A stretch of DNA of 63,899 bases, filler included, from Collodictyon triciliatum (Eukaryota): NCBI GenBank assembly GCA_043381765.1. It is 10 parts of 10 records of this genome, joined end to end, with 100 filler letters (N's around TTAATTAATTAA, not from the genome) between each part and the next. Parts side by side here need not be neighbours in the genome. Positions count along the whole stretch, not along the records: positions 59,428 to 63,899 come from JBHJMP010004504.1; 9 more parts are not named here. The stretch is one strand, 5' to 3'. The notes below the pieces were generated by a model. The model was not told where the DNA came from. It did no database searches and worked only from the letters and a program-made list of their open reading frames with translations. A program made the position numbers and the translations under genes. Positions 1-63,899 of the stretch are shown piece by piece; position 1 is the first letter of the stretch; each line of letters starts with the position of its first letter.

Positions 1-3100
<3,100 letters not shown>

Positions 3101-3691
3101 AAAAGTGGGAGCTCTTCGTGATTATTGTCTACTTTTATCCAGTATCATAAATGCAAGTAGTAAAAATAAACGTGGGATGTGATGGGGTAATTCAAGTGTA
3201 TTTGAATAATTTTCCCCCTGATTCTATGGTTTATGTCTTCCCGTATCAATATAAAAGCTATACCACAATGTTATCATGTTTGCTAGAAAATATTGAGAAT
3301 ATTTGTTTTGCTTTACTCCTTTTATTGTTTGTTTGTTTGATTTGTTTTTTGCGTGAAAAGTAAATATATTTAGTTTATGTGACAATAACACAAGCAAACC
3401 ATGCATGTAATCAAATAAAACATGGGGAGAAAATCGTCAGGGTAGATGCATACAGATAGAAAAAAGACAAGCAAACGAACAAAACCATATTTTCTAGCAG
3501 GAAAACTATCATATCCAATCAGGCATATGGTTTGTGGTAGCGGTGAAGGGGTATTCATTTTTGTGTATATCAGACCCCGCTAAGGGATTTCATTTTAGAT
3601 TGTGTGATACCATTACACTGATGAAGCATGGCGCGAAAGAAGTATTTATCATGGACATAGCCCATAAGGTCGAAAAGAAATGGGTGCCAGC

Positions 3692-5301
3692 CTAGAATGC
3701 AGGGCTGCGGTGGGATGTTGCTTTGTCAAACTTGTTTTCCAGGGCGAAGCGGTAGCGGACATCACCAGCACGAACGCGCTCGAGGGCAGTATTGATGTTT
3801 TGGATGGGCAGAACTCCAATCCAAGGACTGGCGTTGTACTTGGCAGCAAGTTGCAACATTTCTTTGATTTCGAAAGTGGAGCCGATGACGCTGCCACACA
3901 GGCCGACTTGGCTCATGATAAGATTGAAGGGCGCGATTTTGATGGTTCTTCAGGGAGACCAACCACAACCATTTTTCTGTGAGTGTGGAGAAGTGACAGA
4001 CACCCGCCTTAGTTAATGTCGTTGCTGTTGGTTGTCACAAGGATAACATCCCACTAACAAATTCTGATTGTAAAACAAAGTTCACTTTCTTTATTTTAGC
4101 AATAGATAAGCGTATATAAACGGATTTTTGTGTTTGATTCGCATACGGTCTTTGCAGCAGCGGTGATTTCGGCAGGGTTGCTACTGTTGGTGAAGTGATG
4201 CGCTCCAAGCTTGATGGCTTCCTCTTTCGTTTTCTCTGAGTGAGAATTGGCGGTTACTTCGCCTCCTAGGGTCTGCATTTTTCTTTGTTTTAAATATATA
4301 AACACATGAATCCTCTTTAAAGTGATATACGCCGTGAAGTTATTTTATTTTGTAACATAAATATCATAGTGAAAACAAACCTTGGCAAACTGAATTCCCA
4401 AATGCCCATGTCCTCCGATACTAATGATTCCCACCTTGATTCCGTTGCTTGCACCGTGGCTGTTTATGAGAAAAAAAAACGTAAAAATAAAGCGCTTCGT
4501 TTATTGTATCAAGAAATTGTGTAACTTAGGTATCTGTGAGTCTAAATGATGTCCCTACCGTCTCGGGGCAGTGGAAACTGTGATTCCAACGCATAGAAGA
4601 GGAGCAGCAACATCAGAAGGGATACTCTCTGAGATGGTGAAGGCGAATTCGGACAAGAGACGGATGCGGTCGGCATATCCGCCCCTTGAGAGCTCACCGT
4701 CAGCGTAGGGTATATTGTAGGTGAAGACTTTCTTTGGGCAGTATTGATTATCCTATGCTGCACTCATAAAAATCGGGCTTCAGACAGGCAAAACACTGAC
4801 GCCCACACCCACCCGATCTCTTACCTTGAATGAAGGTCGATATTGATGAGAAGTGAGCGCAAGACTACGTAACATGCAAAGCTTTACATGGATGGCATAT
4901 ATTTCATGAGACTTACCATCAAGTTCGTCATGTTATAACCTGCGGCAACAACCTCGCCGATAACCTCATGTCCAACAACCACAGGATAGACTGACCTCTT
5001 CCAGCCTTTATCGATGGTATGGGTATCTGTAAAGTTGTGGATAATACGGATAAGTGGAGCAACAACATCAGAGTCTATGGCGCGGCGTTGCTTCTCATCA
5101 CAAGCTGAGCTTTACAACTTGTTGCAGCCTCTGTGTGTTTGTGACAAAGGTCACTCACCCGACCGCAGATTCCGCAGTGGGTGATTTTGATCTCAAAGTC
5201 GCGCGGGCCAAGGATGCAGGATGATATGTCTATGGCTCAAGAGCTGCTCCGGAACTCAACGCAGCATAGGAGTGGAATGTAACGCTGGTGTCAACGGCCA
5301 T
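3692..5301 (-). pseudogene. NADP-dependent zinc alcohol dehydrogenase (cinnamyl ADH/Adh6-like), disrupted
   Basis: Motifs EIKITHCGICG, YPVVVGHEVIGEVV, GGYADRIR, AAPLLCVGIT and GDVRYRF; in-frame TAG at 5230-5232 and frameshifts near 5210, 4800 and 4750. Confidence 0.8.
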
Positions 5302-6508
5302 ATGGCTGCTTTTTATATGGGATAGAAGCGGGGTAAGTTGAAAGAAAATAAAACAATACTGATGGGCATTATCATTGGCGTGCTGGGTTAAGAAATCATC
5401 CCCAAGATGCTCTGACAAGGTTGAGGCAGGGGGATGAAAAATAAATAATGGTTATTTAGATTGTGGTTTTTAAATATTCTCGTCACTTTATTGTTTTTCT
5501 TTTTTCTTTTACAGTTGGTTTGTTGTTGATAGGTTAATTCATTGAGAAAACAGAGATATGTCACGCGTGGTGCTCGGCAAAGCAATCTACTTATCGTTCA
5601 GATTTGATAAGGAAATATCTTACCTCATCAATCTTCCGTCTTCTATCAAACCGAACGCCTATTTGTATGTTCCTCAAGCAGGGCATACGTTTTTTTATAT
5701 GTCCTGTTAAATCCCAGCCGGCAATGGCGAAGCACATTCGAAACGCATTAGGTGAAGTCCCTTTGGCGAGGTGGCAGGCAGGATGACATGTGGGCCCTAT
5801 TGGGTCAAAGGTATCCAAGAAGCCTCTGGAAGCTTTCACCTTCAGTGCAACCTTTATTGGAAAATACCACCTGTATTTTATATTCCTCCATAATCTAATC
5901 ATCCTTTATGTCACGCTGGGAATGTCTTTTCAACTTTGGTTTTTTTTTTTTAGATTTTAAATTGAGTTGCCACATGAAAGTAACCAAAGACACTCCATCA
6001 CTCTGTGCCTCATTTACTTGAGTATCAAGGCAGCCATTGTTACTTATCCGAAACGATACTCCAAAGCGAAGGCATCAAAAGAACCAGCGCCCACCAAGGA
6101 TAGCCCGTTTACCCTCCCCCAGCCCGTTGCACCGAGAACCAAGGGGCAAGAGCAAATACCACAAGTCGAATCCGAGCTTAGAAACTTCACACACCAATGA
6201 CAGTCCGAGCAAGCAGAAGTGTATGTTTCTAAACCCACAAACGCTTAGCCATACACCGGTTAGGCGAAGTCCACTGCCAAATGCGCATGGTTCTGAAACC
6301 AGGGGACGGTCAAGCGCCACTTCCGTGAATACCAGACAAACAACGACATATCGCGTTCTGTTTGAGTCTCCCAGCAAGAAACGTAAGGAAAGTGACCCGT
6401 TGTCCCCTCAAAAGACTCATCCTGTGGAATGAAATAGGATGTACAGCTTGTCTGAGATAGATGGTTGAAAGGTCTTGTTGGAATCGATTCTTGAAGTAAC
6501 AGCCATGC

Positions 6509-6608
6509 NNNNNNNNNNNNNNNNNNNNNNNNNNNNNNNNNNNNNNNNNNNNTTAATTAATTAANNNNNNNNNNNNNNNNNNNNNNNNNNNNNNNNNNNN
6601 NNNNNNNN
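6509..6608. other. Artificial contig spacer (44N-TTAATTAATTAA-44N); also at 13121, 19732, 26342, 32950, 39559, 46164, 52768 and 59328
   Basis: Identical 100-bp linker with six-frame stops recurring about every 6.6 kb. Confidence 0.97.
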
Positions 6609-9600
6609 GATATTTCTGAAGGTAGTGATGACAACTGATTTTGAGAGACATCAAGGCGAGTTAAAACCGTCAGGTGTGATATTTGAGCAGGTACTGATGA
6701 TATCTGTAAATCATAGTAAATGAGCAGAATGGAAGTATGAATGAGGTTGATTCAAATGTAAGTATGAAATTAAATACTTATATGTGCATATTAAAAAAAT
6801 TAATAAATGAAATGAAAAAAAAAAAAACACAAGCGGAAAACCTTATTTTTTGATAAGTCCAGATATACTAGGTTTGCAAGAGCGAAACATGACTCCGGGA
6901 AAGATACAAGCTGTAAAAAGGAGGTGAGTTACAATATGGTTAATAATAAAATGTGTTGGTGGCTTTTTATACATATATTATTTATTTATGTGAATGTTAC
7001 TAGGTTTGAATGGACGTAGAGTTTCTTTAGCCCAACTAAATGCTTGAGCCAATCATGAATCTGGGAGAGCTTCATATCGCCCATCCACAGCGAGGTTGCA
7101 TGTTGGATTCCATGACTATAAGGGATGTACCACACATTCATATATTGAATTTCTTCCAATTCTTGAAGGGTACCGGAGCTTAACGGATGTTTAGGAGACT
7201 CAATCTCATTTGGATGCAGGTGGTCGTTTATGAATTGGGATGCAAACGATAGTTCTTGCTCAGAGATTGAGTGGGTCGCATGGATATCAGGCAGGTCAAG
7301 CTTGGATATTGTGCTTCCATCAAGCTTCAGAGCTTTCACTTTCCCAAGCAGTCTTTCCGACAATTCGTCTTTCTTTTTCTGCAGATGAGTCACTAATTGG
7401 TTGTAAGTTAACTCTTCAACGATTTTCTTTGGAGTTTTGGAATTGCTACTAGTGTCTTCCTCTTTCGACAGTTCTACAAATGCAGAAATGTCATCTGGCG
7501 ATATGTGATACATGTCAACCATCGTGCTTTCATCCAGTTTGTCTTGAATTTCTTGGAAACTTATCCAGCCCATTTGATTTGAAATTGTATCGCTTAGTTT
7601 TATAAAGCCATACTCTCGAAGCCACTCCACAAATTCACCCTTGTACATATCAGCCAAAGGAGCATATTTAATTGGAAGCAATTTGTTCATCATCTTTTGA
7701 GGAAGCTTCTGCTCATTTGATTTCAATTCATCCAAGTATACACAAACTTGATTCAGAGAAGGTCGGAGCTTGTAGTTTTGCCTCCAGCACGCTCTGATAA
7801 GATGATTAAACTCACGAGCAGTTTCTTTCGGTATTTCGGGTCGTAATCCCCTGATGACAAAACTCTGCGTTTGTATTTCATTCTGGAAAGGCTCGATACC
7901 AGAGAACATGTACCAAACGAGCATTCCCAAAGCATACACGTTACTTGATTCTCCTCGGTGCCCCTGATTCACTCCATCCTCACCATACATTTCTGGGTTA
8001 TCATTATAAAACGGTTCACAAGAAACTTCATGGATTTCTGGTGCTTGCCAATTATCAGTTCCGCCTTGCTTGTTCTCACCAAATCTCGTCGGTAAGTTTG
8101 ACCCGACTTTTTCAACATCACGAAGGCTCACTATCCCAAAATCTACAATTTTTACTGTTGTTTCACCCACAATCATAACGTTATCGGCCTTCAAATCTTC
8201 GTGATACAGGTGTTTGGAATGCATGAAAATAAGACCTTGACACAATTGCTTTGTGTAAGAAATAATTTGAGGTAATGTTGGCTTGATATTTTTCTTCTCC
8301 AACATCGTTTTCAACGAAATACCTGCGTTCTCCATAATCATGTAAAAGTCATCTTCTTTACGATAAACACCAAATAATTTGACTATATTTTCACATTCTT
8401 TGCATTCATGCAGAAACTTGCTTTCAAAAATGAGCGATTGAATCACCTCACTGAGGGTCTGTTGCTTGCTCTTCTGCATAGTTTGGATTTTCACCACAGC
8501 ACTTTTTTCTTCGAGCATTGTTGTATAAACTCGCCCATACGCCCCCTTTGCGAGATAACCTGATAGCTCTATTTTTTCTTGAATCCATTGGTCTATTAAT
8601 TCTCGGTCGATTGAATCCAGCTCAAGAGTTGCTTCAGCAGATTGTGACGTCTTTTTCTTTTTCTCTCTCACCACAGAAGTAAATCTCTTTGAAATCCCTT
8701 TTTTCAAGTATTAAATGATTTACTAGTTTTCGATAACATTTAATCAAATTCCTATTAAGTTAAAAATTAACATTTTTTGATTATATTTATTAAAAAAAAA
8801 CCTTGTTCCAGATAGACGCGCCCTTGCTTTACTGCACTTGCTTCTAGTTGATGGCTCTGGTTACACACTTTCAATTCTGATTCATCTATCTTTGCCGAAG
8901 TTTGAATATAACCGTCTAATCCACGACGTTGACATTCAGGGCATTCAAAACGATATGCTTCCACAAAATTTGGTCGAATTGATGATATTTGTTTGATGAA
9001 AGTTGAAAGAATGTCAAAAATCCTGACGAATCTATCACCATCAATTTCGTTTTCATATTTTCTAATCTTGACTGAAATATTCTTTTGATGGATTTGGTAC
9101 AAAATAATCAAACCGTCTCCAGGAAGTAGTTGAATTTCATCCGTTCCTGTTTTGTAGGAAGCATTCAGATGTATGAACGCTACATCTCTGAAAAATTGGT
9201 CGTCATACTGAACTCCAGCTTGTGCCTCTTTTGTCAAACGAAGCGCTTGTATGACGACGTTGCTTTTATCAGAGAGCTGGATTTCACCATTGGTGATTAT
9301 TTTTACAGATGTTTCAGCGATGCAGTTTGACTCTGGTTTATCATTCCATAATGCTTTGAGATTTTGGCAATCTTCCATCAGTGAGGGAAAGGCGATGCAT
9401 TCTCTGTTGAATTGAATCCCAAGGCCGAAATGGTCAAAGATTCGAAGAATTGTATTGAACACATGTTCATCTAGTTCTGCATTCAGTTCTTGTTTGATTT
9501 GATCTTTTAGCTTGCCCAACAAAATGATGCCATACGTGTCCTTCCCGATGCCTTTGAAGCTGAAGACACAGCGAAAAATGTTGATGAGAAAGAGCGGGTC

Positions 9601-12600
9601 TAAAAAAATAATGTCTTTGATATATTCAAGTGATGAATACCAAACGACCGAGCCAAGGTCGTGGAGGAATTTGAGAGCACTTTCACACCCATTTCTGTCC
9701 ATACCCAGCTGCTTCTCGGCAAAATCGTAAGTGTCTTGAATTCGTTCGTACTTTGATACTTGGCCTTTTGAATCCAGATAATCTTTCAGCCCGATGTATG
9801 TTTTTGGAATGTCCTTGTTCATGTTATCAAGCCTCATCATCCCTTTATATATTTCTCCCTTCAAACTCGATATTTTTGTTCCACTCTTGTTGCTTACTCT
9901 TAACTCTGTATTGATGAAGATGTGGCGAGCCTTTTCATCCAGTTTCTGCTCATTTACTTTTTTAATTCGAGTGATTTCTTCCATCATTTCTTGCTTATAG
10001 ACCCGGCTTTGACAATCTTTGTGAGTCCCAGCGATTACAATTTTCGAGCCGGGTGCAAACTCATCAAGCATTTTGACCCAGCGGCTGAGATTGTTCCTCT
10101 CCTTGTCTTGGTCGAGTCTGTAAAGGATTAAAACAAGGGCGCCTGATGACAAAAAGAACGGGTGTGTTACTTGGAATTCTTCTTGTCCTCCAAAGTCCCA
10201 AATTCGCACGGATATCTTTGTCTTGAAAAATCCACCCATCATCGACTCATCGATATCAACGTGGGCAATACCATCAGTTGCAATCCTTGGCTGGTCTGTC
10301 ATGTTCTTGAAAAACATTTTTTTTTGGGTTATTGATTTAGTGAGGGTTGTTTTTCCTGCCTCCCCCTCGCCCAATAGTAGGAGTCTTCCTTGGGTCCATT
10401 TTACAACACCCTTCATGGAGTTTGATAGGAAATCAAAGATAGCCTCAGACCCATTTCTGATGACGTTCTCTGGGATATTTTTGATAGGATTTCCTTGGAT
10501 ATTCAGTCCACCTCGAAGGCCTCTAAGCTTGGCGATGAATGGATGTATAACTCCGATCTGTTTGTGTAATTAATGTTTTCTTTAATTTTTTTATTTTTGA
10601 GTAATTCGGCCATACAACTAAATTGAAAAATCCCATGGAGGATTTAAATAGAAAAGTGGTTGACCTTGTTGTTGGATATGTCCAGTTTTTGAAGATTTAC
10701 AAGGTTTGCTATGACATCTGGGATGTGTGAAATCTGGATTTGTACGATAGGTGAGTTTAAACGGGTATTTGATTACTATATTTGCACAATGTTTCATTCT
10801 TTAGTTGTTGTTTTTTTTTTTTTTACATGTCTGTTGTGTAGCTTTATAACCTGATTTCCAGAAATATTGAGGGTCACGATAAGTGTTATTGTACAGATGA
10901 TTGTGGGGAATGCGTCGAACTAAAATCCCCGCGTATTTCTCAGTTAATTAAGTAGAATGTATGCTAGGCTGTTTTAATTGTGTTTTTTTTTAATATGTTC
11001 AATATATATGTGTATGTGTGTACTTTATTGTCGCTGATGCTTAGATTTGTGAGATTGGTCAAGTTGGATATGTTTGCAGGCAGGATGGAGAGACCCATTC
11101 CGTAAAAGTTAAGTGATTGGAAGCCGACTTGTCTCGCATTTGGAATCCAGCCCTCTATCATCATATCTCCCTCCTTTTTTTTTTATTTCTCAGTTTCTTT
11201 AATTTGTGAACAGTCTCATTTTTATTGCTTTATTTATGTTTTCTGATAAAAAAAAAGAAGGAAGATACTCACAGCGGTTTCATATAGCTGAAGTTTTTTG
11301 AGGGCATCTGCAACGCTCATCGTGCCTGATGAAGGTTTTTCCGTGTTCCTATAACACGGAAGGATTGAAATGCCTCGTGGTGCATTTTTTGTGTTTGTTT
11401 GTCCCCTCCTCTCGATGATGAGCGTCTTTAGGTTTGTGAGTGCCGTGATTTGGGGCGGGAGCTCTTCAATCTGAGTATATTGGCATTAGATGTCAGTATT
11501 TTCTTAATTCAGAATGTATGCATTCTGGACAAACGTAGTGCTGTTTGCATGGTCATCTTCTCCATTGTTGCACCATGTTACTGTGATAATGTCGTCTTTT
11601 TTTAAAAAAAAATAATTGAGGATGAGTGAAAAATTTAAACCTAATCATTCGAAGCATCGATCATCGCCACGCGGCCGCCATGCAGAAAGGTAATTAGTGC
11701 CAAATCATGTGGACTTTGTTGTTTATCGATCATTGGGATTTATGCTTATTACGGCGATTGATCCACATACCTTGTTCTGGCTGATGTCGATGAAGCTCAG
11801 ATTCACCAGGAGGGAGATGTTGGCTGGAAGCAAGGAGATGTTTCTTCCGGTGAAATTCAGCGAGTGGAGCTGGATATATGCCTCGCTTGGTGTCCATTCC
11901 GGCTTTATAATTTCGTCTTCCTGTTTTATTCTATGGTTTAGGATACTTTTTTGTTTTATTTTATCTTTCTCTTTATGTGTGCTTACGGGGTCGTAGAGCT
12001 GCAGCTTTCGGATGGCGCCGGCAAAGGTCAGTGTCATCGCACTGTATTCCTCTGTGTTGTTCCACACTGGAAGGGCTGTGATGCCACGTGGTGCTCTCTT
12101 TATGTTAATTCTTCCACTGTGTTCGATCCAGAGCTTCTTCAGATTTGTGAGCGCTGTGATTTGTGGTGGAAGCTCCTCCATCTGCATGTATTGTTGTCAG
12201 TGACTTTATCTTTTCAGCATAAATAAAATAGTAATAATAAATGAAATAAAAACATACCGGGTTCCAATAGACATGAAGTTCAATGAGACCAGTCAAACAC
12301 GATATTTGTGCTGGCAGCAATGACAACTTATTGCCACCAACATAAAACTCAATGAGACCAGTCAAACACGATATTTGTGCAGGCAGCGATGACAACGGAT
12401 TGTGATCAACACTAAGCCATGTGAGACCAGTCAAACAAGATATTTGTGGAGGAAGCAAGGATAACTGATTTTTCCAAAGTTCTAATATTTTCAGACCAGT
12501 CAAACACGATATTTGTGGAGGAAGTGATGACAACTGATTGTCATTAAGGTACAATCTTTTCAGACCAGTCAACAAGAAGACACCACGCGGTACAGATATT

Positions 12601-12707
12601 AGCTCATTCCCTCCTAAGTCTAGATACGTGGAGCTTTTTAAAGAGGCGATGTCGTCTTTCCCGGCGATTTTTCGGACTTCTTCTAAAAGCGCGGCCTCGT
12701 CGGCCAT
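6609..12707 (-). CDS. ROCO family protein: LRR-ROC-COR-kinase-(SAM-like)-LRR, 3' truncated by contig end
   Basis: LRR exons 12707 to ~10500; ROC P-loop GEGEAGKTT, WDFGGQ, GTHKD; COR LKFLHDLGSVVW; kinase GAYGRVY, HEDLKADN, DFG, APE (6986-8707); further LRR exons at 6843-6911 and 6609-6703; short intron ~8801-8699 joins COR and kinase in frame. Confidence 0.88.
12259..12590 (-). repeat. 69-bp tandem coding repeat (23-aa LRR units)
   Basis: Near-identical (g)agaccagtcaaacacgatatttgtg at ~12286, 12355, 12423 and 12493; protein LSxLPxQISCLTGL repeated four times. Confidence 0.9.
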
Positions 12708-13022
12708 CGCGTCAGAAGTGGGGCGGGGGTGGTTTGGACGGGTTCTGGGGGCTGTGTGGGCGGGTGGACTGGGTTGTGTTAGTGCACAGCGGTGTTTATT
12801 TGTTTTGTGACTGCACTTGACAAGTCACTCAGACTGGCGTTGCTAGGGTGAGAGCGGTGCGGTTGTGCACACAGAGAATAGAACGCGCATTGTGAATAAG
12901 TGGTGTGGTAAGGTAGCGAGAAAGAAAGAGCGCAAGGCAGCAGCGATTTTGACGGGACGAAGGTTAAATATCCCACAAAGGCCGGCGAATCTTCCATCCG
13001 AATGAAGATGTGGCCATCTCAA

Positions 13023-13041
13023 TATATAGTGGGCGGATTGG
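13023..13041 (-). promoter_or_regulatory. Putative CCAAT / GC-box / TATA cluster upstream of the ROCO gene
   Basis: Minus strand reads CCAATCCGCCCACTATATA about 320 nt upstream of ATG 12707. Confidence 0.3.
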
Positions 13042-14353
13042 GCTGTGTGTCGCTCGTGTGCGGTGTGTGGCTCGTGTGGTGATTGGGAAGGCAGAACATT
13101 CTCGAATGCTCCAGGTGCGANNNNNNNNNNNNNNNNNNNNNNNNNNNNNNNNNNNNNNNNNNNNTTAATTAATTAANNNNNNNNNNNNNNNNNNNNNNNN
13201 NNNNNNNNNNNNNNNNNNNNAGTGCGAGGATTCTGAAGAGGAACCGAGATTTCCTTCCATGTCATCGTCGCTGTCGCTGTATGCGCGTATCTGCTGTGAG
13301 TCTTGCGGGCTCAGTTGTTGCCTGGCCTTGGCTTCCTTGACTCCGTTGCTGCTTGTCTGCTTGGCAGGTGTATTCTGTTTTGCGGGGTTTTTACTTATCT
13401 TCGTTGTTCGCGGCTGGTGGACGCTCTTTGAGGATTGTACCCTTAGACACTTATCATCTATCAGAAACAAGGAAACGTGATGTTACAAACTAAGATAGGG
13501 AAGTTCTAGACAACGGGCATCGCATGATGTGCCCGGCACTCGACTGCATTTTACCGCATCACTTTAATTTTCCTGTAGGAGCACGTATCACAAAATGGTT
13601 TCAGTACACGTCCGTATGCTACAAGGACTCCATTCCATAATCACATCAGTTTCTGTCAGCAGCCTGTCTTTGTTTCATGCCTCAGCTCCTGATTAGAATG
13701 TATAAGTTGCCGTACAACCACCTCCTTCATAATCCGCTGTCATTCCTCCAGACACTCACTGGCAAGACATGGATTAAGGCGCACAACAAACAAACTCCTT
13801 ATCGGCCTCCAATACACAACGAACGAAACAATCATCCAAATGCTTGTTCGTGTGTCCCTATACGCCATTACAAAAAGTCCTTTCCAAAGAGATCGTGCGA
13901 AAAAGTGCGTGGAATCTCTGTGCATAAATGTATGTTTGTGGGGTAGAAGACATCGACCCTACAACAGCGACTCTAGTAATAATAACTAAAGAAATAGAAT
14001 AGTGTGTATACATCGTGCGCCGTTTTCTCTTTTATCAGTCATGGTAAATTCATCAAAGCTGCGATATGAACGAGTGCAATCAGAAAGGAAATACGGCAAT
14101 GGCATGACGTTGACAAAATAGTGATAAAGAGAGGGGATTATGTATGTTGGTCATTGTTGGATTAAAAAGCAGAATAAAATGTAGAGGAAGTTTGAAATGA
14201 CAGGAAAGTAAACATAATGGGAGGGAAAAGATGCACCAAAAGCTTCAAGTGTTTAAAGAGGAAAGTGCGAATAACGGAGGTGGTAAAGCACACCAGAGGC
14301 ATATAACCAAATGATTAGGTTGGAAATGAACCATTTGCGTGGACTTCAGTTTG

Positions 14354-17300
14354 CTATCGTTGCATGTATTCCATGATGCGATGCAGTCCATATAGCAACT
14401 CCACCTGCTTTCTGGCCTCCATCAGCAACAAATTGACATGGCATTTTTCTGAAGACGAGAAGTTGTATCCAAAGTTAGTCACATCGCTCAGGGCCACGCT
14501 CTCTGGAGAACAAACCACTTTCTTGATGTAGTTTTTAATCGACATATTCAAAAACTCGTTCACCTATAAACAAAAAAAGAGAAAAGGAAGGAATTCAGCG
14601 TGATGTGCGTGGAACTATAGCTTGGAACAAAGGCTTGGTGCTGGGTGTGGGATCTGATAAGTGGTGGGCCAAGCCCTACTCTGGTTCTTTTTTTCTTTTT
14701 TTTTTTTTTTTTTTTTNNNNNNNNNNNNNNNNNNNNNNNNNNNNNNNNNNNNNNNNNNNNNNNNNNNNNNNNNNNNNNNNNNNNNNNNNNNNNNNNNNNN
14801 NNNNNNNNNNNNNNNNNNNNNNNNNNNNNNNNNNNNNNNNNNNNNNNNNNNNNNNNNNNNNNNNNNNNNNNNNNNNNNNNNNNNNNNNNNNNNNNNNNNN
14901 NNNNNNNNNNNNNNNNNNNNNNNNNNNNNNNNNNNNNNNNNNNNNNNNNNNNNNNNNNNNNNNNNNNNNNNNNNNNNNNNNNNNNNNNNNNNNNNNNNNN
15001 NNNNNNNNNNNNNNNNNNNNNNNNNNNNNNNNNNNNNNNNNNNNNNNNNNNNNNNNNNNNNNNNNNNNNNNNNNNNNNNNNNNNNNNNNNNNNNNNNNNN
15101 NNNNNNNNNNNNNNNNNNNNNNNNNNNNGAGGTCATGCGGAATGTATAGCTAAACAAGTCATCCAGCGGCTCCCAAAAGGTGTTGAACTTTTGCATTAAT
15201 GCAATTCCGTGTTCACCCCATGAATAGTCTGTGATTCGGAAAACAGAGTATTCTTTGGACCGGACATCGAAGTCGTAATATCTATGGTAATATTTTATAT
15301 GGTTACTCATATCATTACGAATATGCAGGTTGCAAGTGTATTTATGGAAATATGATTGAGTTCACTCCAGGATTGTTAGAAAGTAAACAATTGACTCTTA
15401 TATTACGAGAGTGGAATATGATATGATATGATATGATATGATATGATATGATATGATATGATATGATATGATATGATATGATATGATATGATATGATATG
15501 ATATGATATGATATGGGGGTTTCAGGAAGGCGGTCTTGAAGGAAATAAAGTTAGTATGTAAACCTTGTTGGTAGTGCTTTCTTTGTGTAGCGAGTCATAT
15601 CCCCACGCAAAATTGCGCTTTCCTCAGGAGGAGGTGTTTCTGGGACCCAGCCTGGATTTTTGTCCAAGTGTAGATAAGAAAAAAAGTCAAAATAGAAACA
15701 AAAATTACTCTTCTATCCTGATTTATTTGGAAAAAAAGAATTATGGAGAATGTGAGACATGTTTTTATGATGATTTAAGAAACTGTTTGAATTGATGATG
15801 CCATACATTCGCTCTCCAAAGTTTCAAAAGCCTTTTCTCTTTCTTCCTCTGCATCTAATTCGTCCTCACGAGGAAGCTGTAATTTTTCGAGAAGGTCGCT
15901 CGTATTTTTTATGACGGCAGACATATCTAAGGTTCGACTGGTTAAAATTCTCATCCTGATGTTTTAGGATTTATAGTGCATATTGACAACATCAGACAGG
16001 CGATGTAGTTGTCAAATTTGCTTATAAAAACGAGAGAAAACATGAAGAAAGTAGAGATAGAAGCCAATAAAAAAAATTAAAGAGAAAAATCGAAAATGGA
16101 GAAAGCAGAGCACCTTTTTCTTCTGCAACATAGACTCGTCGATGTGAAATGACCTCTAAATCTGCTTCGGGAGTAATTCCAAGACCCCATATAAATCCTG
16201 CCAGTGAATGGAATATGCAAAGAATGATAATAGCATGAACCAGCTCAGGAATGGACCATGTATCTGCGCCTCTTGTTAAGGCCTATACAGTTCAGTATTG
16301 GTAAAAAAAATTAAAAAAATTAAAGAATCGACCAAAGATACTGCAAAACTGTCTTTGAAATAACATATTCATTGGACGAATCGGAGGATATTTACTGGCG
16401 AATTATTGTAGTCAGCATATTTCATATCATTCTAAAAACAATTATGTTTTGTTTGTTTGTTTGTTTGTTTGTTTGTTTGTTTGTTTGTTTGTTTGTTTGT
16501 TTGTTTGTTTGTTTGTTTGTTTGTTTGTTTGTTTGTTTGTTTGTTTGTTTGTTTGTTTGATTGTTTGTTTGTTTGTTTGTTTGTTTGTTTTCTTTTTTCA
16601 GGAGGAAAGGGGTAATTGAATTGAAGCCTCATTCACTTCGATATGCTCGTTGCTCAGAGTCCACGGTTGGTGTGCAAGAATAGCATTGAGCTCCACCAAC
16701 GCTGCAAGTTTCTTTGGTCCAAAATCAACCCCCTTCAGCCATGCCGGGTCGCCCCCAGCTAAGAGGTAGCGCTCTTCCTGGAGATACACCAGATACTGGC
16801 AGTTGTGTTGACTGGCCGCCTGCTCGTTATGAAAATTTTCGCAGCGGTGAACAAGAGAAAATAAACATGTTTTTCCAATACCAGTAAATAAACTCTCGCA
16901 GTATAGAATTACTATCTAGACATCAATATTGATGAGGGTATTGCAAACTCACTAGGATGGATATGTAATATCGCCACGGTATGGGGAGGGAGCCTAAAGC
17001 CATCGCAATTTATATTCAATTATACATCTACTCTGTTTGCAAGAAATGAGGCATAAAAGAGGGATACAATAACAATATGGATGAGTTCATCGGCAAGTGA
17101 ACAGTACGGCAATATGTAAGAAGATAAATCGAACCCTCTCCATCGAGAACTTCTCTATTCAAATCAAGAAATCTCCTTAGATACTCTGGGTGGAATCCAA
17201 GTACTCTTTCAAAATGGGTCAGTCTCCCCGAATCAAGATATGAATTGACGAACAGAGTCCTGACTTGCTCGTTATCGGGTGTGGGGCCCGGAATCTCTGC

Positions 17301-18359
17301 AGCGGGAATAAACAGGGAGGTGACTGGAGACGGTTGTGAGCGGCGAACGCCAGGAAGTATCTAGGAGTGGGAGATACATAGGGAAAAAAAATATTATATG
17401 AGCATGTCCTTCAACAAAGATTGGGGTGTGATGATTTCGGAGAATTATTGCTGCTTTTTGATAAATATTCAGGCGAAGTTATCCGCGTAGCAGAATATCA
17501 ACTGCTTTAATATAATAAACTCGTGTTTATTATTCATTTACTTGATTTGAACGAATGAGAAGATTGAAACCTGATCGATTGAGAGCAGAAAATCGCCCAA
17601 TCCTTCACGGACATCAGGATAAGGGCAATCAGAGCAAAGACGGACCACAGAATCCAGCAACGAACGAATGAGTTTCTAGGGTGCGCCAAGTTCCAATCAG
17701 ATGATTTGTTCTTTATCTTCTTTGTCGCATGATATTATGTACATGGAGCATATTGGCGGTGTGTCATAAGAACTCTCATACCTGTGACTCTTCATTCTTT
17801 CCCATCGCAGATGCCTTTAATTTCGATATGATGCCCTGTAAAGCAGCCTTCCTCTCCTCTTCATCTTCGGTTCGAATCTCTGCAAAGAAGTTTGAGCTGA
17901 AAATCGGGTTCTCGTAAGAATAGTAAAGCCCTTCCTCGTCTATCATTTGGATGGATAAAATGCAATGAGTGCAACCATTTGTTATTCCGTTCGTAACAAT
18001 TGGCTGCCTAAGGGAAACAACTTAAATGGAAAGCCATAGCGTATGCAATTACAAATATTAAAAAAAAAAGAAAAAACATGGAGAACCATGCAAATTATTC
18101 GGTATGCGTCTGATTTATCAAAGAAAGAAATAAATAAAACCACTGAGAATTAAGATTGCAAGCAAGTAATAATAGAATGATTGGGCAGAGAGGAAGGAAG
18201 AAATAAGGAGACAAAAACAAGAGGGAATACAAATGAAAGCATACGAGCTATTTCCTCTTCATAGGGAGCAGGGCCCGCTCGTCCGCGTGAATCTGAGTGT
18301 TGCATCCATGTCGGGGACGAAGACAGCTCGAAGTGGTATGAGTTGTCGTCGTAGGACAT
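14354..18359 (-). CDS. SESN: Sestrin (PA26 family), multi-exon, spans an internal N gap
   Basis: Exons VLGFHPEYL, GSLPIPWRYYI, AASQHNCQYLV, GGDPAWLKG, NAILAHQPW, WSIPELVHAIIILCIFHSLAGF, DYSWGEHG and SEKCHVNLLLMEARKQVELLYGL; start codon uncertain. Confidence 0.9.
15416..15515. repeat. (ATATG)n intronic microsatellite
   Basis: Direct reading. Confidence 0.95.
16446..16590. repeat. (GTTT)n intronic microsatellite
   Basis: Direct reading. Confidence 0.95.
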
Positions 18360-19534
18360 TCCTCCCTGCGACAGAAGGTCGGATAAGTGCCGATTGGTAA
18401 CAGCGAGAGAAAAGATACGAAAAGATACGGATATATCTGAAGAGAAATGAAAAGAAACCATATGGAAAGCGAAGAAAAGCAATTAAATGGAATGGAATCG
18501 AACGGAATTAAAAATGCAATAGAATGATCGACAAGATATTCTGGACAAAGCCAGAGGAGGTGAGTTCTTCACAGAACGATCGTTTCTATCAAAGAATAGA
18601 GTGAATGCACTCATGAAAGAATGACGGTTATGTGTCGCATGAGAGTGAGTTTGTGAACCAACTACGAGCCGATTTCTTTGTGTGGTCACGGCCCTCAGAA
18701 AGAGGCGGAAATACAAGAGAAACGGGAGCAAACGCTGCCACAATGATGAGTTCGCTCAGGGTTTCTTTCAACTCTGAACGAGGACGCTGAAAAGAACTCG
18801 ACTCTGAATAAAGGAAATCAACGGCAAACTCTGATGATTCGGAGGGCTGAGGGTAAGGAATCAGAAAAGAAAGGGAAAGAAACGGCTGGACGTATGACAA
18901 ACGACATATCACAGCAAAACACTGGCATGGGTGCTTGAGCAGGGCAGTCTGCTTTGTGTTTCGATACTTTCAAGAAACTCGCGTGTTATAATAATGAAAA
19001 TAAAATACACCCATATGATTCTTATCCTTTTTGACTCGAACCTGCCGTGGAACTTTCTTTCTGTTGCGCCACGCCACTATCGACACAGACTTCACGCCTC
19101 CCACCACAGAAGCCAAATTCACAAACAAATCAAGCACAAAGGCCGAAGAAGTCCATGAAAGTGGAATGCTGATCAGGAAAAATGGTGACGAGATGGGGTG
19201 ACAATTCAAGGAAAACATACACATCTGTTTTTTAATTTTGGAAAATATAATATATATGCTAAATTAATATTGATAAATTAAAAATTTACTTGATTGGAAT
19301 CAATTTATGCTGATTAATAGTAATATGTATATAAATAGAAATATTACAAAACTGCCTCTCTTGAATTAGGCCTGCATGTGGGAAATTCTAATTTCCGGGA
19401 TATCGGCGGTTCAGGCTTGATCTAAAATGGATAATTTCTTTGAATATTAGTGTATTCGAGTCAGCCAGCATCTTCTCTCCAACCATGATCAAGGCACAGA
19501 TCCACGACGCTCAATCAAGTGACGCATCAGCTAA

Positions 19535-19731
19535 AAAACAGAAAACAGAAAACAGAAAACAGAAAACAGAAAACAGAAAACAAAAAACAGAAAACAAAAA
19601 ACAGAAAACAGAAAACAAAAAACAAAAAACAGAAAACAAAAAACAGAAAACAAAAAAACAAAAAACAGAAAACAAAAAACAGAAAACAAAAAACAGAAAA
19701 CAAAAAACAGAAAACAAAAAACAGAAAACAA
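19535..19731. repeat. (AAAACAR)n heptamer repeat at contig end
   Basis: Direct reading. Confidence 0.95.
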
Positions 19732-20037
19732 NNNNNNNNNNNNNNNNNNNNNNNNNNNNNNNNNNNNNNNNNNNNTTAATTAATTAANNNNNNNNNNNNN
19801 NNNNNNNNNNNNNNNNNNNNNNNNNNNNNNNCCCCCCCCCCCCCCCCCCTCAAAAAAAAATAAACCCTTGTACTATTTAGGGTGAAGTAGTATTGAAAAC
19901 GAATCATTATTTTTTTATTTTGAATTTATTAATATTCTATTATATGATATTTCTGGAGTTTGCACTGACTTAGTTTCACTATTAAGCATGGATAAATAGT
20001 CTGATCATATAAAATTTCATTAATATTATAACTGAAG

Positions 20038-21951
20038 TCTCCGATGGGAATATCTCCTGTCCAAACAGATCCACTTCTTCAAGAGATTGGTGGTCTTTCA
20101 TCAAGGTTTTAGGTTATCATATGATTGGTCTTAGCATCTGCATCCGCATTGTTGTTTTGATGACTGACGAGAAAATTTGGAAAATAAAAAGTATTATGTC
20201 CATCGACCTGAAATACTATGACGGGGTTCGGATTTCCGTGATTGGATGTATGAATGGATATACTCAAATCACCTATCATGATAAAGAAGGTTTTTTTGGG
20301 TCAAATTTAGTGAAATGTGTCAGATATACGATATAATATAAATGAGATTTACATCTCTTAAAGAAAAGTTAAACAAAAATATTACATAGGGGATTTACAT
20401 CGATTTTCAATCTATTTGGATGGACCTATATCGGGTTTGAATACATCATAAAACTTCATTATCGTGAATATATGATCCTGCTTTTTTTAAAATTAAAAAT
20501 TCGAGTATTGCTACATGCACGAAGTCATAGTTATGATGTAAAAAATGAGAAAAGTATGAATAATTTTGAAAGATATTACAATGAGGGACTAAACTTCTTT
20601 GTTGAAGGTGTGCGTCTTTTTACTGAAAATAACGATAAAAAACTGGAGTGTATTGAATCCATCATGGCTACAGAAGTTTCGAAAAGCATCTTTGATATCA
20701 TACATGAGCTTTCACCTGGTAATTGCAACTGTGACTTAGCTGTTTTTTATTATTATTATTTTTAAAAAAAAAAACATTAAAATACTGAAATTCCATTCAG
20801 ATATTAATGTGATTCCTTTATCACGTCTCTGAGAATGTGCAAATGAATACTAACCAACGACGCCTCAGAAAAATACAGAAATCTTCATATTCGTGAAAGT
20901 TCGAAAGTGAATCTTGTTGTTGCAGGTGCCTCTGGATTCGCGATTGTATATAGGTACTAAGTAGAAAAGAAAACGACAATAAAATTGGAAATCATTTGGC
21001 AGAAACCGTGTGATAAACAAGATTTTTTTCAAAACTGCTTACTTAGGGATGTATTGTCAGAAGGATTTAACTGCCCCATGCTTTTGCCACAGTCTGACAT
21101 GTTTGATTGTGTGACATTCGCAGATCCAGTAGATGTTAATTGTGATGGGTCATTCGAAATCATAAGTAGAGTTTGGTTTTACATATGCACTTAAAGCTGT
21201 TTTAGTTTTACTGATATATTTGGTATTAAAATGACGTTTTTGTAACACCAAATGAAAAATGTATCTGAAGTCGGTACTTTCGCTCGCCAGCTTCATGTAT
21301 ACAAAAAGAGGATTCAAGACGGTTTTTTTTTTTTACAATTGTAATAGACATTAGCCCTTTTTGTCTCAAGAATATTTTCTCTCATGAAAAGCATTTTATT
21401 GATTTGTATTATTTAATTCATGAAGGTGAAGTCGTATATGAACTTGACTCCAAAATTCCAATGCCAGATGCACCTTTGTGCTGTGGATGGATTGATTGTA
21501 TGACTGATAATCACCGCTTTTATCTTCTAAATCATTTGTAGATCATTAAAGAAAAAAGAAGCTTTTACAACAGCCAATCTTACCTTCATTTTGTTTTCTT
21601 TTCTTATTTTGAATTTTAAATTTTTTTAAGGAAATTTTTATCAATTAACTCCCTCTTACTTTTTTTCATCATGAATAAAAAGTGACGGGTGATGGAATTA
21701 AAGAGTTGGTTGTATCAGGAATCTACGGGATATCCATTTATCAGGTAATATTTGCTTCAACCCCATACAGAAATAAACCAAATAAAAAATTTATTGGAAA
21801 CAATATCCGCTTAAAAGATGGAATAAAGAGAAAAGTGAAACATTTTAACAAAATCATATTGCGTCATACTCATCAGACTGACCACGAAGCGGCCGCAGAG
21901 AGACTGAGAATGATTATTGATGCTATTGAGCTGAACGGCAGCACGGACTGA
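20038..21951 (+). CDS. KPTN: Kaptin (KICSTOR subunit), multi-exon, 5' partial
   Basis: Exons RISVIGCMNGY, FSIYLDGPISGL, LPQSDMFDCVTFADPVDVNCDGSFEII, VGTFARQLHVYK and VTGDGIKELVV match the order of kaptin C-terminal motifs. Confidence 0.78.
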
Positions 21952-22636
21952 GACCAAACCATAAATTCCTTGCGTGATAATGTGTGTGAAGGATTGTGCG
22001 ACCAGTGACCAGTGGCAGCTTTATGAAAAATACACTCTTACATTCGGCCATTTGTAGTCATCGGCTTTAGCTGTCTTCCATCACAGTACGCAGAAAAAAC
22101 AAAACAAAAAAAATCATACATTTTTGATGGCACTAAGATTTGTAAACATTGGTAAAGCGCATCTAGCTGTTTGTTTTAGATATCAATTTCGGCATTTTAT
22201 GGATACTATGTGCATCATCATTCTTTTTAAAAAAAAAAAAGAAAAAGAATATATAAATATCAGGGGTCGGTTAAAGCTTTTTGTACATTTATGTACGTAT
22301 CTATTTCTCAGCCGCCGTCACTGTGAGCATGTATGAATTCTTGGAAGGTGGTTTTGCGTTTGTTTTTATTCTCCTAGACAAGTCTCAGCCGAATCCGCGG
22401 CTCATCAGGCACAGTTGGTTTTTTCTTCTCTTAAAGGTTCCGCTTGCGGGACTGAGTGACGGCCCAATCGTGTGCCTTATAGATTGCGTTATTCCATTCC
22501 TTGACCAGGTAGTCTCGCAGGGCCGCTGAGTAATTTGTATCCTTCTGCTGTATATACAAGGGGAGCCATGGGGGAACAGTGTGATCAGAACCCAACTTCT
22601 GGCTTGGCTATATATGAAGCGCACACAACAAACTTG

Positions 22637-22735
22637 AAAGGAAAGAAAAGGAAAGGAAAGGAAAGGAAAGGAAAGGAAAGGAAAGGAAAGGAAAGGAAAG
22701 GAAAGGAAAGGAAAGGAAAGGAAAGGAAAGGAAGA
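22637..22735. repeat. (GAAAG)n microsatellite
   Basis: Direct reading. Confidence 0.9.
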
Positions 22736-23630
22736 AAAAAGCAGCTTACGGTCACAATCTCGTGTTTTTCCTTGGGGATTTGACGACTGATTTCTTTGGC
22801 CTCAGCATAGGTGTTTACCCATACTGCAAATAATTGGTGAGTTGAGGAGGTACTTATCAAGATCTGAGTTTGGGTTTTTTTNNNNNNNNNNNNNNNNNNN
22901 NNNNNNNNNNNNNNNNNNNNNNNNNNNNNNNNNNNNNNNNNNNNNNNNNNNNNNNNNNNNNNNNNNNNNNNNNNNNNNNNNNNNNNNNNNNNNNNNNNNN
23001 NNNNNNNNNNNNNNNNNNNNNNNNNNNNNNNNNNNNNNNNNNNNNNNNNNNNNNNNNNNNNNNNNNNNNNNNNNNNNNNNNNNNNNNNNNNNNNNNNNNN
23101 NNNNNNNNNNNNNNNNNNNNNNNNNNNNNNNNNNNNNNNNNNNNNNNNNNNNNNNNNNNNNNNNNNNNNNNNNNNNNNNNNNNNNNNNNNNNNNNNNNNN
23201 NNNNNNNNNNNNNNNNNNNNNNNNNNNNNNNNNNNNNNNNNNNNNNNNNNNNNNNNNNNNNNNNNNNNNNNNNNNNNNNNNNNNNNNNNNNNNNNNNNNN
23301 NNNNNNNNNNNNNNNNNNNNNNNNNNNNNNNNNNNNNNNNNNNNNNNNNNNNNNNNNNNNNNNNNNNNNNNNNNNNNNNNNNNNNNNATGCTCGAAAAGA
23401 GACCGTGGGAGAGGAAGTTTTTTCTTTGGCTGAGCGCCGCAGAACACATCAACGACGATGCGCTCGGGTGGCAGAGTAAGTGAAGGGACGAAATATGAGT
23501 ATGGTGATTGAAGAAAGCCACCATGTCAATGATGAGAAGAGAGGAATTCTTGGGGATGTAATGTGGGATGTAGAAAGTGGGTATGGCAGACCATGCAGAC
23601 ATAAGTTCCTCCTAAGCACGCTGCTTCTGC

Positions 23631-25232
23631 TTACAACTTCGAGGACTTTGCGTAGCTAGAGGTGAACTGAGCTTCTGTGACGCCGTGGGACATGGCCATC
23701 GTGGAGGAAGTTCCGCCAGTAATTACAGAGATGGCAGCATCAACAACCTCAGCACCCGACCACTTCTGATGAGTCAGGGTCTCTACGCCGTGCTTGCGCT
23801 CCATGCGCTGAATGCGCTCGACATACGCCAGCATCTTGCGGTCAGCGTAGTCCTTTGCGAAAGTGTCGATGACCAAGGCATCTGCGTGGAACCCGGCCAG
23901 GGTGATGAACTGCCAAACGTAACCCAACTTGGCCAGCTCGTCAATGAAGGCGGCAATCTGGGCATCGTTCATGCCAGCCGCGTCCCAGTTGAACGAGGGG
24001 GAGAGATTGTAGGCGAGCATCTTGTTGGGGTAGGCCAAGTGCACAGCATGGGCAAACTCGACAGCCTCTGACAGGTCAGGGTGCTTGGTCTCCATCCAGA
24101 TGAGGTCGCAGTACGGAGCAAAAGCGATGGCGCGTGCAATGCCCATGGGGATTCCACCCTGGCACTTGTAGTAACCTTCGCGTGCGCGGGCTTTCTCGGG
24201 GCACCAGTAAAAGTCTGTGACTCCAAGCTCGGCAGCAAGGGCGCGACCTTTGGCGTGGCTGAGCAAGCGGGCCTCACGAATCCATCTCTCGACAGCCATG
24301 GCATTCCCGGCGGAGCGCAGGTAGTTAAGCACAGCCTCGTAGTAGGTGACGAGATTCGCCTGCTTCTCCCACTCGACTGCGCGCTCCCCTCCGCCGTACT
24401 GCTCCACATACTCCGGGTAAGACGGCAGGGCGCGGTTTGTGGTTCCGAGAATGAACGGCTGGTCGCGCTCGTCTATGTTGTTGTCCAGCAGCGTTGCGGC
24501 CTCGGCGTCTGTGCGGGCCACAATCAGGGTTTCTGTGCCGAGGATGTCGCACTGCAGGCGGGATGCAACGAGGCGGTCGATGTGCTCCTGCGTGGACACA
24601 AGCACTTTGCCTCCGAGATGCCCGCATTTCTTCGTGCCGGGCTTCTGGTCCTCAAAGTGGATTCCGGCCGCCCCGGCCTCCACAAAGAGCTTGGTCAGCT
24701 TCATCACAGCCGTCAGCCCGCCGTGGCCCGTGTCGGCATCCGCGATGATGGGGCGCAGAAAGTCGACCGGTGCAGTTCGTGCACGCTGCTCTGCGCTCAT
24801 TCTGCGGCGGGCTTCGCGCTGCTTGCGGTCGTGGAACAGCTGCGCTTTGAAGAGCTGGTCCACTTTGTTGGGGACTGTGTCGTATGGGTAGTCTGCAAGG
24901 TCTGGTCCAGGCTCGTTGGATGTGGACGCGGTGCTGCTGGATTGCCAGCCCGACACGTAGACGCTGCTCAGGTACTTGGCCATCTGCGCAACCTGCACTG
25001 GGTCCAGGCACCCGAATGTGTGTGAGCACTTCTTCTCGCCATACAGCTTCTTGAGCAAAGAATACAGCTTCTTGGAAAGCTGGTCTCCGGCATATGGCGT
25101 GATGAGGCTCGGGCGCAGCGAGGCTACTTGGGCTGCTGTGTAAGGGCGCTGGATTCCCTCGAAGCGTGCGGTCTTGAACCAGGCTTCCAGGGCGCTGACT
25201 TCCTGCTCGAATTGCTGGTCTTCTGTGGACAT
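23631..25232 (-). CDS. ICL1: Isocitrate lyase, long eukaryotic type, peroxisomal (PTS1 -SKL), intronless
   Basis: 533-aa ORF with [19 protein letters not shown] active-site motif, [18 protein letters not shown] and C-terminal SKL. Confidence 0.97.
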
Positions 25233-25990
25233 GGCTTGTGGCTGGGGGTTTCTTTTCTTCTTGCTTGCTTGGGGCTCTTGTGAGAGTGGAGAAGTTCTTG
25301 ACGCTGTAATGGTTGGTTTGTAATAGTTATGATTTGGGATAGGGAAGAAAGGATTTTAAAACGTTGATGAAACGATTGAGGCAGCACTGGGTAGGGCCTG
25401 TTGACCAGAGCGTTTCTGCCCATCGTTTTTTTATACCGCTTGCTTGGCTTTGGGTGCGACGTGATTCTGACGCGGTTCGTCATCGCATTGGCATCATTGC
25501 ATTACGCTTGGTGACTCGCACACGAAACGACGTCATGGAAGTCGCAACAGAATTATGCACGGTGATGTCACAGACTACGTCACAACCCCAATGCGTCCGT
25601 ACCGTTGCGTAGGCCAATCAACCTATAAACCACAGCCAGATGCGTTGCCATCAAATTTACATTTAGGAATATGTCTATAAATACACAGAGATTATTGTGT
25701 ACATAATGCTATTATAAAAGGTGTTATTCATGACAATATAATTATATGTATATTTTCCATAATTGTATGTATGATATATGGCATGAGAGCGCGTTTTCTA
25801 TTCGGTTGCCTTACAAGCTCGCAGCAAACACATCCACAAAAACCACGCGGTGACAAAGACCATCGAGCTATTGCAAGCAGCAGTACATATGCGTATATAC
25901 ACGCGAGACAACTATATGAAGCCAGTCATGGATCTATTCACGCCTTTCAACGCTTCATTCTCCTCTCTTGCAAATGCGCAGCCGGGCATC

Positions 25991-26320
25991 ATGAGAATCA
26001 GCGCAGACTTTCTGCTTTCCCCGCAGCGACCCGGCTGTCCTTTGCGCTTCGGAGGCCACAGTCCCGGCCCATACGATCCGCTTTCCCGTGACTCAGCGCC
26101 AAAGTCGCACGGCGGGGTTTTCCTGCTTATGTTTCCAATTCTGATGGTCTTTGGTCTCGGTTACTACACTGCACAATACGTCGCCCTGCTGCCATGGCTG
26201 AGTCTTTCCACAACAACCGGTCTGGCCCATTCCGTCCTGTTTCATATCTGGGTTCTTTCTGCCCTTGGATACTTCTTTGCTGCTTCAAATGCCCATCCTG
26301 GATTCGTGCCACAGAGCTAT
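25991..26320 (+). CDS. DHHC palmitoyltransferase N-terminal exon (3' truncated)
   Basis: Two TM helices followed by HPGFVP (DPG motif variant), then a GT donor at 26321; the DHHC motif itself is not in the contig. Confidence 0.6.
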
Positions 26321-26447
26321 GTTTGTGTTCATCGATTTGCANNNNNNNNNNNNNNNNNNNNNNNNNNNNNNNNNNNNNNNNNNNNTTAATTAATTAANNN
26401 NNNNNNNNNNNNNNNNNNNNNNNNNNNNNNNNNNNNNNNNNAAAAGG

Positions 26448-26524
<77 letters not shown>

Positions 26525-26542
26525 CAGAAAGGTTGACGGATA

Positions 26543-28499
26543 ATGGACACCGAGCCGAATACTGCACCTTTTGCAAACAAAGGCCATGCGTTTTTCAGCG
26601 AGGAGACCAGAGGTGCCTCTAGGGAGCGAGCAGGAAAGCATTTGAGCGAAGGAAAGCGTGTTTCTGTAAAGAGCGGTGCAGACAGCGCAAAGAGTGGACT
26701 ATCCGAACGGAGACACGACTCTGAGGCACTGCTACGTCTTCGTCGCGAAAAGCTGCTCTCATCAAAGAGACCGAGAGGAGGGGAGCCCACTGGTCAGTAG
26801 AAACTAGTCTGCTTATTCTAACGGATAAACATCTAATATCAGCTTTTTTCTATGTTTTCTTTTTCTCTTTTCATTTTCCCTTTTTTATTTCCCTATTTTC
26901 GGTTTTTTTTCTATTTTCCTCTCTCTCTTTTTCTTTTTGTTATGGAACAGGAATTCTATACCAATGCTTGCCATCACTTATGCCAAAAATAATTTATTTG
27001 CTCCGTGAGGCCACTCTTTTTCATTTCTTTTTTTTTTTCAAGAAACTGTTTCACTCTAACGTCATGTGAAAATACACGCTAATCATATTATACCCGCTAT
27101 GTCATACATCTCATGATAACACGCAGTTTCCCCTCACGCGATATTAGACCATGCTATCTTACCTGTATACCTGTTGATGAATTGCTATGATATGGTATCA
27201 TGTTTTTTTATATGTAGCGAATGGCTGTCTCTGGTCTGAACAAACTGTCATCTCTTATGTGGAACAGCTTCGGGTGGGTATTAATAATAATAATAATAAT
27301 AATCATAATAATAATAATAATAATAATAATAATAGTAATAAAAAAAAGAATCTATTTTTGTATTGGACTGCACGGTGGCATGGATCCATCGCATCTCCGA
27401 GAATCCTCATTCTTGAAAAAAGAAATCGTCTGTAGTTCAGGGTAGTTCGATTAAAATGCTTCCAAAATTAATAACAGAAATCACAAGATCTCATCAGTCT
27501 TGCAACTGCAATTATATCCCTCAGACGTGTGATGTGTTGCGAAAATCCTCCTATCCAGTTGATTCTAGATCTAGGAGCGTTAGATGTCTTTATGGTAAAC
27601 TTATTGCACCATGTGAAGAAAAAAAATCGGTATTATTATGTTTACTCTTGGGTTGAGTTTTCATATCTTTAAATAAACGTTCTTCCCTTCTCTTAATTTT
27701 TTTTGGCATGTTAGACAATATTATCTGATATGAAGCTCGCAGATGTTCATCACGAAATTATCTGGTGCATAACGAGTACTATCTCCTTTTGTTAGAAGTG
27801 TCAAGAAATATCATACGATTTGTTCATTTCAAATAATCCATAAAAAAAAAATAATGCATGCCGTAATTTACTTGAGGCATAGAATATAGAATACTCACTT
27901 CCATTTCCCTAGATATTGCTGCTGGGAACCCTGAACAAACAAAGCGCTCATTAGTTGCTGCACCGTATATGATTATGCTCTTGGGTTCTACATCTGTGGT
28001 CTCAATATTATTTATTAGTATTGTGTTATCCATATGTTAGCGCGACTTCAATCTGCAATAGCTACCTGACAATTACATTCATTCAACCAAGGCCGATCAC
28101 CCTCCTTTGTCATTATTATATACTTCAAACAGATTACTATACAGCATGCTGCGTGGGCTCTGGGCAATATGGCCGCCGATTCCATTGAAAATAGGGAATA
28201 CCTCATGTCCCATGGCATAGCAGTCCCCATAACAAAGCTTCTAACCATAAATGTGCAGTTATTCCGTTAATGCTATAAATAATTTCCGATATGGATACAT
28301 TATAGAATTGTATTATATTGATTACGAATAGACAATATCTTTCGCAATCATATATTAGGAGCCTGCATCACAACAAAACGCAGCATTTGCTATCAGCAAC
28401 CTTGCTAGAGGTCAGAACCGATTGATTCACCAGTTCATTCAAGCTGGGATTGGACAGGCCATCGCTGTTGCCTTGTGTTCAGAGGTAGTGAAGCCTTAT

Positions 28500-28594
<95 letters not shown>

Positions 28595-30187
28595 GAAGGA
28601 AAGAAAGGAAAGAAAGGAAAGAAAGGAAAGAAAGGAAAGAAAGGAAAGAAAAAGGTACCGAAAGATGCGACCGTCATATGACCATTACAATTTGAATTAT
28701 TTATTATGCCACCCAGGACGCTAAAGTGGTTTCTGAAACTCTATGGGCAACATCATATTTAACTGCAAGCGCGGACTGTCTGATCGAGACGTTAATAGAT
28801 AATGGGCTCTTGAAAAAAATAGTAGTCGATTCATCAATCTGAATTTTTTTTTCCAACACTTTCCAATTCGTAATTGGCTCTAATTCACATCACAGCATTT
28901 CCGTCTCACTTTTCTTTGTATTTATTTTTCTGTCGTATATATCTAGACCAATCTACTTCTCAGTGTCAAGTCTGAAGAATCAATATTGCCTTTACTGCGA
29001 ATTGTCGGAAACATATCTGGGTCGGAAATTCTTTGATACAAATCAATCGGACTGGCTTTGCCCTTCAAAGGTGCATGTATCATGGGTTTCTTCTCAATTT
29101 TCTTTCGTATAGTATATCGATGATACACGGAATGAGATTGATAGAAGAGGTGGAAACCCCTCACCGTCTAATCACATTGATCCAGAAAATATCTGCCGAC
29201 GATTCAAGGTACGATGGATACATTGCTCTCTGTATATCAAAAACTGCAATTCAAGACCTAGAAAAAAATAACTTAAGCCCATAACATAGTCACATATTTA
29301 ATTTTGATACTTAATGACTTCGAAATTACTGCCTCTGCCAGTCGTGTAAATCAAAAGGAAGCTTTATGGGCACTTTCAAACATTTGTGGCTGCCTTGATG
29401 AAAAAGATGAGCTCGTGGTATCTTGTGGGTTAGTATCCCACTTTCAAGGATTCCTGGTCCAACAATCATATGAGCTGAAAAAGGAGGTTTCTATTTCTTG
29501 AGGCAATTCATTTTAAAGCTCCTGGGGCTATATTTTTTTATAAAAAAAAAAAAAAAACATTTTTCCCAACCATACTTTAACTTCCAGAGACTAATATTTT
29601 TAACCCAGGTCAAGTAAGTGGGTTACCATAGCTACATAGTTCAATAATTAGTTTTTCTTCGGTGATTTGCTATGAATCACTAATAGGCTGCTTTTGGATT
29701 GTGTAATCTGATATATTCTGGAAAACATGTGGATGAAATCACACCAGCGGTTATCGAGGGATTTCTCATCTTCTTTAAAACGCCAGACTCCAAAATGCAA
29801 GAACTGGCCCTCTCTTTTCTCGAATGCTTCATGCGTTTTCACCCACTAGTACGTTTTTTGAGCTGCTTAGGCATCCTCTAATGCTCTCCCTTTTTTTTTT
29901 TTTTCTTTTTTTTTCTTATTCTTTTCTTTCTTTTTAATATGTTGTTTCAACCCAGGGCCCACAATTGGTTGAGGAATCAGGCGGTGTTGACTATCTCGAG
30001 GCCGTCCAGTACAAAAAAGACTGTGGGAATGCCTCTCAATGGGCCGCTGTTCTTCTCGATAGATTCTTCTCATCAGAGGTGGGTCATCGTGCAAATTACG
30101 AAATCATTTTTAAATTTATGAATTCTCTGTCGTTTGATTTAGGCGGTTGACTCAGAGAGATGGAGTGATTTGTGTCCTCGGAAATGA
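26543..30187 (+). CDS. Importin-alpha-like ARM repeat protein (TMCO6/IMPA9-like), multi-exon
   Basis: IBB-like RLRREKLLSSKR; ARM motifs AAWALGNMAAD, AAFAISNLARG, ETLWATSYL, LLRIVGNI and KEALWALSNI. Confidence 0.8.
28501..28652. repeat. (AGAA)n/(AAAGAAAGG)n intronic repeat
   Basis: Direct reading. Confidence 0.9.
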
Positions 30188-30665
30188 TATAAATGACTTT
30201 GATGCAAATACACAAGTCTGAATATCATCAGATACGTTTTTCCTTGTTTTTATGGATGATGTATAGGGATAATCTATCGCAATCTTTGAAAAACCAGCAT
30301 TGCGGATGATGTGGGGAAGGAAACAAGGTGCTTGGTGAGGACTGTGGTTGGACGAGGCACACGAACGTTGAATTTGATTGTTCGTGATATCGAGTCGGCA
30401 GTGGGAAAGAATTTAGAAGGATGGGCTTCAAAAGGGTCAAGGGGTTTTTAAGGGTAAATAAAAAAAAAATAGGAGGGATGATATCCAAAAGAGAGTTAGA
30501 TTGAATAAGAATAAAAGCCACATAAAATGCATCTCCTGAAAACCGCGACATATTATCACAAATATTGCATCGATACTCGCGACGTTGAAGCGTAAGGTAA
30601 TAATTGCTTGGTGAGCAGAAGAGCTGTTTTCACATAGGCCAGGGACAGAAAAACAGTCCATCCGC

Positions 30666-32902
30666 TTATGTGTCGCTGCGGGCCTTCTGGATGTCCAGCA
30701 CCTTCTTCATGAACTCGTAAACAAGGAAGCGGATGGCGTTGTTTGGAACAACCTGAGAAAAGAGTAGGTTTGAGTCAACTTCACTCCTTCTGTACGGTTG
30801 ATGATGACACAATAACAAACAGCAAAGAAATCGTATTGAGGGTTTGGGTGGATATGTGTCTGTGTGGTGATGTACCTTGAGCGTGTTTGCGATGTAACCC
30901 TTGAAGAAGCCGTTCACGCCATTCTTTGCGTAGATGCTCTTGACAGCGTCCCAAGTGTGAGCATACATGTTCGAGCCCATCTGCATTCTGCGTCGGATGG
31001 TGTCCAGTGGATAGCAGACTAAGACGTCCACAAAGACACCCAAGTGAAAAGTAACATTAATAAGCGCACTTACTCCGGACAAATCTCATCTTCACATGGA
31101 GCAATCAGAACGAGAACCATTTCCGTTCATTAGACAGTCATTAGAAATTGAAATAAGTTTTTTCCCTTAACTCATACATATTCTTTTTTATTTTAAGAAA
31201 AAAAAAAAGGAATTAAAAAAGGACCAGTTTGTGCCGCTGTTCCTGCAACAGCTCCAATCAGCAATGTGTCCATGACACCGAGTTTAATACCAGAGTCCTT
31301 CGGGGCGTAGTAATTCTTGATGATGTCGTACGAGGCAAAGTTGATTCCGACGTAAGGTGCTATTCCCTAAGATTTATATTTGATTACTGACGCATGTGCT
31401 TTTATCTACACTTTATATGGGGTGGGACGGAAAAGATACATAAAAAGATAAATCATTCACAAATCATCCCACAGACACTGTCTCTCGATGAACATATAGA
31501 TATTCACATGCAAACAATATAACAGCAACATTTTTCATCCGAGGGTGTTTGGAGAGGGAATTTACGACAGGTAAAGAACAAAAGAACAAAAGAACAAAAG
31601 AACAAAAGAACAAAAGAACAAAAGAACAAAAGAACATGAAGGAAAAGAAAAATCGTTAAATGAATAAACAAACCATGAGAGTCGGACCGATGCCCTTCAT
31701 AAAGGCCATGATGCCGGCTGTCTTGTAAAGATGCTTCGTCGCACCAGTGACTGATTTGAGCTCCGTGTTTACGGCAAGATGCAGACGAAGTGTGTCAAGC
31801 GGATGAGTCAGAGCGGTTGAGGTCATTCCAGCCATGGCGCCGGCAAGAAGGCGCTGGGGCACAGTAAGGTCCTTCTGATTCTCGCCCAGCAGATACTATG
31901 CGAAGAATACGGGGAAAGGTATGAGTATTTATGCTGATTTTTAATAATAATAAAATTAAAACAAAATAAAGGCCAGTGATCTAAACAGGAGTTTGGGAGT
32001 TATAAATTGAGGAAGGGACTTGTTCTTTTCAGACCTACGATACTCTATGTTTTTTCTTCTGTTTTTTTTTTTAATAATGCCTTCAATAAATAGTAACCAT
32101 GCATACTTTTTTGTACTGCTCATAGGACATGAATTGGAAGGCTGAGTAAGGGAATATGCGCACGATGTTGACGCCGTTTCCACGCCAGAAGGACATGAGC
32201 CCCTCTTCCTTGAGAATCGTCGAGAATGTCTGGAAAAAACCAGTATACTTCAACTGCGCGCCAGGTTTGTTTGTCATGTCCTGGACCTGAAAAGAAAAAA
32301 CCGGCACTCTTTTAAAAAAATTAAATATGAAAGTTGCAAAGAAAAGGGGAGTATCATGGGTCGTTTGCATAAATACGGCGTTGTTCAGAGCGCCTTTCGA
32401 ATCAGCAAGCAAACAGTCCGAAAGACGGGCTGGTGACAAAGAAAAGTAAAAGAAAAGAAAAGAAAAGAAAAGAAGAGTAAAGAAAAGAAAAAAAAGGAAA
32501 GGAAAGGAAAGAAAAGAAAAGAAAAGAAAAGAAAAAGAAAAGGAAAAGGAGAGGAAAGAAAAGAAAAGAAAAGAAAAGAAAAAGAAAAGAAAAAGAAAAG
32601 GAGAGGAAAGAAAAGAAAAGAAAAGAAAAAGAAAAGAAAAAGAAAAGGAGAGGAAAGAAAAGAAAAGAAAAGAAAAGAAAAAGAAAAAGAAAAGGAGAGG
32701 AAAGAAAAGAAAAAGAAAAAGAAAAGAAAAAGAAAAGGAGAGGAAAGAAAAGAAAAGAAAAGAATACTTGGAAGATAAGCTTCACACGATCCAGCGGCGA
32801 AACACAAGTACGTGCGACGGCCCCAGCGATTCCACCAGCGAAAAGCAACTTGGAGGTTCGAAGAAGCGCGCCTTCTTTCTTTCCTGCGTCCTGTGTGCTC
32901 AT
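30666..32902 (-). CDS. Mitochondrial carrier family (SLC25) protein, TAAC/EAAC-like adenine nucleotide carrier, 6 exons
   Basis: Three carrier signatures SPLDRVK, HPLDTLR and YPLDTIRRRMQ; FWRGNGVNIVRIFPYSAFQF; IAPYVGINFASYD. Confidence 0.9.
32438..32762. repeat. Purine-rich (GAAAA)n-type low-complexity intronic tract
   Basis: Direct reading. Confidence 0.9.
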
Positions 32903-32906
32903 CTTT

Positions 32907-32937
<31 letters not shown>

Positions 32938-33049
32938 TACTCTTTTTTTNNNNNNNNNNNNNNNNNNNNNNNNNNNNNNNNNNNNNNNNNNNNTTAATTA
33001 ATTAANNNNNNNNNNNNNNNNNNNNNNNNNNNNNNNNNNNNNNNNNNNN

Positions 33050-33190
33050 TTTTATCTTTTTATCTTTTTATCTTTTTATCTTTTTATCTTTTTATCTTTT
33101 TATCTTTTTATCTTTTTATCTTTTTATCTTTTTATCTTTTTATCTTTTTATCTTTTTATCTTTTTATCTTTTTATCTTTTTATCTTTTTA
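33050..33190. repeat. (TTTTTATC)n repeat at contig start
   Basis: Direct reading. Confidence 0.95.
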
Positions 33191-33328
33191 TTTGTATTAT
33201 TTGTATTATTTGTATTATAGAAATTGCATTTTTCTTAACTATATAATGATGAATCATAATTGTGCAAGAAATATCTATTCCTTTTCCTTTTCCTTTTCCT
33301 TTTATACTCTGCGTATCAAGGGGAATCA

Positions 33329-36300
33329 ATGTATAAAAAGTTGTTACCTGTGAACGTCGAAAAAAACTACCCAAATAATTTTCGGCTATTTATATTATGT
33401 TGCTCTGTTTTCTTCCAGTACTGCGCGAATTTATTGTTATCTGCTTCTTTTTTTTAAAAAAAAAAAGTCATGTTCATACTCTGTTTGCTTCAGGACAGAT
33501 TAAAGTTATGAATTGAAATGAAAACCTTTTTTGACTCGTTTAAATTAGTTGCGATATGACATGGATGTATCCACAATATATCGATACAAAATTGGACAAC
33601 CCGCATTTCGGCAACTATAGACTTTACCAATACAAAGAGAACCATTTTTCGATTCCAAAGAGTCGGAAGGTTAGTGCCGGATAACTTCCAGTATCTTCAC
33701 CTTGATTAACATGAAATAAATAGAAAACTGAAAGAGATAAGATCAAAATCTACATCATAATCGATGCCAGTATATAGTCTATAAAGTTTCAATAATCCTT
33801 TTTTTTTTCTCTGTGTCTATCCCAGCATGGTTCATCACTTGGAAACCCTGTGCTTTTTATACATGGCAACCGGGGAACATTCCGGCATGTAAAAAATCAA
33901 ATCCCTGAATAACCCAATTGATGGCACAAACAAAAAATCAATAAACTTGTAGTAATCTCTTCCTCTTCTTTTTCCTTTGAAGTAGTGCTTGCATAAATAT
34001 ATAATTAGACCAATATTCGCCTTTCCGTTTTCTCAAACTGGTATAAACTTTGCCAGAAACAATACTTTATCTAATTTATTATTTCACCTAGGTTCGATCC
34101 ATAGGATATCACATCGCCTTGGCAAATTATCAACTTGGAACTAGATATGTACTATCCATTTTTTTCTATATTTGATTTATTCAGTACTAGTTATGTAATA
34201 TTATTATCTTATATGTCCTTAATTATTCAAAAACAAGAATGAAAAACCTATTTGAACAAAGCCGCTATTTTATTTATCTTCAAAGGTGAAGGAGCCTCTT
34301 GATGTGTTCTCTGTTGATTTGAACGAAGAATTCTCGGCTCTGAGTGGCGATGTGCTTTCAAAACAGATTGAATATGTTAAACTGTCGGTCAAATACATAT
34401 TTTCCCAATACAATAACAAAGACCACAAGGTAATATATTACCTCGACTCTATACTATCATCAATAAATTGTAGCTGCTTGCTAGATATGCATCGATTTAT
34501 AAAGGCGGCAATACTTTTTCAATGAGAAAATCTTCGAGAATGGAAGGAAGTCATTTAACCAATAATTATGAACCTATGTTCGAAAAAAAAAATAGGACAA
34601 AGATAGTAGAAGAATTATACTAATTGGACATTCTATGGGCGGCGTGATTGCCAGAGCCATAGCCTCCCTGCCGCATGAGCACAAAACTTATATATCTGCA
34701 ATTATTACTTTCTCCACTCCTTTAAAGTAATCAAAAATTTTAAAAAAATTGCATATTTTAAATGGTTTACATGCATTTTGTGATTTTCATGTGACGCAAC
34801 ATACAGATCAGTTCTCCCGTTCGAAGAGGACATTGAGAAGCTCATGAAACGCGTAGAATCATATCGTGCATCCGCAGACTTTCGAGGTTCATAGCATTTA
34901 AATGGTTTAATTCATCGCCTTTTTTGTTCTTAATATTTCAATTTCAATTTTTTTCATACAAAACATTTACATAACTAATTCAGGTGCTCCTTCTCTGGGA
35001 CTTTGTGGAGGTGCAAGCGATGAGTTTATATCGCCTTCAAACTGTCTGCAGCAAAAAACGACACACTCAGTTACCATCCCGACCTCTAACGTGATTGGGA
35101 GTGCGTCGAATATGCGACACTATGTAGCGATAATATGATTAATTTTGACTAATGAAAAACACTAAGAAGCAAGTGTAACTATTGCATGTTTAGATTTTGA
35201 AATTTCTTTTGCTCTTAATTTTATGCTTAACAAAATCAGGCGATTATATGGAGCTATCAACTGCTGCGAGTTGTGTCGAAATGGATGCCGCTTGTGGAGC
35301 ATCGCTCAGATGTATATAAAGAAAGAAGAAATATTGATATGATACAATTTTTTTCACAACATGTCAGGTACGATTTCTATTAATTTTCTTGAAAATCTAT
35401 ACATCGCGATAGACGATGAAAATAAGGAAAATGCATAATTTCAACCCCTTTTTTCTTGAAAAGTTTATTTGCAACATGATGATTTGCATATTCACAAAAC
35501 CATTTGCATGGCCTATAGCTTGAATGCACCTTTACATCTCGAATCACTTCCTGTTCTAAACCAAAGGAATGAAAGTGTATGTGATATATTGCTGTGAGGC
35601 GCTGTGAGTTCATATCCGTGTTACTGTGTATTTTTTTATTTTTTTTTATGTCGCTGCATCCATAGGAAGATATGGAGGTTGGTTATACCAATAATTTCTT
35701 CACAACTGATTGGTCTGCTCCATTCCAAATATCTGTGGGGCACGCTAGGTAAGTCATTTAAAACCATGTTATGTGAAAAGCGGTTCTTCGTGGTCCCAAT
35801 CGATTGTTTTATAGAATACTAGTCATTTATAAGGCATCGTCTCCGAATATCGAAATGATTTTTGTAAATCACGATAAGGTTTACTTTTTTTTTACATGGA
35901 AATATATTTGTATTATGCAGAACAGAAGTTGAACAGCTGAATTTCTAAAAAAAATAATCATATCTTGTATGATCGAATTGTCAAATACTTTGGCAAAAGG
36001 ATATCTTAAATGGAACAGAATGCATCAGAATATTGAATAATCGACTCAACCGGAATTCAATATTCTTCTTCGATTCTAAGATGATTATCTCGGGTTACTA
36101 TTTGCTTATTTATCCGAAAAGTAATTCAATGAAATCACACTTTTTTTTTGTATTTTGGTTATGATTCATGTTTCCATTAATTTTTGCAATTTCATTCCAT
36201 CAAGACGCGCTCTATGAAACTAGAATACTTAAAAAGGGAATGAAGGAATCGGATAAAGATTTCTTTTTCTCTATGCAAACGGTTTCAGCTATACAAGAAG

Positions 36301-38513
36301 CGGAAGAGAGGATAAAACTATCTCATCACGGCATTTTTAGTTACAGCAATTTGTCTGCCATCACAAAATTTTATATACCAAACCACACTGAATTTCGAAT
36401 CAGCCACGCTGGCTGCTCTGACGGTATGAGATTTCTTTGTAGAATTTCAACTCATATTGCAATGCAGAGAAAGATGTATTTATTTATTTGAAAGGAAATA
36501 ATCCGAAAAAAAAATGCTAGAATACCACCAACCAATTGTATATGCAAATGATGAATTCATCGAACCCATCATATTCGAGTCTGGAAACGGAACGTTGGAT
36601 ATTCGGACATCAGCATGGTTTTCTGATATAGATGTAACTGTCTACGCACAAGCCGGGTGCAATTTGCATGTAGATAAAAAAAATTGAACATTCAGATGCT
36701 TAAATTACTATTTCTGCTATTGCTATTATTGTTATTGTTATGTAGTTTTTGTTTTGTCTCACTTGATATATATAGCTGAAATAGAGACATGAACATATCA
36801 TAAACTGGAATTCTTTCCATCTCTCTTTCTCTGCTATTCAATGGATTCATATTTCAAATAACTTTATATCCAATATATAAAATTATTAGGTGAGTGTGAA
36901 ACCATCGATTGTCTCTCTCATCAACAGACTTATTCGAGAGAACCTGAATAACATATTTGTATTCGTTTACCCAACACTGGAGCTCCATTCATTCTTGTCA
37001 TCAGTCTCTGTTGGTACGCATCTGATTTGGATTTGAATCAGTTGCAGAATTACACACAATCCATCCCGCTGCCCTGAATTAAAACTCAAAACGATACCAT
37101 CTTACATAATCTTTGTTTGGATTATTTAATGTCTATGAACAAATTAAATTGACACAGATATGCAAAAAAAGAAGAAACGAATCCTTTATTGTAGGTGGTT
37201 TTTCTGGGGAATATGCCTATTCATGCTTCATATTGTCTGCGGTATATTTTTCATATGCATCTTTTCACTGGAGTCTGGATGTGGTCTTTGCTTTTCTGGT
37301 GGCAGACATTATCACATCGATGTTTGTGTTTTCTGTCTGTATATTCAAGAAAGGCTTCAGAATGATATTCCACTTTAGAGATAACTGCACGATCAAGTAT
37401 GTACGCTACAATTCTCGATATTCTCTCTTTTCTCATTTTTCTCCTTTTTTCTCCTTTTTTCTCCTTTTTCTCCTTTTTCTCCTTTTTTCTCCTTTTTTAA
37501 CCGAAGGAATGGCTTTTATATGCCCTCTATTTGTTCCCTTGAAATGATAACTCCTACTGCTCACTTTTTTATCATTATTATCAAATCGTGTGTTTAGACA
37601 AAAAGTAACAAAGACTTTCCTAGAAATCGTTGGCTTGCTGTCCCTCTCCTTTTGGCAAATGTGCTGGCCCTTCCATCATTGGATGTAAAAATCGTATCGC
37701 TGCTAAATGTCCTAGTGTCCCTCGTTTTTCTTGATTGCAAGGTTCCTTTTCCAATTCTTTTATTATTAAAGCGCAGAGCAAAATTAGGGAGCTTGTAATA
37801 AAGAATCATGTAATTTGCAGAGGAGACCAAAACGCTTATCTCTGCGTTACACTCATCACCTCCTAAATTTCTATCGTGAGTGCTTGAAGAGAAAAAAACG
37901 GAACAGAAATGAAAACTCACCTATTTTCTCATCGACTAGAACCTCGCTTTAATCCATACACCGTCATCTGTGTCTGAATACCACATCATCACTCAAACAC
38001 CGGCCGTCGTATCGATAATTCAAGCGAATCTTGTGCATCGGAAGGCGTTTACACGGCAAACGCTGTCGCTTTGTTTTGCATGTTGCCTACTGTTCATCCC
38101 TCATGCCAGGCGGGGGTGTACGGCGAATACGAAGGAATTGGCGAAAAAAAAGTTTGTTGTTACACTTTTAATCTCCGCAGATTTTCATGATACGCGACCA
38201 TAAGCCGCTCAAAATAAGCACCGTGTTTGTTTGTTTGTTTGTTTGTTTGTTTGTTTGTTTGTTTGTTTGTTTGTTTGTTTGTTTGTTTGTTTTTTGTTTT
38301 TTGTTTTTTGTTTTTTTGTTTGGGCGGATATTGAAATGATGTTATTGCGACAGGTCCTTTTCGGTCTTGACGGTTTTACTTCAGCTTTTCTCGCTGTGTG
38401 GTGGGTTGTGGGGCGGTCAAGTGTCGCACATTTACCTGATTCATGCAATACCCACATCATTATTTTATCTTTCCACCTACTTTGCTCCGAAACATAAAGA
38501 GTCACAGGATTAA
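33329..38513 (+). CDS. PGAP1: GPI inositol-deacylase (PGAP1/Bst1), multi-exon; 3' end approximate
   Basis: CDMTWMYPQY, PVLFIHGN, DVFSVDLNEEFSALSG and lipase motif IILIGHSMGGVIAR (~34626), followed by hydrophobic C-terminal exons. Confidence 0.82.
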
Positions 38514-38795
38514 ACCGACAGGATAATAAAACGAATAAAGAATCATGTTGAAAACCCGGGCCTGTAAATCTGATTCGAACATCACAGTCGTTTCAGACAT
38601 TTTTTTTCTCGGTTGTATTGCCAGTTTTGCTGTCTCGTACACATAAATGAAAACAAACATATAGGTTGCAGCATAATGCGGCATCCTTTCCGATAGTTTG
38701 ACCTGCTCCATTCTAATCAGTAAATCGGATGCGTGCGATTGGGAGGTGGTCTTTATTGTAAACGCATTGGCCTGAATACGCACGCAAACGACAAC

Positions 38796-39410
38796 CTAAT
38801 CTCTGGCATCAGGTCGAGCAGCACCGGTTGCCTTTGGTAGTCTCTTTGTTGAGCTATCCTCCAGTTCTTTGGATTTGTAGTAGTGCGGTGCAATCTCGAC
38901 TAACCAATCCGCCTTAATCTGTGAAAGACAGAATTGGTAAGGTAGCGGTTAGATAGAATGTGTGGCAATACTGGGCAGACAATTTACATCGAAATCCACT
39001 TATTCGATTCGAAAATTCCCATCTGAAGGTGAAGCAAAATACACATATATCGGATTACATACCTCTATCACTTGGCGCATATATTCCTGCTTTGTCTTGA
39101 CAAGTTCATGGTATACAACATATTTTGGCTCTTCTTTGGCGATGCAGCTGCCAGGATATATCTTTGCGATTTGGTTGTGCTTGATTGTTTGGTAGGAGCC
39201 ACCTTTCAGTGCACGCGCTGTATGATAAAAATAACCACTTGTGATGGCTTTGAGAATTGCATCAGTATCTCCAATACTGGACGTTAGCTCCATGTCGACG
39301 CGTTCACAGAGCGTCACCAGCTGGTCGCGGATGTCGCGGGCGCGTTTCATGGACCGATGTTGAATAAAGTTCTCGAAGCACCAGTTTGAAGAGTATTCGG
39401 TCTCGCTCCA
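38796..39410 (-). CDS. DHX16: DEAH-box splicing helicase DHX16/Prp2-like, 3' exons only
   Basis: WCFENFIQHRSMKRARDIRDQL, KAITSGYFYHTAR, YHELVKTKQEYMRQVIE and WLVEIAPHYY. Confidence 0.88.
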
Positions 39411-39420
39411 CTGGATTGTG

Positions 39421-39535
39421 GAAATAGAAATAGAAATAGAAATAGAAATAGAAATAGAAATAGAAATAGAAATAGAAATAGAAATAGAAATAGAAATAGA
39501 AATAGAAATAGAAATAGAAATAGAAATAGAAATAA
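39421..39535. repeat. (GAAATA)n hexamer repeat
   Basis: Direct reading. Confidence 0.95.
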
Positions 39536-39658
39536 ATATTGGAAATAGAAATAAATTANNNNNNNNNNNNNNNNNNNNNNNNNNNNNNNNNNNNNNNNNN
39601 NNTTAATTAATTAANNNNNNNNNNNNNNNNNNNNNNNNNNNNNNNNNNNNNNNNNNNN

Positions 39659-39756
39659 AAACAAAAACAAAAACAAAAACAAAAACAAAAACAAAAACAA
39701 AAACAAAAACAAAAACAAAAACAAAAACAAAAACAAAAACAAAAACAAAAACAAAA
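39659..39756. repeat. (AAAAAC)n repeat
   Basis: Direct reading. Confidence 0.95.
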
Positions 39757-39845
39757 AGAACCAAATAAATCAAGTGATTGAAAACATGAAGGAGCATGCT
39801 AAGCATCCTTCAGGTCACGATTACAGAAACCACCCGTGTATTTCG

Positions 39846-42737
39846 ATGGCGAGCTATGAAGATTTTTTTGCTCCTCCTCCTCGCATAAAAAAAGATCTGC
39901 GTAGCAAAGCAATAACACAGAGAAGCGCCAACATGCAAGGTAGTTGAAACACTCGCCATAAATGCTCATTCCCAACTGGTCTGGCTAACAAGTATGACTA
40001 GGCCCAAGCAGCTCAACAAGATCATCAGAGACGAGCGACGCCTTGAAGATCGTAGATGATCGAGGAGTATGTTACATTCTTTTAATCTTCTTCCTTTATT
40101 CGATTCAAGAGAAGGAAGGAGTTTGTTACATTCTACTAAAATATGTGTAGATTTTATGTGCCTAAAAGACCCTTTTCCCCATACAATCTTATTTGAATGT
40201 TTTAGTTATCCGAAAATGCGCTATATGGTTATATACGATGTATTTTTTTATGTGCACTTAATAATTGATGTACGAATACGTCCATCCAAACTACTTTTCG
40301 TGTTTTCTTTTTAATGAAGATATTTCTTTTCTTTGAACCGAATGAAGGGAAAAAATGAACACAAATCTTTATATATAGACTCTTAACCCGACAAACAACA
40401 CGAGAGCCAGCGAAATCAATATCTTAGATACTGCACCTACTGAGCGCAAGGAGCAAGAAAAAAACATCATTGCCAGCAATCAGTCTGGCCAATCAAATGA
40501 TTTTACTGAATCAACGTCATATGTAATATCATCCCTTAGCACGGACACTGATAGTCAAAAACAAAAACCACATTCGCCTGTGGCCCTTCACAATGCACAT
40601 GAGTTGGGCAAAGGCGAATCTAATCCTTTGTTTTTATCACCAGCCGGAAATCAAGAGAAAGAACAAAGTAGTGATATGTATCAAAGTCAGAGAATGGTTA
40701 TAGGCACTGTCAAAGAATCTCAAAAGGGTCACCCTGAAACCGGAATCGCCAACAAGGGCGGTGATACGCCTCAGAAGAAAACTGTAGAGTTTATAGTCCC
40801 GAAGAAGGACAAAGATAGCATAAATGGACGCAAAAGGGACCGAGAAAACATGATGTCCAAGGAAAAGAAAGGTAGCGAAAAAAGAATCGAGGTCCCCAAA
40901 AAATCATTAGAACAAGCAAGGTTGACTCAAAAAAAAGTAGAGGTTGGCCATTAATTCTATATGATTTTACCAGCTGGTTTTTTTTTATTTATTAAATTAT
41001 GAAGTTTTGGCGAGTGATTTGGTTCGCGTTAAAAGAAGGCTGAAGGGCTTAATTATGCTTCATTTGTGGCATACCTTCCTTGTCCAAAAATATTCATCTC
41101 GCGCGTATTGAAAGGACAATAATTTTTTTTAAAAAAAATTGACATTCATTTTCAGGTCAAGAGAGGCCCTATCCGTCGTGAGCAATTCCCTTCGTGGGTA
41201 TCTTCCAACGACCTACTCTTCATATCAGACATTATCGATGGAAAAGCGCACTCAACTACTGTAAACCGAATCATCCATTCAGCTTTTTTCCTAAATGATT
41301 TAATTCTTCAAATAAATAGAAATAGAAATAGAAAAAGAAAAAATTTAGAAAAAATAGAAATATAAGACTAAAATTGGAAGTATGATATTGCATAATTCAT
41401 AAAAGGATTCGTGATGGACAATATCTTTTTAATTCATCACTCATTAAATTGGATGTTCGTAAGCCTTTTTGCTTGACAAACCATGATATTTTTGAATGTA
41501 GTGTAATAATATGTTGTTATTTTTTGTCAAAAAAAAGATAGACCAAAATACTCAAGAAAAGCATTCACCTTCGTTGAATTGCCAAGCAGATACGAATAAA
41601 AAAGTATCTACTTATTATAAAAATGACATTTGAATGTTCCGCAAATAATTTTTGAATTTGGTTAGATTTACATAATCTTCTACTATCAGCAGGGTAAAGT
41701 TTTGTAAGAATATATTTTTCTCATTTTATTTGATATTTAGAGAATCGAAAAGGGCTGCCACGAAAGAGCTCAAGAAAAAAGACAAACAAGACATTCATCA
41801 AAGAATGAAAAGGAAAAGACATCAAACTCGGTGATTGATATATTCTATCTTTGTTTTATGATTTCTGAAGTACACAGTTTATGGAATTTTGATTGCGTTA
41901 CCAATTCTACGATTGTAATTTAAAATACGTTGTTCAATCATTACTGTTTTAAAAAAAAAACCTATTCTAAAATCTGACTGGACTTTTCCTCAATACACCA
42001 CTGATTAAATTCAAAGTGCAATTTTTTTTATTCACGCCCCTTCTCCTTACCTTTCAAAAAATTATTTGCCAGGCGCCTATCGTTCCCAAAAAGTCTGACG
42101 AGATATGCAAGCGAATTAGGTCAGGCGATTGTTTCAAGGGTGATTCATGTCCTTTTTCACATGGTAAATCCTGATATACGCATCAAATCCACCATTTGAT
42201 ACATTTCTTCCATCCCACTCCCCTTCATATTGATATATCATCACCCCAGTGTAAACTTTAATGTTTTTTTGATTTGTACGGTTTGCTATCGATTTTTTTC
42301 ATTAATTGTATTGTTCTCTTTATTTATTTATTTTTGCATACCCCATCCCAAACCGAACTAAACTTAATGCTGACATTATGATGTACGTTCTACAAGACCG
42401 AAAAAGGGAGCTGTGCAAGTTTATATATTTGTACCAAAGATGCAACGCTGGAGAGGCATGTCCATATTCGCACGACCCGCAGGTCTCAAAAGTGCCCCAA
42501 CTCAAAACAGACTCTGTCGCGCCAAACACACACGCTGGTCAGAAAGAAAGCGGGGCAACACCCGCATCCGGCTTCCTTGGGGTGGAGACAGGAATCGCCT
42601 CTATGGGAGAAAGCACCGAGCACACCCGCATTCGTGACGAGGGAAATAAGCCGAGTTCGTTGAGCCCCTTTGAGTATTTTATGGTGCAAGCACAGAAGGC
42701 CAAGCAGACTGGGGAAGAATCCTGGCTATCTGACTAG
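39846..42737 (+). CDS. Tandem CCCH zinc-finger protein with long low-complexity N-terminus, multi-exon
   Basis: CKRIRSGDCFKGDSCPFSH (~42107) and CKFIYLYQRCNAGEACPYSH (~42414); start codon tentative. Confidence 0.7.
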
Positions 42738-42942
42738 ACTCTGCTCTCGAGCCTCAACAAAGCCCAAGTCTTGGAGAAAAAAGAGCAACGGATATATTTA
42801 CTTATGGATTATACAATTTTTCTTTTCTTATCTCCACTCCCTCTCTTTCATCGATCGTAGAATATCTGCGCGCGAAAAGTACACTATAAAATATATTGAA
42901 CGTAGGCTGGTGTGTAGGCCCCTTTCTGTTCCCCGTCTTTTC

Positions 42943-43073
<131 letters not shown>

Positions 43074-43259
43074 GAAATTTAGTCCAGCCTGTTTGTACCA
43101 ACCAGCATATAGGGGACACAACACTACTTTCGGCTGTGTAAAGTTCATATTAAATTTATGCAGGATTCATTTGTCTTACATGGTAAATCAAAATGAATTA
43201 AGAGAGAAGAAAAAAAAACCAGCTTAAATGACTATTCTTCATATGCTTTTCGTGTCCTT

Positions 43260-44965
43260 TTATTTCTTTCCTTTGCCCTTCGATTGCGCGGGCTTGGAAG
43301 CCACTTTCTCATCGACCACTTTGCGCTTGCGGAAAATCGTATCATAATCCGAGCCGTAGCGGAGAACCCACGGATTTACTCCGGAGGGTTCGGCTACCAA
43401 TACTTCAGGAACCGGGCCATGGACTTCTGGGATGTATGTTGGGAAAGGCGGCTCCTTCTTGAGGACTTTAGCAAACTGAGACTGCTTGCGAACTGCATCT
43501 GTAATCCGCAAATATCCCTTTTTGTTTCCTGGCACGCCACCCTTGAGATAAAGCAGGTTGTTTTTCGTGTCGATCTTGTAGACCTGGAGAGACAAAATAA
43601 CTCATCAAGGCCGCCTATCAGATTGAAAAATCGACAGGGGAGTCTTAAAAGAAATAGTAGAATGCTTGTAGTACCATCAAACTTTGAACTGTGCGGCGCT
43701 TATTTCCCATTCGGCCAGCCATTTTTTTGTTCTTCCACACTCGCCCGGGGTCCTGTCGATTACCGATGGATCCTGGGGAACGATGGGCCAAGGACACACC
43801 ATGACTTGCAGGCAGACCGCCAAAGCCCCAACGCTTCATCACACCAGCAGTCATCTTACCCTTACTGATTGATTAGCATATATTATGCCAACGAAATGAT
43901 TACGAGTACTTCAAGAGTGTGTGTTCTTTCTTCTCATTCTTTGGTTTAATGCATGCGTAGGAACTTGTCAACAACATATCTATGCTTTGATATAGAAAGG
44001 GTTGACAGGAAAAAAATCGATGGTTACTTGAATCCAGTCACATCCACAAATTGGCCTGGGACGAAATGCGCCACACTGATTTCAGTTCCTATAAATACAT
44101 ACGGAATAGAATCTCAACCATGAGATAACAATCACACACACAAGATTAAATCATACCTATGTAATGGATAAAATTAGATCACATTATCATAAATCACTGA
44201 ATAAATTGAAATAAAACCTATGGGCACAAATGCGTCTGGGCTGACGTGAAACTCCTGGACGTTGCGTTTTGGGTCGACCCCAGCGTCAAAGAAATGGCCC
44301 AACATGGGTTTCGTGGTGTTTGGAATTTTGCGTGTGCCAACGCCCAGCTGAAGGGCATTGTATCCATCAGACTCGACTGTCTTTTGTTGCAGCACTTGGC
44401 ACTTCTCCACCTATACGAAACCATGGACGTAAAGTGATATTCATATCGGTATAAAAAAACAAAATACCAAAACATGTCGATTAAAACGGGCAAGTCAGTC
44501 TCGGGAATTATCCAAGACAATACATGAAATCCAGGATAAGTCGAGGGTATAGATACCTTTAAGATAGTCAGCGGAAGGAGGACGTGTCTCGCATCAAGCT
44601 CGGATATCATACCAACCTTCTCTGCAAGTATTCCGACGCGGAGGGATTTTGGGGTAAACGAAGCAGCTTTGAGCTGATTAAAAAAAAAAAGGGAAAATAA
44701 TAATCACAGAAAAAAATCGTTTCAGATTAAATTAGTTTGATTGCATAAAAGAGTTTAAATGAAGATATGAGTCAAATAATGAGAATGATATGAAACCAAA
44801 CCAAAATAAAAAGAAAATAAATAAAAGGGGGTATCAAGCAACCTCGGTGGTGGCAACATTATGAGCGAGTCGCCTTGGAAAAGAGTTGCGAACCGGCGCT
44901 TTGCATAATGCAGAGAACGATTGAGCAAAGCGGCCGAACATGCTGGGTATGCCGCCTCTGAGCAT
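43260..44965 (-). CDS. MRPL3: Mitochondrial ribosomal protein uL3m, multi-exon
   Basis: Arg-rich presequence, [56 protein letters not shown] and [10 protein letters not shown]. Confidence 0.93.
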
Positions 44966-46009
44966 ATTCACAAAATCGTGAGTGAAACTACTTTGAGGCA
45001 TTTGGAAAGCGTAGGGGCACTCGATTAAAGACTATAATGTTCTTTGCCATGATTTCGAGTCGCCGCCAATCAGTACCACAATAATTATTACCAATGTTTC
45101 AAAAAGAAGGAAGAAAAGAATCCAGAGAAACTTCAGGCCAACTAGAAATGACTGTCCAAGAAAAGTGACTTGCCGCTGGCAATAGCCCCCGATTATCAGG
45201 AAAAGCAGCCACGACACCCCACAAGAACGGTTACCCGTAAGCCATTCCCAACCATATAGAGCTTGCTTCATCTATGGACAAACTCGTATCTTTACTGAAC
45301 TCTTCGTTCTTGGAGAAGCCATTCTGTTTTCTTGAGCTTTGCGCCGAGACAAATACTTTGGATTCATAGAACTCGCGACCTGAAATCTCAACTCCCCAGA
45401 TTCATTTTCCTGATTAAAAGTTTACCCATTTAACTACATTACTATTTATACATTTATGGAAAATAATATTAACAGGAAGTTACACCACAAGTCCCGCGGG
45501 TTGCCCTAGTTGAGCCCACCAAGATCCATACAAAATCGATCCAGACCACAATCAAGGAGGTAGAATAATAAGAAAAGTAAGTATAAACCAAAAAAAAACA
45601 CAAAAGAAAACAAAGGCAGCCCCCCAGGTACCCCCAATCACATTATCTTTGGCCTAATTATTTTTCTACTCGCTTTTGCTTTTTAAAGTGTTTTATTTGA
45701 ACTTCAATTGTTTGGTTTTTCTTCGTCCAGAAATGATGCAAATGCAATCTTTGGGAGATACTCTGGAGAAATATGTGATTCACGGAGCCATTTAACAAAG
45801 AGGTTTTGTATTGTTATCTGATTAGCTGCGCCGAGCTTCAGAAGCAACCTGCGCGTAATTTCTGGTAAGTCCGGAGGGATGGCAATTGTGGTGCTCACTT
45901 CCTCCGTAGAATCAGATGGAGCAGGCCGGTTCTAATTCAGTGAATGGATCTGGGTCTTAGTTTGAGAGACATAGCTTTAAATAACACCTAAGCTCAGGAT
46001 ACAAGAGCG

Positions 46010-46128
46010 GGTTGGTTGGTAGTTGGTAGGTAGGTAGGTAGTTGGTTGGTTGGTAGGTAGGTAGGTAGGTAGGTAGGTAGGTAGGTAGGTAGGTAGGTAG
46101 GTAGGTAGGTAGGTAGGTAGGTAGGTAG

Positions 46129-46163
<35 letters not shown>
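46010..46163. repeat. (GGTA)n/(GTA)n microsatellite at contig end
   Basis: Direct reading. Confidence 0.9.
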
Positions 46164-46263
46164 NNNNNNNNNNNNNNNNNNNNNNNNNNNNNNNNNNNNN
46201 NNNNNNNTTAATTAATTAANNNNNNNNNNNNNNNNNNNNNNNNNNNNNNNNNNNNNNNNNNNN

Positions 46264-46296
<33 letters not shown>

Positions 46297-46417
46297 AAAA
46301 AAAACCAAAAAAAACCAAAAAAAACCAAAAAAAACCAAAAAAAACCAAAAACAAAAAAATGAACAAAATCTTCATGCATAGTTTTATCGTTAAAATCCGT
46401 ACCCAAATCAGATTGAG

Positions 46418-49400
46418 ATGGATGTTCGTCCTATTTCGATGCTGGGAAACAAAGGATTCGGAACCAATTCAAGCACAGGTATTGCATCTAATGCCAATCA
46501 GAATAGGCCTCAACTAGGTGATAAAAGGGATAAGGATGCACCAGAAGCTGAAGAAAGTGTACCTAGAGGAAGAGATATGGTTCCATTCACTTCTCTTTTC
46601 AGATTTGCAGATAAGTTGGACTATGCATACATGGTAAGCACATGTTTCGCACAACAATAAATGTGGGTTGCATATGTTCTAATATCATTTTCTTCATAAG
46701 CCAAAATTGATGAAATATTCTGACCGACGAACTGTTAAACATAGATTATAGGTTCTATGTGTGCCGTAGCAAATGGAGCTGTCTTACCATTATTTTCAAT
46801 TATATTCGGAGAACTTATAGATAGTTTGAGTTACTCCCAAGATGAAGTGCTGGACAAGGTTAAGAAAAAAAATCATAAAGGGATACCTATACCAAGGCAG
46901 AGATTCAATATTTGACAATGATAATTTTTATCAAACCATTTTCGAGAGCTTGCGTTGATTAAGACTTTTCCTTGCATTAACATTGTGGGTGTTATTTTTA
47001 AGGTCCAAGAAGTTGCTTTGATATTCGCTGTGGTTGCTACCGGCACGATATTTGTTGCATATGCCGAAGTTGCCTTTTGGATGGCAACAGGAGAGAGACA
47101 GGCGATCAGATATAGGTGACAAATAAAATTTGAGAATTCGCCTCAACTAATTTAAATGTATTCGAATAACTTTGGTCAAGGAATTGTTATTTCGTTTTGA
47201 AAATGCAGGGAGGAGTATTTTAAGGCAATAATTCGCCAAGATATGAGTTGGTTTGATGGTCAAAAGACCGAAGAGTTGACATCAGGACTATCGAGGTATA
47301 TGAAATTCAATATTGTGCCGCATAGAGTATTCCTGAAAATTTTATACTGAATTCATAATAATCAATAGTGATATCATGGACATCCAGGAAGCCATAGGAG
47401 ATAAAATTGGAAACATAATACATCATTTTTTCACATTTCTATTTGGATTTATCGTTGCATTTATTCAAGTGATTAAAACCTATCAAAATTTACCATAAAA
47501 TCTCGTATGTATGTATGTATGTATGTATGTATGTATGTATGTATGTATGTATGTATGTATGTATGTATGTATGTATGTATGTATGTATGTATGTATGTAT
47601 GTATGTCTCTTGAAATTTAAAATTGACAATGATGTAGGGCTGGAAGCTTTCTCTTGTGGTTGTTTCAGTTGTCCCACTTCTTGCGCTTTGCGGAGGTATC
47701 TGGACCAAACTATTTGGAGAATTAGCAAAACGATCTCAAATTGCATACGCTGCGGTACCATTTTCTATGTTATGTTTAATCATATCCTCTTATCACCATA
47801 TGATGAGTTTTTGGAGCGTGTGTAATCCATTCTTTATTTTTTCTTAAAGGCTGGTGGGATAGCAGAAGAAGTCATATCTTGCATCCGAACAGTCTCGTCA
47901 TTTTCTGGACAGAGGAAAGCAATCGAAAAATATGATAACAAGCTAAGTGAAACAGAGTCTATTGGAATTAAGAAAGGAGTTTACATTGGAATCAGTCTTG
48001 GGTTGACCATGCTGATTTTGTATGGGTCATACTCTCTTACATTTTGGTTAGTAGTAGTTCATCAGTATTTTACCCCATGTTTTGGCTTTTTTTATAATCA
48101 AAATTTTAATAATAATTTTACTATGATGTGACTAACAACATATTAAAAATGTCACTAAAGGTACGGTGCCGAGTTGATAATTCGAGGAGAAAAGAGTTCC
48201 AGAACAGGAAGACCCATGACAGGCAATATTTTCAATTCGTGAACGATTTATAAACATACTTTTATTGACGTATTGTATAAATTACAGTAAGAACCTACCG
48301 ATATTACGAAAAATACATAGATGACTAATTAAATGTCTTTGTATTTACCTTATTGCGTAGGTGGTGATGTCGTTACGATTTTTTTTTCTGTTTTGAAAGG
48401 TGCCACGGCTATTGGACAAGGCGCACCAAATCTAGTTACCATAGCAAATGGCAGAGTTGCAGCTAAAAAGGTTCACGCCTTGATTGACCGAGTTCCAGGC
48501 ATCAATTCGTCATCTTCTTCTGGACTCAAGTAATGTTGAATTTGATTCGAATCAAAGTCCTTATTTTACTATATCATTCAGAATTTGTATTACCCGTATG
48601 AAAAAAATCATTGTAATTTTTATATAAATTTATGTGAAATAGAAGCCCCATAAAAAACGGTGATATATGTATCCAAGGGGTCAAGTTTCGCTATCCTTCT
48701 CGACCCAATATGCTCGTATTTGATGGACTAAACTTGCACGTTCCTTCTGGACAAAGAATTGCTATTGTTGGAAGTACAGGAAGTGGAAAGAGTAGTATTG
48801 TAAGAAATAATGTCATTAAATTACCAAAAAATTTTTAAAAAATCACATACTATTTTGTAAACGATTATTTATTAAGTATATAGACAGATGAGTGTTTTCA
48901 GTTTAATTTGTATTTTATGATAACGTGTTTGATTTCAATTAAAAAGGTGGCGCTACTGGAGCGATTTTATGACCCTGAGTGTGGAACAATTGCAATTGAC
49001 GGAATAAACATCAAGGATTACAATGTGCAATGGCTAAGAAGACATATTGGACTGGTCAGCCAGGTAGAAAAGCAAATTCAAAGATTTTGAAATGTTCAGG
49101 GCACATTATAATATCCTCGATTATCATTTTTTGAATATATAATTCCTTTTCTAGTAGACGATATAATTTAAGAGGGTTGATAAATTTATAGGAGCCCATA
49201 CTTTTTGTTGGGTCAATCAAGGAAAACATTTTGAATGGGAGGGCGGGTGCAACAGACGTAAATGATATCAAGACCTTATATATTTTTCTCTTCGCAGCAA
49301 ATATTAAAATAAATTAATTAAAGGAGGAAATATTCACTGCTGCAAAGATTGCGAATGCACACGATTTTATCCTACAACTTCCGAAAAAGTTGGCCGAAAT

Positions 49401-52400
49401 ATTTCATATTAAAAAATTGAAATACATAGTAATTTAAATGAAGAATAGAATAACTGCAATAGATAACACATAATTATCCATTAGATATGATACTCAAGTT
49501 GGTGAGAAAGGTGTACAACTCTCTGGAGGACAGAAGCAGAGGATAGCTATAGCAAGGGCTATACTCAAGAATCCTCCAATTCTGTTGCTAGATGAGGCTA
49601 CAAGTGCATTGGATTCTGAAAGCGAAGACTTAGTAATTTTATTCTAATACATCTATTTTAATATTCCTTTTTCATTTTATATGGAATTTTTAAAAAAATT
49701 ATTACATTCTAATTTACATAATGTTGACTTAATTCAATATAGGTCAAAGTAGCTCTCGAAAGCGCCATGGCAAACAGAACTACAATAATAATAGCGCACC
49801 GATTAAGTACTATCCGATACTGCGATAAAATAATTGTATTGAGTAATGGCTCCATTATCGAGTCTGGTCGACACGAGGACTTGATGGCTATGAAGAGGGA
49901 CTATTACAAACTTTTTCTTCAACAAATCAAAACTTCTAATAAACTCAATAGAAGAGATAGTTTTTCATTGGTATAAAATCAAAATCAATCGGCATCCTCT
50001 AATTAATTGATTTTTTGTAAGTTTAAATTATCTAGGGCAATTTACATGGCCTTCCGGTGAATCATTTGCATATGAAAACGATATTGAACCGTGACAAAGA
50101 AAATGTATTCCTCACTATAATTTTCTCAAAAATAATCCGTTATATATCTTCAAGAAAATCCAATATTAATACCCATATTACATCCAGAGCGAAAAATCAG
50201 TAAATTTTAAAGATTTACAAATTGCAAGATTGCTGAATTTGATAAGAAAAGACCTTATCTGGGCCTTATTTGGTCTTGTGAATGCGGCTATTAATGGTTG
50301 TATAACACCAATATTTGCATTGACATTCACTCAGATGGTCAATGCCTTCTACGAAACTACAGACAGCAAAATACGGTTTGATAATTACATTTTAATTTTA
50401 ATATTATTGTAAAATATTTCTGAATTTAATCTGAAGAAAATTAACAAATATAACACAGAGACAGAGCTCAGACATGGGCTATTGTGTTCATCAGTATTGG
50501 TATCGCATCCCTTTTTTTTGAAACCTTTCGAGGCACCTCATTTGGTGTTGTTATTGAGAGACTGAACAGAAACTTGAGACGCATGTGTTTTGCTTCCATT
50601 ATAAATCAAGATATCGGGTTTGTTTGATCATATTCTTGATTCATTATATTCTCTATTTTAAGTAAATTTTTGTCTATTTTTCTGTTCTATTTGTGAGTTC
50701 AAACACATTATCTTGGCAAAATTTATTAGATACTTCGACATGCCGGCTCATAGTACCGGAAAACTTGCCACAAAATTAGCTTCTGAAACGGCTCTTGTCT
50801 CTGGAAATATAATGAGGCTAATATATATATATATATTGAACAAATCAGTCTTAAATTTTATTTTTGTTATATATTATCAAATTTTTATTATTAAATCAAT
50901 TAGAAGCCATAAAATTGAAAATAAATTTAAATAGGTTTCAAATAACTCTTCAAAATCTTGTGGCTATCACGGCATGTTTGTCCATAGCATTTTATTCCGG
51001 GTGGAAGCTTACTTTAGTCATATTATCAATTTCTCCTATAATTATCTCCGCTGGATATATTAAAATGGCATTTATAAGTGGATTTTCGAAAAAAGCAAGA
51101 GAAGCATACGAGGATGCCGGAGAAATAGTCAGCCAAGTGAATGAAATAATATATTCATTCATTTATTTAAAGCTACTTTCAGAACTGTAAAAAATACCTA
51201 TTATGAGTAAGGTGTAAAATTTTCAAATAAAATATTATATTGCATAGTCAATATCAGGAATCAGAACTGTAGCCTCATTCAACTTGGAAGAGCGATTGTT
51301 TCAGGAGTACAAGGTGATTAAACTCACATTTTCATTTTCTTACTAATCAGAGTGGTGTTAATGGACTTGAATCTGACATTATCTTCATTCAATCAGAGTC
51401 GACTTGAGGGCCCTTTGCATTCTGGAATGAAAAAGTCCCACTATAGTGGAATGGGATTTGGATTCTCTCAAGGATTTTTATTCTTTTCTTATTCACTTAC
51501 TTTTTGGTATGTTTTTATTTAAAATATAATTATTCTAAACTTTAATTCCTTACAGTTTCTGAAAGTTTTTCGATGCGTTGAATGGTTTTATATTCATTAT
51601 TAATCAAAAATAACTTTTGCATGTTTATCATTTCCAAGGTACGGGTCAATACTAATCGATAAAGGCGAAATGGAATTTGTCGAAGTCATGAGAGTTATGT
51701 CCGCAATTATCTTCTCTACAAAGATGATAGGTCAGGTATGCTCTCCACTAAAAAAGGATACTCATGATAATATTTTTTGTTAAATGATGTTTTTCTTAAA
51801 TAGTTTTATTTATGTTTTTTCCCAAAGTTTCTTTAATAAATTTCAATCGATTACTAGTTGTCTTCCACTCTTCCAGACCTTGCGAAAACGAAAGTCGCCA
51901 CTCGTGAAATATTCAATATTATTGACACGAAATCCAGCATCGAATCCATATCTTCTGAAGGCATGTGTCCTGAAAGAGTAGTGGGTAATATAAGCTTTAA
52001 TAAGGTCAGCTTTTCGTATCCTTCCCGGACTATAGCTCTTGTTCTAAACAAAGTCAGTTTTACAGTAAGTTTTCAATTTAGAATATTAAAGAAACGATTG
52101 AATATTTTTGAATATAATCAATGAAAAATAATTATTCCACCGAAACAATAAATTATTTGAAATATTTTCTGATTTTAACTATTCCAATAGATTCCGGCTG
52201 GGATGACTGTCGCTCTTGTGGGCAGTAGTGGGAGTGGAAAGAGCAGTGTGGTGTGATATATTGATAACTTTTCATATTTTTTCAGATCAACTATCTATGT
52301 TAAATCACTGTGATTCAATAAATTAATGAAAGCCACATTTAATATTAAATACTAATATATAATATTCACTGTATCTTTTCACAAGATTTCTCTTTTGGAA

Positions 52401-52767
52401 AGGTTCTATCAACCTCAGCAAGGCTCCATAACTCTTGACGGAGTAGACATAAAAAACATCAACACTGAATGGCTTCGTAAGCAAATGGGACTTGTTAGTC
52501 AAGAACCAATTCTATTTGGTTGCAGTGTAAAGGAAAATATTGCATATGGGGTTACATTTGCAACAGACGCTCAGATTGAGGTCAGTGATATAATATTATT
52601 AGTCTAATTTTAATCAAATAAAGGAAAAATTATAAGGCTCATTGAGATTATTAAATTATCTATATATATATATATCTAATCCTCAATCGGAAATAATGAA
52701 TCAATAATAAAGGAAGCAGCTCGAATTGCGAACGCCTACGAATTTATATCACAACTACCCAATAAGT
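46418..52767 (+). CDS. ABCB1: ABCB1/MDR-type full ABC transporter, many introns, 3' truncated
   Basis: [15 protein letters not shown]1; Walker [37 protein letters not shown]2 ([10 protein letters not shown]); second Walker [18 protein letters not shown]. Confidence 0.93.
47505..47606. repeat. (GTAT)n intronic microsatellite
   Basis: Direct reading. Confidence 0.95.
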
Positions 52768-52965
52768 NNNNNNNNNNNNNNNNNNNNNNNNNNNNNNNNN
52801 NNNNNNNNNNNTTAATTAATTAANNNNNNNNNNNNNNNNNNNNNNNNNNNNNNNNNNNNNNNNNNNNGAAAAAAGAAGAGAAAAAAGAAAGGAAAAAAAA
52901 GAAAGGAAAAAAAAAAAAAGGAAAAAAAAAAAAGGAAAAAAAAAAAAAAGAAAAAAAAAAAAAAG

Positions 52966-53010
<45 letters not shown>

Positions 53011-53230
53011 AAAAAAAAAGAAAGGAAAAAAAAAAAGAAAGAAAGGAATTGAAAGAGAGACAAGTTCATGCATTAGCAATCCTGCCCTTGTCAATCTAAA
53101 ATTATTGCTTCTTGATTTCTATTTTCAACGAGTTACATAGTATATAATGGCGAAGATTTTTTCTTTTTTTTTGTATATAATGGCGAAGATATTCATATTT
53201 CTATTTAAATATATATATATATTCGAATAG

Positions 53231-56200
53231 ACTCGGCGGCCAAATCTATCCGAGGCTGAAAAAAGGCAGCTTGCACTCAACATATTTGCAGAGTATATCG
53301 ATACGGGTTCCCCCTATGAGGTCAACATACAACACAATCTACGTTCCGCTATGCAAGCAAAGCTTCAAAATCCAATATCGTTGGACATTTTCGATAAGGC
53401 CCAGGTGACTTTACTTTTGAATCCTTGACAGATGTTCTACTTGCTCCATTTATAATGAGCGAAACACACAGCGTATATTGAAAATTTGAATACCAACAGA
53501 AATATATTTTTTTTCCTCCTTTATTCGATTCAAGCGAAGGAAGGGTTTGTTTTTTTGATTTTTTCTTTAACCAACATAAATATCTTAATATTTTCAAACA
53601 GAGAGAAGTTCTTCAATTACTGCACAACAATTCGTACGAGCGATTTATAAAGAGCATAGAATATCAGGTAAGAGTATTATTTTTCAATTTACTAGGCTAA
53701 AACGGACTTAGTTCAGGTTCTTTAGCAATTCATATACAATATGTTGAAATCAGGACTTTGTGGAAAAATATAAAACCATGCCGCAATTTTATCTCTTGGA
53801 TTCTGAAAAGAGAAAAAAGGACGAAAAGTACCGATTATTATAGATTTATCATTACAAAGTATTGAATAATGTAGCGACGTAATGATATGTATCGTATCTA
53901 TGAGGGTGATAGTTTAAAACAGAATTCATACAGGATGCGAGAAAAATATAAACTTCCTTCTACCCAACACTTGATTGTGAAATATGCCTGCGCGATGGAT
54001 AACAAAGGAATGCTATTTCACGGCTCCATGGTTCTATCAAATTTGTATATTTGTTTCAACGCTGCGGTATTTGGATTCAAAACAAAAGAGGTTTCTTGTT
54101 GATAGATTTAGATTAAAGTTTTTTCTTTTCGGAGTATGATTATTTAATTCACCACATTTTATGGCAAATTTTTGTATTTCGAGGTATTTTATAACTGGTT
54201 TCTTATTCAATGTGGATGTGTTTTTATGCCTCTTCTAAATACATTTCGTAGGTTATACCTCTTCGGAAAATCACGAATATTGATTTACATTTGGACAACC
54301 CTTCCATTTTTGACTCTGACGGACACATTAAAGTATTCATTTTAGCATAAACCTAAATATGCCAATTATGCCAATATTTAGTTTTGATAACCTTTCCCTT
54401 GCTATTATGTGCCGAGCTAACTGATAATACTTCATAGATAATTTACAAGGATAAAGCATTTATTTTTCGGGCATTCCCATACGTTCAGAGGGTACTTTAT
54501 CTGCTGCTCAATTTGTGTTATCTTTTTGTCTGTTCCTGATAAATTTTCCCGGGAGATTGTTTCATTTCATCCTTTTCTTCTTCTGGCGAATGCGACATTA
54601 TTGAAGAATGATATCTATTAAATAACCACAGTAAAAATTGCAAGTTCCTTACAAACCAATTTTTATTACCTTTTGACAAAATACCTAGGCGTATTTAATG
54701 ATTCGAAAACTACACCACTTCTCTTTGAAAACGCTGGATTCAATCCCCGTAGACGAGCGATTGAATAGTGCTCGAGGAGAGCCAGAAAAAGGTCAACACC
54801 AATAATAATTTTTTTTTATAAATTTTATGCATCATAGGTTTGTTGATTGGGGTAGCTCACTTTTTTTTTTTTGTTGCTTCACTCTTCAACAGATCCATAT
54901 ACGCTGACTGAAAGGGATTGGCTATTATTCCAAGAAGGAGCTAAAGTAATGGCTTTCTCGAAAGACACAGCCATATTAAAACAGGTAGAGTCTTTATCTT
55001 ATAACTAAAATTATGTTGTTTTTATTGAGCTTTTTTTTTTTTTTTGAAAAGTAGTTCCATGCGCTCAACGATTTTCTTAATGTACTCTCAGGGTGACAAA
55101 TGTAGAAACTTGTATCAAATCGCCAGAGGGCGTGTACGAGTAGAGAAAGGCGGAGAAATACTTAGGACAATGGATGAAGGTAATATTTTGGCTCGTTCAT
55201 ACATCTTATACCTAAAGGCATACTGAAATTTACATAACACATTTTTCTGATACTTAGGCTTTCATTACGTGGTTTTCTTTTACACAGGTCAGTTCTTTGG
55301 TGAGATATCCTTTCTCGAGGGTGTGCCTGCGAGTGCCACTGTCCTGGCTGATGAAAATCCTACATCAGTTTATATCATCGACGGACAGTTCATTGAAAGT
55401 GATTGGAAATGAGAAAATATCTAGTTATTATTACGCTTTGTAGACATTCAAAAGTCGGACTTTTTTTTTTTTTTTGCATGGTTTGAGTATACATCTTAAA
55501 GATATTGACATTTCCTGATTGCATGCAGAGCTATTCAAGATTCAGCCGACTTTGACAGGTCGATTCTACAATTTTCTTGCCACACAGCTTTCTGATCGGC
55601 TGAGAAATAGGAAAGTAAGTGTCAGCGTGTACCATCCCAGAGTATCCCATGTAAACATAAGTCCTTTACAATCATTCAGCAACGCCTGAAATTTTCTACA
55701 TGGATATTCTAATTGAACTTATCCTTGACTGCTTTTTTTTTTTAAGGTATCTGTGGCGAGTATCCCAGCCGAGCATTTCCACTTTATGGCAGCGGATCGA
55801 TTCCAAAAAATGCTCAACTTCGGAAAGGAAGAAGACTTGATATTATGTTTGTATAGAAAATTACATGTCCTCATGTAGCCTTTTTTTCTTCTTCTATTTA
55901 CCATCGTCGCATCTAACTATCATTATTTTTATTTTTACTTTTAATAAATTATTTCCCTCATTACTCATTCATTAGCGATTCCGTGTTCCTTGGAAAAATT
56001 CATACGCCAAACTGGATATCTTTATGTCTCCACAAATTATCTATCCTTCTCTGCTCAAATTATCGGCATGAAGACAAAGGTTCGCTTCGCTTGATTACAA
56101 AATCACACCATCATATCTTAGAATCGAATAAAGGGAAAGAAAAATTTATACCACCTTTCGATAAAACGGACACTTTTTAAATCTAAAACTCAAAACTATC

Positions 56201-57860
56201 AAAAATGGCAAATTACCTCAGTTTTTTTTCTCTCATGAATTTTTTTCCTTTATTCGATTCAAAACTGCTCTTTTTTCTCTCAGGAAATATTGCCCATGAA
56301 GTCGATCTCCACGATAACGGCCAACGAGTCAACCATCGAAGTAACTACAGAAGACGACCGAGAAGTACTTTATTATTGATTTCATTATCATTATTTCGTC
56401 CTCGTCCATCTTTTCCACAATTATTTTCATATTCAGGAAGAGGGTTACCTTGCATGAGAAATATATTCCCCATCCCATTCTGGGTTTCCCTCTCTTTTCT
56501 TCATGTAATTTATGCGATGACATTGGTGACTCTGGGTTGTCTCTTTCATATCCATAGTACATCTTTACAAATATGGAGAACGTGAAGGAAGCCTACGAAA
56601 AAATATTGGGTGCGTGGAGGGTTATCAAGGTAGTGATTTATATATTATTGATGCCATTTTGCAAGAAAAAAAAAGCAACTGTGAATCTACATTTCAATAT
56701 ATTTTCAACCTTTTTACTCAAGCTATTTTATTATCCTCTTTTTCATTTACTGCATCTTACCCCGGTTAATCCTTTTTTTTTTATATTTTTTTTTATCAAT
56801 TTAGAAATAATATCATGTTTTTTTTTTTCAACAAACAAATAAACTCGCAGGAATATATTTGTTTCAGCGATATTTGCAACAGCACACTAACCAAGCCATG
56901 CAATTCGACTTTATCACCCAATCACCCATAGGCAAATCGAAATCTAATGCACCGCGGAATTCGCCCCATCGAGCAAGGGAAAAGTGCGTCCAAGGCCGAT
57001 GAAAAAGTCAAGGACAACCTCGAACTGGTGAGCCTCTGAGTCTCATATCTATTCTGATTGTTAAGAAATGCCCCGCCGACGATTCCAAACAGCACTTCTG
57101 CTGCTGTTCCATCCTTTACATCCTTTCCCATCACTCTTTCTCTCCACGAGATGAGCTTGTAAACCACCACCAAAGATTGCCACCTTGTGTTTTCATCAGT
57201 GTGTCACAATTCAATCTAGAATATGAAAGTATTCCACGCTGGTGCAAAACTCGTCACATACTCTCGTGATGACATGATACTGGAGGACGGCAGGTAGAAC
57301 ACATCATCCTCTATACTTTCTTTCTGCATACATGAATCATGAGTCAGGAAAACAGATATGAAAGCACGGCAAAAAAAAAAAAAAAAAACCTCTGAGCAAA
57401 AAACCCCATTTGAAAGCCGCACGCGCTGCCTGTATCAAATCAACAAAGGCCAGGTGCGAGTGCAAAAGGGCATCGGCTCCGAAGCCGTCATCTTCCGTAA
57501 GTTGGGGCCGGGGCAGATTTTCGGGGAGATGTCCTTCTTGGAGCCGATTGCCGCATCAGCTTCCATCGTTGCAGACGAAGTACTTTCACACTTCCCGAGT
57601 GTCGGTTTTGCAGACGAGCATACATAATGTTTATTTGTACTTTTTCCGTCTTCTCTTTTCTTTTCTATTTCTTAATTCATGAAACTGCCGTGCATCCTGT
57701 GCTTTGCTGAATGCAAATCAAATGATGCCGCCAGGACCATGTCGAGGTCTTTGTCATGGAGCGGGCTTATGTGGAATCGCTGCTGCGGATGGACCCCGAA
57801 CTCCCCGGCCGCTTCTACCGCTTCTTGGCCATGAACCTCGCATATCGACTCCGGAAATAA
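53231..57860 (+). CDS. RGS-GRAM-cNMP-GRAM-cNMP multidomain signalling protein, multi-exon, 5' partial
   Basis: RGS: IFAEYIDTGSPYEVNI, IFDKAQ, NSYERFIKS. GRAM: HGSMVLSNLYICF and GYLYVSTNYLSF. cNMP: LYQIARGRVRVE / FFGEISFLEGVPASATV and LYQINKGQVRVQ / IFGEMSFLEPIAASASI. Stop at 57858-57860. Confidence 0.8.
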
Positions 57861-58049
57861 TATTATTGAATGAATAATAAACTAGCAAACTTCTCCTCTC
57901 TCTTTCCGTTCGTTCTATCGCTCCCTTTTCTGGGCACGATTGGAACTTGTCTTTGCTTCGTTTCTCTCGTCTTCGGTTTCGGTCTCGGTTTTGTTTTTGT
58001 TTCTGTCGCTCGTGAGGAACGAACATTCTGGATGAATCGGGCGTAGAAA

Positions 58050-58168
58050 TACCCACAAAACCCCACCAAAAAAAACCCCACCAAAAAAACCCCACCAAAA
58101 ACCCCCCACCAAAAAAACCCCACCAAAAAACCCCACCAAAAAACCCCACCAAAAAACCCCCCACAAAA
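58050..58168. repeat. (AAAAAACCCCACC)n minisatellite just upstream of the UBL gene
   Basis: About nine imperfect units read directly. Confidence 0.9.
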
Positions 58169-58189
58169 CAACTGTTAGGTGATTCACAC

Positions 58190-59192
58190 ATGTCGGGCGA
58201 TCAGGTCAAGATCCAAATCAAATGCCTCGAATCCGCCAATATTCAGCTGGAGGTACCTCGCAACGTGAGTGGTTTCCTTTCTATATTCTGCTTAACTAAC
58301 TCTACACTTCTGCGGTTCATTTTTAACAAGCCGATCGACTTTATCCTGCCCTCAGATCTCTGTCCCAGAGTTGAAGAGGCTGATCCATGAAAAGTCTGGA
58401 ATCCCTGTGCAGACGCAAAGACTGATTTTCCGAGGCCGAGTTCTCAAAGACACTCAGGACCTAACTGCTTTTCGTGCGTATATTGCTCTTTGGGACATAT
58501 ACAATTCAATAAGCCTATGTCATGCATACTTCTGGACATACTTTTTCCATGTGATTGTATATATTTGAACCTTTAACATCCTCTGGTAAAAATGCAAACA
58601 CCGAAAATCAGAAATCGAAGATGGAACCACTTTGCATCTTGTTACACGTCCTCCAGAAGCAGATACACCGGCTCCTTCTGCTTCTGCTTCTGCTTCGCCA
58701 TCTGCATCAGCAAATACTCGTCAAGTGCCCAACCCTGCACAGTACCAGCCAACTCATCCCCACAACGCACACCCTCGTAAGTTGTCACATGCACAGTCAT
58801 CCATCATTGATGCCATGAATTAATTCTTGGCCGGTGCATGACCTAATTATTCACGTTAATATGCTGCTCATGTCTTCAGATGTATTTTTGTATTGTATTA
58901 TACATATATTTGCAGTTATCTGTAAAAGTTCCTAACTCAAGCTTGTAGTGCCTTAATGAATAACACATATATTACATACAAATTGCGCATTTTAGCTCGC
59001 TGATTTCTTCCTCCTCCTACCATATCCTTTTTTCTTCTTTCTCTATTAGCCCATCCGCAGTTTACTTATATGCCAGTACCTGGCGGTCTTCCCGGAATGA
59101 TGATGGGCACTGTGCAAATACCGGACAACGGAAATCCTGATATCAACCAAATCATGAGTTCAGTACTTCAATCTGTCGGCCTCGGAAATATG
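58190..59192 (+). CDS. N-terminal ubiquitin-like domain protein (BAG6/CIP73-like), 3' truncated
   Basis: VKIQIKCL, ELKRLIHEKSGIPVQTQRLIFRGRVLKD and IEDGTTLHLVTRPP, then a Pro/Ser-rich linker and MMMGTV...DINQIMSSVL. Confidence 0.72.
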
Positions 59193-59227
59193 GTTCCATT
59201 TATTCTGATCCACCCTCCATAGAAATT

Positions 59228-59327
59228 AAAATAAACCAAATAAACCAAATAAACCAAATAAACCAAATAAACCAAATAAACCAAATAAACCAAATAAACC
59301 AAATAAACCAAATAAACCAAATAAACC
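59228..59327. repeat. (AAATAAACC)n repeat at contig end
   Basis: Direct reading. Confidence 0.95.
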
Positions 59328-59427
59328 NNNNNNNNNNNNNNNNNNNNNNNNNNNNNNNNNNNNNNNNNNNNTTAATTAATTAANNNNNNNNNNNNNNNNN
59401 NNNNNNNNNNNNNNNNNNNNNNNNNNN

Positions 59428-59520
59428 GTAGTAATTTGGCTTTCAGCTAATCGCGTTTTTTAGTGGCCAAGCCAGCAGCAGGAACAATATTCCCCAAACT
59501 GCGTTAAGCCCCAGAACGTT
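59428..59520 (+). repeat. attC-like site, family A, copy 1 (3' half; contig starts inside it)
   Basis: Ends CCCAAACTGCGTTAAGCCCCAGAACGTT with GTT at 59518-59520. Confidence 0.88.
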
Positions 59521-59535
59521 AGCGGCAACCTTAAT

Positions 59536-60459
59536 ATGACAAACCCTCCTAGAAACCACCACTACGTGCCTCAATGTTATTTGAATTCTTTTACAAACTC
59601 CCAAAAGAAATTTTGGAAGATGCGTATTGATAATAATAGGATTTCAGAAACTATGCCTGTTAAGGTCTGCTATGAAATTGATTCAAATCGATTTAGAAAC
59701 AAGCAATTACTAGAAATAAATAATCTTGACGATGAATATTTCATCGAAAAACACTCCTTTAAAATTCAGGAAAATAATTTTAGTAAAGCTCTTCATGAAT
59801 TAATCAAGTTCAAAAAAGAGCAAATAATAATTGATAAAACAAGGCACCAAATTTTTCTTGAAACACTGGTTACTATAAAGAGAAGGAATCCCGATTCAAG
59901 AAACAAAATAATTCAAGTTTTTAAGGAAAGCTATCAAACTCAGGAGGGCATTCAAAAATTTTTAGAATTTTTTTTAGAAGAATCGGGCAATCAAAAGATT
60001 ACTCCAGAGATCAAAATTAATATAAAGAATTTTCTTGCAAACGAGTCACAGGATCCCAATCGTCTTCATGATATGTATCTTAGTGCTTACTTGAACAAGG
60101 TCGATTATACAACGATTGCCAATATAACCCGTGATTTCTATCATTTAAAGCAATATATACTCCATACTCCTATAGGTCAACAGTTTATAACTTCAGACAA
60201 TCCCGGTTTTACATTAGCGGGCAATACAATCATTAGTCTTGGCGGTTTAGGAGGTCGATTTGAATTTTATTTTCCGCTTTCGCCAACAACCTGTCTTTAT
60301 CTGAAATCAACAGATATAGAGCAAACCGATGCTATCGAAAAAATAATATATCCAGTGATGATTAACAAGTCTGACGTAACCCAAATCAATAAAGCAACAA
60401 AATCAATAAGCATGAAAAATGTTTTTGCTTATAATAAGGAAACACTAGAAAAATTGTAG
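59536..60459 (+). CDS. DUF4238 domain protein (cassette 1)
   Basis: N-terminal HHYVPQCYL, FITSDNP and YFPLSP motifs; 307 aa, intronless. Confidence 0.85.
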   Translation: MTNPPRNHHYVPQCYLNSFTNSQKKFWKMRIDNNRISETMPVKVCYEIDSNRFRNKQLLEINNLDDEYFIEKHSFKIQENNFSKALHELIKFKKEQIIIDKTRHQIFLETLVTIKRRNPDSRNKIIQVFKESYQTQEGIQKFLEFFLEESGNQKITPEIKINIKNFLANESQDPNRLHDMYLSAYLNKVDYTTIANITRDFYHLKQYILHTPIGQQFITSDNPGFTLAGNTIISLGGLGGRFEFYFPLSPTTCLYLKSTDIEQTDAIEKIIYPVMINKSDVTQINKATKSISMKNVFAYNKETLEKL

Positions 60460-60468
60460 GCAGCCGCT

Positions 60469-60627
60469 AACAATAGGCTTTACGCAATTTGGGTTTCAGT
60501 AATGGCCAATCAGCTTTGGTAGTGCTAATCAACTGTAGTAATTTGGCTTTCAGCTAATCGCGTTTTTTAGTGGCCAAGCCGGCAGCAGGAACAATATTCC
60601 CCAAACTGCGTTAAGCCCCAGAACGTT
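60469..60627 (+). repeat. attC-like site, family A, copy 2 (159 bp from AAC to GTT)
   Basis: AACAATAGGCTTTACGCAATTTGGG...CCCAAACTGCGTTAAGCCCCAGAACGTT; arms 15/17 complementary. Confidence 0.9.
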
Positions 60628-60639
60628 GTGCGCAATTTT

Positions 60640-61257
60640 ATGAACCCTGTACGTTTAGAAGATACTATAAAATTTTTGAAGGATAATATCGATCCACTTG
60701 AAGATATTGCATATGGTCCTGGCTATAGAGCTTCAGTATTTTTATTAGATGGTACATATTTGCCATGCGTCATTTTCCGAAATTCTAAAACAATAATTGA
60801 CTTAGCTATAAATCGGTTTAAAAAAGAGCAGACAGCCAACAATTTATTTCAAAGGTTTTCAAATCGTAAATATAGAGAAGCTGTAAAGACATTTGTTGCT
60901 AGTGGTAATAGTATAAAACTTAGTGATATTGGAAAGGTCCAAAAAAGTCGTTTTGCTTTTCCAATAAGTATCCACAATCAAATAAAGGGAGAAACTGCAA
61001 TGAGTTGGACTGCATTTGTTGCAAAATTCAAAGATGGAAGATTCCTTAGTTTTGGTACAACTTGGAATTGGGAATTTTTTGATTTGCCTGAAAATTATCT
61101 TGTAGAGGATATTATTGAAATAATAAATCATAGCTATATAACAAAAACAGGCGAGATTATTCGACACGGATCTATAGATAGGGCACTTCAATGGGATAAA
61201 TTAGAAACAATTCATAGACCACGTCAATTTTTTGATTGTTATTTAGATCATTTGTAA
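60640..61257 (+). CDS. Hypothetical protein (cassette 2), 205 aa
   Basis: ORF fills the cassette; ATG 60640 preferred over GTG 60628, which lies inside the recombination core. Confidence 0.8.
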   Translation: MNPVRLEDTIKFLKDNIDPLEDIAYGPGYRASVFLLDGTYLPCVIFRNSKTIIDLAINRFKKEQTANNLFQRFSNRKYREAVKTFVASGNSIKLSDIGKVQKSRFAFPISIHNQIKGETAMSWTAFVAKFKDGRFLSFGTTWNWEFFDLPENYLVEDIIEIINHSYITKTGEIIRHGSIDRALQWDKLETIHRPRQFFDCYLDHL

Positions 61258-61289
61258 CATGACTTAAATGAAAATATAATACTGCGCAC

Positions 61290-61448
61290 AACAATAGGCT
61301 TTACGCAATTTGGGTTTTAGCAATGGCCCATCAGCTTTGGTAGTGCTAATCAACTGTAGTAATTTGGCTTTCAGCTAATCGCGTTTTTTAGTGGCCAAGC
61401 CAGCAGCAGGAACAACTTTCCCCAAACTGCGTTAAGCCCCAGAACGTT
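61290..61448 (+). repeat. attC-like site, family A, copy 3 (159 bp)
   Basis: Same arms as copy 2, with a few central substitutions. Confidence 0.9.
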
Positions 61449-61474
61449 AGCTGTAATTTTTAAATAGAATCTGT

Positions 61475-62326
61475 ATGAAAAACCTCTTAGTATTTCTTAC
61501 TACAATTATTTCTTTTAATTCTTTGTCTCAAACAGTAAGCAAATCAAAATATGGAGACAATTCTTCAATAGGAAAATATGCAAACATTAGAGGGATTAAA
61601 ATGTATTATGAAATATATGGGACAGGAGAACCTATATTGTTAATTCATGGTAACAGCGGCTCCATAACTGACATGACTAATCAAATTGAATATTTTTCTA
61701 AGAAATACAAAGTCATTGTTGCGGATAGCCGAGATCATGGCAAAACATTAGACACATTGAGTATGACTGACACACTGAGTTATGAGATGATGGCTGATGA
61801 CTATAATTCTTTATTAGATTTTTTACAAGTTGACTCTGTTAATGTTATTGGTTGGAGTGATGGAGGCATAAATGGACTTTTATTAGCCATGAATCATCCG
61901 AGAAAAGTGAAAAAACTTGTGTCAATGGGAGCAAACCTTTGGTCTGACACAACTGCGCTTGATCCATTCTTTCATAACATTTTCAAGATGCAATATTCAA
62001 TGATGCAAAAAAGACCAATGACAACTGAAAATAAGGTCATTCTTAGACACTATAAATTAATTATGACACAACCTAATATTTCGACGCAACAATTAAAGAA
62101 AATTAAGTGCCCTACATTGGTTGTAGCTGGCGACCATGATGCTGTTAAAGTTCAACATACAGCACTAATTGCTCAAAGCATACCTAATTCAAATTTATGG
62201 ATAGCGCCAAATGCTGGACATGGATTAATGGTATTTCAATATAAAGACAAATTTAACACAGAGGTCGAGGACTTTTTTAATAGAAAGTTTAAGAAGATTC
62301 AAGGATACGATATGTTCAAAAACTAA
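61475..62326 (+). CDS. Secreted alpha/beta hydrolase (cassette 3)
   Basis: Signal-peptide-like N-terminus, LLIHGN, GWSDGG nucleophile elbow, GDHD and AGH. Confidence 0.9.
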   Translation: MKNLLVFLTTIISFNSLSQTVSKSKYGDNSSIGKYANIRGIKMYYEIYGTGEPILLIHGNSGSITDMTNQIEYFSKKYKVIVADSRDHGKTLDTLSMTDTLSYEMMADDYNSLLDFLQVDSVNVIGWSDGGINGLLLAMNHPRKVKKLVSMGANLWSDTTALDPFFHNIFKMQYSMMQKRPMTTENKVILRHYKLIMTQPNISTQQLKKIKCPTLVVAGDHDAVKVQHTALIAQSIPNSNLWIAPNAGHGLMVFQYKDKFNTEVEDFFNRKFKKIQGYDMFKN

Positions 62327-62336
62327 AACTACAGCT

Positions 62337-62495
62337 AACAATAGGCTTTACGCAATTTGGGTTTCAGCAATGGCCCTTCAGCTTTGGTAGTACTAATCAA
62401 CTGAAGTAATTTGGCTTTCAGCTAATCGCGTTTTTTATTGGCCAAGCCAGCAGCAGGAACAATATTTCCCAAACTGCGTTAAGCCCCAGAACGTT
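62337..62495 (+). repeat. attC-like site, family A, copy 4 (159 bp)
   Basis: Same arms as copy 2. Confidence 0.9.
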
Positions 62496-62685
62496 ATCAG
62501 CTACTCAGCTGCGGCGCAGATCCCGGCTGTGGGTTTGGTTACCTTGGGCAAAAGAGCGAATGATTATTCAAGGCGGCTTTAATCAACCCAGCTATTGAAC
62601 AAGGCTGAACAGGATAGCAGTATTATTAATGGAGTCTCTAATAATTTCTAGAGAGCGATTAATATAAATTCAATGAGCAGCTTAT
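62496..62685. other. ORF-less cassette 4, 190-bp unique region with several inverted repeats (candidate ncRNA)
   Basis: Ends GTTATCAGCTACTCA / TGAGCAGCTTATAAC complementary at 13/15; no ORF of 60 aa or more; internal stems. Confidence 0.7.
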
Positions 62686-62844
62686 AACAATAGGCTTTAC
62701 GCAATTTGGGTTTCATCAATGGCCCATCAGCTTTGGTAGTGCTAATCAACTGTAGTAATTTGGCTTTCAGCTAATCGCGTTTTTTAGTGGCCAAGCCAGC
62801 AGCAGGAACAACTTTCCCCAAACTGCGTTAAGCCCCAGAACGTT
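62686..62844 (+). repeat. attC-like site, family A, copy 5 (159 bp)
   Basis: Same arms as copy 2. Confidence 0.9.
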
Positions 62845-62856
62845 GTACGAAATTCT

Positions 62857-63537
62857 ATGAAAGACCCTAAAAATATATTGGCTTTTTTTATCCCATATTT
62901 AACCATATGTGGGGTTCTCTACAATCTAGCTTTTTGGGAAACATTTGGACTTAATGGACTAGAACATATTGATATTTCTAAAATAATTCAATCCTCAATT
63001 TACCCAATTTATTCATCATTATTTTTCATCATAATTCTTATTTATAGCCGACTTGAAAAACACTTGGTTGAAACAGTCGACATAAATGGTACTAATATTG
63101 TTTTTTCAAAAACATGGAAACGAAATTTATTTTTTATTATTTGGGCCATAGCTTCTACTATTATCTATCAGCATGACTTTATGCCATTCCGATGGCAGGC
63201 TTTTAGCTTTGTTGTTTCGTTAATGCCTACTATTCAAATTTTTGAAACCAAAATACTTATAAAAACTTTTCCTAAAAACTTATCTAGATTGTATATAATA
63301 TTTATAGTATGTTTTGGTATATCAATATCATACGGCTCTGGTAAATATCAAAGTGAATTAATTTTTAGCAACAAAAAATATAAATACATAATCAGTAATC
63401 CATCTAACCTAAAAAGCGACACTTTAAAACTTATTGGATCATCTGATAAAGATTTTTTCTTTACAGACATAAATAATCGAAAAACAATTATAATAAAAGA
63501 AAGAATGATTGATACGTTGATTTTATTTGACAAATAA
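62857..63537 (+). CDS. Hypothetical integral membrane protein (cassette 5)
   Basis: 226-aa ORF with about five hydrophobic segments filling the cassette. Confidence 0.8.
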   Translation: MKDPKNILAFFIPYLTICGVLYNLAFWETFGLNGLEHIDISKIIQSSIYPIYSSLFFIIILIYSRLEKHLVETVDINGTNIVFSKTWKRNLFFIIWAIASTIIYQHDFMPFRWQAFSFVVSLMPTIQIFETKILIKTFPKNLSRLYIIFIVCFGISISYGSGKYQSELIFSNKKYKYIISNPSNLKSDTLKLIGSSDKDFFFTDINNRKTIIIKERMIDTLILFDK

Positions 63538-63548
63538 TAACTTCGTAC

Positions 63549-63738
63549 AACAAAAGGTTTGGCGTTATGTCTGCTTGACGAATTAATCATCAACAACAAA
63601 TCGCTAATCAACTGTTGTTCTCAGCTTACCTTACGCTATTGGGCTGACAATTTTTACAATCAACTAATTATCTTTACTCAACACCAGTTCCAAGCTTGAC
63701 AGAACGCTATGCAGCCACAACGCCAAGCCTCGAACGTT
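63549..63738 (+). repeat. attC-like site, family B (190 bp, different sequence, same architecture)
   Basis: AACAAAAGGTTTGGCGTTATGTCTGC...GCAGCCACAACGCCAAGCCTCGAACGTT; arms 16/19 complementary. Confidence 0.82.
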
Positions 63739-63761
63739 GCCTGCAATATTAAACAACTGGT

Positions 63762-63899
63762 ATGAGAATTTTCCTAATAGTCTTTCTACTTCCCCTTCTT
63801 TCACATGGGCAAATAATTTACAAAGCCAAAATCATAAGTTCAACAACAAAGCAAAGTGTTCCTTATGCGACAGTCGCTTTATTGAGAGCAAATATTGGA
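63762..63899 (+). CDS. Secreted protein with carboxypeptidase-regulatory-like domain (cassette 6), runs off window
   Basis: MRIFLIVFLLPLLSHGQIIYKAKIISSTTKQSVPYATVALLRANIG: signal peptide plus the G.I.D..T..P.PYATV-type start common in Bacteroidota. Confidence 0.65.
   Translation, partial: MRIFLIVFLLPLLSHGQIIYKAKIISSTTKQSVPYATVALLRANIG

What the first reader, a model, noticed from the sequence alone, without database searches (positions are those of the whole stretch)
59518..63748. Position-conserved A.C (bottom-strand G.T) mismatches instead of canonical extrahelical bases
Seen: when each cassette is circularised in silico, all five complete cassettes have A at position 11 from the G of GTT opposite C at position 11 from the C of AAC, with pairing resuming beyond it (overall 12/14, 15/17, 14/15, 13/15, 12/13), although the stem sequences differ. 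Cassette 6 also has A11. In the inner arm, both repeat families have an A.C mismatch 16 nt after AAC (GCA-A-TTTGGG / CCCAAA-C-TGC and GTT-A-TG / CA-C-AAC). The folded site is thus two 11-bp arms, each capped by an oppositely oriented A.C mismatch, around an asymmetric loop (5 nt versus 8 or 7 nt). I see no single-base bulge. Established: canonical IntI recognises bottom-strand attC hairpins through extrahelical G/T bulges. Inference: this is a different structural recognition code on single-stranded DNA, probably the bottom strand where the mismatches become G.T wobbles, implying a divergent recombinase.
Basis: partly seen in the sequence, partly recalled or inferred. Interest (0 to 1): 0.85.

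Follow-up and report, generated by a model that had tools for sequence, protein, structure and literature searches.

The report
Mismatch-marked cassette sites, non-IntI recombinase
The last contig of the window is a bacterial gene-cassette array whose hairpin recombination sites carry fixed A·C mismatches where classical integron sites have bulged bases, and in related genomes such arrays sit behind a Xer-like recombinase lacking the integron-specific domain.

Summary
All five complete cassettes (59518-63551) pair start with end for 9-10 bp. Position 11 is then A opposite C, and pairing resumes beyond it. Both site families also have A·C 16 nt after AAC.

The feature is general. In 97 cassettes from 23 loci of related Bacteroidota genomes, found by a detector blind to the outer stem:
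- A sits at position 11 in 97 of 97.
- It lies opposite C in 93.
- It is never Watson-Crick paired in the ungapped register in the first 59.
- The flanking positions covary within cassettes.

The inner A·C is present in 130 of 154 sites.

These arrays lie directly downstream of, and co-oriented with, a tyrosine recombinase. It scores below the IntI cut-off and lacks about 40 residues of the segment that holds most extrahelical-base contacts in VchIntIA. Canonical IntI genes in the same phylum have divergent arrays with bulged sites and no A·C at 11.

Best reading: this is an integron-like system with a different way of marking folded single-stranded sites. No description was found in the library searched. 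The recombinase link comes from relatives, not from the window. The role of the mismatches is inferred.

The parts
59428..63899 (+). Bacterial contig appended to the window after an N44-TTAATTAATTAA-N44 linker: array of five complete cassettes plus the start of a sixth, all ORFs on the + strand
   Evidence: nearest named relative of ORF3 is a Sediminibacterium MAG at 77%
59428..59520 (+). Right half of an attC-like site (family 1), cut by the contig start and ending in GTT
59518..60471 (+). Cassette 1 (GTT...AAC); ORF 59536-60459, DUF4238
60469..60627 (+). attC-like site 1, family 1, 159 nt from AAC to GTT; inner A·C 60487/60606
60625..61292 (+). Cassette 2; ORF to 61257, no Pfam family
61290..61448 (+). 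attC-like site 2, family 1; inner A·C 61308/61427
61446..62339 (+). Cassette 3; ORF 61475-62326, alpha/beta hydrolase. The same cassette starts at exactly 61446 behind an attI-like text in a contig of run X5
62337..62495 (+). attC-like site 3, family 1; inner A·C 62355/62474
62493..62688 (+). Cassette 4, 196 nt, with no + strand ORF of 40 aa or more inside it; the 349-nt unit (cassette plus site) is skipped in a contig of run X5
62686..62844 (+). attC-like site 4, family 1; inner A·C 62704/62823
62842..63551 (+). Cassette 5; ORF 62857-63537, no Pfam family
63549..63738 (+). attC-like site 5, family 2, 190 nt; inner A·C 63567/63718; T·G at +7
63736..63899 (+). Start of cassette 6 (A at position 11 = 63746), running off the window
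59528..59528 (+). Outer-stem position-11 A of cassette 1, opposite C 60461. Equivalent pairs: 60635/61282, 61456/62329, 62503/62678, 62852/63541

Best explanation
The contig is part of the cassette array of an integron-like element of a Chitinophagaceae-like bacterium (Bacteroidota).

Anatomy (shown). Each cassette ends in a 120-190 nt imperfect palindrome. Once the cassette is circularised, this folds as single-stranded DNA into four parts:
- An outer arm of 10 bp that starts at the AAC/GTT triplet. It is followed by an invariably non-Watson-Crick position 11 (A on the GTT side, almost always opposite C) and then about 4 more bp.
- An unpaired asymmetric spacer, 2-4 nt after AAC and 4-7 nt before GTT.
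- An inner arm of 11-12 bp that ends in a second A·C, 15-16 nt after AAC.
- A variable distal part.
On the bottom strand both A·C pairs become G·T wobbles.

Context in relatives (shown).
- Arrays start 67-241 nt behind the gene in 10 loci, on the same strand as a tyrosine recombinase, after an attI-like junction ending ...GA|GTT.
- The recombinase has an intact catalytic set and is about as close to Xer as to IntI.
- It lacks about 40 residues of the IntI segment that holds most of the extrahelical-base contacts.

Mechanism (inferred). The recombinase binds the two roughly 11-bp arms of the folded bottom strand, as Xer proteins bind the two arms of dif. It cuts at the AAC/GTT triplet. Cassettes are inserted at the attI-like site and excised between sites, as in integrons. 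The fixed non-Watson-Crick pairs at the outer edge of each arm do the job that bulged bases do in classical attC sites. They make the two strands unequal (stable G·T on one, A·C on the other) and give the protein a positional mark.
For: Window: A·C at position 11 in 5 of 5 cassettes and at +16 in 5 of 5 sites.

Related arrays were found with a detector that looks only at AAC, GTT and the inner stem.
- First set: 105 sites and 78 unique intervals, of which 59 pass a filter on positions 4-10. Position 11 is Watson-Crick in 0 of 59. It is A·C in 49, A·G in 8 and A·A in 2.
- Within-cassette pairing at positions 4-7 is 59, 59, 57 and 59 of 59. It is 29.6, 25.8, 20.3 and 16.7 when ends are dealt to other cassettes. 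At positions 12-15 it is 49, 52, 47 and 39 against 29.8, 19.9, 19.5 and 29.9.
- Enlarged set, including genomes whose recombinase is only 35-50% identical: 157 sites, 121 unique intervals, 97 passing, from 23 loci. A is at position 11 in 97 of 97. A·C is found in 93 of 97: 69 ungapped, 6 without clear pairing beyond, and 18 with one extra base beside it.
- Inner A·C at +15/+16 in 130 of 154 unique sites.
- Detector background is 0.21 sites per 10 kb in 1.32 Mb of unrelated loci.

Folding: circularised sites fold far better than dinucleotide shuffles (mean z -4.0; z below -2 in 23 of 24). The bottom strand is the more stable in 46 of 59, equal in 2, and the top strand in 11.

Recombinase:
- 17 of 20 loci downstream of homologues hold sites on the same strand.
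- The first cassette's GTT lies 67-241 nt behind the gene in 10 loci.
- TIGR02249 scores 164 bits (cut-off 265) in two stretches that skip model positions 178-241.
- Against VchIntIA (2a3v), query 97-262 aligns to 13-178 and query 291-362 to 247-318. So 28 residues stand where IntI has 68.
- That segment holds K209, Y210, W219, P232, H240 and H241, six of the eight contact residues named in the passages read of PMC3053210.
- The model (pLDDT 86) has no extra helix there.
- R, K, H, R, H and Y are invariant in 40 homologues.
- No gene over the IntI cut-off in 10 of 10 array-bearing or related genomes checked.

Contrast within the phylum: arrays next to TIGR02249-type IntI genes are divergent. 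Their sites have 2-3 extra bases in the left arm (L204 2 sites, L208 4 sites; L203 by eye). They have A at position 11 in 0 of 4 cassettes. Arrays behind the Xer-like enzyme have no extra base in 54 of 63 sites.

Mobility: a contig of run X5 matches cassette 3 from exactly base 61446, preceded by an attI-like text. Another X5 contig skips the 349-nt unit of cassette 4.
Against: - The window itself has no recombinase gene. The link rests on other genomes, whose sites are 70-85% like the window's family 1 or only alike in anatomy.
- No experiment or tool here shows recombination, the strand used, or protein contact with the mismatches.
- In the array context, the one site folded (attC 1, bottom strand) is no more stable than shuffles (z -0.21; 71 of 200 shuffles fold at least as well).
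- The top strand is the more stable in 11 of 59 circularised sites.
- 61 of 154 sites have a T·G at +6/+7, which is an A·C on the bottom strand. The asymmetry is therefore not all one way.
- 24 of 154 sites lack the inner A·C, and some of these may be false sites.
- 24 of 121 intervals were dropped by the filter.
- 3 of 20 recombinase loci showed no site.
- 10 of the 49 phylum-sample genomes with this recombinase also have a TIGR02249-type gene elsewhere, by my comparison of the two lists. Help in trans cannot be excluded there.
Confidence: 0.6

Rival explanations
1. The arrays and the recombinase are as described, but the A·C/G·T pairs are only a thermodynamic device and not a mark read by the protein. 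They keep the recombined bottom-strand hairpin intact as G·T. They weaken the top-strand DNA hairpin and the hairpin in the cassette mRNA, which has the top-strand sequence.
For: - The partner of A at position 11 is C, the transition-type mismatch that becomes a wobble on the other strand, in 93 of 97 cassettes.
- Top-strand A·C/C·A mismatches outnumber bottom-strand ones 208 to 71 in the inner arms.
- The bottom strand is more stable in 46 of 59 sites, by a mean of 2.7 kcal/mol.
Against: - A purely energetic device would not need one fixed place. The mismatch sits at exactly position 11 in 97 of 97 cassettes and at +15/+16 in 130 of 154 sites.
- The few exceptions at position 11 (A·G, A·A) keep the A and stay unpaired on both strands.
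- The T·G at +6/+7 works the other way.
Confidence: 0.25
2. These are ordinary attC sites of a divergent subfamily, recombined in trans by a canonical IntI encoded elsewhere. The neighbouring Xer-like gene is unrelated to them.
For: - The sites share AAC/GTT triplets, R and L arms, the same polarity of the asymmetric spacer and the same cassette borders as attC.
- TIGR02249-type genes reach the family cut-off in 113 of 401 genomes sampled from the phylum.
Against: - No gene over the cut-off in 10 of 10 genomes checked, including G104 and G135 with full arrays. None at E 1e-45 in G413, which has a 22-site array.
- The Xer-like gene is within 67-241 nt of the first cassette in 10 loci.
- Arrays beside canonical IntI genes have bulged sites and lack the A·C at position 11.
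Confidence: 0.07
3. The repeats are not single-strand recombination sites. They are either double-stranded dif-like sites whose two half-sites differ at position 11, or dispersed palindromic repeats or terminators between genes.
For: - Solitary copies occur away from arrays, for example G135 C4.
- The array-context fold is not exceptional.
- The enzyme is as close to Xer as to IntI.
Against: - The two arms lie 120-190 nt apart and covary cassette by cassette. A double-strand crossover does not produce that.
- Cassette units are present or absent as wholes, with the border at GTT.
- Arrays of up to 22 units start at one fixed junction behind the recombinase.
Confidence: 0.05

Closest known systems
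Classical integrons (IntI integrase, attI, attC; VchIntIA-VCR structure 2A3V)
   Same: - Tandem single-ORF cassettes, each ending in an imperfect palindrome bounded by AAC and GTT.
- The cassette border is at GTT.
- R and L arms flank an unpaired spacer that is shorter after AAC than before GTT.
- A tyrosine recombinase sits next to the first cassette.
- Toxin-antitoxin cassettes are present.

   Different: - The recombinase lacks about 40 residues of the IntI-specific segment and scores 164 against a cut-off of 265 on TIGR02249.
- 54 of 63 sites have no extra base in the L arm.
- Fixed A·C pairs sit at position 11 and at +15/+16.
- The outer arm is 15 positions long rather than 7.
- The gene is co-oriented with the cassettes.
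Integrons with the integrase in the same orientation as the cassettes (Treponema denticola type; recalled, from no call)
   Same: The recombinase gene and the cassettes are on one strand.
   Different: As recalled, those enzymes are true IntI proteins with the additional domain. Their sites were not examined here.
XerC/XerD acting on the folded single-stranded attP of CTX phage (recalled, from no call), and Xer/dif in general
   Same: - A Xer-type enzyme without the IntI insertion.
- Two arms of about 11 bp flank an unpaired centre in a folded single strand.
- The best sequence and fold matches are to XerA, alongside IntI4.
   Different: - Many sites per genome in arrays with cassettes, and a dedicated recombinase with an extra N-terminal domain.
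- The enzyme is below the cut-offs of the XerA, XerC and XerD families.
[quoted passage not shown]
   Same: The window contig taken alone is a cluster of sites without an integrase gene.
   Different: - The contig is a 4.5-kb fragment.
- In relatives a recombinase is present.
- IntegronFinder could not be run here, so it is not known whether its model would call these sites.

Membership tests
Integron (IntI + attI + attC) | Tyrosine recombinase with the IntI-specific additional domain (I2 helix region) | tested here: not met
   No recombinase in the window. In relatives TIGR02249 scores 144-164 bits against a cut-off of 265, with model positions about 178-241 unmatched. 28 residues stand where VchIntIA has 68. 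The model has no extra helix there.
Integron (IntI + attI + attC) | attC: inverted repeats R''-L''...L'-R' with AAC and GTT triplets, cassette border at GTT | tested here: met
   Border at 61446 confirmed by a contig of run X5.
Integron (IntI + attI + attC) | Extrahelical bases: extra bases in the L'' arm of the folded site | tested here: not met
   No bulge in the folds shown for window sites. 54 of 63 related sites have none, 6 have one on the left, 2 have one on the right, and 1 has two. Canonical arrays of the phylum have 2-3.
Integron (IntI + attI + attC) | Unpaired central spacer, asymmetric | tested here: met
   Left 2-4 nt in 150 of 154 sites. Right 4-7 nt in 147 of 154. Same polarity as the canonical array in L203.
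Integron (IntI + attI + attC) | attI next to the integrase gene, where the first cassette begins | tested here: inconclusive
   In 10 loci the first cassette starts 67-241 nt behind the gene, after similar text ending GA|GTT. No functional test was done.
Integron (IntI + attI + attC) | Recombination of the folded bottom strand, resolved by replication | not testable with these tools
   Only indirect evidence: the bottom strand is more stable in 46 of 59 sites.
Xer/dif chromosome dimer resolution | Membership of the XerC, XerD or XerA protein families | tested here: not met
   XerA 189.6 (cut-off 220), XerC 164.5 (335), XerD 159.4 (330). Other Xer-sized recombinase genes exist elsewhere in the same genomes.
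Xer/dif chromosome dimer resolution | One double-stranded 28-bp site per replicon | tested here: not met
   Up to 22 sites in one array, with arms 120-190 nt apart.
Known RNA families (Rfam 15) | Match to a curated covariance model | tested here: not met
   0 matches at E up to 0.1 on 59428-63899.

The most novel reading that the evidence does not exclude
Bacteroidota carry a widespread second kind of integron that has gone unrecognised. A Xer-like recombinase without the IntI insertion captures and shuffles cassettes through folded single-stranded sites. It reads those sites by fixed-position G·T/A·C pairs at the outer edge of two roughly 11-bp arms, instead of by bulged bases. This would be either an independent invention of the integron principle or a form older than IntI.
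Probability: 0.45. Interest if true: 0.9.

Novelty: new variant of a known kind. Interest (0 to 1): 0.82.

Why it matters
Integron biology holds that the IntI-specific domain and the bulged bases of attC are what allow a tyrosine recombinase to work on folded single strands. The abstract of PMC4792948 and the passages read of PMC3053210 say so.

Here the same cassette logic appears with neither feature, and with a simple, countable substitute. If the system is active, three things follow:
- The requirement for that domain becomes directly testable.
- There is a second natural set of structure-specific sites to study.
- A large pool of cassettes is exposed that searches keyed to the IntI-specific domain and to classical attC sites would presumably not report as integrons; this was not tested here.

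On scale, the recombinase was found at E 1e-40 or better in 180 of 401 Chitinophagaceae genomes sampled. The family has 2383 cluster representatives at E 1e-30 or better. The 2022 IntegronFinder survey reported almost no integrons in Bacteroidetes.

Tried and rejected
- An exact 20-base text of the family-1 site found nothing in genome contigs. It found one 1456-nt metagenome contig.
- The best hydrolase homologue locus (L002, Sediminibacterium MAG) has other repeats and not this site type. It served only to obtain a genome handle.
- Simple text patterns missed most related sites. A profile of family 1 found scattered copies. A structure-based detector was then written.
- The recombinase in L092 (276 aa, downstream of a site) and the one in G135 (apparently N-terminally truncated) were not used as the reference. 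The full-length G104 protein was used instead.
- No single conserved motif was found in the distal parts of the sites.
- Rfam gave no match.
- The array-context fold of one site is not better than shuffles.
- 'Goes back' joints at repeated sites in contigs of runs X1 and X3 were not interpreted. They may be assembly effects at repeats. One of them joins 62503 to 60461.
- Parts of the stretch without cover in runs X2, X3 and X5 are not evidence of absence.
- Fold and sequence comparison could not place the recombinase nearer to XerA or to IntI. Foldseek gave 7e-16 against 2e-15.
No whole genome is held for the window.
- Searches for a published description found none. These cover only the held library. 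Supplements were not seen.
Full report
WHAT THE WINDOW HOLDS

The window is about ten contigs joined by N44-TTAATTAATTAA-N44 linkers. The finding lies in the last one, 59428-63899. This contig has short co-oriented ORFs separated by 159-190 nt repeats.

Two ORFs have a Pfam family: DUF4238 and an alpha/beta hydrolase. Three have none. The hydrolase's look-alikes are mostly from Bacteroidota. Its nearest named relative is a Sediminibacterium MAG at 77% identity, and Sediminibacterium belongs to Chitinophagaceae. The same protein at 99-100% identity is on 30 and 104 public contigs. No whole genome is held for the window.

THE OBSERVATION

Every repeat begins with AAC and ends with GTT. What lies outside these triplets differs from unit to unit.
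- Position 11 is A opposite C in 5 of 5 cassettes.
- In the inner arm, A opposite C lies 16 nt after AAC in 5 of 5 sites, in both families.

The loop is 4 vs 7 nt and 3 vs 5 nt in the folds. Each inner arm also has one more odd pair: T·T at +10 in family 1 and T·G at +7 in family 2.

IS IT GENERAL?

An exact 20-mer of the site was absent from the genome collection. It was present on one metagenome contig, whose cassette again has A·C at position 11.

I obtained genome handles through homologues of the hydrolase. With those I found family-1-like repeats in 25 of 401 Chitinophagaceae genomes. Reading three of these loci showed the same borders and mismatches, with a tyrosine recombinase gene nearby.

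I then wrote a detector that uses only AAC, GTT and an ungapped inner stem. It cannot see the outer stem. Its background is 0.21 sites per 10 kb in 1.32 Mb of unrelated loci.

First set (26 locus strands): 105 sites and 78 unique intervals between neighbouring sites. 59 intervals pass a filter on positions 4-10, and 19 were dropped.
- Position 11 is Watson-Crick in 0 of 59. It is A·C in 49, A·G in 8 and A·A in 2.
- Positions 12-15 are paired in 49, 52, 47 and 39 of 59.
- From position 16 on, pairing is at chance level.
- Dealing cassette ends to other cassettes lowers pairing at positions 4-7 from 57-59 to 17-30 of 59, and at 12-15 to 20-30.
So the arms covary cassette by cassette across a position that is never paired.

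Enlarged set: I added 12 loci from a phylum-wide sample, where the recombinase is only 35-50% identical. This gave 157 sites and 121 unique intervals. 97 pass a filter on positions 4-9, and 24 were dropped. They come from 23 loci.
- A is at position 11 in 97 of 97.
- A·C is found in 93 of 97.
- 18 of those 93 have one extra base, usually A, at position 10 of the AAC-side arm.
The automatic set holds only 3 of the 5 window cassettes, because a false site inside the hydrolase ORF split one of them. The window was therefore checked by hand.

Inner arm, over 154 unique sites:
- A·C at +15 or +16 in 130.
- A second A·C at +12/+13 in 49.
- T·G at +6/+7 in 61.
Sites fall into two main size classes, about 123 nt and about 187 nt, and both occur within one array.

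FOLDING

Circularised sites fold much better than dinucleotide shuffles (mean z -4.0; z below -2 in 23 of 24). The bottom strand is the more stable in 46 of 59, by a mean of 2.7 kcal/mol. The top strand is the more stable in 11.

One result goes the other way. Site 1 taken as it lies in the array, with arms from two different cassettes, is no better than shuffles (z -0.21).

THE RECOMBINASE

In G104 a 377-aa tyrosine recombinase is followed on the same strand by two small genes and then six cassettes.

Distribution:
- Homologues at E 1e-40 or better are in 180 of 401 Chitinophagaceae genomes sampled. Many lie at contig ends with the gene pointing outward.
- Homologues at E 1e-60 or better are in 49 of 401 genomes sampled across the phylum.
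- The family has 2383 cluster representatives at E 1e-30 or better.

Link to arrays:
- Of 20 loci fetched downstream of homologues, 17 have sites on the same strand.
- In 10 loci the first cassette's GTT lies 67-241 nt behind the gene, after similar text ending GA|GTT.

Family placement:
- NCBIfam scores are XerA 189.6, XerC 164.5, IntI (TIGR02249) 164.3 in two stretches, and XerD 159.4. All are below their cut-offs.
- The best PDB sequence matches are XerA (1e-31) and VchIntIA (1e-26).
- The alignment with VchIntIA leaves 28 residues where IntI has residues 179-246.
- According to the passages I read of PMC3053210, the extrahelical bases are held by Q145, W157, K209, Y210 and W219 and by P232, H240 and H241. 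Six of these eight lie in the missing segment.
- An AlphaFold model (pLDDT 86.4) has no helix between 268 and 288. It has an extra beta-rich N-terminal domain.
- Foldseek ranks XerA and IntI4 equally.
- The catalytic R, K, H, R, H and Y are invariant in 40 homologues.

No gene reaches the IntI cut-off in the ten Chitinophagaceae genomes checked. These include G104, G135, G009, G269 and G096, which hold the sites.

A CONTROL INSIDE THE PHYLUM

TIGR02249-type genes over the cut-off are in 113 of 401 genomes of the phylum sample. I fetched eight such loci. Three of them show arrays divergent from the gene.
- Their sites have 2-3 extra bases in the left arm. L203 was read by eye. L204 gave 2 sites and L208 gave 4.
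- In 4 of their cassettes, position 11 of the GTT arm is never A and is Watson-Crick in 2.
- The same gapped scan on ten arrays behind the Xer-like enzyme gives no extra base in 54 of 63 sites.

So the enzyme with the IntI segment goes with bulged sites. The enzyme without it goes with mismatch-marked sites.

By my comparison of the two hit lists, 10 of the 49 genomes with the Xer-like enzyme also have a TIGR02249-type gene at another place.

SIGNS OF MOBILITY

One public run holds 77% of the sampled words of the contig. Nineteen others, mostly lake water metagenomes, hold 14-19%. These small shares are no evidence of habitat unless laid.

Four runs were laid.
- A contig of run X5 matches cassette 3 from exactly 61446, the G of GTT. 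Before that base it carries text like the attI-like junction of L193.
- Another X5 contig passes from site 3 into site 4 and skips 349 nt, which is the unit of cassette 4.
- Contigs of X1-X3 leave the window's sequence a few bases after GTT or before AAC.
These are assembled contigs. They show presence, not absence.

HOW IT MOST LIKELY WORKS

Shown:
- The site anatomy.
- Its conservation and covariation.
- Its link to a Xer-like recombinase.
- The absence of the IntI segment.
- The contrast with canonical arrays.

Inferred:
- The folded bottom strand offers two arms of about 11 bp around an unpaired centre, like the two arms of dif.
- The enzyme cuts at the triplet.
- The fixed odd pair at the outer edge of each arm replaces the bulged bases, both as a strand-selecting feature and as a positional mark.

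The main rival keeps everything except protein contact. In that reading the pairs only make the two strands, and the mRNA hairpin, unequal in stability.

LITERATURE

- PMC9024848 (passages): only In0 had been seen in Bacteroidetes earlier, and one complete integron in Salinibacter ruber in 2022.
[quoted passage not shown] - The Archaea preprint (passages): the additional domain is treated as defining IntI.
- PMC8618304 (passages): Bacteroidota are listed among phyla with integrons.
- Eight searches found no description of cassette arrays with a recombinase lacking this domain, or of A·C/G·T marks in attC sites. They cover only the held library, and supplements were closed.
- The Treponema-type orientation and the CTX phage case are recalled, not read.

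LIMITS

'Chitinophagaceae' rests on the record title of the genome used as centre.
- The detector needs AAC, GTT and an ungapped inner stem, so it misses some sites and admits a few false ones.
- No recombinase gene is in the window.

Noticed in passing
window 6509-59427 (linkers at 6553, 13165, 19776, 26386, 32994, 39603, 46208, 52812, 59372): The window is a chain of contigs joined by N44-TTAATTAATTAA-N44 linkers. The contig before the array (52868-59327) looks eukaryotic, with split coding pieces. The bacterial array is therefore probably a contaminant or associate in another organism's assembly.
   Followed up: partly
window 58053-58170 and 59226-59327: There are two simple tandem repeats in the preceding contig. 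One is C/A-rich with a CCCCACCAAAAAA-like unit. The other is (AAATAAACC)n and runs into the linker.
   Followed up: no
window 62493-62688: Cassette 4 is only 196 nt and has no + strand ORF of 40 aa or more inside it, yet it has full arms with the A·C pair. A contig of run X5 lacks exactly this 349-nt unit.
   Followed up: partly
L203 (G523), L204 (G436), L208 (G584); phylum sample: Genes over the IntI family cut-off were found in 113 of 401 Bacteroidota genomes sampled. At least three have divergent arrays of classical bulged attC sites. This is far more than the near-absence reported for complete genomes in 2022.
   Followed up: partly
L117 5416-6209 (- strand), also L154: A DUF4160 gene and an HTH gene sit between the recombinase and the attI-like junction in G104 and G403. 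They could be a toxin-antitoxin-like pair or regulators of the platform.
   Followed up: no
L092 700-2128: A second, shorter tyrosine recombinase (276 aa, no N-terminal extension) lies downstream of a site in G009. The stretch in front of it is bracketed by a roughly 16-nt inverted repeat. This may be an inserted element.
   Followed up: no
P0121 residues 1-60 (L117 7132-7311, - strand): The recombinase has a confidently modelled beta-rich N-terminal domain joined by a disordered linker (64-77). It has conserved S40 and W46 and no Pfam match.
   Followed up: partly
window 60455-60642 versus circularised sites: The site as it lies in the array, with arms from two cassettes, folds no better than shuffles (z -0.21). 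Circularised sites have a mean z of -4.0. Excised circles may be much better substrates than resident sites.
   Followed up: partly
sites in L115, L154, L157, window 63549-63738: Many long sites carry a GGCTGAC-like text just inside each inner arm, as a direct rather than inverted repeat. No motif is common to all sites.
   Followed up: partly
L114 16987-17721: The recombinase gene of G135 seems to lack its N-terminal part, since it starts right after the terminator of the upstream NifU-like gene. It nevertheless heads an array of more than 20 sites.
   Followed up: no

Follow-up and report, generated by a model that had tools for sequence, protein, structure and literature searches.

Does the row of repeat-separated genes at the end of the window (the whole stretch of 63,899 nucleotides analysed, a chain of contigs joined by linkers) represent an array of mobile gene cassettes, and if so, which kind of recombinase would move them? 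The row occupies one short contig, at positions 59428-63899; nine linkers of the N...TTAATTAATTAA...N type were counted in the whole window. The sequence-only reading that raised the question described six co-oriented units starting at AAC-GTT junctions, and this description agrees with the coordinates: AACGTT occurs exactly six times in 59428-63899, with GTT at 59518, 60625, 61446, 62493, 62842 and 63736. The annotated features are the following.

59328-59427, no strand: linker between concatenated contigs, N runs around TTAATTAATTAA; the array contig begins at 59428.
59428-59520, plus strand: 3' part of a 159-type attC-like site, clipped by the contig start and ending in ...CCCCAGAAC/GTT (site HMM positions 68-157, E 4e-23).
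59519-60625, plus strand: cassette 1, ORF 59536-60459 (307 aa, DUF4238, PF14022, E 3.6e-37) and attC-like site 60469-60627; its own R'' flank GCCGCTAAC is complementary to the cassette start GTTAGCGGC.
60626-61446, plus strand: cassette 2, ORF 60628-61257 (209 aa, no Pfam family) and attC-like site 61290-61448; its first bases are complementary to its own end over 10 nt.
61447-62493, plus strand: cassette 3, ORF 61475-62326 (283 aa, alpha/beta hydrolase with a signal-like N-terminus, PF00561, E 2.7e-22) and attC-like site 62337-62495.
62494-62842, plus strand: cassette 4, 193-nt cargo without ORF and attC-like site 62686-62844.
62843-63736, plus strand: cassette 5, ORF 62857-63537 (226 aa, hydrophobic, no Pfam family) and attC-like site 63549-63738 (190 nt, a different class).
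63737-63899, plus strand: start of cassette 6, ORF from 63762 running past the window end.

All six units share one orientation and carry one ORF or none. The ORFs of five cassettes start 3-29 nt past GTT, within the roughly 30 nt first claimed, and cassette 4 is ORF-less. Site HMM copies in the whole window are confined to the 59428-63899 stretch, the site scan detected none on the opposite strand, and the window holds no recombinase. Coordinates and alignment also confirmed five near-identical repeats, four of them complete, plus one divergent site. The complete repeats measure 159 nt from AAC to GTT and are 87-100% identical to one another, while the odd site at 63549-63738 has 190 nt and differs from the 159-type. 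Classical attC sites are about 57-141 nt long, so that both lengths lie outside this range. Overall, the sites fall into length classes of 124, about 159 and about 189-190 nt, with the 124-nt class seen in related genomes.

The cassette ends were compared in a matrix of each cassette start against each R'' end of the window. The diagonal gave 9, 10, 10, 5 and 10 contiguous complementary bases (the value of 5 corresponds to 9 of the first 10 bases with one mismatch), whereas off-diagonal values ranged from 3 to 6. Each start is thus complementary to the end of its own cassette rather than to neighbouring ends, as had been proposed. The extended pairing at the R ends is likewise present, although the 13-17 nt originally quoted are really 9-10 contiguous pairs, one mismatch and a few more pairs. 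In the genomes of relatives, at least 7 contiguous bases paired in 22 of 28 own-end comparisons as opposed to 28 of 756 non-own pairs. Position 11 of the cassette start is A in all 28 cassettes, and it faces a C in the cassette's R'' flank in 23 of these (counted by eye). The locus therefore consists of discrete units with exact boundaries and covarying ends. The array of mobile gene cassettes is genuine, and the bacterium it comes from is a freshwater member of Bacteroidota.

Folding of in-silico circularised sites yielded an R stem, an asymmetric loop and an L stem, with the bottom strand more stable in four of five cases. The single-stranded site comprises four parts: (i) an R stem made of AAC/GTT, seven cassette-specific pairs, a conserved A facing C and a few further pairs, (ii) an asymmetric internal loop of 4 versus 6-7 nt, (iii) an 18-bp L stem, and (iv) a large conserved central part. 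Among 46 sites, six L-stem pairs are altered on both sides and the observed covariation values were reached by none of 500 shuffles, for a hand-specified stem that was derived from the same sequences and is hence favoured by them. The L stem has no bulge in these 46 sites, with one position being A.C in all of them, and the bulged extrahelical L-box bases of classical attC are absent; by our own reading of the pairing output, the R stem shows a one-base bulge in some cassettes. In a distant genome the L-stem sequences differ yet the pairing is retained. RNAalifold on the top-strand alignment returned local hairpins only and did not recover the long-range L stem, and an Rfam search of the array (E up to 10) gave only snoR120 and MIR9783, both at chance level.

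A degenerate site pattern was found at 66 genome loci, mostly in Sediminibacterium, Chitinophagaceae and Sphingobacteriia. An exact 22-mer of the site had no locus among genome contigs, an exact 20-mer matched one 1456-nt contig among metagenome contigs, and blastn of the array against plasmids gave no match. Several cultured and uncultured Chitinophagaceae have arrays of about 25-30 sites (relaxed scan) that follow a recombinase gene and an attI-like site. The array of genome G003, for instance, carries HigBA, ParDE, PIN and Mrr genes, a cargo typical of sedentary integrons. Sediminibacterium genomes contain a reverse-transcriptase-encoding group II intron, inserted at precisely the 3' junction of the sites.

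A tyrosine recombinase and an attI-like site at the 5' end of the array, both suggested earlier as things to look for, are present in related genomes. The recombinase gene adjoins the array upstream and in the same direction in all five of them. Past its 3' end lies the attI-like site of about 200 nt, to which the first cassette is joined. At five loci in four genomes this site is conserved up to ...TATATTTAAGT/GTT (...AAGT/GTT), and the sequences diverge from there. An array-adjacent recombinase gene and an attI-like site are seen in the relatives; GTT-bounded cassettes with starts complementary to their own R'' boxes are seen in both the window and the relatives.

The array-linked recombinase scored 179.8 and 179.7 bits against the integron integrase model TIGR02249 (cut-off 265), the match being split in two around model positions 180-239. 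Its best NCBIfam family was XerA (NF040815; 201 bits, cut-off 220), and XerA and IntI4 ranked top in a fold search. Alignment to IntI4 (2a3v) placed 25 residues where IntI4 has 65. Among proteins from related genomes, none being from the window, KDR and HxLRH are 58-61 residues apart in all 20 array-type proteins as compared to 100 in all 9 IntI-type proteins passing TIGR02249. Because of this difference, we conclude that the IntI-specific domain of roughly 40 residues is missing from the array-linked enzyme, which answers the proposed check for this insertion. In the tree, 19 of the 20 array-type proteins form a clade separate from the IntI-type clade. The catalytic motifs are intact in genomes G001, G003 and G005; the gene seems shortened in G002 and G004 (open frames of 251 and 246 aa). 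Since the window has no recombinase, the link of its array to the insertion-less enzyme rests on these relatives.

About 5% of the Bacteroidota genomes sampled contain a homologue of the recombinase. At 15 loci of distant homologues (44-72% identity), a strict scan found at least one same-strand site 3' of the gene in ten, three of which depend on a single far-downstream match or on a match also called on the other strand. Four distant-homologue loci have more than 10 kb downstream: L103 has no site, L099 and L101 have one each, and L095 has only matches called on both strands. Repeat scans 3' of the distant homologues mostly returned nothing.

Taken together, the contig probably represents part of a chromosomal, integron-like array of cassettes that an insertion-less tyrosine recombinase moves by acting on folded sites; the host would be a Sediminibacterium-like freshwater member of Chitinophagaceae. 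The earlier suggestion of a distinct, poorly described system with its recombinase outside the window is supported by the relatives' enzyme and its own attI-like site; no description of such a system was found in the literature searched, which excluded subscription journals.

The first alternative is an ordinary integron array (CALIN), with a canonical IntI elsewhere in the host, the long sites being a lineage-specific flavour of attC and the insertion-less recombinase a bystander. The original premise that Bacteroidota are not known for classical integrons proved incorrect: 113 of 401 sampled Bacteroidota genomes have an integrase at the TIGR02249 level, and a review names the phylum among those with integrons (PMC8618304). 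Locus L122 of genome G197 is a classical divergent integron with 15 attC. Its integrase scores 438.8 bits with TIGR02249 and has a 100-residue stretch with a KYPN...WQYVFP motif, and its sites are about 85-114 nt long with a bulged base in the L box. Besides this commonness of IntI-type integrases, an ordinary array would fit the geometry (AAC-4 nt-L''...L'-8 nt-GTT) and the 9-10 nt own-end pairing that classical Bacteroidota attC share with the present sites, the lack of a recombinase in the window, and the presence of both recombinase kinds in genome G074. However, TIGR02249 was exceeded in none of the five genomes with this site family, no canonical IntI being found in any of them, and the relatives' arrays start at a conserved attI-like site directly 3' of the insertion-less gene. 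A structural scan for this site type at ten loci around IntI-type genes gave only two matches, and the L stem lacks the bulge typical of L122 sites. We therefore judge an ordinary array unlikely. Were the sites simply a variety of attC on which an ordinary IntI acts, the array would remain valid, as an ordinary example with long attC.

The second alternative is a relic array, in which the sites no longer recombine site-specifically and a mosaic order arose by homologous recombination between near-identical repeats. Copies of cassette 4 (91% identity) are present at two places in S. salmoneum and at one in Aquirufa rosea, and their upstream sites differ. Altogether, cassette 4 has exact GTT boundaries in four contexts and three organisms with different neighbours; it is preceded by three different site classes, and the homology begins exactly at GTT. 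In the lake metagenome run X5, cassette 3 homology starts exactly at 61446 with unrelated DNA ahead (record 26). In the same run, cassette 4 is missing between the site of cassette 3 and the next site (joint 62361->62711, side 101; a 349-nt skip). Such a skip could also result from a RecA-type deletion, given repeats that are 87-100% identical along 159 nt. Among contigs assembled from public runs, repeat-repeat joints had sides of only 24-40 nt, with no circle-type junction among them, and these joints are given no weight; neither a circular cassette nor a recombination event was seen. Run X1 may be the source sample and thus not independent, the parts of the stretch left uncovered in X2, X3 and X5 are uninformative, and 18 runs with small shares were set aside. 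These missing circles and the damaged look of some recombinase genes would suit a relic. In contrast, repeat-mediated exchange does not explain cassette 4 behind three upstream site classes with homology from the exact GTT. Own-end pairing kept across cassettes of differing R sequence, L-stem pairing kept in a distant genome, and the intact catalytic motifs noted above also argue against decay, and a relic is in our view quite improbable.

Finally, the notion that the repeats are REP- or MITE-like dispersed intergenic elements with an incidental cassette pattern has a negligible probability and is close to refuted: a few copies do lie off the main arrays (e.g. in G001 at 909958 and 3185785, and in G002 at 2018262 and 2222874), but 54 of the 63 copies of the 159-type site in 5 genomes (hand tally) are clustered and co-oriented in recombinase-linked stretches, the window units are co-oriented with none on the opposite strand, and the ends covary strongly with the cassettes.

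Returning to a mobile array served by an insertion-less recombinase, each unit would be a promoterless cassette in which the cargo precedes a recombination site of its own (124, about 159 or about 189 nt long). Cassettes would be excised and inserted by crossover at or next to G/TT, so that the first bases of a cassette remain complementary to its own end. The enzyme, whose identity as a two-domain tyrosine recombinase rather than a classical IntI we infer from the five related genomes, would be closest to XerA and IntI and lack the roughly 40-residue domain; its gene would lie upstream of the array and co-directional with it, followed by the attI-like site of about 200 nt. The bottom strand may be the folded substrate, because two conserved top-strand A.C mismatches become G.T pairs on it; this choice of strand would turn on two wobble positions and small energy differences. 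Recognition would presumably proceed without bulged extrahelical bases, such bases being absent from the L stem. Published work describes the IntI-specific domain as required for integrons to recombine folded single-stranded attC (PMC4792948; PMC9668308; PMC8138268), and activity of a domain-less enzyme on folded sites is for this reason a prediction. We lean slightly towards a second Bacteroidota integron lineage, having an IntI/XerA-like recombinase that lost or never had the IntI-specific domain, long folded sites without extrahelical bases, and its own attI 3' of the gene. The recombinase clade and the sites without bulged bases would then be new, and the integron-like organisation of an already known kind.

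If the enzyme is active, the integron origin could be tested in the culturable Sediminibacterium sp. C3 and S. salmoneum NBRC 103935, another way of achieving structure-specific DNA recombination would be open to study, and there may be a cassette pool that integrase-based searches would miss. A true second lineage may show integrons before IntI gained its special domain, and the 'xerD-like' gene that Acinetobacter plasmids carry adjacent to tet(X) may have been torn from a platform of this kind.

Among known systems, group IIC-attC introns resemble the Sediminibacterium intron in their position at the 3' junction of a site. Classical attC introns lie opposite to the cassette orientation, in contrast to the intron here, which lies in it. 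A simple two-domain tyrosine recombinase is shared with XerA, with XerC/D at dif and with the pdif modules of Acinetobacter plasmids, and XerA matches best by NCBIfam family, by sequence and by fold. The substrates of Xer are dif sites, short and double-stranded (about 28 bp), whereas the present sites form hairpins of 124-190 nt whose cassette-specific ends covary; the related genomes also keep separate XerC/D-like genes outside the array-type clade. The closest plasmid-borne relatives are IS91-associated recombinases and the tet(X)-adjacent gene (43.6% and 48-52% identity); in the IS91-linked one, the distance from KDR to HxLRH was measured and is equally short. Unlike the array-linked enzymes, they have no detectable neighbouring cassette array or attI-like site, and one is followed by an IS91 transposase. 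On the tet(X5) plasmid, neither blastn-short nor the site HMM detected a site of the attI-like or attC-like type, and no cassette end was found to match.

Integrons of the Treponema denticola type are alike in that the integrase gene and the array point the same way; their integrases are reportedly true IntI with the additional domain. The L122 integron belongs to the same phylum and has the same site geometry (AAC-4 nt-L''...L'-spacer-GTT) and the same own-end pairing, but its integrase passes TIGR02249 and diverges from the array, and its sites are shorter with an L-box bulge. Sedentary chromosomal integrons, such as the Vibrio superintegron, share co-oriented, mostly promoterless cassettes that each end in an imperfect-palindrome site, GTT crossover, a start complementary to the own R'' box, attI beside a tyrosine recombinase gene, toxin-antitoxin and defence cargo, and homogeneous sites within a lineage. 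The present system differs from them in a recombinase below the TIGR02249 cut-off and devoid of the IntI-specific domain, in a gene co-oriented with the array and with attI past its 3' end, and in sites of 159-190 nt with a bulge-free 18-bp L stem and a conserved central part.

The array contig (59428-63899) contains AACGTT six times, each at one of the six AAC-GTT junctions named in the sequence-only reading. The set of repeats that it described is also borne out: there are four full 159-nt sites (AAC to GTT; 87-100% identity), a fifth copy of this type truncated by the contig start, and a different site of 190 nt, which has only its ends and the central motif in common with the others. Five units carry one plus-strand ORF each, starting 3-29 nt past GTT, as claimed; the sixth unit has no ORF. 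Two of the ORFs have Pfam matches (DUF4238 and alpha/beta hydrolase). A structural scan of the window for AAC, spacer, 14-nt arm pairing, spacer and GTT returned five full sites on the plus strand and none on the minus strand. The proposal that each cassette start is complementary to its own end held as well: in a matrix of starts against R'' flanks, the uninterrupted complementary run is 9, 10, 10, 5 and 10 bases for own pairs (the 5-base case pairs at 9/10 with one mismatch), compared with 3-6 for non-own pairs. The array pattern is genuine and lies well outside what chance would produce.

The finding is confined to one short contig, since 59428 is preceded by the last (59328-59427) of the nine N...TTAATTAATTAA...N linkers that chain contigs of about 6.6 kb into the window. 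This contig starts inside a repeat and continues for about 2 kb past the window end; the sequence before 59328 belongs to other contigs and is therefore uninformative on it. The contig before the linker (57754-59327) looks unlike bacterial DNA: it contains microsatellites of the types CCCCACC(A)n and (AAATAAACC)n, and a short ORF includes a ubiquitin-like fragment (QRLIFRGRVLKD). The window appears to be a mix of contigs from different organisms.

The most direct evidence for the cassette nature of the units comes from cassette 4, a 349-nt unit made up of a 193-nt cargo and its own site. Copies with 91% identity are present at two places in S. salmoneum and at one in Aquirufa rosea CAR-16. In all of these contexts the homology begins exactly at GTT, downstream of sites of differing classes, and stops past ...AAC G, with three different continuations.

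Positions of the cassette 4 cargo
62493-62685, window
10645-10837, locus L088
19609-19801, locus L087
7006-7198, locus L060

In public run X5 (lake water, from another study), the match of one contig to cassette 3 sets in exactly at 61446, preceded by unrelated sequence, and a second contig joins 62361 to 62711, so that cassette 4 is missing there. Discrete units with exact boundaries are what integron cassettes are, and these comparisons show discrete cassettes bounded at GTT. No recombination product was observed. The 193-nt cargo has no ORF, yet about 91% identity is kept across three organisms of different genera, and runs X2 and X3 also have contigs with it. Its RNA fold reaches a z-score of only -1.85. 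The cargo might encode a small RNA or act as a regulatory element.

An exact 20-mer of the site was found in one other metagenome contig (L001), where a window-type site separates a PemK-like from a ParDE toxin-antitoxin cassette. A degenerate pattern combining the 5' end with the central motif occurred at 66 loci in genome contigs, most of them from Sediminibacterium, Chitinophagaceae or Sphingobacteriia, including the cultured strains Sediminibacterium sp. C3 (NZ_KI669560) and S. salmoneum NBRC 103935 (NZ_KI866530). That culturable strains carry the whole platform makes it of high interest. In five related genomes (G001-G005), BLAST found 63 copies of the 159-type site, 54 of which are co-oriented within a few stretches by our own tally of the places listed; site lengths in the structural scan fall into classes of ~124, ~158 and ~189 nt. 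With a relaxed scan, the G003 array extends from 989897 to at least 1016758 (~25 sites), and S. salmoneum has 30 sites within 3152553-3245340. All 18 copies of the 159-type site in G005:C22 132331-195590 are on one strand over 63 kb and flank the recombinase gene (~155 kb) on both sides, which suggests a tandem pair of arrays or a second platform past 195 kb.

Sites were folded with DNA parameters after the start of its own cassette had been attached to each in silico. All of them show an R stem of 10 bp, an internal loop (4 versus 6-7 nt), a long L stem and a large central part, and the bottom strand is more stable in four of five. Among 28 single units of the related genomes, 22 show own start/end complementarity of at least 7 contiguous bases, against 28 of 756 non-own pairs. 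By visual inspection, all 28 units have A at position 11 of the cassette start, and in 23 this A faces C in the own R'' flank, with pairing often resuming beyond. In the 18-bp L stem of 46 aligned sites, six pairs show changes on both sides, and none of 500 shuffles reached covariation as high as observed; one L-stem position is A.C in 46/46, equivalent to G.T on the opposite strand. A more distant genome, G044, has four sites of ~188 nt whose L arms are quite different in sequence yet still pair, and its cassette ends follow the same rule (10 pairs, A against C, further pairs). These data show selection for R and L pairing. The two conserved positions (top A.C, bottom G.T) and the slightly better bottom-strand folds suggest that the folded bottom strand is the substrate. 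The bulged L-box base of classical sites was not found in the L stems of the relatives' sites, and recognition would appear to proceed without extrahelical bases, which would fit the absence of the IntI-specific domain from the recombinases; this domain reportedly contacts such bases. The centre of the 159-type site (AGTAATTTGGCTTT.AGCTAATCG...TAGTGGCCAAGCCAGCAG; alignment columns 70-120, e.g. window 60537-60590) is an invariant small hairpin, more conserved across species than the stems. In classical attC sites the centre is variable, whereas here its conservation hints at a putative extra binding site.

A candidate for the recombinase sought at the 5' end of the array was found in the relatives. 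A search of G001-G005 with the integron-integrase model TIGR02249 gave no match above its cut-off in any genome; the highest-scoring partial hits come from genes immediately upstream of the arrays on the same strand. Against this model (cut-off 265 bits) the G003 protein reaches 179.8 bits and the G005 protein 179.7, and the alignment breaks in two around model positions 180-239. Their best family is NF040815 (XerA/integron integrase; 201 and 198 bits, cut-off 220) and their Pfam domains are PF13495 and PF00589. The RKHRHY-type motifs are intact, and 25 residues separate the matched stretches where the solved IntI4 (2a3v) has 65. The spacing between the KDR and HxLRH motifs places the relatives' enzymes outside the IntI family.

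KDR-to-HxLRH spacing
Array-type proteins: 58-61 residues (20/20)
Xer proteins, same genomes: 62-66 residues
IS91-linked relative: 59 residues
TIGR02249-passing Bacteroidota proteins: 100 residues (9/9)

In IntI-type proteins this space is filled by a ...KYPN...W.WQYVFP stretch, and the AlphaFold model of the array-type enzyme (mean pLDDT 74), best matched by XerA (5hxy) and IntI4, has only the usual helix, hairpin and helix between the motifs. In a quick tree rooted on XerC/D-like proteins from the same genomes, 19 of 20 array-type proteins form one clade (SH-aLRT 94) and IntI-type proteins a separate one (100); a single branch (98) unites both with the IS91-linked and tet(X)-adjacent relatives. 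We infer that the insertion-less enzyme performs cassette recombination.

The recombinase copies of G002 and G004 appear shortened; both G001 loci hold an additional, divergent paralogue. In both platforms of Sediminibacterium sp. C3, paralogues (L084 8257-9129 and L082 7405-8278; 32-47% identity, one in two pieces) lie a few kb into the array, past the first attC-like site. Most homologues outside Sediminibacterium are 355-410 aa long (L093, L094, L095, L097, L098, L105 and L106). They have in common an N-terminal extension, ~80-100 aa long, with a motif similar to L.PL.HR..E.IGI.F that has no Pfam name; the extension is absent from the Sediminibacterium proteins.

The attI-like site sought at the 5' end of the array was also found in relatives. 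Past the recombinase stop codon, ~200 nt with repeated GACAAT motifs are conserved among five loci (four genomes) as far as ...GAGTAGCGTATATTTAAGT|GTT and diverge immediately beyond it into five different first cassettes, which shows a conserved attI-like junction. The platform thus consists of recombinase gene, attI and array in one direction. The first cassette in G003 (Mrr) ends in a 189-nt site whose R'' flank pairs with the cassette start.

Of 401 Bacteroidota genomes sampled evenly, 20 carry a recombinase homologue (E up to 1e-70), and in many of the 20 the contig stops just past the gene. The strict scan found at least one same-strand site downstream of the gene at 10 of 15 homologue loci, three of these being a single far-downstream hit or a hit also called on the other strand. 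Among the four loci with more than 10 kb downstream, L099 and L101 have one site each, L095 has only hits also called on the other strand, and L103 has no site by the strict scan. The gene-site link is firm for the Sediminibacterium-like clade and G044 and tentative for the other homologues.

The sequence-only reading was otherwise supported; the exception is its view of Bacteroidota as a phylum not known for classical integrons. TIGR02249 was passed in 113 of the 401 sampled genomes, and locus L122 is a classical integron, its 15 attC sites measuring ~85-114 nt and having a bulged L-box base. Many TIGR02249-level integrases lie at contig ends. Of ten such loci (L114-L123), at least three (L118, L119 and L122) are accompanied by dense repeats, and the scan for window-type sites gave only two hits in all ten. 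A review places classical integrons in Bacteroidota (PMC8618304), and the IntegronFinder 2.0 paper reports mainly In0 in complete Bacteroidetes genomes (PMC9024848); 113/401 is far above what the complete-genome literature suggests.

In two genomes, six or more attC-like sites have a group II intron inserted precisely at their 3' junction (...AAC|GTGTGTGAC...) and oriented like the cassettes. These introns score above gathering for Rfam RF01999 and RF00029 and carry a 420-aa reverse-transcriptase-like ORF.

Group II intron loci
~19960, L087
10995-12880, L088 (S. salmoneum)
also L082, L083/L084 and L092

On an Acinetobacter pittii plasmid (L130; NZ_CP040912.1, 83943-86842), a shortened 'tyrosine-type recombinase' with 48% identity to the array-linked enzyme immediately precedes tet(X5) and estT. 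The stretch leading into tet(X5), ...GCGTATAGCCACTT|GTT followed by 7 nt and A, is similar to the attI junction; a search for a cassette end at this locus found none. The gene may represent part of such a platform that was captured.

In full-text searches of mainly open-access articles (main texts), we found no account of cassette arrays run by an insertion-less enzyme. In Cury 2016, recombinases without intI_Cterm near attC are scattered in the tree, lie beside fewer than three sites and "are not IntI". The introns described here parallel the attC-targeting group IIC introns of integrons. In classical integrons, as seen in L122, the integrase gene is divergent from the array, whereas in the relatives' platforms it is co-oriented. 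The array is best filed as one that works like an integron and is not a member of the IntI-defined family.
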